Shown piece by piece: positions 1 to 58,816 of a stretch of 58,816 nucleotides of DNA. The position numbers were made by a program, and so were the translations under genes. Within the stretch, counting starts at the first letter, position 1; each line of letters begins with the position of its first letter. The notes below the pieces were generated by a model. It did no database searches and had not been told where the DNA came from. It was given only the letters and a program-made list of their open reading frames with translations. Source of the DNA: Gemmatimonadota bacterium (GTDB lineage Bacteria > Latescibacterota > UBA2968 > UBA8231); the NCBI GenBank assembly GCA_038153405.1, contig JAYOYH010000027.1:1-58816 (forward strand). The letters are read 5' to 3'.

Positions 1-53
1 TGGCCTTCGCCGATTTGAGGGTCGAAGATGCAAACGAGTTCGTAGTTCTTCAT
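1..53 (-). CDS. rpsF: 30S ribosomal protein S6, N-terminal fragment (runs off the window edge)
   Basis: Reverse strand reads ATG AAG AAC TAC GAA... = MKNYELVCIFDPQIGEG, the S6-type MxxYE start. AAGGA RBS upstream. Lies downstream of rplY-pth as is common. Confidence 0.8.
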   Translation of the reverse strand, partial: MKNYELVCIFDPQIGEG

Positions 54-99
54 GTAGTATCGCTTCCTTGGTTATAGTCCGAAGAGCTTTTTCGTGCCC

Positions 100-2136
100 T
101 TAGACGAAAAGCGGTGCCAGCACCAGAGAGATAACCGACATCAGCTTAATGAGAATGTTGAGGGAGGGACCCGATGTATCCTTGAACGGATCGCCAACCG
201 TATCGCCGACCACGGCCGCCTTGTGCGGCTCAGAACCCTTGCCACCGAGATTGCCTTCTTCAATCCACTTCTTGGCATTGTCCCAGGCGCCGCCGCTGTT
301 GGACATCATCAGCGCCAGCAGCACGCCGCTAACGGTGGCGCCGGCCAGCATGCCGCCCAGCGCGATCGGACCTAAACCAAAGCCGATGACGACCGGAGCC
401 AGCACGGCCAGCAGACCGGGCGCAATCATTTCGCGCAGCGCGGCTGTCGTGCAAATCTCGACGCAGCGCTTGGTATCGGGCGTGCCCGTGCCCTCCATCA
501 GGCCGGGAATCTCGCGGAACTGACGGCGCACCTCTTCAACCATGGTGTGGGCCGCTTTGCCGACCGACGTCATGGTGATGGCCGCGGCCAGATAGGGAAT
601 CATCGCGCCAATAAATAGGCCGATGACGACGATGGGTTCGGTCACATCAATGACGACGGGCGCGCCGGTGACCTGCTCAATAGTAGATGTGTACGCCGAG
701 AACAGTGCCAGCGCCGTTAGGGCCGCCGAGCCAATAGCAAAACCCTTGCCGATAGCCGCCGTCGTATTGCCCAGCGAGTCGAGACCGTCGGTGATCTTGC
801 GCGTATCGGCGCCCAGACCCGCCATCTCGGTGATGCCGCCGGCGTTGTCGGCGATGGGCCCATAGGCGTCGACCGACATGGTGATACCTACGGTAGCCAG
901 CATGCCGACGGCGGCGATGCCGATGCCGTATAGACCGGCAAAGTGGAAGGCCAAGAAAATGGCGGAGACAATGCCCAAGATGGGCAGCGCCGTGCTCTCC
1001 ATGCCGACGGCCAGACCGGATATAATGTTGGTCGCCGATCCCGTTTCCGAGGCCGAGGCGATGTCGCGAATGGGCTTGCCGCCGGTGTAGTATTCCGTCA
1101 GCAGACCGATGACGATGCCGGCGATGCAGCCGGCGCTCAGCGCCCAGACGACGTCGTTGGACAGTTCGAGCTGACCCGCGGCCCAGTAGGCACCGCCAAT
1201 CATCAGCGCGGCAGAGATAAAGGTCGAGTAGCGCAGTGCTGCGCCCGGGTCGGCGTTTTGCATGAGGCGCACGCTAAACACGCCGACCAGCGAGGCCAGC
1301 AGACCAATCATGATGACGATCAGCGGGAAGCTCATGGACGAGAGGCGCGCAACCTCTTGGGTCGCACCCGGAGCCAGCACCTGCAGCGTCGATAGCGAGG
1401 CGGTCGCGGCAATGGCAATGGTGGCGATGACCGAACCGACGTAGGATTCAAAGATGTCGGCGCCCATACCTGCCACATCGCCGACGTTGTCACCTACGTT
1501 ATCGGCGATAACGGCCGGGTTGCGTGGGTCGTCTTCCGGAATACCGGCTTCGACCTTGCCGACCAGGTCGGCGCCGACGTCGGCCGTTTTGGTGAAGATG
1601 CCACCGCCCACGCGGGCAAAGAGCGCGATCGAAGAGGCGCCCATGGCAAAACCGTTGATCGTAGCCGATGCGCCCGGATCGGTCCACACATCAAATAGGT
1701 TGGTCAGCGCGCCCACGCCCAGCAGACCGAGGCTGGCCACCGATAGGCCCATGACAGCGCCGCCGGAAAAGGCCATCATCAGCGCCGGGCCCTGACCCTG
1801 CTGGTTGGCGGCCTGCGCCGTGCGCACATTGGCGTGCGTCGCTGCTTTCATACCGATAAAGCCAGCGGCAATAGAGCAGAAGGCTCCGGCGATAAAGGCG
1901 TAGGCCGTCCGCTCGCCGATAAAGGCAAAGAGCAGGGCAAAGACGACGACGACAAAGACGAGTAGAATGGTGTACTCGCGCTTTAGAAAGGCCATGGCCC
2001 CTTCGTGAATGGCGTCGGAAATGGCGACCATTTTCTCCGTGCCAACAGAGCCCTTCTTTATGAACGTATACAGTAGCAGCGAGCAGAATAACCCCGCCAA
2101 GCCCAAGTAGGGCGCTGCCATTGTCCAGCTTTCCAT
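100..2136 (-). CDS. hppA: Membrane-bound ion-translocating pyrophosphatase, K+-dependent, probably Na+-pumping
   Basis: Motifs [26 protein letters not shown] (Ala indicates K+-dependent), GADIFES and [10 protein letters not shown]. Many TM helices. Confidence 0.97.
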
Positions 2137-2181
2137 TTCTTCCCCTTTGCCCCTATGGGAGGGCAGTGCTTCTCTTGCGGA

Positions 2182-2751
2182 TTATTGGAGAACGCCGTTA
2201 AAGCGGTTCATCGCCGCTTCGACGCCCTCTGCGAAATAGATATCCAGCGCCGCAGCGCCGCGTTTCACCAACGCCCCCACATCGCCATCGCTCGGCGAGA
2301 ATGGCGCCAAAACATACTCGACAATATCGCCGCCCTGAGGCGGCTGACCAATGCCCATACGCAAGCGCGGCACCTCTTGGCTAGACAGCTCTTCCAACAC
2401 AGAGGCCAAGCCGTTGTGACCGCCGTCGCTGCCGCGGCCGCGCAGGCGCAAGCGACCAAAGTCCAGCAGAAAGTCGTCGTAGGCAACCATCAGATCGCTC
2501 GGTGCGGCTGAAAAGCGGCTGCACAGCGCGCGCGCGGCGCGTCCACTGCGATTCATATAGGTCTGGGGCTTAGCCAACAGGACCGATTGACCGTCCCATT
2601 CGACCTGAGCCAACAGGCTGTGATCGCGCGCGCTGGGCGTCCACTCGACCTGAGCGCGCCGGGCCACGTAGTCGAGCAGCGCAAAGCCGATATTGTGGCG
2701 CGTATCGGCGTAGCGCGCACCCGGATTGCCCAACCCGAGGACGATCTGCAA
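2182..2751 (-). CDS. pth: Peptidyl-tRNA hydrolase
   Basis: GLGNPG, TRHNIGF, KPQTYMNRSG, GGHNGL motifs. Confidence 0.97.
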   Translation of the reverse strand: MQIVLGLGNPGARYADTRHNIGFALLDYVARRAQVEWTPSARDHSLLAQVEWDGQSVLLAKPQTYMNRSGRAARALCSRFSAAPSDLMVAYDDFLLDFGRLRLRGRGSDGGHNGLASVLEELSSQEVPRLRMGIGQPPQGGDIVEYVLAPFSPSDGDVGALVKRGAAALDIYFAEGVEAAMNRFNGVLQ

Positions 2752-2757
2752 GACGCG

Positions 2758-3417
2758 CTACTCTTGCGAATCCTCTTCGCCCTCTTCGCCCTCTTCGCCC
2801 TCTTCGTCGCTGGCCCGGGCGCCGGACAGGCGCGGTGCCAAAATATTGACGATGGTGCGCGATGGATCGGTGCTGATGCGCGGCTCCTGCTCCATCAAGT
2901 CGCTGACGTGCAGGCTATCGCCAACGACGAGCGAAGAAATATTAATTTCAATGGCGGCCGGCATTTCCGATACGACGGATTCGATCTCGATGGACGTCAG
3001 GGTCTGCTGCAGCGCGCCACCGCCATTGCGCACGCCCTCGGGCACGCCAACCGTAACCAGGGGCACCTCGGCGCGCAGCGTCTCGGCGGCGTTGATGCGC
3101 AGCAGGTCCAGGTGCATGGCATGACCGCGCACCTTGTGATACTGAATCTCGCGAATCAGTGCGCCTTCCGACTCGGTGCCGTCTTCATACTCGACGTTGA
3201 TCGTCGCGTTCTGGCCGCCCTTGTTCAAAATCTGCTCAAAGTTGTGCGCGTCGATTTTGAAGGCATAGGGATCCTGCTTGTGGCCGTAAAGCACACCGGG
3301 TATCTGGCCATGGAGACGCCTGAGCTGACCCACGAGACCTTTGCCCTGCTCATGACGGTGGGCAATTTTTAGCGAGACATGTGCCCGCTTGTGGAGCTTG
3401 AGTGGAACTGCCGGCAT
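2758..3417 (-). CDS. rplY: 50S ribosomal protein L25/Ctc (long form)
   Basis: IPGVLYG, HLDL, GVRNGGG motifs and an acidic tail. Start moved to ATG 3417 behind an AAGGAG RBS, because the ORF-track extension runs through the tRNA. Confidence 0.95.
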   Translation of the reverse strand: MPAVPLKLHKRAHVSLKIAHRHEQGKGLVGQLRRLHGQIPGVLYGHKQDPYAFKIDAHNFEQILNKGGQNATINVEYEDGTESEGALIREIQYHKVRGHAMHLDLLRINAAETLRAEVPLVTVGVPEGVRNGGGALQQTLTSIEIESVVSEMPAAIEINISSLVVGDSLHVSDLMEQEPRISTDPSRTIVNILAPRLSGARASDEEGEEGEEGEEDSQE

Positions 3418-3439
3418 GGGATACTTCTCCTTAGAAAAA

Positions 3440-3514
3440 TGGCAGCCCGGCGAGGACTCGAACCTCGATAAACGGAACCAAAATCCGTTGTCCTGCCAAT
3501 TGAACGACCGGGCT
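3440..3514 (-). tRNA. tRNA-Gln(UUG)
   Basis: Cloverleaf: acceptor AGCCCGG/CCGGGCT, anticodon arm ACGGA-TT TTG GT-TCCGT, T arm CGAGG-TTCGAGT-CCTCG, encoded CCA. Confidence 0.96.
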
Positions 3515-3517
3515 ACC

Positions 3518-4399
3518 CTAACTCTGTATTGTGTCGCTGGCCATCGGCCGGCAAAAAAAAGACCGGTGGCCCTGCGCTCGTAGCTCTTGTTGAGCCTTGA
3601 GGGCGGCGTTCCGGTCGTCGAAAAGGCCGTATACCGTGGAGCCGCTGCCCGACATGGATGTGGCGCAGGCACCGGCTTGATCCAGGTGAGAACGATGCAT
3701 TGCGACGATGGGATAGGCGCTTTCGACCACGGGCAGGAAGTCGTTCTCCAACACTTCCATCAATTCCCAACAGTCAACGCACCCGCCGCTCAAGGAATTG
3801 ACAAAACTAATATAGGGATTGGGGTCTGTCAAGGCGGCGCGAACCTGCCCATAGGCCCAGGCCGTGCCGACGGCGACGCCCGGATAGACCAAGACATACC
3901 ATGCGTCCCCCCGCCAGCCCAAAGGCTCGAGCACCTCGCCGCGCCCGCGCATCAGGGCCGTGCCTCCTTCTATAAGGAAGGGGATATCCGAGCCCAGCTG
4001 TGCGGCCAGTGCGCGCAAGCCCTCCGCATCGAAAGGCGACCCGTGCAGCGCGTTGAGCGCGCGCAGGGCAGCGGCCGCATCGGCGCTGCCGCCGCCCAAA
4101 CCGGCACCAACGGGTATGTGCTTTTCCAAGTGCACGCTGAACGAGCGGCAGGGCACCGGCGCGCGCTGGGCAAATAACGCCATTGCACGCAGGACGAGAT
4201 TGTCGCCGTCTACGGGTATATCGGACACGGTGCAGGTCAGCGCATTGCGCTCGGCCGACCTGAAGTGCAAGACGTCGGCCAAATCGATGCCCTGCGCAAC
4301 GCTGAGAATATCGTGATAGCCATCGGGGCGTTTGCCCAAAATTTTCAGTCCGAGATTGATTTTGGCGCTGGCGCGCTCAACCCACTCGTTCTCCGCCAT
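3518..4399 (-). CDS. ispE: 4-diphosphocytidyl-2-C-methyl-D-erythritol kinase
   Basis: AKINLGL, PDGYH, IPVGAGLGGGSADAA, MSGSGS motifs. Confidence 0.97.
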   Translation of the reverse strand: MAENEWVERASAKINLGLKILGKRPDGYHDILSVAQGIDLADVLHFRSAERNALTCTVSDIPVDGDNLVLRAMALFAQRAPVPCRSFSVHLEKHIPVGAGLGGGSADAAAALRALNALHGSPFDAEGLRALAAQLGSDIPFLIEGGTALMRGRGEVLEPLGWRGDAWYVLVYPGVAVGTAWAYGQVRAALTDPNPYISFVNSLSGGCVDCWELMEVLENDFLPVVESAYPIVAMHRSHLDQAGACATSMSGSGSTVYGLFDDRNAALKAQQELRAQGHRSFFCRPMASDTIQS

Positions 4400-4404
4400 G
4401 GAGC

Positions 4405-4433
4405 TTGACCTCATTTTGCGTATAATCTACTAT
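4405..4433 (+). promoter_or_regulatory. Putative sigma70 promoter of the TPR-crp operon
   Basis: TTGACC-17 nt-TACTAT in the 65-bp divergent gap. Confidence 0.55.
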
Positions 4434-4464
4434 GATAAGTAAAAACTGACAGATTGGCAGGTCT

Positions 4465-7400
4465 ATGTCTGCATTAAACTACGCGGCGCGCTTTGCCCTG
4501 GCGACGCTCCTGTTCGTCTCGCCCACTGCGGCGCAGCAGAGCGGTGACGACGATTTCAAACTGGCGCGCAATCTCTATCGCGACGCCGGCGACTACGCCA
4601 CGTCCTCTACGCTCTTTGCCGAGTTTCTCCGCAACTACCCCGATAGCCCGCAGCGCGCCGAGGCGCGACTGATGCTGGCGCGCGCTTACCGCAACAGCGA
4701 CCGCTGCGAACTGGCAGCGGCTGCCTACGAGACTTTTTTCCTCGAACACCCAGACCACTTGGCCACCGCCGATGCGCGCCGCGAGCGGGCTGCCTGTCTA
4801 TCACTACTCGGCCAGTATGCAGAAGCGGCGCGTGCCTACGAAGACGTGCAGCGGCGCTTCAGCGCCAGCGACTTTGCCGCCGCCGCGCTAATCGATGCGG
4901 CAGCCAACTACACGTATGGACAGGATATAGAGCGCGCGGTGGATATATACCAGCGCGTGCTCGACGAATACGGCACCAGTGCGGCCGTCCACCAGGCCCG
5001 CTACCAGCTAGCCCGTCTGTTCTTTGCCGCCGGGCGGCCCGACGAGGCGCAGCGCCTGCTGGGGCAAATAACGATGGCTCGACCCATCCCGGAACAGGCG
5101 GCCTCTGCCCAACTGTTAAACGGTCGCATTGATCTGTTCTTGGGCAATCGCGACGGCGCGTCAGAAAAGTTTGCCGTGCTCTACGAACGCTTTGCGCGCA
5201 CGCCGCAGGCCGATAGTGCCCATGTCGACTACGCCAACCATCTCTACGAGCAACGCCTCTTTAGCCAGGCCGGTGACGCCTTTGCACGAGCGCTCTCCGC
5301 GGCAAAAGACGCGGCGCTGCAGCGCCGCGCCTTGCTGGGCCTGGCCGATGCCCGGCGCCAGAGTCGGCAGACGGCCGAGGCGCTCGAACACTACAGGAGT
5401 CTGCTGCAACAGCTGCGGGCCGGCGACCAAGACTATTTGCGCGCGCGCTTAGGCCAGGCCGTGGCCCTCGGGCAAGCCGGGCAATTCGCCCTGGCTGTGG
5501 GCCTGTTTCAGGGCCTGATACAGATTGGCGAAGGCCCGGAAGCGCTGGCGGCCCTGCGCGAGCTGGGCGCGCTTTACCGAGCGCGCGGCGATCACAGCCG
5601 TGCCATCACCTGGTATCGCCGCTACCTGCAGGAGACCGACGAGTCGGCCGTCGACGCCCAGGCCGTGCGCGCCGTGCTGGCCGAACTCTACGCCTCGACC
5701 GGCTATCGCGAGGAAGCGGTTGCCATCTATCGCCAACTGGCATCTGGACAGGGCACCGTAGCGGCCGAGGCGCAGTACGGACTGGCCAGCACGTTTGAAT
5801 CGGGCGGCCAGCCGCGCGAAGCGCTGCGCGAATACGTGGCCTATCTCGAGCTCTTTCCGGGTGCGCCGCAGGCCGAAGCAGCGCGCCAGCGCATCGAATA
5901 CCTGCGCGAGTTTACCGTGATGAATCCGGCCGAGCTGAGCCGCGCCCTGCAGCAGGCTTGGATCGACGAGCTCAGCGGCACTCCGCGCCAGAGCGTGCAG
6001 CTAGACGTCGCACACGCCCTCTTTGAACACCACGACTTCGAGAGCGCCGCCCGCTCGTTTGAGCACTACGCGGCGGCCTATGCCAACGGCACCTACGGAC
6101 CGGAGGGCCAGTTCTTCTTGGCCGAAAGCCTGCTCAACCTGGCGCGCCAGCGCACCATGGAGGAGCGGCCGCTGCAGGCCGACTCGCTGCGCGAGCTCGC
6201 CCTGCAGGAGTACCGCATTCTCGCGCGCGCCGAGGGATCGTCTTGGGCGCAGCGGGCCCAACTGCGGCTGATTGAGGTCGAGGCCGATAGCGGGCCCGAC
6301 TCGCTGCGGCTGCCCACGCTCGAAGAGGGCTTTGCGCGCTTTGTCAGCACCTACGGCCGCGAGGGCAGCGAACACCTCGACCAGGCCCTGTTCCAGCTGG
6401 CCGAGGCGCGGCGTGCGCTGGGTGACGACGTCAAGCTGAATTCGGCCATTGCCGACTACCAGAGTCTGCGCCGGCTCTTTCCGCAGAGCCCACTGGTATC
6501 GCAGGCGCTCTTTGGCATCGGCCTGTGCCTGGCCCAGCGCGGTCAGTACGATGCGGCCGCCGACTCGCTGGAGCGCATGCTGCAGAGCTATCCCGAAAGC
6601 CCGCTGGCGGCCAACGCCCTATTTGAGCTGGGACAGATGCGCCTGGCCCAGTCGCTGCCCCAACAGGCCATCGGTCGACTGCAGGAGCTGCGCTGGGGCT
6701 ATCCGGCCTTTCCTGCACGCCGCAGGGCACTGCTGCTGCTGGCCGATACCTACTTCTCGCTGGGCGAGTACGCCGCCGCTGCCGAGATCTACCGACCGCT
6801 GGCCGAGGCCACCGGCGTGCGCGATCCGGGCGGTCGCGTGCGCCGACAGCTGGCCCGCGCCTACCACCACATGGGACTGTATGGCCCAGCCCTGCAGACC
6901 TATCGACGCTTAGTAGACGATGAGACCGAGGCCGCTGCGCGCGACAGCATCTATTTCGATCAGGCCGTCCTACTGGTGCGCTTGGGCCAAGAAGACGAAG
7001 CCGTGCGCCAGTTTCTCGCCGTGCGCGACGCCTTTCCCGATGCGCCGTTGGCCGACCAGGCCGGTGCCCGCGCTGGACACATAGCCTTTGCCCTAGAGCA
7101 GTACGACGAGGCCCAGCGCATCTACGCACCCCTGCTGGAAAAGGACGTCCCCGACTCGCTGGTCTACGGCCAGTATGCCCTCGCCCTCTTTCGCCTACAG
7201 CGCATTGAAGAGGGGCGCAAGGCGGCCAAGCGCTACGCCAAACACATGGGCAATAAGGCGGAGTGGGACCAGCGCTTTCTGCTGGAAGAGGGGCGCTATT
7301 ACCAGCGCAAAAAGGAGTATGACAAGGCGCTTAAGGCCTTCCGCGACGTGGTCAAAAAAGGCGGTAGCGCAGCGAGCGAAGGGGCCTATTACGCTGCCGA

Positions 7401-8133
7401 GGCGCTCTGGCAACAAAACGCGGCTGCTCCCAGCGAAGAGGGCGCGGCACGCGCCTTAGAAGCGCTCGTGCGCTTTGTCCAAGACTACCCCGATACGCCG
7501 CAGAGTGCCGACGCCTATCTGCGCCTAGCCAACTACCAGTTTGCCCTACATAACTACCTGCAGGCGGCAGGCGCCTACAAGCGCGTGCTCGACGCGCCAA
7601 GCGCCAAGCGCGAGGCGGCGCGCGAGGCTATTTGGAAGCTATTGCAAAGCTACCAAGGCGCGCACGAATACGAGGCGGCGCACGGGGTAGCCGACCAGCT
7701 GCTGCGCGACTTTCCCGACCACCCGCGCCAGCTCGAAGCACGCCTAGAGCTCGGCGTCATCCTCAAGGAAAAGGGACAGTACGCCCAGGCGATCAACCAC
7801 TTTGAAACCTTGCTCAATGAACAGCGCCTCGATGCCAACGACGCGTCGGAAGCGCGCTTTTACGTCGGCGAATCGTACCAGAACATGGGCGAATACCGCA
7901 AGGCCATCGAAGCTTATTACAAGGTGAGTTATCACGGAGCCGGCGGCTTTAGCCAATGGATTACATCGGCCGATTTTCAGCGCGCCAAGTGCCACGAGTC
8001 AATGGGCGAATTCGCGACGGCCATTGCCGTGTATGAGCGCATCGTGCAGCGCGAGGGGGGCGGCACGCCGCAGGGCGAGATGGCCCAAGAGCAGATCGCC
8101 GCGCTGCGCCGCCGCGTCGGTCGGCTCAACTAG
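4465..8133 (+). CDS. Large exported tetratricopeptide-repeat protein (BamD/CpoB-like repeats)
   Basis: Signal peptide (AAQ/Q) followed by many TPR-like units ending in YPxS/FPxS motifs across 1222 aa. Confidence 0.88.
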   Translation: MSALNYAARFALATLLFVSPTAAQQSGDDDFKLARNLYRDAGDYATSSTLFAEFLRNYPDSPQRAEARLMLARAYRNSDRCELAAAAYETFFLEHPDHLATADARRERAACLSLLGQYAEAARAYEDVQRRFSASDFAAAALIDAAANYTYGQDIERAVDIYQRVLDEYGTSAAVHQARYQLARLFFAAGRPDEAQRLLGQITMARPIPEQAASAQLLNGRIDLFLGNRDGASEKFAVLYERFARTPQADSAHVDYANHLYEQRLFSQAGDAFARALSAAKDAALQRRALLGLADARRQSRQTAEALEHYRSLLQQLRAGDQDYLRARLGQAVALGQAGQFALAVGLFQGLIQIGEGPEALAALRELGALYRARGDHSRAITWYRRYLQETDESAVDAQAVRAVLAELYASTGYREEAVAIYRQLASGQGTVAAEAQYGLASTFESGGQPREALREYVAYLELFPGAPQAEAARQRIEYLREFTVMNPAELSRALQQAWIDELSGTPRQSVQLDVAHALFEHHDFESAARSFEHYAAAYANGTYGPEGQFFLAESLLNLARQRTMEERPLQADSLRELALQEYRILARAEGSSWAQRAQLRLIEVEADSGPDSLRLPTLEEGFARFVSTYGREGSEHLDQALFQLAEARRALGDDVKLNSAIADYQSLRRLFPQSPLVSQALFGIGLCLAQRGQYDAAADSLERMLQSYPESPLAANALFELGQMRLAQSLPQQAIGRLQELRWGYPAFPARRRALLLLADTYFSLGEYAAAAEIYRPLAEATGVRDPGGRVRRQLARAYHHMGLYGPALQTYRRLVDDETEAAARDSIYFDQAVLLVRLGQEDEAVRQFLAVRDAFPDAPLADQAGARAGHIAFALEQYDEAQRIYAPLLEKDVPDSLVYGQYALALFRLQRIEEGRKAAKRYAKHMGNKAEWDQRFLLEEGRYYQRKKEYDKALKAFRDVVKKGGSAASEGAYYAAEALWQQNAAAPSEEGAARALEALVRFVQDYPDTPQSADAYLRLANYQFALHNYLQAAGAYKRVLDAPSAKREAAREAIWKLLQSYQGAHEYEAAHGVADQLLRDFPDHPRQLEARLELGVILKEKGQYAQAINHFETLLNEQRLDANDASEARFYVGESYQNMGEYRKAIEAYYKVSYHGAGGFSQWITSADFQRAKCHESMGEFATAIAVYERIVQREGGGTPQGEMAQEQIAALRRRVGRLN

Positions 8134-8156
8134 GGCACATTTAACGGAGAGCCGCT

Positions 8157-8833
8157 ATGGACAAACACTTTCTGCGCAACGTCTCCCTTTTTGAGGGCTT
8201 GAACGACGGCGAATTAGAGGCCATTTCCCAACTCTCGTTCACGCGCAGCTTCGCCAAAGATGGCGTTATCATTTTGGCCGAAGAACTGGGCGATACGCTC
8301 TTCATCATAAAGGAAGGACAGGTTAAGGTCAGCATCGTCAGCGAAGGGGGACGCGAAGTCATTTTGTCGCTGCTAGGACCGGGCGCCGTCTTTGGCGAGT
8401 TGGCGCTGTTGGACGGCAAGCCGCGCTCGGCCAACGTCGTGGCAACGGACGAGACCAGCCTGATCATGCTGCGCCGCTCCGACTTTCAGCAGCTCGTCTA
8501 CAAGACGCCGCAGATCGCCACGGCCCTGCTGGCCGAGCTGGCCCGGCGGCTGCGCCGCACGGATCGCCAAATCGAGGGGTTGGCCCTGCTTGACGTAGCC
8601 AGCCGCATCTCGGAGACGCTGCTGCAGTTGGCCACCGACCAGGGCAAGGAGACGGCCGAGGGCATCGCCATTGAGAGTCGGCCAACCCACCAAGAACTGG
8701 CCAATATGTCGGGCACGACGCGCGAGACGGTTTCGCGCGTGCTCAAACGACTTGAAACCCAGGGCTACATCGCCTGCAAGGGACGCAAGATCATCGTCCT
8801 GCGCGAAGAACATCGGAGCCGTTCTACGTTAAC

Positions 8834-8837
<4 letters not shown>
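8157..8837 (+). CDS. Crp/Fnr family transcriptional regulator (cAMP-binding type)
   Basis: [14 protein letters not shown] cyclic-nucleotide pocket and [18 protein letters not shown]. No Fnr cysteines. Confidence 0.95.
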
Positions 8838-10338
<1,501 letters not shown>

Positions 10339-10342
<4 letters not shown>

Positions 10343-11766
10343 AGCGGTTTGTAGGGCACGGACTCCTGCTGCTGGTCGCTGCGGCAATCGGCTGGCTAGC
10401 GCCGACGGCGGCGGCACAGGACGGAAAGGCGCACCTGCGCCAGCTCAGCGATACCTTTCGCAGCGCCTACGAGCGGGTCAGGCCCGCCGTCGTGCAAATC
10501 GCCACCACGCGCCAGTGGCGCTTTGGCCGGCGAATGCTGCCCGAGTCGCATCCGCAAATCGACCCGGAGGCTTTTCGCGGCCTGGGTTCGGGCACCATCG
10601 TCAGCGACGACGGCTATATTTTGAGCAACTACCACGTGGTCTCCGGTGCCGATTCCATTCTCGTCACCCTGCCCGACCGGCGCACCTTCGACGCGGAGGT
10701 TGTCGGCTTCGACTCACTGATCGATATCGCCCTGCTGAAAATCGAAGCGCAGCAGCTGCCGCACGTGCAGTTGGGCCATTCGTCCGAGCTGCAGATTGGC
10801 GACTGGGTGTTGGCCATTGGCCATCCGCTGGGCATGGGATCCACCCTCACGCACGGCATCGTTAGTGCGCTGGATCGCCGCGCGGATATTTTTAACGGCT
10901 CGGGCTACGCCATTGAAAGTTTTATACAGACCAACGCCGTAATCAACCCGGGCAACTCCGGCGGTCCCCTGCTCGACCTCGATGGAGAAACCGTCGGCAT
11001 CGTGACGGCCATCTCCACGCGCACGGGGTTTTATATGGGCTATAGCCTAGCCGTGCCGATTGATCTGGCGCGCGAGGCCATGAACGACATACGGACGCAC
11101 GGACGCGTCGTGCGCGGCTATTTGGGCATTGGCATGGAGGCGGTCACGCAGGACATGGTGCGCATGTACGACCTGCCCATGGAGCGGCCGCGCGGCGTGC
11201 GGGTGCGCGTCGTGCCGCAGGGTCCGGCCGCGCGCGGCGGCCTGAGCAACGGCGATGTGGTGTTGGGCGTGGATGGCCAGCCGGTCGACCACCCCAACCA
11301 AATTCAATCGATTGTATACGGCCGCGATCCGGGCGAGCGCGTGCGCTTGACCCTGCTGGATCGCGACGGCGGCCCGCGCGAACTAGACATCGAATTGGGC
11401 GAGCGCGAGGAGGAGCGGCAGCTGGCGCAGGGCGAGGTGCGGCTGCAGCGGCTGGGACTGCGCGTGGAACCGCTGCCCGGCGATTTAGCTCTAGCGCTCG
11501 GCTTTACCGGCGACGTGGCCGAGGAGCTTGGATTCGGTTTGGGCGAGAGACCGGTCGTCGTCATCGACGTCGATTCGCTAAGCCTTGCCGCCGACAAAGG
11601 CATTCGCGTGCGCGACGTCATTACGGAGATCGATCAGGAGCGCATCACTTCAATGCCGCACTTCGTGCGCTCCGTATCCAATCTCGAAGCGGGCCGTTCG
11701 GCGCTGTTCTGGCTGTGGCGGGCCGACAGCGGCATCGACGTGCGCGCCCTGCGCATACCGCAATAA
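10339..11766 (+). CDS. DegP/HtrA family periplasmic serine protease with two PDZ domains
   Basis: Signal peptide; SNYHV, DIALLK and [10 protein letters not shown] catalytic triad motifs; two PDZ-like regions. Confidence 0.95.
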
Positions 11767-11831
11767 GATGGTTTTTGTCCGCGTCAATATTCCGCACACC
11801 CAACCCATCCAATCCACTCCGGAGCTATGCG

Positions 11832-12974
11832 ATGTCATTTGAACTGGGCAGTGCCGACGCACTGCTGATCGTCGGGGCCAGCGAACACCTAGCCGATCTA
11901 TACTACGCCACCCGCTTCCGCGCCCCCGACGCCTTTGTCTTTGCCTGGACGAAAAGCGAAAAGCTGATGATGGCGCACAGCCTCGAAATCGACCGCGCGC
12001 GCCAACAGGCCGAAGTCGATCGCGTGCTGGCCTACGCCGCCTACGAAGAGAAGGCGCGCGCAGCCGGCTGTCAGACCCCAACGACCACCGATGTGCTGCA
12101 GGCGTTTCTGCGCGATTTGGGCCTGCAGCGCGTGCTGGTGCCCAGCGACTTTCCCTTGGGCACAGCCGACGCGCTGCGTTCGGCCGGTTTCGTCCTGGAG
12201 ATTGCGTCCAACCCGCTCTTTCCGCAGCGCCAGATCAAAAGTGCCGCAGAAATCGAGGCCATTCGCACCGCCCAGCAGGGGGCCGAAGCCGGCATGGCAG
12301 CGGCCGTAGACATGCTGCGCGCCGCGCGCATTGATGACGGCGCCCTAGTGCATGAGGGCCAAGCGCTGACCTCGGAACGGCTACGCCGGTCTATTCACCG
12401 AGCGCTGATGGAGCGCGACTGCACGGGACAGCACACCATTGTCGCCGGCGGCGATCAGGGCTGCGATCCACATCAGGAGGGCCACGGACCGCTGCGCGCC
12501 GGCGAGCCCATTATCATCGACATCTTTCCCAAGGACGACCGCAGCGGCTACTTCGGCGACATCACGCGCACCTTCGTTAAGGGCGCCGTATCCGACCGCG
12601 TGCGCGCGCTCTACCAAACCGTGCTGCAGGCGCATGAGGCAGCGCTGGAGCAGGTGCGCGCCGGGGCCGAGGGCCGGGCCATTCACGAGGGCGTGCAGCG
12701 CTTCTTTGTCGAACGGGGCTACGAGACGGGCGAGCGAGATGGCTATATGCAGGGCTATTTTCACGGCACCGGCCACGGGCTCGGGCTAGAGATACACGAG
12801 GGACCGAGCCTGGGCCGCCGCGGCGACGTGCTGCAGGCCGGCCAAGTGGTCACCGTCGAACCCGGGCTCTACTACCGCGGGCTGGGCGGCGTGCGCATCG
12901 AAGATACGGTCGTCGTGCGCGAGGACGGCATAGAGAATCTGACCACTTTCCCCAAAGCCTTAGACATTCCCTAG
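11832..12974 (+). CDS. Xaa-Pro aminopeptidase (M24 family)
   Basis: DITRT, HGTGHGLGLEIHE, VTVEPGLY, GVRIED motifs. ATG 11832 follows GGAG. Confidence 0.93.
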   Translation: MSFELGSADALLIVGASEHLADLYYATRFRAPDAFVFAWTKSEKLMMAHSLEIDRARQQAEVDRVLAYAAYEEKARAAGCQTPTTTDVLQAFLRDLGLQRVLVPSDFPLGTADALRSAGFVLEIASNPLFPQRQIKSAAEIEAIRTAQQGAEAGMAAAVDMLRAARIDDGALVHEGQALTSERLRRSIHRALMERDCTGQHTIVAGGDQGCDPHQEGHGPLRAGEPIIIDIFPKDDRSGYFGDITRTFVKGAVSDRVRALYQTVLQAHEAALEQVRAGAEGRAIHEGVQRFFVERGYETGERDGYMQGYFHGTGHGLGLEIHEGPSLGRRGDVLQAGQVVTVEPGLYYRGLGGVRIEDTVVVREDGIENLTTFPKALDIP

Positions 12975-12976
12975 CG

Positions 12977-14155
12977 GTGCCCGGAGAGGCTTCAACAGAT
13001 CCGCTGACGCACGCGGCACTGCGCTACCTACAGACGCCCGCAGGCCAGTTGCTGCTGGCCGCCGCCGCACAGGTCGGCACCGATCTGAACGCCCAGCAGG
13101 CCCTGCGCGCCGACTTTCCAACCGATATGTGCCGGGCCGCGCTATCGCTGGTCGCCGTGCGCGCGGCAGCCGGCGAGAAGTTTGCGCGCGCCGACCGCAT
13201 GCTGTTCGACCGCGAGGGGTTTGAGATGGCTACGCGCGCCGAGGTTGCCCAGTACCGCGCCTGGCGGCTGCGCCAGTGCGAGACCATCCTCGATCTGTGC
13301 TGTGGCATTGGTGGCGACATGCTCTACTTGGGCCACAGCGCGCGCGTGATCGGCGTGGACATCTCGCGCCGCCGGCTGGAAATGGCGCGGCACAACTGCG
13401 CGGTATACGAGGTCGACGATGCGCGCTTTATCGCCGCCGATGCCCTCACCATCCGCCCCCGCGCCGATGCCGTGTTTTTCGATCCAGCCCGACGCGGCCA
13501 GCACGGCCGCCAGCGCAGCGGCGCCCAATACGATCCGCCCCTGTCTTCCGTCGAGGCGCTGCGCGCCTGCGTTTCGCGCGTCGCCGTCAAAGTGTCGCCC
13601 GCCATCCCCGAAGAGGAGCTGCCCGGCGATGGCGAGGTGGAGTTCGTATCCAGCGCAGGCCAGTGCCGCGAGGCCGTGCTCTACTTCGGCGAACTGGTCA
13701 CGGCCCGGCGCCGCGCCACGCTGCTGCCCGAGCGACACACGCTGACGGATGACGGTCTGGGTGCCGAACCGGTCGGGCCCGTCGGCGCCTACGTCTACGA
13801 TCCCGATCCGGCCATTGTGCGCGCGCACCTGATCGACGAATTGGCACGACGCTTAGGCGCGTGGAAACTGGATGCGCAGATTGCCTACCTAAGTGGCGAC
13901 GCTCTGGTCACGACGCCGCTGGCGCGCGCCTACCGCGTCTTACATACGATGCCGTTTCAAATCAAAACGCTGCGGCAGCACATGCGTCGAGCGGGTTTTT
14001 TCCCGCAGCAGATCAAACGGCGTCGCTTTCCGCTGGAGCCGGTGGAAGTCGAACGCAAGCTCGGCATTCGCTCCGGCGAAATTCCCGTCGTTTTAATCCT
14101 CACTCGCCTATACGATAAAACGACCTGTTTGATTTGCGAAACAGCGGTGAATTGA
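12977..14155 (+). CDS. Class I SAM-dependent methyltransferase with THUMP-like C-terminal domain
   Basis: LDLCCGIGGD SAM motif, FDPARR, and YDPDPAIVRAHL in the C-terminal region. Confidence 0.85.
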   Translation: MPGEASTDPLTHAALRYLQTPAGQLLLAAAAQVGTDLNAQQALRADFPTDMCRAALSLVAVRAAAGEKFARADRMLFDREGFEMATRAEVAQYRAWRLRQCETILDLCCGIGGDMLYLGHSARVIGVDISRRRLEMARHNCAVYEVDDARFIAADALTIRPRADAVFFDPARRGQHGRQRSGAQYDPPLSSVEALRACVSRVAVKVSPAIPEEELPGDGEVEFVSSAGQCREAVLYFGELVTARRRATLLPERHTLTDDGLGAEPVGPVGAYVYDPDPAIVRAHLIDELARRLGAWKLDAQIAYLSGDALVTTPLARAYRVLHTMPFQIKTLRQHMRRAGFFPQQIKRRRFPLEPVEVERKLGIRSGEIPVVLILTRLYDKTTCLICETAVN

Positions 14156-14203
14156 GCAGATTCTAGTGTATTGTTTCCCTTCTGTTTCCCATGTGAGAGA
14201 TCT

Positions 14204-14650
14204 ATGCATCGCCATAAGTTTACCGTTGGTGCGCTCGTCGTCGCCTCCGGCCTGTTCTACCTCTTCCTAACCGGTTTTCAGCAGTCGTCCTCGACGCACA
14301 TGACGCTGCAGAGCCTAGTGGAAGCGGCCCAGAGCGCCGAGTTGGAAGGTCAGCGCATTCAGCTCGGCGGCAGCACGGTTGTCCCCGGATCGATTCAGTG
14401 GGACAAATACCGATCGAGCGCCGTGTTTGATATCACGGACGGCCAGCGCTCGCTGCGCGTGCGCTACGTCGGCAATGCCGTGCTGCCTGACACCTTTAAA
14501 GACGAGGCACTCGTCGTGTTGGAAGGGGAATACCAGGCGACGCACGGCGCCTTTAACGCCGAAGTGGTCTTTGCCAAGTGCCCATCTAAATACGAAGGGC
14601 AGGACTACGAGGGACACGTGCAGGCGATGAAGGACCAGAGTGGTTCCTAG
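14204..14650 (+). CDS. ccmE: Haem chaperone CcmE, CxxxY variant
   Basis: N-terminal TM helix, LPDTFK, VVLEG and AKCPSKYE (Cys in place of the His of HxxxY). Confidence 0.92.
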   Translation: MHRHKFTVGALVVASGLFYLFLTGFQQSSSTHMTLQSLVEAAQSAELEGQRIQLGGSTVVPGSIQWDKYRSSAVFDITDGQRSLRVRYVGNAVLPDTFKDEALVVLEGEYQATHGAFNAEVVFAKCPSKYEGQDYEGHVQAMKDQSGS

Positions 14651-14688
14651 CCTCGTCCTTTTCCATTCGCACCTTTCCAGACTAAACC

Positions 14689-16686
14689 ATGATTGATTTT
14701 GGCTACTTTGCACTGTGTCTAGCGCTGCTGTCCTCGGGCTACGCGCTGGTCTCTTCGGTGGCCGGCGGGCGCAGCGGCAGCTTGGCGCTCGTTCGCTCGG
14801 GCGAGAACGCCCTCTTGGCCACCTGCCTGCTGCTCACCGTTTCGGTATGCGTGCTGTGGCACGCACTGCTCACGCACAACTTTCAGGTGCGCTTTGTCGC
14901 CGAAAACAGCAATCTGGCCATGCCGCTGTTCTACGTCGTGACTTCCCTGTGGGGCGGGCAGGCCGGCTCGCTGTTATTCTGGGGATGGATTCTCTCGCTC
15001 TACATCGCCGCTGTGGTCATGCTCTACCGCCGCCGCTACCGCGAGCTGATGCCCTACGCCGTCGCCGTCATGGCAGCTACCAGCTTTTTCTTTTGCATAC
15101 TCCACCTGTTTTCGGCTGATCCCTTTGTCATGCTGCCCTTTAAGCCGGAGGACGGTCGCGGGCTCAACCCGCTCTTGCAGCAGCCGCTGATGGCCATCCA
15201 TCCGCCTCTGCTCTACTTGGGCATGGTCGGCATGGTCATTCCCTTTGCCTTCGCCATTTCTGCCCTGGCCTCAGGCCATCTGGACTCGACTTGGCTGCGA
15301 CCGGCGCGCCGCTGGATGCTCATCCCGTGGGCCTTTCTGGGCGCGGGTCTGCTGCTGGGTGGCAAATGGGCCTACGTCGAACTGGGATGGGGCGGGTACT
15401 GGGGCTGGGACCCCGTGGAAAACTCGTCGCTAATGCCCTGGCTGGCGGGCACGGCCTTTCTGCACTCCATTATGATTCAGGAGCGCAAGGGCATGCTCAA
15501 GGTGTGGAATATGGTGCTGGCCATTCTCTGCTACGGCCTGTGCATCTTGGGCACGTTCATTACCCGCTCGGGCATTATATCGTCGGTGCACGCCTTCGCC
15601 AAATCAAATATCGGTCCCTTTTTCGCCGTCTACATGGTGGTGATACTGGTCGTCTCCTTTGGCCTGCTCTACCTGCGCTTGCCGCTCTTAAAACCAGAAA
15701 ACCGACTGGAGTCTTTTGCCTCGCGCGAGACGGCCTTTCTGCTGAATAACTGGATTCTGCTCGGCATTCTCTTCGCCGTGCTCTGGGGCACGCTGTTCCC
15801 GCTGATCTCCGAGGCCTTTACTGGACAGCAGGTCACGGTTGGCCCTCCCTTTTTCAATCAGGTGAACGTGCCCATTGGGCTAGTTCTCATACTACTGACG
15901 GGAGCCGGACCGCTCTTTGCGTGGCGGCGCACGTCGGAGGAGAGCCTGAAAAAGAACTTTGCCGTGCCCGTCGCCGTCGCCGTGCTGGCGCTGCCCGTGC
16001 TGCTTGGACTGGGCGTAGACGATTTCTACGCGCTGGTCTCGCTGGTGCTCTGCACTTTTGCCACGGCCTCTATTGCGCTGGAGTTCCACGCCGGCACGCG
16101 GGCGCGCATGCGCAGCACGGGCGAGCCCTACGCCACGGCCATCTACCGCCTCAGCACCAAAAACCGCCGGCGCTACGGCGGCTATATGACCCACTTTGCG
16201 CTGGTGCTGCTCTTTGTCGGCTTTACCGGCAAAGCCTTTACAAGCGAAACCGAATTCGTGCTGCAGCGTGGAGAGACGACGGAAGTGGGCCAGTACGAGC
16301 TGACCTACGAAACGCTGGCCTATAAAGAAAACGCCAATATGAGCTCTACGGCGGCCGCGCTTACCCTGCGCCGCGATGGCCAGCGCCTGGGCACCCTGCT
16401 GCCGGAGCGCCGCTTTTACAAGGCCTTTGAGCAGGGCACCACCGAGGTGTCTATCTACTCCGATCTTCGCGAGGACTTCTACCTGATCTTGGTCGGTTCG
16501 GCCAGCGATGACAGCGCCAAATTCCAAGTGTATATCAACCCGCTGGTCAACTTTGTCTGGCTGGGCAGCATCGTGCTAATCCTCGGTTCGCTGTGGGCGA
16601 TGTGGCCCACGGCACGCGACCGGCGCATTGCCCACCTCGACCGACGGGCTTCGGTGCCCTTGGCTGCGCCCAGCCCGGCAGGTTGA
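14689..16686 (+). CDS. ccmF: Cytochrome c haem lyase CcmF
   Basis: WGGQAGSLLFW, IHPP, WGGYWGWDPVEN, SVHAF motifs. Confidence 0.97.
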   Translation: MIDFGYFALCLALLSSGYALVSSVAGGRSGSLALVRSGENALLATCLLLTVSVCVLWHALLTHNFQVRFVAENSNLAMPLFYVVTSLWGGQAGSLLFWGWILSLYIAAVVMLYRRRYRELMPYAVAVMAATSFFFCILHLFSADPFVMLPFKPEDGRGLNPLLQQPLMAIHPPLLYLGMVGMVIPFAFAISALASGHLDSTWLRPARRWMLIPWAFLGAGLLLGGKWAYVELGWGGYWGWDPVENSSLMPWLAGTAFLHSIMIQERKGMLKVWNMVLAILCYGLCILGTFITRSGIISSVHAFAKSNIGPFFAVYMVVILVVSFGLLYLRLPLLKPENRLESFASRETAFLLNNWILLGILFAVLWGTLFPLISEAFTGQQVTVGPPFFNQVNVPIGLVLILLTGAGPLFAWRRTSEESLKKNFAVPVAVAVLALPVLLGLGVDDFYALVSLVLCTFATASIALEFHAGTRARMRSTGEPYATAIYRLSTKNRRRYGGYMTHFALVLLFVGFTGKAFTSETEFVLQRGETTEVGQYELTYETLAYKENANMSSTAAALTLRRDGQRLGTLLPERRFYKAFEQGTTEVSIYSDLREDFYLILVGSASDDSAKFQVYINPLVNFVWLGSIVLILGSLWAMWPTARDRRIAHLDRRASVPLAAPSPAG

Positions 16687-16693
16687 TCGCCCG

Positions 16694-17164
16694 ATGCGCC
16701 TAGGCATACTCCTCCTGCTGCTCTGCCTGCTGGCAGCGCCCGCTCTAGCGGCATCTACCGAGGAGATCAAAGAGGTCGCCGCAGAGCTAGTCTGTCTGTG
16801 CGGCGACTGCAATCGGGAATCGCTGGCCACCTGCCTGTGCAACGAATTTGCCGTGCCGCAGCGCGAGTACATCGGCCAGCTGCTCGATGAGGGCAAGAGC
16901 CACCGGGAAATCATCGACGAATACGTCTCGGCCTACGGGCAAATTGCCCTGGCCATGCCACCGCCGAAGGGAGCCAACCTACTCGCTTGGATCGCCCCTT
17001 TTGCAGCGTTGCTATTTGGCGTCTTTCTCATCCGCTCCGTGCTGCGCGGCTGGCGGCGTGAGGGACCTTCTGCCGGCCAGAGCACACCGGGCGAAACGGC
17101 ACCTAACGCGGCACAACGCGAGCGAATGCAGCGCGAGTTGGACCGCTTCAACGAGAGCGAGTAG
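16694..17164 (+). CDS. ccmH: CcmH-like cytochrome c biogenesis protein with Cys-rich motif
   Basis: Signal peptide, LVCLCGDC...TCLC, EIIDEYVSAYGQIAL(AMPP) and LAWIAP TM helix; directly after ccmF. Confidence 0.8.
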   Translation: MRLGILLLLLCLLAAPALAASTEEIKEVAAELVCLCGDCNRESLATCLCNEFAVPQREYIGQLLDEGKSHREIIDEYVSAYGQIALAMPPPKGANLLAWIAPFAALLFGVFLIRSVLRGWRREGPSAGQSTPGETAPNAAQRERMQRELDRFNESE

Positions 17165-17167
17165 CCA

Positions 17168-17662
17168 ATGGATGCGACGGCGATCACAGCCTGTGCACTG
17201 CTCTTGGCCGGCTGCGCATACTACGTCGCCCGCCCGCTGTTCCGCCTGCGCAACACCGCAGCCGCTAGCGTGGGCGTGCGCCAGCTAGCCGAGCGCAAAG
17301 AACAGCTCTACGCCTCTATATTGGAGCTGGAATTCGACCGCGAGTTGGGCAAGCTACCCGAGTCCGATTTTCAGCGCATGCGCAGCGAGTTGGAGTCGCA
17401 AGCCCTAACCGTTATCGAGCAGATCGATCGGCTAGAAGAGACGGGGCCGCGCGGCGACCTGGAACAGCGGATCGAACGCGAAATCGCCGCGCTGCAGACC
17501 GATACCGGCGAGCTACCGCAGCCAACGCCCCCCCCATCTGCGCCACAGCCGCCGGCGTCTGCGGCGCTGGCCAAGTTTTGCAGTCAGTGTGGCGCGGCGC
17601 GGCGCGATGTTACGGACCGCTTTTGCACCCAGTGCGGCAAGGCCTTTGAGGAAGCGGCCTGA
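17168..17662 (+). CDS. CcmI-like membrane protein with C-terminal zinc ribbon
   Basis: N-terminal TM helix, ELEFDRELGKLPESDF helical motif, C-terminal FCSQCG...FCTQCG. Confidence 0.75.
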   Translation: MDATAITACALLLAGCAYYVARPLFRLRNTAAASVGVRQLAERKEQLYASILELEFDRELGKLPESDFQRMRSELESQALTVIEQIDRLEETGPRGDLEQRIEREIAALQTDTGELPQPTPPPSAPQPPASAALAKFCSQCGAARRDVTDRFCTQCGKAFEEAA

Positions 17663-17665
17663 GCG

Positions 17666-18796
17666 ATGGCCCGGTGGCTCTTATGTGGTCTCGCTCTACT
17701 TTGTTCCCTGTCGCTCGCTGCGCCCGCTGCTGGCGCTGACCCAATCGATGGCTACGTGCTCAACCCCAACGGCGACCAGCGCATGGGCGGCGTCGAGGTG
17801 GCCTTTTACGTGCGCCAAGACGATCAAGTCTCCGAGATTATGCGCAAGACGACCGACGCTGCGGGTCGCTTTCGCTTTGCCGGGCCGTTTCTCACCGCGG
17901 GCACTCCGTTCGCCTTGGCGGCCTTTTACAAGGATGTGACCTACTTCAGTTCAATGTTGGAGGTCGGCGCGCAGAAGCAGGTCATCCTAGAAGTTTACGA
18001 ACCGACCAGCGACGATGCCGACATCCGCATTGTTTCCCACAACCTCTTTCTACGGGTCAAAGAGGGGGTTGTCGAGGTCATTCACTTGGTCCAGTTTTAC
18101 AATGGGGGACAGCACGCCTACGCGGGCAGCGGCCAGGGCACAGAGCGGCGGGTTAGCGCGTTTCGCCTCCCCGCCGGCGCCTTTAACATAGAGAGCCACT
18201 CCGGGCACATAAACCAAGCTGACGAGACGACATTTTTCGACAATCAGCCCCTGCTGCCTGGACATTCCCAGCTCAGCTTTTCCTTTGATTTAAACACCGA
18301 CCTATTGGACGGGGGCTACTGGCACGAAGCGGCCTACCCCACCGAGCGCGTCGAGCTCTTTGTGCAACCGAGCACGTTGGAGGTGGGCGGCGTCTGGGCC
18401 GATGCCGGCGTTATGGACCTGCACGGACAGCAGTATCGCCGCCTGCTCATGACCGATGTGGCCGCCGGACAGCGCCTGCTCGTGCCGCTGCCGATCGACG
18501 CGCCCGTCCGCTGGATACTCAAGTGGATTGCCTTAGGCGGCGGCGCGCTCATCGGCGCCGGCGTGTTGCTGGTGTGGAAGCGCATCGACAGACCGGTCGC
18601 CCGCACCGCACCGCCCGCACTACCCGATCCCGATCTGCCACAGCACCGCCAGACGCTATTGGAGGCCATTGCCCGCCTCGATCGCGATCACGCCACAGAC
18701 GGCGACGAGGAAACCTACCGCCAGACGCGGCGGCGGCTCCTCGAACAGGCCATCGACCTAACGCGCCGCTTAGAGGGGCCAGAGCATGGCCGATGA
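17666..18796 (+). CDS. Membrane-anchored periplasmic beta-sandwich protein inside the ccm operon (function unknown)
   Basis: Signal peptide, TTDAAGRFRF carboxypeptidase-regulatory-like motif, TM helix near aa 285-305, cytoplasmic LLEAIARLD...Y...R tail. Confidence 0.75.
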   Translation: MARWLLCGLALLCSLSLAAPAAGADPIDGYVLNPNGDQRMGGVEVAFYVRQDDQVSEIMRKTTDAAGRFRFAGPFLTAGTPFALAAFYKDVTYFSSMLEVGAQKQVILEVYEPTSDDADIRIVSHNLFLRVKEGVVEVIHLVQFYNGGQHAYAGSGQGTERRVSAFRLPAGAFNIESHSGHINQADETTFFDNQPLLPGHSQLSFSFDLNTDLLDGGYWHEAAYPTERVELFVQPSTLEVGGVWADAGVMDLHGQQYRRLLMTDVAAGQRLLVPLPIDAPVRWILKWIALGGGALIGAGVLLVWKRIDRPVARTAPPALPDPDLPQHRQTLLEAIARLDRDHATDGDEETYRQTRRRLLEQAIDLTRRLEGPEHGR

Positions 18797-19496
18797 CGAT
18801 ATTGTCATCGAAGGCGCCAGCAAGCACTTTGCTTCCTTTGTCGCTCTGCGGTCTATCGAGCTGCGCATTGGGCGCGGGCAATTCGTCCTCCTAGCCGGGG
18901 CAAACGGCGCGGGCAAGAGTACGCTGCTGCGCCTGCTGGCCGGCATTAGCCGGCCCAGCAGCGGGCGCGTGCTCATTGCCGGCCAGGACCCGCAGCGCTA
19001 CGCCGAGGCCCGCGCGTCTATCGGCCTGCTATCGCATCACACGCTGCTCTACGACGACCTAAGTGCCAACGAAAACCTGACCTTTTTTGCGCGGCTCTAC
19101 GCGCTGCCCGACGCGGCGCAGCGCGTAGAGGAAGCGCTCGAACAAGTGGGACTGACCGAGCAGCGGCACCGACGCCTGCGCGGCTTTTCGCGCGGCATGC
19201 GCCAGCGGTTGGCGCTGGCGCGCGCCACGCTGCACCGCCCCACCATCCTGCTGTTGGACGAGCCGTTCACCGGCCTAGATCAGCTCGCCTGCGACGCACT
19301 GAACGAGCGTCTGCGCACACTGAAGACAGCCGACTGCACCTGCGTAATGGTCACCCACAGGCTGCAAGAGGCCGCCGAACTGGCCGATCGCCTCGTCGTA
19401 TTGGGCAAGGGGCGCATTTGCCACGATGAGGCGTGGAGCGGCTCGCCGCAAGCGCTGATCGATACCTGCGCTCCTTTCTTGGGAGCGCCCCGTTGA
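18786..19496 (+). CDS. ccmA: Haem exporter ABC ATPase CcmA
   Basis: GANGAGKST, FSRGMRQRL, LLLDEPFTGLD; in ccm operon. Confidence 0.93.
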   Translation: MADDDIVIEGASKHFASFVALRSIELRIGRGQFVLLAGANGAGKSTLLRLLAGISRPSSGRVLIAGQDPQRYAEARASIGLLSHHTLLYDDLSANENLTFFARLYALPDAAQRVEEALEQVGLTEQRHRRLRGFSRGMRQRLALARATLHRPTILLLDEPFTGLDQLACDALNERLRTLKTADCTCVMVTHRLQEAAELADRLVVLGKGRICHDEAWSGSPQALIDTCAPFLGAPR

Positions 19497-20170
19497 GCTT
19501 TTGGCAACGCACGTTGGCGATCCTGCGCAAGGATCTAATTGCCGAGTGGCGCACCAAAGAACGGCTCAGTCCCATGGCGTTTTTTTCTCTGCTCGTTCTA
19601 CTGGTTTTCAACTTTTCCTTTGAGCTGGGCGGAGCGGCCCTGCACGAAATTGGGCCGGGCGTGCTGTGGTCGGCCTTCGTCTTTGCCAGCCTGCTAGGCC
19701 TGAGTCGCTCCTTTGCCGACGAACGCGAAAACCATTCGCTTGATGCCCTGCTTATGGCCCCGGGCGATCGCGGCGCCATCTACTTGGGCAAAATGTTGGG
19801 CAACCTCGTTTCTCTCCTATTCATCGAGGTCATCTGCTTGCCTTTTTTTGCGCTCTTTTTTAATCTCTCCCCTGGTTTTTTCCTGCTGCCGCTCCTAGGC
19901 GTATTCGTTCTCGGCTCGGCCTGTTTGTCAGCGGCCGGAACGCTCTTTGCCGCCATGTCGAGCACGATGCGGCTGCGCGAACTGCTGCTGCCACTGCTGC
20001 TGCTGCCCATGATACTGCCCGCGCTGATTTCCTGCGTGGAAGCAACGGGGCTGGTCTTGAGCAACCGATTTGATGCGAATCTGTTTTCCCACCTGAAAAT
20101 GCTCGCCGTCTATGCGATCGTTTTCGTCAGCCTTTCGCTCATGCTCTTTGAATATGCGGTCGAAGAATGA
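19493..20170 (+). CDS. ccmB: Haem exporter permease CcmB
   Basis: KDLIAEWR, SFADERENHSLDALL, LLPLLLLP motifs. TTG start overlaps the ccmA stop. Confidence 0.92.
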   Translation: MSFWQRTLAILRKDLIAEWRTKERLSPMAFFSLLVLLVFNFSFELGGAALHEIGPGVLWSAFVFASLLGLSRSFADERENHSLDALLMAPGDRGAIYLGKMLGNLVSLLFIEVICLPFFALFFNLSPGFFLLPLLGVFVLGSACLSAAGTLFAAMSSTMRLRELLLPLLLLPMILPALISCVEATGLVLSNRFDANLFSHLKMLAVYAIVFVSLSLMLFEYAVEE

Positions 20171-20856
20171 ATGCACATAACCCGTTGGCCAAGGTGCTGC
20201 CGGCCCTGACATTTACCGCTATGCTCCTCGCATTGGGTGCGGCCTTTCTCTACGCGCCCACCGAGAGCGTGATGGGCGATACGCAGCGCATCTTCTATTT
20301 CCACGTCCCCGCGGCCATCACCGCCTTTATTTGCTTTTTTCTCGTCTTTCTCGGCAGCGCACAGTATTTGCGCACCCGCCAGGCGCGCTGGGATCGCTTA
20401 GCGCTGTGCTCGGCCGAGTTGGGCGTGCTCTTTGGGCTGATCGTGCTGGTCAGTGGGCCGCTGTGGGCCAAGCCCATTTGGGGGGTGTACTGGCGCTGGG
20501 AGCCGCGCCTTACTTCCATGCTCATAACGTTTGCAATCTACGTCGCCTACCTGATGGTTCGCCAGCACGGTGCGAATGCCGGGCAGGCCCCGCGCCTGGC
20601 GGCCGTGCTCGGTATCGTCGCTTTTGCCAATGTGCCGCTGGTGTATTACTCGGTCGACCTGTGGGCCGCCGATCAGCAGTTGCATCCCCAGCGCAACGTG
20701 GGCTTGCAGCCGGAAATGCGCTACGCGCTGTGGATGTGCTTCATCGCCCACTTCCTGCTATTGGCCCTTCTGTTGCTGCGCCGCCTCGACCTGGCGCGCG
20801 CCGAAGAGGCCGTCGAAAAGCTGCGCCAACGCGCCTTGGCAAAGGCGGATTATTAG
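20167..20856 (+). CDS. ccmC: Haem exporter/delivery protein CcmC
   Basis: IFYFHVP, WAKPIWGVYWRWEPRLT Trp-rich motif, and LHP. Confidence 0.95.
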   Translation: MNAHNPLAKVLPALTFTAMLLALGAAFLYAPTESVMGDTQRIFYFHVPAAITAFICFFLVFLGSAQYLRTRQARWDRLALCSAELGVLFGLIVLVSGPLWAKPIWGVYWRWEPRLTSMLITFAIYVAYLMVRQHGANAGQAPRLAAVLGIVAFANVPLVYYSVDLWAADQQLHPQRNVGLQPEMRYALWMCFIAHFLLLALLLLRRLDLARAEEAVEKLRQRALAKADY

Positions 20857-20866
20857 AGGACTCTCC

Positions 20867-21025
20867 ATGGACAACCTGCACTACTTATTCGCCGCCTATG
20901 CCTTTATCTGGACCGTCTTGTTCGCCTATATAATGCGCCTCCAGCGCCGCACGGACGAACTGAGAGACGAGCTCGAACGCCTGGGCAAAGAGCTGGGTGA
21001 GTCCGATCCGGCAACGGGCGAGTAG
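20867..21025 (+). CDS. ccmD: CcmD family small membrane protein
   Basis: 52 aa MDNLHYLFAAYAFIWTVLFAY... (TM plus charged tail) after ccmC, with GAGGA RBS. Confidence 0.85.
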   Translation: MDNLHYLFAAYAFIWTVLFAYIMRLQRRTDELRDELERLGKELGESDPATGE

Positions 21026-21053
21026 GAGCGCATTGGGCGGACGCAGCGCCAAG

Positions 21054-21083
21054 TTGACACTCGCTCCGAGCACGTGTTATATT
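21054..21083 (+). promoter_or_regulatory. Putative sigma70 promoter of the DUF151 gene pair
   Basis: TTGACA-18 nt-TATATT with TG extension. Confidence 0.6.
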
Positions 21084-21130
21084 CCTCATGTGTGTCGTCT
21101 ATCTAACTCCCAACCCGCGCATTTTACCTA

Positions 21131-21751
21131 ATGATTCGAATGGAAGTCAGCGGGGTCTACAATAGCAGCCCCCAATCCTCCTATCCCCAGGTCGTCCTCA
21201 AAGAAGTGGACGGTCAGGCTTATCTGCCCATCATCATTGGGCGCTTTGAGGCGGCTGCCATTTCCATGGCGCAAAACGACCAGAGGCCCGCTCGGCCCAT
21301 CAGCTACGACCTAGCGCGGCAGATTCTAGTCGGCATGGACTCGAAAATTACCAAGGTGGAAATCACCGACCTGCACGAGAGCACGTACTACGCCCAGGTG
21401 CACCTGTTGGACGGCGATGGATGCGAACACGTGCTGGATGCGCGGCCGAGCGACGCCATTGCCCTAGCCCTGCGCTTTGGCGCGCCCATATTCGCTGCGC
21501 GGCAGATTTTGGAAGAGGCCGGATTCCTTAAAACGGCGGAAGCTGCCCTCGCTGAGCCGCTGGCCAGCACCGACGACGACCAACCCGTCGCCGTGCTCGA
21601 AGAGCGCCCATTTCCCGCCGTTGTCGCCGAGCCCCTAAGCGAGTTGGAGCAGCTAAAACGCCGCATGGAACAGGCCATTGCCGAAGAGGTGTACGAAGAA
21701 GCGGCGCGGCTGCGCGACGAGATACACCGCCGCGAAAATCTCGAACAATAG
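21131..21751 (+). CDS. Bifunctional nuclease (DUF151) domain protein with C-terminal UVR motif, copy 1
   Basis: LPIIIGRFEAAAI, DARPSDAIALA, and AIAEEVYEEAARLRDEI. Confidence 0.9.
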   Translation: MIRMEVSGVYNSSPQSSYPQVVLKEVDGQAYLPIIIGRFEAAAISMAQNDQRPARPISYDLARQILVGMDSKITKVEITDLHESTYYAQVHLLDGDGCEHVLDARPSDAIALALRFGAPIFAARQILEEAGFLKTAEAALAEPLASTDDDQPVAVLEERPFPAVVAEPLSELEQLKRRMEQAIAEEVYEEAARLRDEIHRRENLEQ

Positions 21752-21774
21752 GACGGATACGAGGTTCCAATACA

Positions 21775-22470
21775 ATGGGTGCCACTTCTCTAGTTGAGAT
21801 GGTTGTCGTGAAAGTGAGTCCCTACCTGCGCGAAGACCGACCGCTCGTTTGGCTAGGCGAAAAGGGCGCCGAGCAGCCGCGACTGCTGCCCATCGCCATC
21901 GGCGAGTTCGAGGCGGCGGCCATACAGATGCAGCTGGAGCAGGACGAGCCCATCCGCCCCATTTCCTACGATCTGCTCTCTTCTATGCTGGATCGCCTGC
22001 AGGTCGACGTGCGCCAGGTCGTTATTCACACCGTTCGGCGCTCCATATACTACGCCAAAGTCGTCGTGGAAAAGGGCCATAAAATACAGGATGTTGACTC
22101 GCGCCCAAGCGACGCCATTGCCTTGGCCCTGCGAACGGGATCGCCCATTTTCGTCTCGCGAGAACTGCTCGACAAGGTCGGCCTCGAACCGCTCGACACA
22201 GAGGTCGATATCGAAAACACCCTCGACCGCTTTTACGAGATGGAGCCGCAAATTGCCGGCGTGCTGTCCGACGCCGGTCAAGAGATCGGCGGCGAAGACC
22301 GCGCCCCGGAGAGCGTTGACGGCGGCGAGGGGGAAGAGGCTATTGATGAACTGGACGAATTGGGCCTGCTTCAAGCGCAATTAGAGCAAGCTGTCCTGTG
22401 CGAAGAATACGAAGAGGCTGCGCGCCTTCGCGACGAAATCGAGTCGCTGGGCAACGAGGGCCTGTCCTAG
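21775..22470 (+). CDS. Bifunctional nuclease (DUF151) domain protein with C-terminal UVR motif, copy 2
   Basis: LPIAIGEFEAAAI, DSRPSDAIALA, and AVLCEEYEEAARLRDEI. Confidence 0.9.
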   Translation: MGATSLVEMVVVKVSPYLREDRPLVWLGEKGAEQPRLLPIAIGEFEAAAIQMQLEQDEPIRPISYDLLSSMLDRLQVDVRQVVIHTVRRSIYYAKVVVEKGHKIQDVDSRPSDAIALALRTGSPIFVSRELLDKVGLEPLDTEVDIENTLDRFYEMEPQIAGVLSDAGQEIGGEDRAPESVDGGEGEEAIDELDELGLLQAQLEQAVLCEEYEEAARLRDEIESLGNEGLS

Positions 22471-22531
22471 ACGGGGCCCTACCGCGCGCCGCTTTCCCTC
22501 AGAAATTCAACCTTTTCCGCGCAAATCACCC

Positions 22532-22990
22532 ATGAAGCTATTTGCTTGCGCTGCCACAGCGCTTTTCCTTTGTCTCTATTGGGGCTGCGATGCTCAAAAC
22601 GAGCGCTTTGACACGCCCTATGCCACTTTCAGCGCCCATCAGCAGGCCATTGAAAAGAGCGACCTAGACCTGCTGTGGGATACCTACAGCCTGGCCTATC
22701 GCAACCAGCAGGTGCGCGCCACTTGGCGGCGTCAGTGGCGCGAGATGCCCCCCGAAAAGACCCGTGCTCTGCTGCGCCGCGAAATAACCAAAGAAGAGGT
22801 CATAAACGACCAGATCGCCTACCTGCTCCTCGATCCCACCACCCTAGAGAGCGAGCGTCAGTCCCCCTTCTTCTACTTTATTCGCGAAAGCGATGGCTGG
22901 AAGATAACCACTCACCTCGACAGCAGCTTTCACCAGGCGCTGGAAAGGGCCATCGAAAAGGGCGACTACAAACTGCCCGAGCACTTTTAG
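22532..22990 (+). CDS. Hypothetical lipoprotein (possibly NTF2-like fold)
   Basis: Signal peptide with YWG-C lipobox-like site and C-terminal FIRESDGWKI. Confidence 0.65.
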   Translation: MKLFACAATALFLCLYWGCDAQNERFDTPYATFSAHQQAIEKSDLDLLWDTYSLAYRNQQVRATWRRQWREMPPEKTRALLRREITKEEVINDQIAYLLLDPTTLESERQSPFFYFIRESDGWKITTHLDSSFHQALERAIEKGDYKLPEHF

Positions 22991-23025
22991 ATGGGATCGG
23001 GTAAGAGGGTGCGGTGACCGGTCCG

Positions 23026-23481
23026 TTAAAATGAGGCGGCGCGCACCGCGGCCTGCGGTGCGATTGGACCGACCCTAATCGGCCGGTAGGTGCGCGGCAA
23101 TTCGCGTGCGCGTCGGCTCGACGGTGCGTTCCACTGCGCCGCTGGAACGGGCTTAGAATGGTCCCATAGGGCAGGCTCTGGCCACAGCAGCAGTGCCATG
23201 GCGACGGCGACGGCGAGACCCCAGCGGACCGTGCGCCGACCGAACCGCCGCGGCCGAAGGCGCGCCTCGCCCAAGCGGCGATTCAGTTGCAGCTGAAACG
23301 CCGCCGATGGGCCTTCTCCGCCTAGATTGTATAAGGCCTGCCTCAGTTGGCGCATCTTCCCTAGCACATCGGCACACCGCGGACAGAAGCGCAGGTGCCC
23401 CTCTAAGAGTTCCTTGCTAACGCCGTCTAAGGAACCGTCCGTGTATTCGGACAGCCATTCTTCAAATTCTTCGCATTCCAA
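23026..23481 (-). CDS. Zinc-finger (ZAS, zf-HC2) transmembrane anti-sigma factor
   Basis: CEEFEEWLSEYTDGSL...HLRFCPRC and a TM helix. TTG start chosen after an AAAGGGGG RBS; start uncertain (ORF extends to 23571). Confidence 0.85.
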   Translation of the reverse strand: MECEEFEEWLSEYTDGSLDGVSKELLEGHLRFCPRCADVLGKMRQLRQALYNLGGEGPSAAFQLQLNRRLGEARLRPRRFGRRTVRWGLAVAVAMALLLWPEPALWDHSKPVPAAQWNAPSSRRARELPRTYRPIRVGPIAPQAAVRAASF

Positions 23482-23534
23482 AACAATAGAAACCCCCTTT
23501 CCGGCAGCGATCTGTGCTATCGCACCCATTTGAT

Positions 23535-23563
23535 TAGGACCCCTACCAGACGGACCGAGTTCC
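23535..23563 (-). promoter_or_regulatory. Putative ECF-sigma promoter upstream of the anti-sigma gene
   Basis: Minus strand GGAACT-17 nt-GTCCTA resembles the sigmaE/SigW-type GGAAC...GTC consensus. Confidence 0.45.
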
Positions 23564-23608
23564 CCATACATTCTTCAAGGAACGGGCCCATGGACCGATA
23601 AAGAAGAT

Positions 23609-24091
23609 ATGGATCGCATGTACAAATATACTCGCTGGGTTCGACAGGGCAGCTCGTATCGCCGCCTCGTCGCCGTCGTTGCGGTGTTAATCGCCCAATC
23701 GTGGATGATGGGCTGCGGCGTGCGCACCATCCCGCCCATCCGCTACGTGCCCCTTTTGGGGAAAGAAAAAGAGGTAAAAACCACCCAGCTGCTGGCCAGG
23801 GCACTGCAGGATCGCGACTTGGCCGTGCGCGCCCAAGCCGTGAGGCTGCTAGACGTGCTGAGCCAGAGCAATGACAACGGCTTAAAAAAGCAAGTTTCTC
23901 GGGTGTTGGGCATGGCGGCCAGGGACAGCGACCCCGGCATACGCCTACAGGCCATCGAGAGCCTGGGTAAGATGGAAGCCAGATATGGCAACAAATACCT
24001 GCACGCCGCGCTCAAGGACCCCAATCCCTTTGTGCGCGAGCGCGTAATGCAGGTCCTCAACCAACGACAAGCGCAGCTACCAGACTCCTAG
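23609..24091 (+). CDS. HEAT-repeat (PBS lyase-like) probable lipoprotein
   Basis: MMG-C lipobox-like site; repeats ALQDRDLAVR, ARDSDPGIR, ALKDPNPFVR. Confidence 0.75.
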   Translation: MDRMYKYTRWVRQGSSYRRLVAVVAVLIAQSWMMGCGVRTIPPIRYVPLLGKEKEVKTTQLLARALQDRDLAVRAQAVRLLDVLSQSNDNGLKKQVSRVLGMAARDSDPGIRLQAIESLGKMEARYGNKYLHAALKDPNPFVRERVMQVLNQRQAQLPDS

Positions 24092-24140
24092 TGGATGGGA
24101 GACCGTTCTCGCTGGCGGCCTGACCGCAGGGACAGCGCAC

Positions 24141-24680
24141 CTACTCGTCGGGCTCCAATCCCATGCTTTCCAGCATGGCCATCAGCCCATTCCACTGCTT
24201 GTCGCTCATGGCCTCTACCAGCTTAATCAGCCCCGGTACATTGCGCTTTTTCCCGACCTCATAACACCGCTCAAACGCATCCACCCAGTTGGAATCGGAC
24301 AGCCCGGCGGCAATCCCCGGACGACCCAGCGCGTCCAACACGTTTGGATCAAAGGGCGCATCGGTTTCCAATAGTTGGCTGACGACGGCGTCTGTGAGGG
24401 CGCGCTCCATCAGCGCGAAGAGCGCGCGCGCAGGGGCGGGCGAGTCGGCGGCACGCGCCTCGTAGGCGGCCAGCAAAACGCGCGTCGTGTCGAGTTTTAG
24501 CACCTCGGCCAGCTTTACACACACCTCGTCGGAGGGAACCTTTTCGCCTTTCTCTATCTGCCCCACATACGTCGCCCACACGCCTTCGGGCTTCTGCGCT
24601 GTCTTCAATTGCTCGGCCAACGCGCGCTGACTAATGCGGGCGCCGAGGCGAGCGTCTTTTATCATATCGGCAAACGGCAT
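24141..24680 (-). CDS. XRE-family helix-turn-helix transcriptional regulator
   Basis: IKDARLGARISQRALAEQL...YVGQIEKGEKVPS...LAEVL pattern. Confidence 0.88.
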   Translation of the reverse strand: MPFADMIKDARLGARISQRALAEQLKTAQKPEGVWATYVGQIEKGEKVPSDEVCVKLAEVLKLDTTRVLLAAYEARAADSPAPARALFALMERALTDAVVSQLLETDAPFDPNVLDALGRPGIAAGLSDSNWVDAFERCYEVGKKRNVPGLIKLVEAMSDKQWNGLMAMLESMGLEPDE

Positions 24681-24751
24681 TCTTTAAGTTCCTATAAAAT
24701 AAACACTTGGGTTTTGTTAAATCGAGTTTATACTCCGCGCCATACCTCACC

Positions 24752-24780
24752 AATATATACACCAACAAGTGTGTGTGCAA
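24752..24780 (-). promoter_or_regulatory. Putative sigma70 promoter of the XRE gene
   Basis: Minus strand TTGCAC-17 nt-TATATT. The spacer holds a TACAC-N6-GTGTG inverted repeat. Confidence 0.6.
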
Positions 24781-24816
24781 GTTCTTGGAGCATTTTCTAT
24801 TTTCGACAAATAGTTC

Positions 24817-24845
24817 TTGACAACACAAAGTAGCGTGTGTAAATT
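24817..24845 (+). promoter_or_regulatory. Putative strong sigma70 promoter of the candidate ncRNA
   Basis: TTGACA-17 nt-TAAATT with TGTG extended -10. Confidence 0.65.
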
Positions 24846-24850
24846 ATGGC

Positions 24851-25126
24851 AGGATTTAGGTACACTGTCGCAGGCAAATAGTTGACACACTGCCTTGTGC
24901 GTGTGTGGAAAACGTTTTGAGTGTGGCGGTCTGCTGAGTGAGTAAATCCTTACCGTAAAGCTCGGATTCCCCTTTTCGGGCCACTGGGGTCTTCAAAATT
25001 ACCTCCCCACACCGCCTCGTTTGAGGATCTCAATTTACGGTTTGTGATCGCACAGTTCGACCGCTACACTCTTGATTTTGTGACCGAGGCGACCCATCTT
25101 TCCCTGATGGGTCGCCTCTCTTTTTT
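24851..25126 (+). ncRNA. Candidate structured non-coding RNA (long rod; 6S-like or novel)
   Basis: ORF-free stretch between a promoter and an intrinsic terminator. Nested helices: 24919-31/25059-71, 24933-41/25048-56, 24952-59/25034-41, 24964-69/25025-30, 24985-89/25005-09. Confidence 0.6.
25086..25126 (+). terminator. Intrinsic terminator
   Basis: Perfect 13-bp stem GAGGCGACCCATC/GATGGGTCGCCTC followed by TCTTTTTT. Confidence 0.88.
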
Positions 25127-25159
25127 ACGCGTAATCACCCTTCGTTAGAACAGTATCCC

Positions 25160-26278
25160 ATGCACATCTGTATGGTTGCATTCAGCGATCTGCGCTTCGA
25201 CTACCGGATTTTCCGCGAAGCGACGTCGTTGCACGGGGCCGGGCACAGCGTGACGATTATCGCCGCCGCTTTCAGCGCCGCACCGCTGGACGGTTGGGAT
25301 GCTTTCGACACCCACTTGATACCGATAGACCGCAGCCGTTCGCTTCGCCTGCTCTACCCGCTGTTCTGGCGTAGAGTTGGGCAGATACTCGAACACGTGA
25401 GAGCCGACGCCTACCACGCTCACGACCTCGACGCCCTATGGCCCTGCGCGCGGGCTGCCCGGCGCAGCCGTCGGCCCCTGATCTACGACTCGCACGAGTT
25501 CTGGACGGAGCAGTCCTCGCTTGTAAACAGGCCGTTGATGCGCGGCATCTGGAACCTTCTCGAAGGGAGACTCGTCGAACGCGTGGATCGAGCCATTACC
25601 GTCAGCCCTTCCATCGCCCACTCGCTGGAGAAGCGCTACCCATCGCTGGGATCCATTGCCGTACTGCGCAACCTGCCCCTCTACAAACCGCACGAGCAGA
25701 GCGACCGGATTCGCCAGACCCTCGGCTTGGCTCCGGATCGACCCATTGTGCTGTATCAGGGCGGCTTCCTAACGGGCAACGGCTTGCGCGAGCAAATACG
25801 GGCAGCAGGAGCGTTCGGCGACGCGGCTTTTGTTCTGATAGGAGACGGGCCGTGCGAAGCGGAGTTAAAAGAGCTGGTGCGCAGCCTGCAGTTCGAAGAG
25901 CGCGTGTATTTCATAGACCGCGTGCCCTTCCACCAGCTGCACGCCTACACCTGTTCGGCCGATCTGGGGCTTTGCCTTATCAAGGGCACGGGACAGAGCT
26001 TCTACTACTCGCTGCCCAACAAGCTCTTTGAGTACATGATGGGAGGTCTGCCCGTGCTGGCCAGCAACTTTCCAGAAATGCAGCGCGTCGTAGAAGAGAC
26101 TGGCGCGGGGGTCGTGGCCGATCCCAGCGACGGCGAAGCCATTGGCCGGGCGGTGCACGCCCTGCTATCCGATGAGCAGGGCCGCGCTCGGCAGCGCGAA
26201 GCCGCTCTGCGCGCCGCCCAACAGTTCAACTGGGAGCGCGAGGCCGAGGGACTCGTGCAGCTCTACGCCGAACTTTAG
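25160..26278 (+). CDS. Glycosyltransferase family 4
   Basis: YHAHD, IYDSHE, LPNKLFEYMMGGLPVLAS motifs. Confidence 0.93.
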   Translation: MHICMVAFSDLRFDYRIFREATSLHGAGHSVTIIAAAFSAAPLDGWDAFDTHLIPIDRSRSLRLLYPLFWRRVGQILEHVRADAYHAHDLDALWPCARAARRSRRPLIYDSHEFWTEQSSLVNRPLMRGIWNLLEGRLVERVDRAITVSPSIAHSLEKRYPSLGSIAVLRNLPLYKPHEQSDRIRQTLGLAPDRPIVLYQGGFLTGNGLREQIRAAGAFGDAAFVLIGDGPCEAELKELVRSLQFEERVYFIDRVPFHQLHAYTCSADLGLCLIKGTGQSFYYSLPNKLFEYMMGGLPVLASNFPEMQRVVEETGAGVVADPSDGEAIGRAVHALLSDEQGRARQREAALRAAQQFNWEREAEGLVQLYAEL

Positions 26279-26280
26279 CC

Positions 26281-27219
26281 ATGCAAACTGCGCCCACACT
26301 CAGCGTGCTGATGCCCACCTACGATGAAGCGGAACGACTGCGCGCTGCGCTGAACAGTCTGAGCGAACAGGACTATCCGACGGACCGCGTGCAGATCGTC
26401 GTCGTAGACGATGCGTCCCCAACGCCGGTAGACGAAGGGGATCTGCGCCAAGCGCTAGCTCCTTTTGAACTGACGCTAGTGCGGCACGAAAGCAATCAGG
26501 GGCGCGCCCGGGCGCGCAACACGGGTCTGCGACGGGCCACGGGCGATATTGTGATTTTCCTCGACAGCGATATGACGGTCGAGAGGGATTTTCTGCGCAC
26601 CCACGCCGAGGCGCACGCCGACGGGGAGGAACGGGTCCTGATCGGCAATATCGTCTGGGGAAGGGACATCCCCCCCAGCGCCCTCACCCGCTACGTGGAG
26701 AAGCGCGGCGTGCACCGCACGGGTTTGCAGGGTCAGGTGCACTTCAAGTGCTTTGTTACGGGCAATTCATCGCTGCCGAACTCCCTACTAAAGCGCGTGG
26801 GCCCATTCGACGAGGACTTTACCGCGTACGGCGGCGAAGATTTGGAACTTGGTTACCGCCTCTACAACGCCGGCGCGCAGTTTGGGTATGTAGAACGAGC
26901 GCTTTCTCACCACAACCACATACGTCCACTTGACCAACTCTGTCGCCTCATGTACACCTACGGCAAGGGTTCGATTCCCATACTAGTCGACAAACACCCC
27001 GACTTGGCTGGCGTTTTGCGGCTGGGTTTTCTCAGCGCACCGCTTCTTTCGCCCAAGCGCATCGCGCTACAAATGGCCCTGCTGCCGATGATCTACTGGC
27101 CCCTGTATTGGCTCGCCGATACCTTGGTCGGTTGGCGACTCCCCGATCTGTTTTTCGACTACCTGCTGTGGTGTAACCGCACGCGGGGCTATATCGATTC
27201 ACGCTCTGGGTCCAATTGA
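26281..27219 (+). CDS. Glycosyltransferase family 2
   Basis: LSVLMPTY, VVDDAS, ARNTG, FLDSD, GGEDLELGYR motifs. Confidence 0.93.
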   Translation: MQTAPTLSVLMPTYDEAERLRAALNSLSEQDYPTDRVQIVVVDDASPTPVDEGDLRQALAPFELTLVRHESNQGRARARNTGLRRATGDIVIFLDSDMTVERDFLRTHAEAHADGEERVLIGNIVWGRDIPPSALTRYVEKRGVHRTGLQGQVHFKCFVTGNSSLPNSLLKRVGPFDEDFTAYGGEDLELGYRLYNAGAQFGYVERALSHHNHIRPLDQLCRLMYTYGKGSIPILVDKHPDLAGVLRLGFLSAPLLSPKRIALQMALLPMIYWPLYWLADTLVGWRLPDLFFDYLLWCNRTRGYIDSRSGSN

Positions 27220-27758
27220 TGCATACGATTTTAAATCGCTGGTTTTTATGGGCCGCATTGGCACCCATTGCAACCGTTTTGAGCGGCTTTTTTTTCGTTG
27301 CCCCAGCCGCATCCCAAGAAGCCGCGCCAGACCGGAAGCCGCCCCATACGATCTTTGGCAAAGACAAGCGAGCAACCAACCGGGCAATGCAGGCGATGAG
27401 CAAGGCGCTCGGGGTGAAGTGCGCCTACTGCCATCTCAAGGAAGGCAATAAAATCAACTACGGCGCCGACACGCCGCGCAAAGAGGTCGCGCGGACCATG
27501 AAGCACGTCTTTGTCGATCGGCTGGTCAGCACCAGCGACACGACCCTGACCTACCTAATCGGAGACCGTCCGGTCCACCTGCGCGCCGTCTACCGCGCCG
27601 ACAGCGACAGCGCGTTTATCGATCTGAGTCGGATCCAGGGAGAGCACACCGTTGCCCAAATGCGCGTTGACGCACCTTCTGCAGGCTCCGGTCTGCGGTG
27701 CGAAACGTGCCATGCGGGCAGCACTGCCGTGCTGGTTCCGGTCACCGAGGAGGATTAG
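27219..27758 (+). CDS. Periplasmic dihaem c-type cytochrome (PufC-like family)
   Basis: Signal peptide, MQAMSKALGVKCAYCH, KEVARTM and a second CETCH. Confidence 0.82.
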   Translation: MHTILNRWFLWAALAPIATVLSGFFFVAPAASQEAAPDRKPPHTIFGKDKRATNRAMQAMSKALGVKCAYCHLKEGNKINYGADTPRKEVARTMKHVFVDRLVSTSDTTLTYLIGDRPVHLRAVYRADSDSAFIDLSRIQGEHTVAQMRVDAPSAGSGLRCETCHAGSTAVLVPVTEED

Positions 27759-27791
27759 CGCTCCCATGGCCTACCTGCACACCGCAAACGC

Positions 27792-28604
27792 ATGATGGAA
27801 AACGCCTACCCCGCGCCGCGACACCTCCTACGCACCGTGCTGTTGGCGCTCTTTGTCGCCCAGTTTATCGTCTGGCCGCTAGCCGGCCTGCTGGATCCGC
27901 ATCTGGGCATCGCTGCCACGGAACTGTCCATCGTTGGATTTATGGCGCTTTACCTGCGGCGCAACCGCCTGCTCGTCGAGGACGCGCTGCTGCTCAACGC
28001 CGCGCCAGTGGCCACCCTCGTTGCCACTGTGCCTACAGCGCTGGCCGGCGGTATGCTGGTCGCCGAATTCGACCTGTATGTAAATGCCCTGCTGCGCTCG
28101 ATCGACTGGTCAGCCCCTATCAGCTTGCAGCGCAACGCATTGCAAATACAGATCGTTCGCAATCTCTGGGAAGTACCCAAGGTCGTCGCCGCCGTCGCGT
28201 TCTTCCCCGCGGTGTGCGAGGAGCTGTTTTTCCGCGGCCTCGTTTTTACGGGTCTATACGCCCACGGCGGGCCTAAGAAGGCGCTGCTGCTGTCGGCCTT
28301 CCTCTTTGCCGCTGCCCACTTTAATCCCTGGCAGCTGCCCGCGCTTTTCGCCCTTGGTCTGCTGCTGGCGGCCCTGACCTATTGGAGCCACAGCATCTAT
28401 CCGGCCATGCTGGCCCACTGCATCAACAACGCGCTGTCGGTCGCCGGCGTGAACGCGCGCACGCACTGGGGCGTGGACGCGCTGTCGACCAGCACCCATA
28501 TGCCAACAGCGACCCTGATTATTTCCGCTCTGGTCTTTTGTGGCGGCCTGTATATCGTCTCGCGCAGCACGCCCATCATGCCGTCGCCCACGCGCTTGCA
28601 TTGA
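27792..28604 (+). CDS. CPBP (CAAX/Abi) intramembrane metalloprotease
   Basis: EELFFRG, FAAAH, HCINN motifs; multi-TM. Confidence 0.92.
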   Translation: MMENAYPAPRHLLRTVLLALFVAQFIVWPLAGLLDPHLGIAATELSIVGFMALYLRRNRLLVEDALLLNAAPVATLVATVPTALAGGMLVAEFDLYVNALLRSIDWSAPISLQRNALQIQIVRNLWEVPKVVAAVAFFPAVCEELFFRGLVFTGLYAHGGPKKALLLSAFLFAAAHFNPWQLPALFALGLLLAALTYWSHSIYPAMLAHCINNALSVAGVNARTHWGVDALSTSTHMPTATLIISALVFCGGLYIVSRSTPIMPSPTRLH

Positions 28605-28694
28605 CCGGGCGCGCATCCGAAGCGCTGTTGCACCGCATGCCTTTTCACTTTATTTTCCATGAACACTTTTTAAACTTTTTTAGGAGCGCGCAGC

Positions 28695-29498
28695 ATGCCC
28701 TCTATCGAGTTGCCGTTAAAGCAGAGCGGTTTCGGTGCCACCCAGCGCCCCGATGCTTGGTGGCTACAGCCGTTGGCGGTATTTTTAGGTCTCTCTACCT
28801 TTATCATATACTCGACTTGGGCGGCGTTTCAAGGTGAGTATTATCACTGGGGTCCCTATCTGTCCCCCTTTTACGCTCCGGAAATTTTTGGCTCTTCCCC
28901 ACACAGCTTGTTTGGACCCAAGCCGGATTGGTGGCCCTTGTGGCTACCGTTCTCGCCGGCGTTCCTCATCTTGTGGGCACCTGGTGGCTTTCGGTTCACC
29001 TGCTACTACTACCGCGGCGCCTATTATAAGGCCTTCTGGGGCGATCCTATCTCGTGTGCCGTCTCCGAGTCGCGCTCGAGCTATCGCGGCGAACACTCGT
29101 TTCCGCTGATCATGCAGAACATCCACCGCTACTTTCTATACGTGGCGCTCGTCTTTATCGTCTTGCTGGCCTACGACGCGTGGAATGCCATGTGGTTTGT
29201 CGATGCGGCCACCGGCCAAGAGGTATTCGGCATCGGCTTGGGCACCGTCGTGCTCGTGGCCAACGTTTTCCTACTGGGCAGTTACACGCTCGGCTGTCAC
29301 TCGCTGCGCCATATCGTCGGCGGCTTTCTCGACCACTTGTCTAAGGCCCCGGCTAGACGTCAAGCCTATAACTGCGTTACCTGCCTGAACAAACGCCACC
29401 AGCGCTTCGCCTGGTTGAGCCTGTTTTCGGTCGGTTTCTCAGACCTCTATGTGCGCATGTGCGCCATGGGGATCTGGACGGATTGGAGAATCTTCTAA
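28695..29498 (+). CDS. Succinate dehydrogenase membrane anchor, mycobacterial Sdh1 (Rv0249c-like) type
   Basis: YLSPFY, FRFTCYYYRGAY, NIHRYF, GCHSLRH, RHQRFAW motifs; upstream of the flavoprotein and Fe-S genes. Confidence 0.85.
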   Translation: MPSIELPLKQSGFGATQRPDAWWLQPLAVFLGLSTFIIYSTWAAFQGEYYHWGPYLSPFYAPEIFGSSPHSLFGPKPDWWPLWLPFSPAFLILWAPGGFRFTCYYYRGAYYKAFWGDPISCAVSESRSSYRGEHSFPLIMQNIHRYFLYVALVFIVLLAYDAWNAMWFVDAATGQEVFGIGLGTVVLVANVFLLGSYTLGCHSLRHIVGGFLDHLSKAPARRQAYNCVTCLNKRHQRFAWLSLFSVGFSDLYVRMCAMGIWTDWRIF

Positions 29499-31318
29499 TG
29501 GATCAGTGCGAGAATTTTGAGTACGACGTTCTAGTGATCGGCGCCGGCGGCGCCGGCTTGCGCGCCGCCATTGAGGCATCGACTACCGATCTCAAGGTCG
29601 GCCTGATCTGCAAATCGCTCTTGGGCAAGGCCCACACCGTGATGGCCGAAGGCGGCATGGCGGCGGCGATGGCCAACGTCGACGACCGCGACAACTGGAA
29701 AGTGCACTTCGCCGACACCATGCGCGGCGGCCAGTATATCAATAATTACCGCATGGCCCAGATCCACGCCCAGGAGGCGCCCGCGCGCGTGCGAGAGCTG
29801 GAAGCTTGGGGGGCACTTTTCGACCGCACCCAGGACGGCCGCATGACCCAGCGCAACTTCGGGGGGCACCGCTATCCGCGCTTGGCGCACGTAGGCGATC
29901 GCACCGGCCTCGAATTAATCCGCACCCTGCAGGACCACGGCATTCACCAGGGCATCGAAGTACACATGGAGCACACGGTTTCTTCGCTGGTCAAGGACGG
30001 CGATCGCGTCGCCGGCGCGCTGGCTTACGACCGCGAACTGGGTCGCTTCAAGCTCTTTCACGCCAAGGCCGTCATTTTGGCGACCGGGGGCACCGGCCGC
30101 GCATTTAAAATCACCAGCAACAGCTGGGAGTACACGGGCGACGGGCACGCGCTGGCCTACGATGCCGGCGCCGATCTGATCGACATGGAGTGCATCCAGT
30201 TTCATCCCACGGGGATGATCTGGCCGCTCAGCGTGCGCGGGATCCTGGTGACCGAGGGCGTGCGCGGAGAAGGGGGCGTGCTGCTCAACAGCGAGGGCAA
30301 GCGCTTTATGTTCGACGACATACCGGAAAACTACCGCAATCAGACGGCGGACAACCCCGAAGAGGGCTGGCGCTACACCCAAGGCGACAAATCGGCTCGC
30401 CGACCGCCCGAACTGCTCACGCGCGACCACGTGGCACGCTGCATAGTGCACGAAGTGCGCGAGGGCCGCGGCAGCCCCCACGGCGGCGTCTTCTTGGACA
30501 TCGCTTGGATCAAGGAGAAGCTGCCCAACGCCGCCGAGCATATTAAGCGCAAGCTGCCCAGCATGTATCACCAGTTCAAGCAGTTGGCCAACGTGGACAT
30601 TACCGCCGACGCCATGGAAGTCGGTCCGACCACGCACTACACCATGGGCGGCATACGCGTCGACGCCGAAAGCCAGATGTCGGCCGTGCCGGGGCTTTTT
30701 GCCTGCGGCGAATGCGCTGCTGGACTGCACGGTGCCAACCGCTTAGGCGGCAACTCGCTTTCGGACTTGATCGTCTTTGGCAAGCGCGCTGGCGAGTATG
30801 CCGCGCGCTTTGCCCAGGAAAACGGCGATGTATCCGTCGACAAAAGCCAAGTGGGCGAGCTGATCCGGCGCACGCTCGAGCCACTCGAGCGCGAGGACGT
30901 CGGCGAACAGCCCTACGCCATCCAGGCGGAGCTGCAGGAGACGATGCAAGAGCTGGTCGGCATTGTCCGCCGTGAGGAAGAGATGCAGCAGGCCTTGGAT
31001 GTTATTTCGTCGCTCAAAGCGCGCGCAGCGCGCGCATCGGTGCCGGGTAACCGCGAGTACAATCCCGGCTGGCATACCGGAGTTGATTTAAACAGCTTAC
31101 TCACCGTTTCCGAAGCGATCGCGCTGTCGGCCATCGAACGCAAAGAGAGCCGCGGCGGCCACTTCCGCGACGACTACCCGGACAAGGACGCAGACCACTT
31201 TGCCAAGGTTAATATCCGGGTGCGCAAGGGAGAGGACGGCAGCATGCAAATCGACCAATTGCCCATACCCGAGCTACCTGCCGAGCTACTGCAGGTCATC
31301 GAAGAGGAGAGCAATTAA
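29498..31318 (+). CDS. sdhA: Succinate dehydrogenase/fumarate reductase flavoprotein (Sdh1 type)
   Basis: GAGGAG, KAHTVMAEGG (FAD His), QFHPT, HYTMGG, HGANRLGGNSL, ESRGGHFR. ATG overlaps the upstream TAA. Confidence 0.95.
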   Translation: MDQCENFEYDVLVIGAGGAGLRAAIEASTTDLKVGLICKSLLGKAHTVMAEGGMAAAMANVDDRDNWKVHFADTMRGGQYINNYRMAQIHAQEAPARVRELEAWGALFDRTQDGRMTQRNFGGHRYPRLAHVGDRTGLELIRTLQDHGIHQGIEVHMEHTVSSLVKDGDRVAGALAYDRELGRFKLFHAKAVILATGGTGRAFKITSNSWEYTGDGHALAYDAGADLIDMECIQFHPTGMIWPLSVRGILVTEGVRGEGGVLLNSEGKRFMFDDIPENYRNQTADNPEEGWRYTQGDKSARRPPELLTRDHVARCIVHEVREGRGSPHGGVFLDIAWIKEKLPNAAEHIKRKLPSMYHQFKQLANVDITADAMEVGPTTHYTMGGIRVDAESQMSAVPGLFACGECAAGLHGANRLGGNSLSDLIVFGKRAGEYAARFAQENGDVSVDKSQVGELIRRTLEPLEREDVGEQPYAIQAELQETMQELVGIVRREEEMQQALDVISSLKARAARASVPGNREYNPGWHTGVDLNSLLTVSEAIALSAIERKESRGGHFRDDYPDKDADHFAKVNIRVRKGEDGSMQIDQLPIPELPAELLQVIEEESN

Positions 31319-32067
31319 TGGAACAGGCCCGTTTCAAGATCTGGCGCGGCAGCGGCGATACCGGCCACTTTGAAGAGTACGAAACGCAGGTCGACGAGGG
31401 CATGGTCGTTCTCGACGCCGTGCACCGCATCCAGGCCGAGCAAGCGCCAGACCTTGCCTGTCGCTGGAACTGCAAGGCGGGCAAATGCGGTTCGTGCTCA
31501 GCCGAAATCAACGGCATGCCACGCCTTATGTGCATGACGCGCCTCGATCAGGTTCCGCTCGACGAGCCCGTCACCATTGAGCCGATGAAGGCGTTCCCCC
31601 TCATCCGCGATCTAGTGACCGACGTATCGTCCAATTTCCGCGCTAAAAAAGCCATCAAGAAATTCAAGCCCCGGCCGCCCGACGCCGAGGACGGCACGTG
31701 GCGCATGGTGCAAGAAGATGCCGATCGCGTGCAGGAGTTTCGCAAGTGCATCGAGTGTTTTTTGTGCCAGGACGTGTGCCACGTTCTGCGCGAACACGAC
31801 AAGCACGAAGAGTTTGTTGGTCCGCGCCTACTGGTATACACGGCGGCCCTTGAAATGCACCCGCTCGACGTAGAAGACCGAACTGCCGATCTCAAAAAGG
31901 CGCACGGCATCGGTTATTGCAATATAACCAAGTGCTGCACTAAGGTTTGTCCCGAGGAAATTACCATAACCGACAACGCCATCATTCCGCTCAAAGAGCG
32001 CGTCGTCGACCGCTACTACGATCCATTTAGCCGGCTCTTTCAAATATTCAGTTCCGACAGCACCTAG
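31318..32067 (+). CDS. sdhB: Succinate dehydrogenase/fumarate reductase Fe-S subunit (Sdh1 type)
   Basis: CKAGKCGSC..C, CIECFLCQDVC, CNITKCCTKVCP. Confidence 0.95.
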   Translation: MEQARFKIWRGSGDTGHFEEYETQVDEGMVVLDAVHRIQAEQAPDLACRWNCKAGKCGSCSAEINGMPRLMCMTRLDQVPLDEPVTIEPMKAFPLIRDLVTDVSSNFRAKKAIKKFKPRPPDAEDGTWRMVQEDADRVQEFRKCIECFLCQDVCHVLREHDKHEEFVGPRLLVYTAALEMHPLDVEDRTADLKKAHGIGYCNITKCCTKVCPEEITITDNAIIPLKERVVDRYYDPFSRLFQIFSSDST

Positions 32068-32084
32068 GCGCAGCGCCCTCCCTT

Positions 32085-32585
32085 ATGGAACTGAAGAAGA
32101 TCAGCCTCCAGTCCGTGCCGACCGCCCTCAAGCGCGTCGAGCGCTACAGGCTATTGAACGAGCCGCGCGTCGCCGAAAGTATCTGCCTCGATATTTTGGC
32201 CGTTGACCCGGACAACTGCGCTGCGCGCATCGACCTCATTCTCGCTCTGACAGACCAGTTTGGGATAGAAGGCACCGGTTCCGGACTCAGCCGCCGGGCG
32301 CTGGATCTGGCCGGAGCGCTAACGGACGCCTACCAGCGCATCTACTACACCGGTATCGTGCACGAACGCGATGCCAAAGCGCGCCTGAGCCGCGGCTATC
32401 CCGGTGCGATATTTGACGCCTATGAGCTGCTGTGCGATGCCATGGATTGCTTTGCCGAAGCCGAGCCGCTAGCTGAGCCAGGGATCGATGACGCCGTGCT
32501 GCGCTGGAACAGCTGCGCGCGCATTATCGCGGAAGATCGGCTCGAGGCGCGGCCCGAAGATCGCGAAGTCTCGCTGTTGGAGTAG
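32085..32585 (+). CDS. Hypothetical helical protein, fourth gene of the Sdh1-type operon
   Basis: 166-aa ORF 17 bp after sdhB and before the terminator (RYRLLNEP, LRWNSCAR). Confidence 0.75.
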   Translation: MELKKISLQSVPTALKRVERYRLLNEPRVAESICLDILAVDPDNCAARIDLILALTDQFGIEGTGSGLSRRALDLAGALTDAYQRIYYTGIVHERDAKARLSRGYPGAIFDAYELLCDAMDCFAEAEPLAEPGIDDAVLRWNSCARIIAEDRLEARPEDREVSLLE

Positions 32586-32645
32586 AGCGCTCGACCTGTC
32601 TACTTGCCCCCGGGCAAATGTCTATCTGATCGGCAACAAAACCCA

Positions 32646-32687
32646 CAAAAAAAGCTCCGTCCGGCCCAGTGGCCAAACGGAGCTTTT
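32646..32687. terminator. Bidirectional intrinsic terminator between the Sdh1 operon and sucD
   Basis: AAAAGCTCCGT...ACGGAGCTTTT inverted repeat with A and T tracts. Confidence 0.75.
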
Positions 32688-32711
32688 GTCGTTTTAGACT
32701 CGGTCGGTGCG

Positions 32712-33581
32712 CTACGCCAGCGCTCGTTCCACCGTCTCGCCGATTTCAGCCGGGCTCTCGCAGACGTGGATGCCGGCGTCCTTCATCGCCGCCATCTTGT
32801 CCTCGGCCGTGCCCTTGCCACCGGCAATAATTGCACCGGCATGACCCATGCGCCGTCCCGGCGGGGCCGTGCGCCCGGCAATAAAGCCGACGACGGGCTT
32901 GGCGTAGTGCTGCTTGATATACTCGGCGGCCTCTTCCTCGGCCGTGCCACCAATCTCACCGATCATCACGACGGCGTCCGTATCGGCATCGTCTTTAAAC
33001 AGGGCCAGCGCGTCAACAAAGCGCGTGCCTATGACCGGATCGCCGCCGATGCCGATGGCCGTGGACTGCCCGAGGCCCCGCCCCGTCAGCTGGCCAACGG
33101 CTTCGTAGGTCAGCGTGCCGCTGCGCGAGATAATACCTACGCGGCCCGGCTGGTGAATAAAGCCCGGCATAATGCCAATCTTGCACTTGCCCGGGCTGAT
33201 AATACCGGGGCAATTGGGGCCGATCAGCCGCGTCGAGCGCGCCTGCACGTAGTGATAGGCCTTGATCATATCATCGACGGGAATACCCTCGGTGATGCAA
33301 ACCACCAGCGGTAGTCCCGCATCGGCCGCTTCCATAATGGCATCGCCGGCAAAAGGCGGCGGCACGAAGATGACGGACGCATTCGCGCCGGTCTGCTCGA
33401 CCGCGTCGGCTACCGTATTAAACACGGGTACGCCTTCGAACGCTTGGCCCCCTTTACCTGGGGTTACTCCCCCCACCACCTGGGTGCCGTACTCGATCAT
33501 CTGCTTGGCGTGGAAAGAGCCTTCTCCGCCGGTGATGCCCTGAACGATAACTTTGGTATGTTCGTCAACTAAAACGCTCAT
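32712..33581 (-). CDS. sucD: Succinyl-CoA ligase alpha subunit
   Basis: [28 protein letters not shown] motifs. Confidence 0.98.
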
Positions 33582-33592
33582 TCTAACCCCGT

Positions 33593-34750
33593 TTACTGTA
33601 TGGCTGCCACGGCCTTTTCGGCCGCGTCTTTGAGGCCGTTTCCTACGGCAAAATCCATATCCGATTCCTCTAACATCTTGGCTGCTACATCGGCGTTGGT
33701 GCCGGCCAGACGCACGACGATGGGCACGTTGACGTCGATATTCTTGCGCGCCTGGATTACCCCTTCGGCCACGCGGTCGCAGCGCACAATGCCACCGAAG
33801 ATATTGATGAGAATGGCCTTTACGTTCGGATCGGACAGCAGAATCTTAAAGCCATTCTCGACGGTCTGGGCACTGGCACCGCCGCCCACGTCGAGGAAGT
33901 TGGCCGGCTCACCGCCGGCTAGTTTGATAATGTCCATCGTGCCCATGGCCAGCCCTGCGCCGTTGACCATACAGCCGATGTTGCCGTCCAGCTTGATGTA
34001 GTTCAGGTTGTACTTGGATGCTTCGACCTCGAGGTCGTCCTCTTCATCGAGGTCGCGCATCTCCGCGAAATCCTTGTGGCGAAAGAGCGCATTGTCGTCA
34101 AAGTTGACCTTGGCATCGAGGGCCAGCACCTGGCCGTCTTTGGTGGTGACCAGCGGATTGATCTCGGCTATTGAACAATCGGCGCCAACAAACGCGTTGT
34201 ACAGTTTGAGGATTAGACCGGCCGCGGCGCGCACCTGCGCCCCTTCAAAACCTAGTCCAAAGGCGAGGCGCGTAGCTTGGAACGGCTGCAGACCGACGCC
34301 CGGATCCACCGTTTCACGCAGGATCTTTTCCGGATTGTTAGCCGCTACTTCCTCAATTTCAACGCCCCCTTCGCTGCTGGCCATCACGACGAGTTTGCTC
34401 TGGGCGCGATCCAGGGTAATACCAAGATAAAACTCGCGGTCGATATCGGAGGCCTTTTCCACCAATACCTGCTTAACCTTCTGACCTTCGGGCCCCGTCT
34501 GGTGCGTTACTAATTGCATGCCGATAATGGCTTCGGCCGCCTGGCGCGCTTCGGCCGCGCTGCCAGCCACTTTCACGCCCCCTCCCTTGCCGCGACCACC
34601 CGCGTGAATCTGCGCTTTGACGACCACCCTGCCGCCCAGTTCTTGGGCAATCTGCTCCGCCTCATCTGGCGTATGGGCAACGCGGCCTTCCGGCACGGCC
34701 ACGCCGTATTGTCTCAGTATTTCCTTGCCCTGAAATTCGTGGATTTTCAT
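33593..34750 (-). CDS. sucC: Succinyl-CoA ligase beta subunit
   Basis: [37 protein letters not shown] motifs. Confidence 0.98.
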
Positions 34751-34988
34751 TATCGACCACCTTTGTTTGTCTGAAGTATCATACAGTACGCATAGAACAG
34801 CAAACTGGCAAGAACGGCACCGGGCGCGCCGATTGGGTTATTTAAGAACGCTATTCTCGCCGAACACCAATTGACCCCTGATGGTTTTGGATTATTATCT
34901 GTGATGTCGTAAACCACAATTAGAACTGCATTTAGGTTTCGTCATCGATTAGGTGCTACTGCGCCTGACACCGAGGATATACGCACGT

Positions 34989-35621
34989 ATGGCTGTTCGC
35001 TTTATCTCATCGTCCATTGGCAAGAAATTGGGTATGGCCCTCACCGGGCTCGTCTGGTACGGGTTCCTCCTGGGGCACCTGCTGGGAAATCTACTCCTGC
35101 TGAAAGGGGACGGCGGTCAAGCATTTGACGCCTATGCCGAGTTTCTCATCAACCATCCCCTCATCATACCTGCCGAGCTATTCTTATTGGCGACATTTCT
35201 CCTGCACATGTATTTGGCCATACGCGTTACGGCGGAAAACCGCCGGGCGCGTCCCACCGCCTATCAGGTCGCACGCTCCTCCGGCGGGCGCACCCTAGCC
35301 TCATCTTCCATGATCTTCACCGGCACCTTCACGCTGGTATTTATCGTCTTTCACCTGATAACATTTAAATACGGAGAGCGCGTGGGCGGATCGCTCTACA
35401 AACTCGTCGAACAAACGTTCCAACAGACGGGTTATATGGTCTGGTATGTCGTCGCCATGCTGATACTGGGCTTTCACCTCTGGCATGCCTTCCAAAGCGC
35501 TTTTCAAACACTGAGCCTGCGCTCAAAGGCCATCCACATCATAGGGTCGGCGCTCTGTCTGTTCATCGCCGCCGGTTTTGCTTTTCTGCCCATTTACGTG
35601 GGCCTCATTCAACAAGGGTAG
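34989..35621 (+). CDS. sdhC: Succinate dehydrogenase cytochrome b subunit (single 5-TM dihaem b558 type)
   Basis: [13 protein letters not shown] and four His in TM helices (HLLGN, LHMY, FHL, FHLWH). Confidence 0.92.
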
Positions 35622-35623
35622 AG

Positions 35624-37533
<1,910 letters not shown>

Positions 37534-37537
<4 letters not shown>

Positions 37538-38310
37538 GCGGAGAAGGCAGCCGCGCTGAGGGCATGGCATTTACGCTGAAGGTATGGCGTCAGAAAAATG
37601 CTAACGACCGCGGTGAGATGGTATCGTATTCGGCCGAGAACATCAATCCGGAAATGTCCTTTTTGGAAATGCTCGACGTGGTAAACGACCAGTTAGAACT
37701 CAAGGGTATCGAGTCGATAGCCTTCGACAGCGATTGCCGCGAAGGCATTTGCGGCATGTGCAGTTTGGTAATAAACGGACAGCCCCACGGACCGGGCAGC
37801 GGCACGACGACCTGCCAACTCTATATGCGCAGCTTTGAGAGCGGGTCAACCATCACGATAGAGCCGTGGCGGGCAAGGGCCTTTCCCGTCGTACGCGACC
37901 TCTGCGTCGACCGGTCCGCCTTCGACCGAATTATGCAAGCCGGCGGCTATATATCGGTCAATACGGGTTCGGCACCCGACGCCAATGCCATACCCATCGC
38001 CCAAAACCTAGCCGAAGAAGCCATGGATGCGGCTGCCTGTATAGGGTGCGGCGCGTGCGTTGCCTCCTGCAAAAATGCGTCCGCCATGCTGTTTGTCGGC
38101 GCCAAGGTCAAGCACCTCAACGTGCTGCCCCAAGGCCAGCCCGAACGGCAGCGGCGAACGATTGCAATGGTCGAGGCAATGCAGGCAGAAGGGTTTGGCA
38201 ACTGTACTAATGAATACGAGTGCGAGGCCGTTTGCCCAAAGGAAATTTCAGCCGGTCACATAGCGTACCTAAACAGAGATTTCTTACGCGCCAAGCTCGG
38301 CAGTCGGTAG
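37534..38310 (+). CDS. sdhB: Succinate dehydrogenase/fumarate reductase Fe-S subunit
   Basis: [33 protein letters not shown]. Confidence 0.95.
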
Positions 38311-38331
38311 CGCGCAACGCCTGCAGAACAT

Positions 38332-38370
38332 AGAAAAGGGTGCTAGCCGGTATGGCCAGCACCCTTTTCT
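38332..38370. terminator. Bidirectional intrinsic terminator between sdhB and rpmA
   Basis: AGAAAAGGGTGCT...AGCACCCTTTTCT inverted repeat. Confidence 0.85.
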
Positions 38371-38393
38371 ATGTTCTGATATTCCGATTTATA

Positions 38394-38648
38394 CTACGCA
38401 GCTACGATATTGACGCGCTTGCGGCTTTTGCCAAATTCCTCAAACTGCACTTTGCCGTCCGCTGTTGCAAAGAGCGTATCGTCGCCACCCTTTTTCACAT
38501 TGAGCCCCGGGTGGATACGGGTGCCGCGCTGGCGCACGATGATCGTACCTGCCCTAACCGTCTCGCCGCCGTAGCGCTTGACGCCGAGGCGTTTGGAATG
38601 ACTGTCGCGACCGTTTTTGGAGCTGCCTACGCCTTTTTTATGAGCCAT
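38394..38648 (-). CDS. rpmA: 50S ribosomal protein L27
   Basis: [16 protein letters not shown]...RQRGT. Confidence 0.99.
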
Positions 38649-38671
38649 GGCGCTTTCCTTTCAGCTAATCT

Positions 38672-38989
38672 CTAGTTGGGGAGGACGATGTCCTCTATCT
38701 GGATCTCGGTGTAGTCTTGGCGGTGTCCGTTGCGGTTGCGGTAGGTCTTGCGCCGCTTCATTTTGAAGACGACGATCTTTTTACCGCGACCGTGACCTAA
38801 GACCGTGGCCGATACGCTCGCACCCTCAACCGTGGGGCTTCCAACTTTCGTATCGCCCTCATTGGAGACCAACAACACTTCCGTGAACTCCTGGGCATTG
38901 CCCTCTTCGGCTTGGAGCTTGGGGACGCGCACGCGCTGGCCCTTCTCGACCCGAACCTGCTCACCTGCTATTTTAACGACTGCGTACAT
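38672..38989 (-). CDS. rplU: 50S ribosomal protein L21
   Basis: MYAVVKIAGEQ...GHRQDYT. Confidence 0.98.
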   Translation of the reverse strand: MYAVVKIAGEQVRVEKGQRVRVPKLQAEEGNAQEFTEVLLVSNEGDTKVGSPTVEGASVSATVLGHGRGKKIVVFKMKRRKTYRNRNGHRQDYTEIQIEDIVLPN

Positions 38990-39045
38990 CGCACTTCTCC
39001 AAAGATGATCATCCGTTCAAATCACCAGTACTCTGGGAAACGTAT

Positions 39046-39074
39046 AAAATACGAACGGCATTTTAATCTGTCAA
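39046..39074 (-). promoter_or_regulatory. Putative sigma70 promoter of rplU-rpmA
   Basis: Minus strand TTGACA-17 nt-TATTTT; the -35 overlaps the RNase E/G stop codon. Confidence 0.6.
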
Positions 39075-40594
39075 ACGCTGAATTCGGATGTTACGTCCGA
39101 GCTTCGCTTGAGCGAAAAGAAGCGGTAGTCCTGCGGCGACAGCGTCGTATCGCTCTCTACCATCAGGCGCGCCTTGGTCGATTTGCGCAGCGAACGCAGG
39201 CGCTCTTCGCGATTTTCCAGAATGTAGGTGGCGACGTCCGGATGCACCTTGAGCACGTAGCGGCGCTCGCGCGTCGCGGCAAAGGAGCGCTGTAACCAGC
39301 GCTCGATCTTCGTCATCGTCGTATCGGGACCCATGACGCGTCCCGTTCCCGCACACATGGGACAAGGCTCGCTGTGGTCGTGCAACAGGTTGGGACGCAC
39401 GCGCTGCCGCGTCATTTCCAGCAGGCCAAACTCGCTAATACGCGAACTAATCGAGACCTTTGCACGATCTTTCTTTACTTCCTCAATGAGCCGATCGACA
39501 ATTTTCTTGCGGTTTCGCTCGTCGTTCATATCGATGAAGTCGATGACGACGATACCTCCGATATCGCGCAGGCGCAGCTGGCGCGCCACCTCGCTGGCCG
39601 CTTCTAAGTTCGTGTTGAGGTTGTTTTCTTCTTGATCATCGGAACCGACAAAGCGCGCGGAGTTCACGTCGATAAAGGTGCCCGCCTCGGCAAAGTCGAT
39701 GACCAGCGCTCCTCCGCGTCGCATCCAAACCGTGCGGTTGGAGAGCTTTTCGATCTCCTCCTCAATCTTGTACGCGTCAAAAATCGGACGCCGATCCTTG
39801 TGTAGGGCGATGCGCTTGACCAGCAGGGGAGAGACCTGACGCAAATAGGATAGAATCTCTCCGTGTAGGCTTTCGTCGTCTACCACGACCTGCTCGACGT
39901 TTTCGGTAAAGAGGTCGCGGATAACGCTTGACGTCATGCCCATCTCTTTGTGAATAAGCGATGGCGCTGCCAGTCTCTTGCCGTTTTTAAGTAAGCGCTG
40001 ATGGTTTTTTACCAACTGCTTGAGATCGCGTTTGAGGTCTTTCTCTTTTTTGTCTCTGCTTTCGGTGCGCACAATCACCGAATACCCTTCCGGGCGGATC
40101 TTTTCGATGACATCGCGCAGCCGCCGCCGCTCATTCCAACTGGATATTTTGCGCGAAACGCCAACCCAACTCCCCCCAGGAACGAGCACGACAAAGCGAC
40201 CTGGTAGCGACAGCTGCGTTGTAATCCTTGCCCCTTTTGTGCTGATCGGCTCCTTGGAGATTTGCACGATGGCTTCGTCCCCCTTTTTAATCAGCTTTTG
40301 TATCGGGGGCTGGCCGTGGAAACGGCGGCGACCGTTGCGTCCACCACCCTCTTCTTCTTCGTCTTCGGCCTCGACCATATCGCGGGCTTGCAAAAAGGCC
40401 GTCCGCTCCTGTCCAATATCGACAAACGCGGCCTGAAGACCCGGCAGAACAGCGGTCACTGTTCCCTTGTAGATATCGCCAACCATGCGCTGGTTTTCTG
40501 GTCTTTCGACCCATAACTCAGCCAGGCGGCCGTCTTCTACAATGGCAATGCGCGACTCGTTCGACGCTGCATTGATATAGATTTCTGTGTGCAT
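39071..40594 (-). CDS. Ribonuclease E/G family endoribonuclease (RNase G-length)
   Basis: GDIYKG, AAFVDIG, KGARITT, IDVNS, LRDIGGIVVIDFIDM, CPMCAGTG motifs. Confidence 0.96.
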   Translation of the reverse strand: MHTEIYINAASNESRIAIVEDGRLAELWVERPENQRMVGDIYKGTVTAVLPGLQAAFVDIGQERTAFLQARDMVEAEDEEEEGGGRNGRRRFHGQPPIQKLIKKGDEAIVQISKEPISTKGARITTQLSLPGRFVVLVPGGSWVGVSRKISSWNERRRLRDVIEKIRPEGYSVIVRTESRDKKEKDLKRDLKQLVKNHQRLLKNGKRLAAPSLIHKEMGMTSSVIRDLFTENVEQVVVDDESLHGEILSYLRQVSPLLVKRIALHKDRRPIFDAYKIEEEIEKLSNRTVWMRRGGALVIDFAEAGTFIDVNSARFVGSDDQEENNLNTNLEAASEVARQLRLRDIGGIVVIDFIDMNDERNRKKIVDRLIEEVKKDRAKVSISSRISEFGLLEMTRQRVRPNLLHDHSEPCPMCAGTGRVMGPDTTMTKIERWLQRSFAATRERRYVLKVHPDVATYILENREERLRSLRKSTKARLMVESDTTLSPQDYRFFSLKRSSDVTSEFSV

Positions 40595-41106
40595 ATAACT
40601 TCCCTGTGAATACGCGGAGTATCGGCAGAGAAGACGTGAAGATTATGTATGCGAATGGGTATCACTCTCGACGCACCAACGCGTATCGAGGACCTAGTGA
40701 GGGCTAGGAATTTTGTATGCCCTTATGGGGAGCGTGCGACATATCGCTTGTTTATTGCGATATACAACGGGCCGAAATGATCTATTGAAAAGATCCGATG
40801 TTGCCTGACAGAGGTATCGCGCACTACTCATCTCTGAAGCCAGGAATACTTCGGCTTAAGAGCTAGTTGGTCTGCGGTCCTGAGTCAAAGCGGTAAAACC
40901 CGCTCATAACCGCACCACTCCAAGCTCTATAAAATCTTATTAATAAATAACTTGCGTCTGTTGTGACGCGCGTCGCTTCAAATCCCGGAAAGAGACCCTC
41001 TATACCCTTTCATGCAAAAACTTCTCGGTCTCTGCTCGAACTTCCAACTAGATAAATGGTACTGTAAACGTGACGAATGACGTTCTTTAGACAAATAAGT
41101 CCCTAT
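40595..41106 (-). promoter_or_regulatory. Long structured 5' leader of the RNase E/G gene (candidate cis-regulatory RNA)
   Basis: About 510 nt with no credible ORF, tiled by at least 7 inverted repeats, between the promoter and the ATG. Confidence 0.55.
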
Positions 41107-41112
41107 GCTCTT

Positions 41113-41141
41113 ATAATACGCATCGCACAAGGGACTAGCAA
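41113..41141 (-). promoter_or_regulatory. Putative sigma70 promoter of the RNase E/G gene
   Basis: Minus strand TTGCTA-17 nt-TATTAT just after the ctpA stop. Confidence 0.55.
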
Positions 41142-41144
41142 GGG

Positions 41145-43007
41145 TCAATCTTTTTTTGCAAGCGCTTCCTTGTACACTTCTTGGTCCCGTAAAACGTCGA
41201 TCGCTCTTTCCAACTGGGGATCTCCCTTGAGCTCTAGCTTCAGTTGGGCCTTTCTACCCTCGTAGCGAAGCGCCAGTTCTCTTTCCAACGCAAAGCGGAT
41301 TTCCGGTTCTACTTTTTCCGTAAATCCTTTTTGCCGCTCTGCAACAAATGCCGCTTCCAAGTTTTCTAGCGATGCTTCAACCTCTCCCCACCCCAATTCT
41401 TTGGCAATGTCCTTCAGCGAGCTGAGCTGGTCCAACCCTACCGTGTAGTCGTCTTTCTCGTTGGCCTTGCGGACGAATTGTCTAAAGGAATCCAACATCT
41501 CTCCGTCGACCTGCGGCCCCTCTGTTGCGCGATCGGCCTGGATGGAGTCGGCCGTGCTATAGTCCACCAGAAAATCAAAAAACAGGCGGCGGCGCTCGAG
41601 GTTTTGCACGTAGTGGGAAGGCGCGCGCGGCGCAACCACAATGTCGGGAGTAATTCCCCCTCCGCCAAATACCTTCCTGCCGCGCTGGGTGAAGTATTCG
41701 CTCTCGCTCAATTTGAGCGAGTCTGCTGCAGAGGAGGCCGATTCCATTCCCACCAAGTCGACCAGGCGCGTCTCCAGCAGCTTTTGCGCCACCGACGCAT
41801 CCATGTCGAAACGAGCCTGTATGGCGGCCAAGGCCGCCTCCCTATCGCTTGCTTCCAAAATGACGTCCATGACTAGGGCCGCTGGCAGTTGGCGATCGGC
41901 AATCTCAATGCGATTGGCCTGATCCGCTCCTCCCGAATACTCGCGGTGAATGCTGCGACCGCTGGGCGTGTAGTAAAGCGCCGTCGTCAGCTTGAGCGCA
42001 CTATCGGTTACTTCCTGCAGGTCAAATATGGTCTGAACGGAGCCCTTGCCAAACGAAGTAGTGCCCACCAGAACGCCCCTGTCGTTGTCCTGGATAGCTC
42101 CGGCCACGATTTCAGAAGCGCTGGCACTGCCGTCGTCGATGAGCACGACCAGGGGCAGTTCGCCCAAAACGGGACGGCGCTGCGAGTGCTTGATTTCCTC
42201 GCGCCGGCCCTCGCGCTCGCGGATCGACACGATCGGAGCCCCTTTGGGCAAGAATAAATCGGCCACTTGGGTCGCCTGACTGAGCAAACCTCCTGGATTG
42301 CCGCGCAGATCGAGGACTATGCCCGTTACCCCCTTTGTCAGCAACGACTTGATGGCCTGCTCAACTTCCTCTGAGGTGCTCTCCGAAAACCGCGTTTGAC
42401 GCATGCTGATATAGCCTACGCCCGCGCGGATCTCCTCTGCCAGTGACACGCTTTTAATCTCAATCACTTCGCGTTCTATCACGACCTCGTGCCTTGGGCC
42501 GCCGAGTCGGTGGACAATCTCAATGCGCACTTCTGTCCCCGGTTCCCCTCGCAGTGCATCGACGATGGCCTCCAGCGACATGTCGCGGGTATCGGCCCCT
42601 TCGACGGCTACGATCAAGTCTCCGGAGCGCAAACCGGCTCGCGACGCCGGCGTATCCTCAATCGGCGAGATAACAACCGGATAGTGGTCCTTTATTGCCA
42701 CGGTGATACCCAACCCCGCGAATTTGCCCGTCGTATCCTGGCGCAGCTGACGCAGGCCTTCCTCATCATAGAATTGGCTGTACGAATCGAGTTGGTCCAG
42801 CATGCCCTCAATTGCCGCCATCATGATCTCGTTCTGATCCAAGTTGGCGTAATAATTGTCGACTATGCGCGCGTAGACCGCACCAAAGCGCTCCCAGCCC
42901 GCATTGACCTCTTTGTACGGATCGGCCGGCGCCGCCGCCGCTACCAGTGGAATGCAGAGCGCTACCCATACCATGCCAAACGGCATTTTCTTCATAAACC
43001 GTCTCAT
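41145..43007 (-). CDS. C-terminal processing protease (S41, CtpA/Prc family) with PDZ domain
   Basis: Signal peptide; GLGI PDZ, DLRGNPGG, SASASEIVAG, FGKGSVQ motifs. Confidence 0.95.
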   Translation of the reverse strand: MRRFMKKMPFGMVWVALCIPLVAAAAPADPYKEVNAGWERFGAVYARIVDNYYANLDQNEIMMAAIEGMLDQLDSYSQFYDEEGLRQLRQDTTGKFAGLGITVAIKDHYPVVISPIEDTPASRAGLRSGDLIVAVEGADTRDMSLEAIVDALRGEPGTEVRIEIVHRLGGPRHEVVIEREVIEIKSVSLAEEIRAGVGYISMRQTRFSESTSEEVEQAIKSLLTKGVTGIVLDLRGNPGGLLSQATQVADLFLPKGAPIVSIREREGRREEIKHSQRRPVLGELPLVVLIDDGSASASEIVAGAIQDNDRGVLVGTTSFGKGSVQTIFDLQEVTDSALKLTTALYYTPSGRSIHREYSGGADQANRIEIADRQLPAALVMDVILEASDREAALAAIQARFDMDASVAQKLLETRLVDLVGMESASSAADSLKLSESEYFTQRGRKVFGGGGITPDIVVAPRAPSHYVQNLERRRLFFDFLVDYSTADSIQADRATEGPQVDGEMLDSFRQFVRKANEKDDYTVGLDQLSSLKDIAKELGWGEVEASLENLEAAFVAERQKGFTEKVEPEIRFALERELALRYEGRKAQLKLELKGDPQLERAIDVLRDQEVYKEALAKKD

Positions 43008-43014
43008 GTCTCGA

Positions 43015-43647
43015 TTAAAGCCACGCCCACCGCGTTAGGAGGGCTTTGCGGATGGCCTCGGCAACCTCTTCTTGGCCGGGGCGCGCATCAATTTCAATGG
43101 CCTGTGCATCGCCTGCGAAAATGGACTCATACCCCAACGCCACGCGCTCCTGTAACTCGTCTCCGGCCTCTTCCAAGCGATCCGCCTTTTGCGCGCGATT
43201 ATGCCGGCGAACGCGGGCGTCCTCAACCGACAGACGCAGAAAAATCGTTGCGTCCGGCAGGCATGAACCCACGGCAAACTGGTTTACCTGCTCGACCAAG
43301 CCTCTCTCCAGACCGCGCCCGAACGATTGATAGGCTACCGTAGATGCGGTAAATCGGTCGCAGACGACGACCTTTCCCGCTGCCAAGGAGGGCCGAATAA
43401 GTTCTTCTACATGCTGGGAGCGACTCGCCGCATAAAGGAAGAGCTCCGTGCGATGAGCTATTTCTGGCACATCAGGATCCAAAACAAGCTGGCGGATGCG
43501 TTCGGCTGCCGGCGTGCCACCGGGTTCGCGCGTGCGCACGACATCGTGGCCGCGCTGCTGTAAGAATTGCGTCAGGATCCCTGTTTGGGTCGTCGTACCG
43601 CTACCATCGATGCCTTCGAACGCGAAGAATAGGCCCTCTCTAGGCAT
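43015..43647 (-). CDS. tmk: Thymidylate kinase
   Basis: FEGIDGSGTTTQ, TREPGG, CDRF, AYQ motifs. Confidence 0.96.
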   Translation of the reverse strand: MPREGLFFAFEGIDGSGTTTQTGILTQFLQQRGHDVVRTREPGGTPAAERIRQLVLDPDVPEIAHRTELFLYAASRSQHVEELIRPSLAAGKVVVCDRFTASTVAYQSFGRGLERGLVEQVNQFAVGSCLPDATIFLRLSVEDARVRRHNRAQKADRLEEAGDELQERVALGYESIFAGDAQAIEIDARPGQEEVAEAIRKALLTRWAWL

Positions 43648-43680
43648 TGGTGGACTGTGCGAATAGGAGGAGCGGATGGA

Positions 43681-44304
43681 TCAGGACGACCCCTGCTGAA
43701 CCGGATTAGCAACATTGGGGCTCGCCTTGAGTTTGTTGCGGATGTAGGTCAGGCGCTCAATAACAGTGTAGTTCGTCGTCACTGCGAGAAGGACCAGAAC
43801 GAAGACCAGTCCATTATGGCCCACGAAGCAACCCAACGCCAGCGCCAACAGTCGTTCGGGGCGCTGCATGAAGCCCACCTTGCAGTCCTCTCCCAGCCCT
43901 TCGGCGCGGGCGCGGACGTAGCTGACCATTAGGGAACCCGTGATCGCAAAGAAGAGGATGCCACTAGCAATCCACTCGTCCCGGCCTATGAGATACGCAC
44001 CGATGCCAAAGTAGATGAAGATCTCCGAGTATCTGTCTGTCGTCGAATCGAGCAAGGCACCAAACTTTGTCTCTCTGCGGCCTTCGCGCGCTACCTGGCC
44101 GTCGAGGATATCACATAGGCCGGCCAACATCATCACGGCTGCGCCCCAACGCAGTTCGCCCCGGGCGAAGACAACCGTCGCGCCGATGTTCATAACCAAG
44201 CCGATCAGGGTAAGCCAATCCGGACGGAAACCCAATCGAATGAACAAACGGACCAGCGGTCTGAGAACCGCCAGCGAGAGCGGTTTAAAATATTTATCTA
44301 ACAC
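43681..44304 (-). CDS. CDP-alcohol phosphatidyltransferase
   Basis: DILDGQVAR...FGALLDSTTDR signature; SYVRARAE. Confidence 0.93.
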   Translation of the reverse strand: MLDKYFKPLSLAVLRPLVRLFIRLGFRPDWLTLIGLVMNIGATVVFARGELRWGAAVMMLAGLCDILDGQVAREGRRETKFGALLDSTTDRYSEIFIYFGIGAYLIGRDEWIASGILFFAITGSLMVSYVRARAEGLGEDCKVGFMQRPERLLALALGCFVGHNGLVFVLVLLAVTTNYTVIERLTYIRNKLKASPNVANPVQQGSS

Positions 44305-44398
44305 AGTGCAAGCCGATGAGAGTGATCAATGACAAACCCTGAACCTATAAAATATACGGCAACTATCTCCCCTATTGCAAGGTATTTATATCTCAAAA

Positions 44399-44581
44399 TT
44401 GTTCACAAGCTAACCTGTCCACTTATTCACAAATTAGCCAGCGGCGGGCATTAACTACCTGGCACCTAGCACCCCTATCTAGTCGATTTTATTCGTGTTT
44501 TTAGCGGCTAACTCCCGCTTTTACCCTCTCTTTTTTTATCAACATGGGTATGGTGAATAACTTTGTCCAATGTGTTAATAA
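44399..44581. promoter_or_regulatory. DnaA-box cluster outside the dnaA-dnaN gap
   Basis: Consensus TTATTCACA at 44423; one-mismatch boxes TTGTTCACA 44399, TTATCAACA 44536, reverse TTATTCACC 44552-60 and reverse TTATTAACA 44573-81. Confidence 0.7.
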
Positions 44582-45234
44582 TTTAGGGGCACGCGCCCCA
44601 AGCGCATCACCTCATCTCTCCACTGCACTACCACCTGCTCGGCGCCTTCTACCGGCGATTTACCGCGAGGGTCTAGCGTGCAAAAAAGCCAAGCGGATGG
44701 GCGAACGTGCGACCGAACCCAGGCCTTTAGTTCCTGCGGATCGCCTACCGAACGGGCCGTGACAACGTCGGCTGCAATCGGCTCTTTCCAATCCTCCACC
44801 CTCTCGTTTATTATTACCGCATATTCTAAGCCGAGTGCCCGCACGGTCTGCTTGAGAAAGTTCGCTCTTCGACGGCGACTCTCTATCAGATAGAAGGCGG
44901 TATCCGGCAAACAAATTTTTAGGGGGATGGCCGGTATGCCCGAGCCCGAGCCGACGTCAATGACGGTCTCGTGCGGAACCGATTGAATGTGCGGAACCAT
45001 CGCCAGCGCACGCCAAACGTGCCGCGTTGCCAAGGACTCGCGCTCGTGCGGCGAAACGAGATTGAGCTTTATCGACGCCTGGTAGAGCAAGTAGACGTAG
45101 GCACACAACTTAGCCCACCTCTCCTCCGTAACGGCTACGGTGCTGCTCAGAGCCCACTCCCTTAACGCCTCTAAATCGCTCTTAAGGCGCGACGGTATAT
45201 TCTCCAACCTCTTCCTCTCGCGGCTTTGTTTCAC
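44575..45234 (-). CDS. rsmG: 16S rRNA m7G527 methyltransferase
   Basis: LNLVS, RHV, IDVGSGSGIPAIPL, VVTARSV motifs. Start uncertain because the GTG lies within parS. Confidence 0.92.
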   Translation of the reverse strand: MKQSRERKRLENIPSRLKSDLEALREWALSSTVAVTEERWAKLCAYVYLLYQASIKLNLVSPHERESLATRHVWRALAMVPHIQSVPHETVIDVGSGSGIPAIPLKICLPDTAFYLIESRRRRANFLKQTVRALGLEYAVIINERVEDWKEPIAADVVTARSVGDPQELKAWVRSHVRPSAWLFCTLDPRGKSPVEGAEQVVVQWRDEVMRLGRVPLNY

Positions 45235-45242
45235 GTGAAACA
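45227..45242. promoter_or_regulatory. parS centromere site 1
   Basis: Perfect palindrome TGTTTCACGTGAAACA. Confidence 0.93.
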
Positions 45243-45272
45243 GAACGGCCCATCGCCCATTTGCTCTATTAC

Positions 45273-45288
45273 TGTTTCACGTGAAACG
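45273..45288. promoter_or_regulatory. parS centromere site 2
   Basis: TGTTTCACGTGAAACG (one mismatch). Confidence 0.9.
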
Positions 45289-45291
45289 CGT

Positions 45292-46641
45292 TTATTTGCC
45301 GATGCAAAACTCTGCAAAAATCGCGTCGAGCACATCTTCATCAACGCGCTCGCCAAGGAGAGCGCCCAGGCTATGAAGGGCTTCTTGCAGTTCGGCTGCA
45401 ACGCATTCATCTGGCTGGCCGGTGTCGAGCAATTGGCAGGCGGACTCCGTTCGATTCATCATAGAGAGGAGGCATTCCCGGTGCCGCTGGCGGGTGAGCA
45501 CGACCCCTCCCGCCGAGAGGTCTCGGGGAAGCAATGCAAGCGCAACCTTCCTCAGTTCCTCCATCCCAACGCCCGTAAGTGCTGAAATTTCAACAACTGT
45601 TCTATTGCCAAAAAGGGCACCGCTCTTTGCTGGAGATCGCTGGTCTATTTTATTGAAGACAACGAGGCATTGTTTGTGATGGAGCTCTTGGCAAAGCTGA
45701 AGTTCCCTACCGATATCATCCTCCATCGCATCGATGACGAGAAGGACGAGGTCGGCTTCGTCTGCCATCTTTTTTGCTCTGAAAATCCCTTCGGCCTCAA
45801 TCGGGTCCGGGCTAGCACGCAGGCCAGCAGTGTCTACTAGGCGAATGCTGCGCCCCTCCCAAGCCGTGCGTCCTTCGATCAGATCACGCGTCGTGCCGGG
45901 AATCTCTGTTACTATGGCCCGCTCTTCGTCAAGTAAGGCGTTTAACAGCGTAGACTTACCGACGTTCGGCCGGCCCACAAGCGCAATGAGATAGCCCTGC
46001 ATTCTTCGGCGCCCCGCTGCGAACGAGTCGACTAGCTGCCGAGCGCGACGGACGATGGCCTCTAGCTCTGCGCCAACGAGATGACGAGAAATTGGGTCGA
46101 TGTCTTCTTCTGAAAAGTCCAATCCGACTTCCACTTTTGCCAAGCTCTCGACCAGCGATTTTTTTAGCGTGCGAACTTCCTTTGACAGGCGTCCGCCGGC
46201 TAAGCTGTAGGCATCTTCGAGCCCACTTTCACTGGAGGCCTGTATAAGGTCGACAACGGCTTCGGCCTGAAGTAGATCGAGCTGGCCGTTCAAAAAGGCC
46301 CTGCGGGTAAATTCGCCGGGAGCGGCTGTTCGGGCACCCAATTTAATGGCTTCATTAACAACTAGTTCGAGAATTATGGTGCTCCCGTGGCAGCTAATTT
46401 CTACGGTATCTTCGCCCGTGTAGGAGCGCGGGGCTCGGAATGCCCAAGCCAGGGCCGTATCAACTTCTTGGCCCTCGACGGAGACCTTTCCGTATTCAAC
46501 GTAGCGGATACGCGAGCCAATAGGAGGAGTCGACAGAAAAAGCTGTTGGGCAATGGGTATGGCTTGGGGGCCGCTGATCCGTATGATGCCCACGCCCCCT
46601 TCTCCCGGGGGCGTGGAAATCGCTACAATAGTTTCTTCCAT
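45292..46641 (-). CDS. mnmE: tRNA modification GTPase MnmE/TrmE
   Basis: TIVAISTP, GEFTRRAFLNG, GRPNVGKS, DTAG, NKID and C-terminal FCIGK. Confidence 0.98.
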   Translation of the reverse strand: MEETIVAISTPPGEGGVGIIRISGPQAIPIAQQLFLSTPPIGSRIRYVEYGKVSVEGQEVDTALAWAFRAPRSYTGEDTVEISCHGSTIILELVVNEAIKLGARTAAPGEFTRRAFLNGQLDLLQAEAVVDLIQASSESGLEDAYSLAGGRLSKEVRTLKKSLVESLAKVEVGLDFSEEDIDPISRHLVGAELEAIVRRARQLVDSFAAGRRRMQGYLIALVGRPNVGKSTLLNALLDEERAIVTEIPGTTRDLIEGRTAWEGRSIRLVDTAGLRASPDPIEAEGIFRAKKMADEADLVLLVIDAMEDDIGRELQLCQELHHKQCLVVFNKIDQRSPAKSGALFGNRTVVEISALTGVGMEELRKVALALLPRDLSAGGVVLTRQRHRECLLSMMNRTESACQLLDTGQPDECVAAELQEALHSLGALLGERVDEDVLDAIFAEFCIGK

Positions 46642-46670
46642 GGATACGCTTGCAGCGCTAGCGTCGCAGT

Positions 46671-48368
46671 TTATTTCTTGAGGTGGTTAACGAGAACCTG
46701 CTGCCCAATGGTAAGAACATTGAAGAGGGTCCAGTAGAGTACCAGACCCGAAGACATACTCCAGAAGAAAAAGATCATAAGCACGGGCATGAAGTATACC
46801 AAAAACGCCTGCTTGGGATCTTTCATCGTCATCTTTTGCTGAATGAGCATGGATACGGCCATCAACAGAGGTAGGATATGTAGGCTAAATCCTCCGACGA
46901 GCACCTCATCTGGGATGGAAAGATCGGTAATCCAGAGGGCAAAGGGAGCTTGGCGTAGCTCAATCGTCTTGCTGAACACATTGTAGAGAGCGAAGAAAAT
47001 CGGCATTTGCAGAAACATCGGCAGACAGCCGCTAATTGGGTTAACGCCCTCCTCTTTGTAGAGCTTCATCGTTTCTTGGCTGAGGCGCTGGGAATCGTTT
47101 TTGTACTTTTCGCGCAGGGCTGCTATTTTGGGCTGCAGCTCCTGCATTTTGCCAGCGGACTCGTAGGTCTTATGGGTTAAGGGATAGACGATAATCTTAA
47201 TCACCACTGCAAAGAGAACGATGATCCAGCCGTAGTTTGGAATATAGCTGTGGGTCGATTTGAAGGCGATGAGCAAAAACTTGCTCACGCTGCGGATAAC
47301 GGGCCAGCCAAAGTCAATGGCCTGCTCCAACCCCACTTCGTAGCGAACCAGGTTATCGTAGTTAAGCGGGCCGAGATAAATGGTGCTGTTCCAACTACCA
47401 GAAGAGCTAAGCTGCCGGCCAATTTCATAGCTGTAGTTCGGTATGGGGCTGGAACCGGTGCGATCTCCCCGCAGTTCGGCGCGGTAGCGGGCCTGCTGTT
47501 GGGTTGGGATAATGGCCGAGAGAAAATACTTGCTGCGGGCACCGACCCAGTTCAAATCGCCTTCGTCTGCCCAAGAGTCGCGCTCCCCGTTATCCACCTT
47601 GATTTCGACGCGCTCGTCGTTAAAGGATGCGATAGCGCCCATTTCGGGCAGATCGCTGTCGGGGTTGCTTTCCGTAAAGGGGATTCCTCCTTGCCAACCA
47701 AGAATAGCGTCAACGTCTTCAGAAAAGCCCGCGTAGCGCAGTTCCAAATCAAAGGCGTATCGATCAGAGTAGAAGGTAAACACCTTCTCGATGATCCGTC
47801 CTCCCTCCAACTGGGCCCGCATGGTAAGGGTGCCTTGCCCATCGCTAACGACGAGTTTTTCTCGGCTGGGCTCAAACTCAACTCGCGAAAGGTCTTCAAC
47901 GGTGTCAATCTGCTGCAAGCGAACGGTCAGACCTGAACGTTGGGGAGCTATGAGTTGAACGGGGCGACCATCGGGGAGGGTGAACAGCTGGAGAAGCGCA
48001 GACTGAATCGTGCCTCCCCGAGTTGAGAGAGTCAGGTTCACCAAAGGGGTTTCAACGGCTATCATCTTGGGCGAAAAGACAGGGTCGGCAGCCGTTGGCG
48101 TGGATATTAGCGCCTCTTTGTTCTGCGGGCGCCCGCTATCGGCAGGTTTTTCACCATCTGATAGCACCTCGAAGGGCTGCTCTAAACGCTGTCGAGGGCT
48201 GGTTTCCTCAGCTATTTGCTCTGTCCCTTGTTCCAACGCTGGCACCGAATCCCCCTCGGAGGGGCCTTCGGGTTTGGGCGATAAGCCCATCCACTCGTAG
48301 TAATAGGGTGAAAGCAGGAATATGAGACCGATTAACAAAAACCCGAGTAGTGTGCGCTTGTCATCCAT
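46671..48368 (-). CDS. yidC: Membrane protein insertase YidC
   Basis: IDFGW, NYGWII, GVNPISGCLPMFLQMP, GLVLYW motifs. Confidence 0.97.
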   Translation of the reverse strand: MDDKRTLLGFLLIGLIFLLSPYYYEWMGLSPKPEGPSEGDSVPALEQGTEQIAEETSPRQRLEQPFEVLSDGEKPADSGRPQNKEALISTPTAADPVFSPKMIAVETPLVNLTLSTRGGTIQSALLQLFTLPDGRPVQLIAPQRSGLTVRLQQIDTVEDLSRVEFEPSREKLVVSDGQGTLTMRAQLEGGRIIEKVFTFYSDRYAFDLELRYAGFSEDVDAILGWQGGIPFTESNPDSDLPEMGAIASFNDERVEIKVDNGERDSWADEGDLNWVGARSKYFLSAIIPTQQQARYRAELRGDRTGSSPIPNYSYEIGRQLSSSGSWNSTIYLGPLNYDNLVRYEVGLEQAIDFGWPVIRSVSKFLLIAFKSTHSYIPNYGWIIVLFAVVIKIIVYPLTHKTYESAGKMQELQPKIAALREKYKNDSQRLSQETMKLYKEEGVNPISGCLPMFLQMPIFFALYNVFSKTIELRQAPFALWITDLSIPDEVLVGGFSLHILPLLMAVSMLIQQKMTMKDPKQAFLVYFMPVLMIFFFWSMSSGLVLYWTLFNVLTIGQQVLVNHLKK

Positions 48369-48396
48369 AGGGGTATACTCTAATTCCCGTTACGCG

Positions 48397-48606
48397 TTAG
48401 GGCACCGGATCGTATCCACTCCCTCCCCAAGGATGGCAGCGAACGATCCTCTTTGCCGTCATCCAACTCGCCTTTACAACGCCGTATTTGCCCAGGGCAT
48501 CAAGGGCGTATTGCGAACAGGTTGGATGAAAACGACAGGATGGGGAAAGAAAGGGTGAAACGAGAAGTCGGTAGGCTTGGACAGCCCATATGAAAAGGTG
48601 TTTCAT
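48397..48606 (-). CDS. yidD: Membrane protein insertion efficiency factor YidD
   Basis: CRFHPTCSQY, RCHPWGGSGYDPVP. Confidence 0.96.
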   Translation of the reverse strand: MKHLFIWAVQAYRLLVSPFLSPSCRFHPTCSQYALDALGKYGVVKASWMTAKRIVRCHPWGGSGYDPVP

Positions 48607-48863
48607 GAAGCAGATAGTTCAGACAGCAACATCTTCAACTCCTGCTCTAAATCGGAGAATTTCGCCAGAGTTGCAGAGGGCTGACAGAAGACGACCAAAC
48701 TCACAGGTAAACCGGTGCCGTTTGATCGACAGATTGCGCGAAGTCGTCTTTTCAAACGATTTCGCGCGACAGCAGTGCCAAGTTTGCGCCGGACGACGAA
48801 GATTGTGCCCTGCTTTTCCCGACCGTGCCGGACCCAAAGGTGAGACCCCCTGATCCAGCTCAT
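48603..48863 (-). CDS. rnpA: Ribonuclease P protein component (short)
   Basis: RNR motif KLGTAVARNRLKRRLR; lies between rpmH and yidD; GGGAGG RBS. Confidence 0.88.
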   Translation of the reverse strand: MSWIRGSHLWVRHGREKQGTIFVVRRKLGTAVARNRLKRRLRAICRSNGTGLPVSLVVFCQPSATLAKFSDLEQELKMLLSELSAS

Positions 48864-48874
48864 ACAGCCTCCCG

Positions 48875-49009
48875 CTATACGGCTAAGCGCTTGCGTCCCC
48901 TGCGGCGGCGGCGGTTGAGAATGGCGCGCCCGGAAGGAGTGCTCATGCGTTTGCGAAAACCGTGCTTGTTCCGACGCTTTCGATTGCTGGGCTGAAAGGT
49001 TCGTTTCAC
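48875..49009 (-). CDS. rpmH: 50S ribosomal protein L34 (below the ORF-track size cutoff)
   Basis: GTG start; [44 protein letters not shown]. Confidence 0.98.
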
Positions 49010-49060
49010 GTTCTCTGTCCTATTTTACAGTTTCTTTTTAAGCGTTTGTCCAAACTTACA

Positions 49061-49146
49061 ATATTAATACCAATCGTTTAATATGTCAATATTGATTACG
49101 GTTGACCGGTTATTGTCTTGACTATCAATGCCTAATTGTATAGCTT
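49061..49146. promoter_or_regulatory. Divergent sigma70 promoters of rpmH and dnaA
   Basis: Minus strand TTGACA-17-TAATAT (49089-49061); plus strand TTGACT-17-TAGCTT (49118-49146). Confidence 0.55.
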
Positions 49147-49186
49147 GAGTTCGTCTTCCCAATCCACTCAAAATAACAGACGATTC

Positions 49187-50665
49187 ATGGCTCTGGATTC
49201 ACAGGATCCCCACGAACTCTGGGCACAATGTCTCCTGGCTATTGAGCGCCGCGTCCGTGCCCAGAGCTTTGCAAACTGGTTTAGACCAACGCAAATAGCC
49301 CGCTTTGACGGGGAAATGCTCGTTATTCAGGTGCCGAGTGTCGTCTCTGCCGATTGGCTCGAAAAGCACTATTTGGGCCTTATTGAAGACGTCGTCGCCG
49401 AAGAAACGACACTCTGTCCAAAAGTTACGTTCACTATAGAGGGTACAGCCCTTGCTCCAGAAAACGCACCCGAGAGAAAGGGGTCTGGAGGACGTGAACC
49501 AGGAAACCACTCAACGGAGACCTACCCCGCAAATACGTCCAATGCTCCCGCTCAAGTAACAGCTACTCCGCCCCCCTCTGCGATTGGCCCACCAACCGAT
49601 GTAGGCGATGAGGAACAGCCCTTTTCTCCGCTGAATGTAAGCTACACCTTTGACGGCTTTATCATTGGAGAAGGCAATCGCTTTGCTCATGCAGCAGCGT
49701 TGGCCGTCGCCAAGTCGCCGGGCAAAACACAGTTCAACCCGCTGTTTATTTTCGGCGGAGTCGGTCTGGGCAAGACGCATCTTTTACAAGCCATTGGAAA
49801 TTACGCGTGCGCAAATAACCTAGCCCGGCGAGTGGCCTATGTGCCGTCGGAAAAGTTTATGAGCGATTTCATCGAATCGCTTAAAAACCGCAGTTCGGCC
49901 GATTTCCAACGCCTGTATCGCAGCGCCGACATTTTGCTGATTGACGACATCCAGTTTCTGTTTTTACGCGGCGAACACACCCAGACCGAGTTCTTTCACA
50001 CGTTCAATGCCCTCCACCAAAACGGCAAGCAGATTGTAATGACCTGCGATAGCCCGCCGGAAAAGCTCGAAGGACTGGAGGAGCGGCTGCTCTCCCGCTT
50101 TCAATGGGGACTCGTCACGCCGATTGAACCACCGGACTTGGAAACCCGCATAGCAATTCTGCACCAGAAAGCCGAGATCAACGGCATCCCCCTACCGAAC
50201 GACGTCGCCGCTTTCTTAGGTAGCTATATCAGCTCAAACGTTCGCGAACTAGAGGGGGCCCTCATTCATTTAATGGCTTACTGCTCCGTTCACAATACAG
50301 AGCTAACCGTTGAGGCTGCCAAGCACATTGCCCGCGAACGTGGCCCTGACCCCACGACGGAGCTAAATATTGAATCAATCCAGCGATATGTTGCAAATCA
50401 CTTTGATCTGACGCTGGACACTTTGATCGGGAAGACGCGCAAACAAGAAGTTGCCGCTGCTCGTCATATTGCTATGTTTTTGGCCAAGCGCCTAACTCCG
50501 CATCCCTTGAAGATGATTGGTTTGCACTTTGGCAACCGCGACCACAGCACGGTGGTCCATGCCGTGCAAGCCATTGAGAAGAAGTGTAAGAAAGATCCCT
50601 CTTTTGCCCGCATGATCGAAGATTTTACATCTGCTATAAAACAAAAATACGCTCCAACGTTCTGA
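49187..50665 (+). CDS. dnaA: Chromosomal replication initiator DnaA
   Basis: NPLFIFGGVGLGKTHL, LLIDDIQF, SNVRELEG, RDHSTVVHA motifs. ATG 49187 chosen as start. Confidence 0.98.
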   Translation: MALDSQDPHELWAQCLLAIERRVRAQSFANWFRPTQIARFDGEMLVIQVPSVVSADWLEKHYLGLIEDVVAEETTLCPKVTFTIEGTALAPENAPERKGSGGREPGNHSTETYPANTSNAPAQVTATPPPSAIGPPTDVGDEEQPFSPLNVSYTFDGFIIGEGNRFAHAAALAVAKSPGKTQFNPLFIFGGVGLGKTHLLQAIGNYACANNLARRVAYVPSEKFMSDFIESLKNRSSADFQRLYRSADILLIDDIQFLFLRGEHTQTEFFHTFNALHQNGKQIVMTCDSPPEKLEGLEERLLSRFQWGLVTPIEPPDLETRIAILHQKAEINGIPLPNDVAAFLGSYISSNVRELEGALIHLMAYCSVHNTELTVEAAKHIARERGPDPTTELNIESIQRYVANHFDLTLDTLIGKTRKQEVAAARHIAMFLAKRLTPHPLKMIGLHFGNRDHSTVVHAVQAIEKKCKKDPSFARMIEDFTSAIKQKYAPTF

Positions 50666-51275
50666 TCAGCTGCACTCTCCTTCGTTTGTTTTAGTAACCC
50701 ATCGGAAACCGCTTACTTCTGTCATTGTGTCAGTGGATAACTATCCACACACTCTGGCGCGATAGATGTGGATAAGTTGTCCACGTTTTAGAATCGCTTT
50801 ATTCGCGTGCCGTAGCTGTTGATATATGGGGCTTTTACCTCTCTTATGCACATGGTTTTTGCGGTTTATTGGATTGTGCGCAGTATGGATAAAAATCAAT
50901 TAAAAACAACACCGTATCTTGTATATTGCCCCCGCCTTGACACCCACTTACCAACATATCAACAATCCAACTAGAACAAGAACTAGAACAAGAACACAAT
51001 TATGTGTATACTCTCTATACTACTTTGTGTGGATTTCTGAATGTGACGATACACATTCACTGCCGATAGATATACACACCTACACAAAAATTCACTACTT
51101 GCCGTCCTTTTCCTTTGCGTTCCCGTAATATTCCATAATTTTATTTAAAACAGTAACTTATGTTTAATTTAAAATTGCCTTAATAAATCATCCGTGTACT
51201 ATATAATATAGTCTTGACAGACCCCAATGCGTTTGTTAGTTTAGCATGTATACCCTCAAGCTAAGCAACCGACCT
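50666..51275. other. Probable oriC (dnaA-dnaN intergenic region)
   Basis: Consensus DnaA boxes TGTGGATAA 50767 and TTATGCACA 50844; near-matches at 50732, 50741, 50777, 50884 and 51003; AT-rich tract ~51135-51188 containing an IHF-like AAACAGTAACTTA. Confidence 0.85.
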
Positions 51276-52436
51276 ATGAGACTAACTGTAAATCGAAACG
51301 AACTCTGGCAAGGCATAGATACTGTTTTGGATGCCGTTCCCTCAAAACCCGCCTTGCCCGTGCTGTCCAATATTATGCTCGTTGCCGAAGGCGCGACGCT
51401 CTCTCTTTCGGCTACAGATCTGGACCTTTCCATACGGACCCAAGTGCCTGCCTCTGTAGAAGAGGGAGGGCAAATTACCGTGCCGGCGCGGACGTTTGCA
51501 GAAATTGCAAGGGAGTGGCCGGAAGCCGAACTGAGCATTGTGGTCGATAATGACCGCCTGCGCCTTTCGGGCAATCTTGGAGCCGCCGAAAGCGGGGAAG
51601 GCGCCTACAGCCTCTCGGGTATGGCCGCCGAAGAGTTTCCCATCATGCCGTCTTCTCTCGACGGCGTCAGCATTTCTCTTGGCGAATCAGACGAGCTAGA
51701 TGCCCACGTTCTGCTCGAGATGATTAACAAGACGTCTTTTGCCGTCTCGAAAGACGATACACGGCCCGTCCTCAACGGCGTGCTGTGGCGCATAGACGCT
51801 GAAGGCATGGAAATGGTCGCAACTGACGGCTCGCGCTTGGCGTGCTGCCGGCGCGCCCTACCGCTGCAAGTCGGTGCGGAAGACGAAGCGGGTGTGATCG
51901 TTCCCCCACAGGCACTGCAGCAAATGAGCAAGCTTCTTTCGGGTTACCGGGGCACTGTGCAAGTTACGCTGGGCGAGACGCAGCTGTTTCTCAGCACGGA
52001 TAGCACCCATTTGCTGTCTCGCCTCATAGAAGGGCCCTACGTCGACTACGCACAGGTGATACCCAAGGACAACGACAAAAACTTGCGCGTGGTGAATGAT
52101 CGATTGCTTCCCGCCGTGCGCCGGGTCTCCATACTGTCTAGCTCATATACGCGCCAGGTTCGCATTGCCTTAAAGGGCGATGTCATCGAACTCTCGGCGG
52201 CTAGCCCAGAAATCGGCGGAGAGGCGCGCGAGGTCATACCCGCATCGTATGACGGCGAAGAAATGGAGATAGGCTACAACGCGCAGTTCTTGATGGAAAT
52301 ACTGCGCAAAATGGATGCAGAGTCGGTGCGCTTTGAGCTGAATAACAACGTCACTGCAGCCCTACTGAAGCCAGACGAAGCGCGCGAGGGAGAGGAATAC
52401 TTCTACTTACTGATGCCCCTGCGTCCAACCGGATGA
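51276..52436 (+). CDS. dnaN: DNA polymerase III beta sliding clamp
   Basis: PVLSNI, ATDLD, TRPVLNG, ATDGSRL, SRLIEG, LLMPLR motifs. Confidence 0.98.
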   Translation: MRLTVNRNELWQGIDTVLDAVPSKPALPVLSNIMLVAEGATLSLSATDLDLSIRTQVPASVEEGGQITVPARTFAEIAREWPEAELSIVVDNDRLRLSGNLGAAESGEGAYSLSGMAAEEFPIMPSSLDGVSISLGESDELDAHVLLEMINKTSFAVSKDDTRPVLNGVLWRIDAEGMEMVATDGSRLACCRRALPLQVGAEDEAGVIVPPQALQQMSKLLSGYRGTVQVTLGETQLFLSTDSTHLLSRLIEGPYVDYAQVIPKDNDKNLRVVNDRLLPAVRRVSILSSSYTRQVRIALKGDVIELSAASPEIGGEAREVIPASYDGEEMEIGYNAQFLMEILRKMDAESVRFELNNNVTAALLKPDEAREGEEYFYLLMPLRPTG

Positions 52437-52449
52437 GGCCAACAGCCCA

Positions 52450-53515
52450 GTGCGCCTCCTCGAGCTATGGCTCAGACCGTATCGCAACTTCGCCTCTTTC
52501 CATCTGTGCTTTGGGGCATCGCACACACTTCTCTTTGGCCCCAATGGCCGCGGTAAGAGCAATATTCTCGAGGCGATATCGTACCTCTCGATCGGCAAGT
52601 CAGTGCGCGGCACCAAAGATGCCTATGCCGTGCCCCACAATGGCGACTACTTCGATGTCCGGGGTCTGTACGACAGCGGTAGCCAAGCGCAAAAAATGCG
52701 CGTTTTCTTTGGAAAGAAAGAAGGCAAAAAGGCGTTTTTGAACGAAAATCCCCTACCTCGGGTTGCCGATATACTGGGGCATTTTCGCACGGTTCATTTT
52801 TCCCCTGAAGATGTATCGCTCGTACTGCGCTTTCCAGCACAGCGCCGGCGCATGCTAGACATACTGCTATCTCAGTCCTGCTCGGCCTATTTGCGCGACC
52901 TGCAAGTTTACCAGCGGGTGCTGCAGCAGAGAAACTACCTTCTCCGTTCGGCAAAAAAAGATCCTCGTTCGGTGTTAAGCGCCGAGGTGTTGGGGCCTTG
53001 GGACGAACAAATAGTCGAATTGGGGTCGCAAATTCGACGCGCCCGGCTCGACGCGCTGGCGATCTTGCAGGATCCGTTCAGCAGCTATTACGGCCGTTTT
53101 TCTCCCGGTGGGGAAGAAGCGGAGATAAAGTATAAGGGGCCGCGAAGAAAGGACGTAGAAGACAGCTTAGAGCAAACATTGCGCGACGAGTTGCTACACA
53201 AGCGCAATCAGGAGCTGCAAATGGGCCATACGCTCTGTGGTCCGCACCGCGACGACCTGTCTTTCGATCTGAACGGACAGCCCGCAGAGCTATATGCATC
53301 AGAGGGACAGTTAAAGACCATACTGATCTCTTGGAAGTTGGCGGAGTGGCATTTTATAGCGCAGCGCTGTAACCAACAGCCGGTCGTTCTGCTCGACGAT
53401 GTATTTTCCGAACTCGACCAGGCGCGCACAGGGGTTTTACTAGAAGTGGTGGGTGAGTTTGGCCAGGTGGTCATCACCGCACCGCGGGAATTCGACGTCA
53501 TACCAGCGGGCAGAT

Positions 53516-53541
<26 letters not shown>
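52450..53541 (+). CDS. recF: DNA replication/repair protein RecF
   Basis: YRNF, GPNGRGKSNILEAI, GPHRDDL, SEGQ, LLDDVFSELD motifs. Confidence 0.97.
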
Positions 53542-55848
<2,307 letters not shown>

Positions 55849-55884
55849 AAACGCCCTCTACTTTACGGAGAAAAGAATCGGCTT

Positions 55885-58485
55885 ATGCTGGAACAAAAAG
55901 ACCCCCGCATTGTCCCGGTTAGAATAGAGGAAGAGCTCAAGACGTCCTTCTTGGACTATTCCATGAGCGTGATTATGGCGCGCGCGCTGCCCGATGTGCG
56001 CGACGGACTCAAGCCGTCACAGCGCCGCATTCTCGTCTCGATGGACGACCTCAGCTTGGCACCCAACCGCGGCTTTCGCAAATGCGCCAAAATAGCGGGC
56101 GATACATCAGGCAACTACCATCCGCACGGCGAAGCCATCGTCTATCCGACGCTGGTGCACATGGCGCAGCCCTTTCGCATGCGCTATCCGCTGGTCGACG
56201 GGCAGGGCAACTTCGGTTCTATCGATGGCTACCCGCCGGCGGCCATGCGCTATACGGAGGCGCGCATGAGCTGGGCGGCGACCGAGCTATTGGGCGACCT
56301 GGATAAAGATACCGTCGACTACATGGGCAACTACGACGATACGCAGAAAGAGCCTACCGTCCTGCCGTCGAAATTTCCCAACTTGATCTGCAATGGCTCC
56401 ATGGGCATCGCCGTTGGTATGGCGACTAAAATTCCCCCGCACAATATCCGCGAGGTGGCCGCTGGCCTGAGGGTGCTAATCGACAATCCGGACGCCGAAA
56501 TATCCGATCTGGTCGAACATATCAAAGCACCTGATTTTCCCACCGGCGGCGTTATCTACGGCATGAGCGGTGTGCAGCAGGCCTATCGGACAGGGCGCGG
56601 CATCGTGCACGTGCGCGCGCGCGCTGAAGTCGAGACGCTCGGCAACGGTCGCGAGAACATCGTCGTCACCGAAATACCCTTCTTGGTCAACAAGTCGACG
56701 CTGTTGGAAAAAATCGCCGACTTAGTGCGGGACAAAACCATTGACGGCTTGACCAACATACGCGACGAATCGGGTCGCAAGGGTATGCGCATCGTATTCG
56801 AAGTAAAGCGCGATGCCCAGGCCGAGGTCGTGCTCAACCAGCTCTACCAGCACAGCATGCTGCAGAGCACCTACGGCGTGATGATGTTGGCCATCGTCAA
56901 GGGTCGACCGGAGCTGCTCAATCTCAAGCAAATGCTCCAGCACTACATCGACCACCGCCACGAGGTCATCCTGCGCCGCACCCGCTTTGAACTGGACAAA
57001 GCCGAGGCGCGCGCGCACGTGCTGGCGGGTTTGCGCTTTGCCCTCGACCACATAGACTGGGTCATCAATACGATCCGTTCGTCGGCTAGCCCCGACGAGG
57101 CCAAGCAGCGCCTGATGGAGGGCGCGTCGCTGGACGTCGCCGAGTTTTCCGGCGTCAGCGGTCAGGAGGGTCTCGTCCTGAGCGAAGTGCAAGCGCAGGC
57201 CATTCTCAGCATGCCGCTGCAGCGGCTGACCGGCTTGGAGCGCGACAAGATCGACGGTGAGTTTAACGAACTGCAGAAGACCGTCGCCAGTCTGCGCGAG
57301 ATCCTCGAAAATCGCGCTCGCCAGATGCAGATCATCAAGGACGAACTCGACGAGATGGTCAATCGCTTTGGCGACGAGCGCCGCACGGAGATCGTCTACG
57401 CCGCCGAAGAGTTTGATATCGAAGACCTGATCGCCGAAGAGGATATGGTCGTTACCATCTCGCACGAGGGGTATATCAAGCGCATGTCGCCGCGCGCTTA
57501 CCGCGTGCAGAATCGCGGCGGTCGCGGCGTTACGGGTATGAAGACCAAAGAAGAGGACTTTGTCGAACACCTCTTCGTGGCTTCTACGCACTCCTATCTG
57601 ATGTTTCTCACCTCAAAAGGCAAGTGCTACTGGCTCAAGGTCTACCGCATACCCGAAGGCGAACGCGCTTCGCGCGGTCGACCGCTGGTCAACCTGCTGC
57701 AGATTGGTCCGGACGACCAGATTTGCGCAATTGTCTCCCTGCGCGAATTCAGTGAGCAACAGTATCTCTTTACGGCAACGCGACGGGGGATCGTGAAGAA
57801 GACCGTGCTATCGGCCTACCAGAACATTCGCCGCGACGGCATAATCGCACTGAAGATCCAGGACGACGACGATCTGATCGGTGCCGCTATCATCGAAGAG
57901 GATCAGGATATCACGCTAATAACGCGCAACGGCCGCTCCATGCGCTTTAACGAAGACGAGGTGCGACCGATGGGCCGCGTCTCCACGGGCGTAAAGGGCA
58001 TCGGTCTGCGTGCCGATGACGAAGTCGTCGATATGGTCGTTGTCAGCCATGCCGGTAGCCAGTTGTTTACCCTGTGCGAAAACGGCTATGGCAAGCGCAC
58101 GGAGCAGGACGAATATCCGCGTAAGCACCGCGGTGGAATGGGCGTTTTAGATATCAAGACGACGGATCGCAACGGTCCAGTGGTCGCCTGCAAAGAAGTT
58201 CTGGAAGAAGACGAAGTCATGATCGTCACCCAGAACGGCGTGTTGATTCGCACGCAGGTTGGCGGCATATCCACCGTAGGGCGCAATACGCAGGGCGTGC
58301 GCGTGATCAACCTCGATGCAGGCGATCGCGTCATCGATATGACGAGAGTGCCCAAGGGCGACGAAGAAGAGGTAGAGGGCGAGGAAGTCGCCGTTTCGGA
58401 CAACGGTGAATCGCCGATAACTGGCGAAGCGGATGACGCGCAAGATGGGGGTCAGGCTCCTTCCGAGGAGGGGGAAGAGGGTTGA
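55885..58485 (+). CDS. gyrA: DNA gyrase subunit A
   Basis: ALPDVRDGLKP, YHPHG, AAMRYTE and the GyrA-box QNRGGRG. Confidence 0.98.
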   Translation: MLEQKDPRIVPVRIEEELKTSFLDYSMSVIMARALPDVRDGLKPSQRRILVSMDDLSLAPNRGFRKCAKIAGDTSGNYHPHGEAIVYPTLVHMAQPFRMRYPLVDGQGNFGSIDGYPPAAMRYTEARMSWAATELLGDLDKDTVDYMGNYDDTQKEPTVLPSKFPNLICNGSMGIAVGMATKIPPHNIREVAAGLRVLIDNPDAEISDLVEHIKAPDFPTGGVIYGMSGVQQAYRTGRGIVHVRARAEVETLGNGRENIVVTEIPFLVNKSTLLEKIADLVRDKTIDGLTNIRDESGRKGMRIVFEVKRDAQAEVVLNQLYQHSMLQSTYGVMMLAIVKGRPELLNLKQMLQHYIDHRHEVILRRTRFELDKAEARAHVLAGLRFALDHIDWVINTIRSSASPDEAKQRLMEGASLDVAEFSGVSGQEGLVLSEVQAQAILSMPLQRLTGLERDKIDGEFNELQKTVASLREILENRARQMQIIKDELDEMVNRFGDERRTEIVYAAEEFDIEDLIAEEDMVVTISHEGYIKRMSPRAYRVQNRGGRGVTGMKTKEEDFVEHLFVASTHSYLMFLTSKGKCYWLKVYRIPEGERASRGRPLVNLLQIGPDDQICAIVSLREFSEQQYLFTATRRGIVKKTVLSAYQNIRRDGIIALKIQDDDDLIGAAIIEEDQDITLITRNGRSMRFNEDEVRPMGRVSTGVKGIGLRADDEVVDMVVVSHAGSQLFTLCENGYGKRTEQDEYPRKHRGGMGVLDIKTTDRNGPVVACKEVLEEDEVMIVTQNGVLIRTQVGGISTVGRNTQGVRVINLDAGDRVIDMTRVPKGDEEEVEGEEVAVSDNGESPITGEADDAQDGGQAPSEEGEEG

Positions 58486-58510
58486 CCTAAAAAAGTGGCG
58501 CTTTTATATT
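58482..58510 (+). promoter_or_regulatory. Putative sigma70 promoter of the tRNA cluster
   Basis: TTGACC-17 nt-TATATT overlapping the gyrA stop. Confidence 0.6.
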
Positions 58511-58525
58511 TACCTGCTGCTAAAT

Positions 58526-58608
58526 GGAGGGTACGCGAATGGTTAGCAACCGGTCTTGAAAACCGGGGTCCGTAAGGATTGGGGGTTCGAATCCCCTGCC
58601 CTCCGCCA
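58526..58608 (+). tRNA. tRNA-Ser(UGA)
   Basis: Anticodon arm CCGGT-CT TGA AA-ACCGG, long variable arm, GGTTCGAATCC, G73-CCA. Confidence 0.9.
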
Positions 58609-58634
58609 GATTATAGAGAAAATAAAAAGGCCAT

Positions 58635-58727
<93 letters not shown>

Positions 58728-58737
58728 GTTGTCACGT

Positions 58738-58813
58738 TGCCCCCTAGCACAATTGGAAGTGCGCCTGACTCTGGATCAGGAGGTTCTAGGTTCGAGCCCT
58801 AGGGGGGCAGCCA
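58738..58813 (+). tRNA. tRNA-Gln(CUG)
   Basis: TGCCCCC/GGGGGCA acceptor, CCTGA-CT CTG GA-TCAGG anticodon arm, CCA. Confidence 0.97.
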
Positions 58814-58816
58814 CTA

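Follow-up and report, generated by a model that had tools for sequence, protein, structure and literature searches.

A structured RNA of one Latescibacterota family and two predicted antisense partners of its apical loop

In the RNAI/RNAII and CopA/CopT pairs and in type I antitoxins, a short structured antisense RNA starts pairing at a loop of its target and extends this contact to a long duplex. Pairing between small RNAs comparable to that of RoxS and RosA of Bacillus subtilis is said to link RsaE and RsaI of Staphylococcus aureus. In the RoxS/RosA case, according to PMC8216469, G-rich regions pair with C-rich regions and destabilise RoxS. The 6C RNA of Actinobacteria, as presented in PMC6486639, uses C-rich loops to pair with mRNAs without the help of chaperones.

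The RNA described here lies in a window of 58,816 nucleotides, by which we mean the whole stretch of DNA that was analysed; coordinates are positions within it, G000 is the genome carrying it and other G-numbers denote relatives. This RNA represents a new family, as does each of its two predicted antisense partners, A and B; the circuit predicted for them operates along known lines. Its closest working model is RoxS with the sponge RosA: as in the RoxS/FsrA-RosA system described in PMC8216469, a C-rich RNA from a lineage in which Hfq was not found (0 of 5 genomes) faces a trans-encoded G-rich RNA that is predicted to pair with it. The two systems share no sequence or Rfam similarity, and neither the RoxS/RsaE nor the 6C model of Rfam matches the core. 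Moreover, the sizes are reversed, the G-rich partners measuring ~55 and ~110 nt as against ~229 nt for RosA; there are two partners with one common, near-perfect seed of 17-18 nt; and the C-rich RNA folds into a closed rod that contains a three-way junction. C-rich hairpin loops are also shared with 6C RNA, but here the hairpins sit on a long closing rod and the best complement of the main loop is a small RNA, not an mRNA. The predicted start at a loop and extension to a long duplex recall the kissing-loop systems, from which this one differs: its partners are encoded in trans, from two chromosomal loci far apart, and neither a replication primer nor a toxin ORF can be seen.

The RNA gene is real and has its own promoter, core and terminator. 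A sigma-70-type promoter (TTGACA-17-TAAATT, 24817-24845, plus strand), which the sequence-only reading had already singled out as near-consensus, is confirmed, and a script found a promoter at 24 of the 27 loci of this RNA. The leader that follows (24852-24918, with an estimated start site) is variable, about -2 to 119 nt long across those 24 loci and nearly missing in some relatives, and is probably processed off the precursor. Next comes the conserved core (24919-25071, plus strand), in which a closing stem leads through an irregular rod to a three-way junction with hairpins A and B; it measures ~155 nt in the window and 147-172 nt among homologues. The gene ends in an intrinsic terminator (25086-25126, plus strand), whose 13-bp stem at 25086-25118 is as perfect as first described and is followed by a U-tract; a terminator separate from the core is present at 25 of the 27 loci. 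In G000 the 5′ arm of the terminator (25084-25091) is complementary to 7 nt of the loop of hairpin B, a match that is not conserved. Of the ~275-nt unit originally proposed, the span from promoter to terminator holds, but what is conserved is the ~155-nt core and not a ~275-nt transcript. The assignment to the plus strand is borne out by a score of 166.8 bits on that strand of the window, antisense matches of homologues reaching at most 28.8 bits, and the absence of an ORF by a longest frame of 16 codons in leader plus core.

Public RNA sequencing runs are in line with such a unit. Twenty RNA runs from 18 studies contain a small share of the words of 24700-25200, and contigs touch the core in all eight of those runs that were examined, mostly starting inside it and covering mainly the core. 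In run X6 a contig spans 24925-25071 at a depth of 190.9, with flanks at 2.7 and 4.95; in X7 the core has a depth of about 71 and one flanking piece 2.7. Since these contigs are unstranded and come from relatives, and the runs were chosen with this very stretch and without a DNA control, they support but do not prove a discrete, abundant core RNA. The X6 core contig closes on itself, in one of the eight runs; its 15-nt junction equals the reverse complement of 25011-25025, and for this reason the circle was set aside as a probable artefact of reverse transcription or assembly.

The region folds far better than expected by chance, with a stability z-score of -6.6 for 24850-25130 and -5.3 for 24910-25080, and none of 200 shuffles was as stable in either case. 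In the supported fold the closing stem has 13 bp, the irregular rod is followed by a stem of 6 bp, and hairpins A and B branch from the three-way junction above it. In a MAFFT alignment of 20 sequences 95.4% of the cells pair and two-sided changes occur in 14 of 41 pairs, values matched by none of 500 shuffles, slid controls pairing at 39-48%; in a 30-sequence alignment, which was fitted to the model and thus leans towards the structure, two-sided changes occur in 25 of 40 pairs. The closing stem P1 (5′ arm 24919-24931, paired with 25059-25071) is nearly invariant in sequence, for which reason it is possibly a protein-binding or processing site. Stem P3 (5′ arm 24953-24958, paired with 25035-25040) shows two-sided changes in all six of its pairs. 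Hairpin A (24961-24980) carries a C-rich loop at 24967-24974, and the 12-bp hairpin B (24985-25032), with two-sided changes in 10 of its 12 pairs, opens into loop B (24997-25020); all lie on the plus strand. The mean unpaired probability in G000 is 0.82 for loop B and 0.93 for loop A. Collecting homologues and analysing covariation, as had been suggested, shows a core conserved within its family with covarying helices. The nested rod initially drawn keeps its closing stem and its inner stem (P3), both conserved and covarying, and loses its apical part: of the 20 aligned homologues 4 keep GGATTC/GGATCT intact, 6 TGGGG/CCCCA, 9 CCTC/GAGG and 3 GCTG/CAGT, the last count depending on the alignment. 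Furthermore, GAGG (25023-25026) and GGATCT (25025-25030) overlap, so both helices cannot form. Those apical hairpins were rejected, since covariation gives two hairpins with C-rich loops instead.

The RNA appears restricted to a single family of uncultured bacteria in the Latescibacterota. A BLAST search recovered the core from 20 of 36 genomes of the family and from 0 of 24 others, and a first covariance model raised the former figure to 26 of 36. A second model found it in 46 of 63 family genomes, always at one locus per genome, and in none of 86 genomes from 13 other families of the phylum. Outside the family, homologues were likewise not found when the HEAT-gene loci of five f2/f3 genomes were inspected, next to L249-L252 (of the XRE relatives searched, the four most distant) or, as an exact loop match, among viral contigs. 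Within the family, it was not found at E<=1 in G022, G024, G029, G032 and G035, several family genomes being near-complete; because it is missing from the syntenic site of G024, a single-contig genome, and from G022, G029, G032 and G035, the RNA is probably dispensable. Rfam gave nothing relevant at gathering level over the whole window, at E<=10 for 24700-25200 or at E<=5 for eight homologue loci, so the all-family search suggested earlier produced no relevant match. The RNA is not described in the literature searched on the lineage, the scope of which stopped short of subscription papers and supplementary motif tables. The proposal of a stand-alone, undescribed small RNA has therefore stood the test, given its own promoter, its terminator at most loci, its persistence without the downstream gene (see below) and the lack of an Rfam match.

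The most conserved part of the RNA is a near-invariant 18-mer of loop B (25002-25019, plus strand), antisense to partners A and B over 17-18 nt. It overlaps ACCUCC (25001-25006), which matches the 16S anti-Shine-Dalgarno sequence of G000, and is identical in 50 of 53 further loci, a set that overlaps the earlier ones and is dominated by one genus. A scan of the whole G000 genome found exactly two sites with at least 15 Watson-Crick complementary nucleotides, both in small intergenic terminator units; at least two such sites turned up in 0.2% of 2000 dinucleotide shuffles of loop B. Predicted partner A (~55 nt; contig C14 of G000, about 53654-53712, plus strand) runs from a promoter through a short 5′ arm and the seed to a terminator and lies before zwf. 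Predicted partner B (~110 nt; contig C62 of G000, about 21274-21159, minus strand) also has a terminator and lies between a REC-AraC gene and rlmKL. Counting self-matches, 21 of 61 genomes, each of them from the family, contain the 15-mer pattern, a reversed control giving 2 hits overall; once self-matches are removed, all extra sites are homologues of A or B except two coding ones. Chance 15-mers in coding regions were dropped (L159, L160, L195, L197, L198-L211 and a G000 site on C17), among them L195/L197, which had looked like a second partner in genus g3.

A covariance model of partner A found it in 22 of 36 family genomes besides G000, and among the 24 loci that were examined it mostly precedes tal, zwf or glk; its place beside central-carbon genes is a further likeness to the RoxS/RosA and RsaE/RsaI systems. 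Although its 5′ arm varies, 21 of 23 copies form the 5′ hairpin, as would suit pairing that starts at a loop. The 18-nt seed of partner B is invariant in all 11 copies, from two genera, amid variable flanks. After opening costs, the net pairing energy in G000 is -21 kcal/mol for A and -25 kcal/mol for B. Loop B pairs only weakly with the SRP, tmRNA and RNase P RNAs (-13 to -22 kcal/mol). Co-folding of the core with A or B in ViennaRNA, which cannot model loop-loop duplexes, gave no complex. Weak matches of the partner A model were also seen in G051 and on contig C5 of G028. Partner B is present twice in G003 (L165, L171), and partner A, with an extended terminator, twice in G023 (L145, L170), either through duplication or through contamination of the bins. 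Upstream of partner B (L138, about 5270-5320, and in the alignment) CTTGTG and CASTTTCA form conserved blocks whose spacing is nearly fixed; they are possibly an alternative-sigma promoter or a REC-AraC site.

Loop B and partner A appear to have changed together. Wherever a complete RNA occurs together with partner A, which is the case in 18 genomes, a duplex of 17-23 bp at -33.9 to -46.2 kcal/mol is predicted. In genus g3 (G009, G025) a C to U change in the loop is matched by a G to A change in the syntenic partner A, which still precedes transaldolase; this two-sided change is a single event in two sister genomes, G-U pairing would also be tolerated, and with the canonical partner the g3 loop forms an equally good duplex or better (-36.4 vs -33.9 for G009). 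The duplex variants of G017 and G019 are G-U-compatible, as are most variants in paired genomes, and G015 and G028 have one mismatch each. In the assessment of presence and loss, which covered the genomes other than G034, loop B departs from the consensus at one to many positions in all nine RNA-bearing genomes without an intact partner A, and the six of these nine whose syntenic site could be checked lack partner A there. With at most 150 candidates scored per genome, the partner A model found nothing in 12 genomes, apart from the decayed-seed copy of G013; in G013 and G029 the seed has decayed and the promoter and terminator are kept. On an rny tree (a single gene from 39 genomes, not including G018 and G007, with weakly supported deep nodes), losses of partner A fall on at least 2-3 branches, among them the sisters G027, where both elements are intact, and G013, where both have decayed. 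Decayed pairs bind weakly (-18.4 kcal/mol in G013 and -16.1 kcal/mol in genus g10), so that what is seen here is loss and not compensation. Four fragmented genomes have partner A and no match to the RNA, and in each of them the flanking genes are also missing or cut. Altogether, the duplex looks like the main constraint on the sequences of loop B and its partners.

With moderate confidence we favour a three-RNA regulatory circuit in which the structured core RNA would pair through loop B with A and B, both acting as its antagonists. A strong sigma-70 promoter, under repression by XRE in those genomes that have it, would produce a precursor that is trimmed to the stable core of ~155 nt. The core would then act as an effector without Hfq, most likely through C-rich, anti-Shine-Dalgarno-like loops that pair with the ribosome-binding sites of mRNAs or, alternatively, through a protein that binds the invariant closing stem. 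Partner A would usually display part of its seed in a small hairpin loop and touch loop B with it; extension of this contact to the 17-23-bp duplex would block loop B and might trigger cleavage. Using the same seed, partner B would relay a further signal, that of the adjacent REC-AraC regulator. That the core has an output of its own, which A and B antagonise, is suggested by the persistence of its promoter, closing stem and C-rich loops in genomes that lack the partners. This output is the weakest step of the proposal, because 4111 crude predicted start regions of one genome yielded no outstanding mRNA target for loop B or for the seed of partner A.

Such a circuit would join three undescribed RNA families of an uncultured phylum from sequence alone, the link resting on a two-sided base change between separate genes and on coordinated decay on separate branches. 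Pairs of a small RNA and its sponge such as RoxS/RosA came from cross-linking in model organisms. The proposal bears on RNA regulation in lineages where neither Hfq nor 6S RNA has been detected, and further orphan RNA motifs could be given partners in the same way, by searching the genome for sequences complementary to a loop that does not vary.

The antagonism might run in the opposite direction, A and B being sibling small RNAs that regulate mRNAs through a shared seed and the abundant, stable core being their sponge. We think this unlikely: the partners do have the usual anatomy of one shared seed plus terminator, loop B conservation does track the presence of partner A and the core does seem abundant, but the core keeps promoter, closing stem and C-rich loops in nine genomes without an intact partner A, the A seed decays in G013 and G029 while its promoter and terminator persist, and that seed has no clear mRNA target. 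The position of partner A before tal, zwf or glk in most of 24 loci would also suit a core that attenuates this operon in trans, loop B taking the first two G of the partner A terminator stem and so allowing read-through, and the predicted duplex does cover all six G residues, including the two that start the stem. Such attenuation is nevertheless very improbable, given a separate promoter-like site after the terminator (at 10 of 24 loci by script, and visible by eye in genomes without partner A) and a partner B seed that does not touch its own terminator. Type I systems typically combine long-range pairing of 5′ and 3′ ends with short antisense RNAs, and the GT4 glycosyltransferase gene (25160-26278, plus strand) stands directly downstream of the RNA in most loci; a type I toxin mRNA with antitoxin RNAs, or a cis-acting leader or riboswitch of the GT4 operon, is for all that scarcely credible. 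The terminator separates RNA and operon at 25 of 27 loci, GT4 is a usual neighbour and not a required one (no orthologue was found in G017, which keeps the RNA, and in G025 the gene is separated from it), and as a toxin mRNA the unit would have ORFs that range from 9 to 88 codons in leader plus core of the homologues, are broken in frame by alignment gaps and, in some loci, have nearly no leader to lie in.

Proteins may instead be the target. The zapA-rny gap is a usual site of 6S RNA, and it measures 75 nt in G000 and is too short for 6S in most relatives among those listed (L024/L073-L120); this empty slot made a relocated 6S worth testing, and four ZapA-family genes above the Pfam cut-off were seen in G000 (L024-L027). 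The 6S model RF00013 matched nothing in any of the 61 genomes searched, neither it nor 6S-Flavo (RF01685) matched G000 at E<=1, and 6S was equally not found among eight further homologue loci at E<=5; control searches with RF00013 were positive in 4-5 of 14 known genomes. In this class 6S may have been lost or have become unrecognisable. A 6S-like RNA specific to this lineage, binding RNA polymerase or another protein and with the antisense partners as a switch for release or decay, would fit the missing 6S and, on the features of 6S given in PMC8414754, the size, single copy, apparent abundance and outer closing stem with small bulges, along with the strong promoter and the near-invariance of that stem. 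The central segment argues against it: this is the least conserved part (majority fraction 0.45), 11-25 nt by 7-12 nt in alignment columns, mostly paired and with a 5′ strand that forms a hairpin in G033, G026 and G012, so that at most a dynamic bubble may exist where 6S, in the same source, has a large conserved bulge. Only 6 bp separate this segment from the branched three-way junction, leaving no long unbranched apical stem; conservation peaks in the apical antisense loop; and the RNA lies outside the zapA-rny slot, as had been pointed out, is confined to the family, and is missing from the 86 genomes of other families and from several near-complete ones of its own. The divergent 6S RNA initially suggested is accordingly not what these data favour, and we give the 6S-like reading a small chance. 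A similarly small chance goes to the broader possibility that the core is an abundant protein-sequestering RNA, perhaps the family's replacement for 6S, which two chromosomal antisense RNAs switch off. If true, signals from carbon metabolism and from a two-component system would converge on one loop in a new design of RNA switch, in which switching off would not rely on an RNA made on the core as template. Hallmarks of SRP, tmRNA and RNase P RNA had been reported missing, in agreement with the Rfam results; SRP RNA is encoded elsewhere in G000. tmRNA and RNase P RNA were not found in the G000 assembly, where they are probably unassembled; a role of the RNA as their replacement was rejected, both being standard in five of five relatives, three of which also carry this RNA. 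A Y RNA was discarded as well, as no Ro60/TROVE gene was found in five genomes, including four near-complete relatives (control positive in 2 of 14).

Returning to the three-RNA circuit, its transcriptional input can be sought among the neighbours of the RNA, which in the window are a HEAT-repeat gene, a divergent gene for an XRE-family regulator (HTH_3; 24141-24680, minus strand) and GT4/GT2 glycosyltransferase genes. Two ACAC-N8-GTGT dyads, one between the XRE gene and the RNA promoter (24759-24774) and one inside the promoter spacer (24823-24838), are candidate XRE operators, and this pattern points to XRE as a repressor of the RNA. Scored at the loci with a script-found promoter, which leaves out three, spacer dyads occur at 14 of 16 XRE-adjacent loci, in both genomes with XRE elsewhere (G003, G007) and at 0 of 6 other loci; half-sites number 5-15 per 220 nt at XRE-adjacent loci vs 0-3 at six loci without adjacent XRE. 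XRE adjoins the RNA at 17 of 27 loci, and the other 10 keep the RNA without it, most of them in one weakly supported clade, so that they are not independent observations. Control by XRE, as first proposed, is consequently plausible from the dyads but not essential. The XRE gene of G025 is split by a ~1-kb insertion, another ~1.6 kb lying between RNA and GT4 (L129), and the leaders of XRE-less genomes have AT-rich inverted motifs upstream of the core (L048, L047, L057, L059, L060), which we take to resemble IHF sites. Elsewhere in the window there are one tRNA gene near the start (3443-3514) and a cluster of three at the end (58526-58810). Two tandem bifunctional-nuclease genes, each with a UvrB/C motif, occupy 21131-22470, and similar gene pairs lie near the RNA in several relatives.
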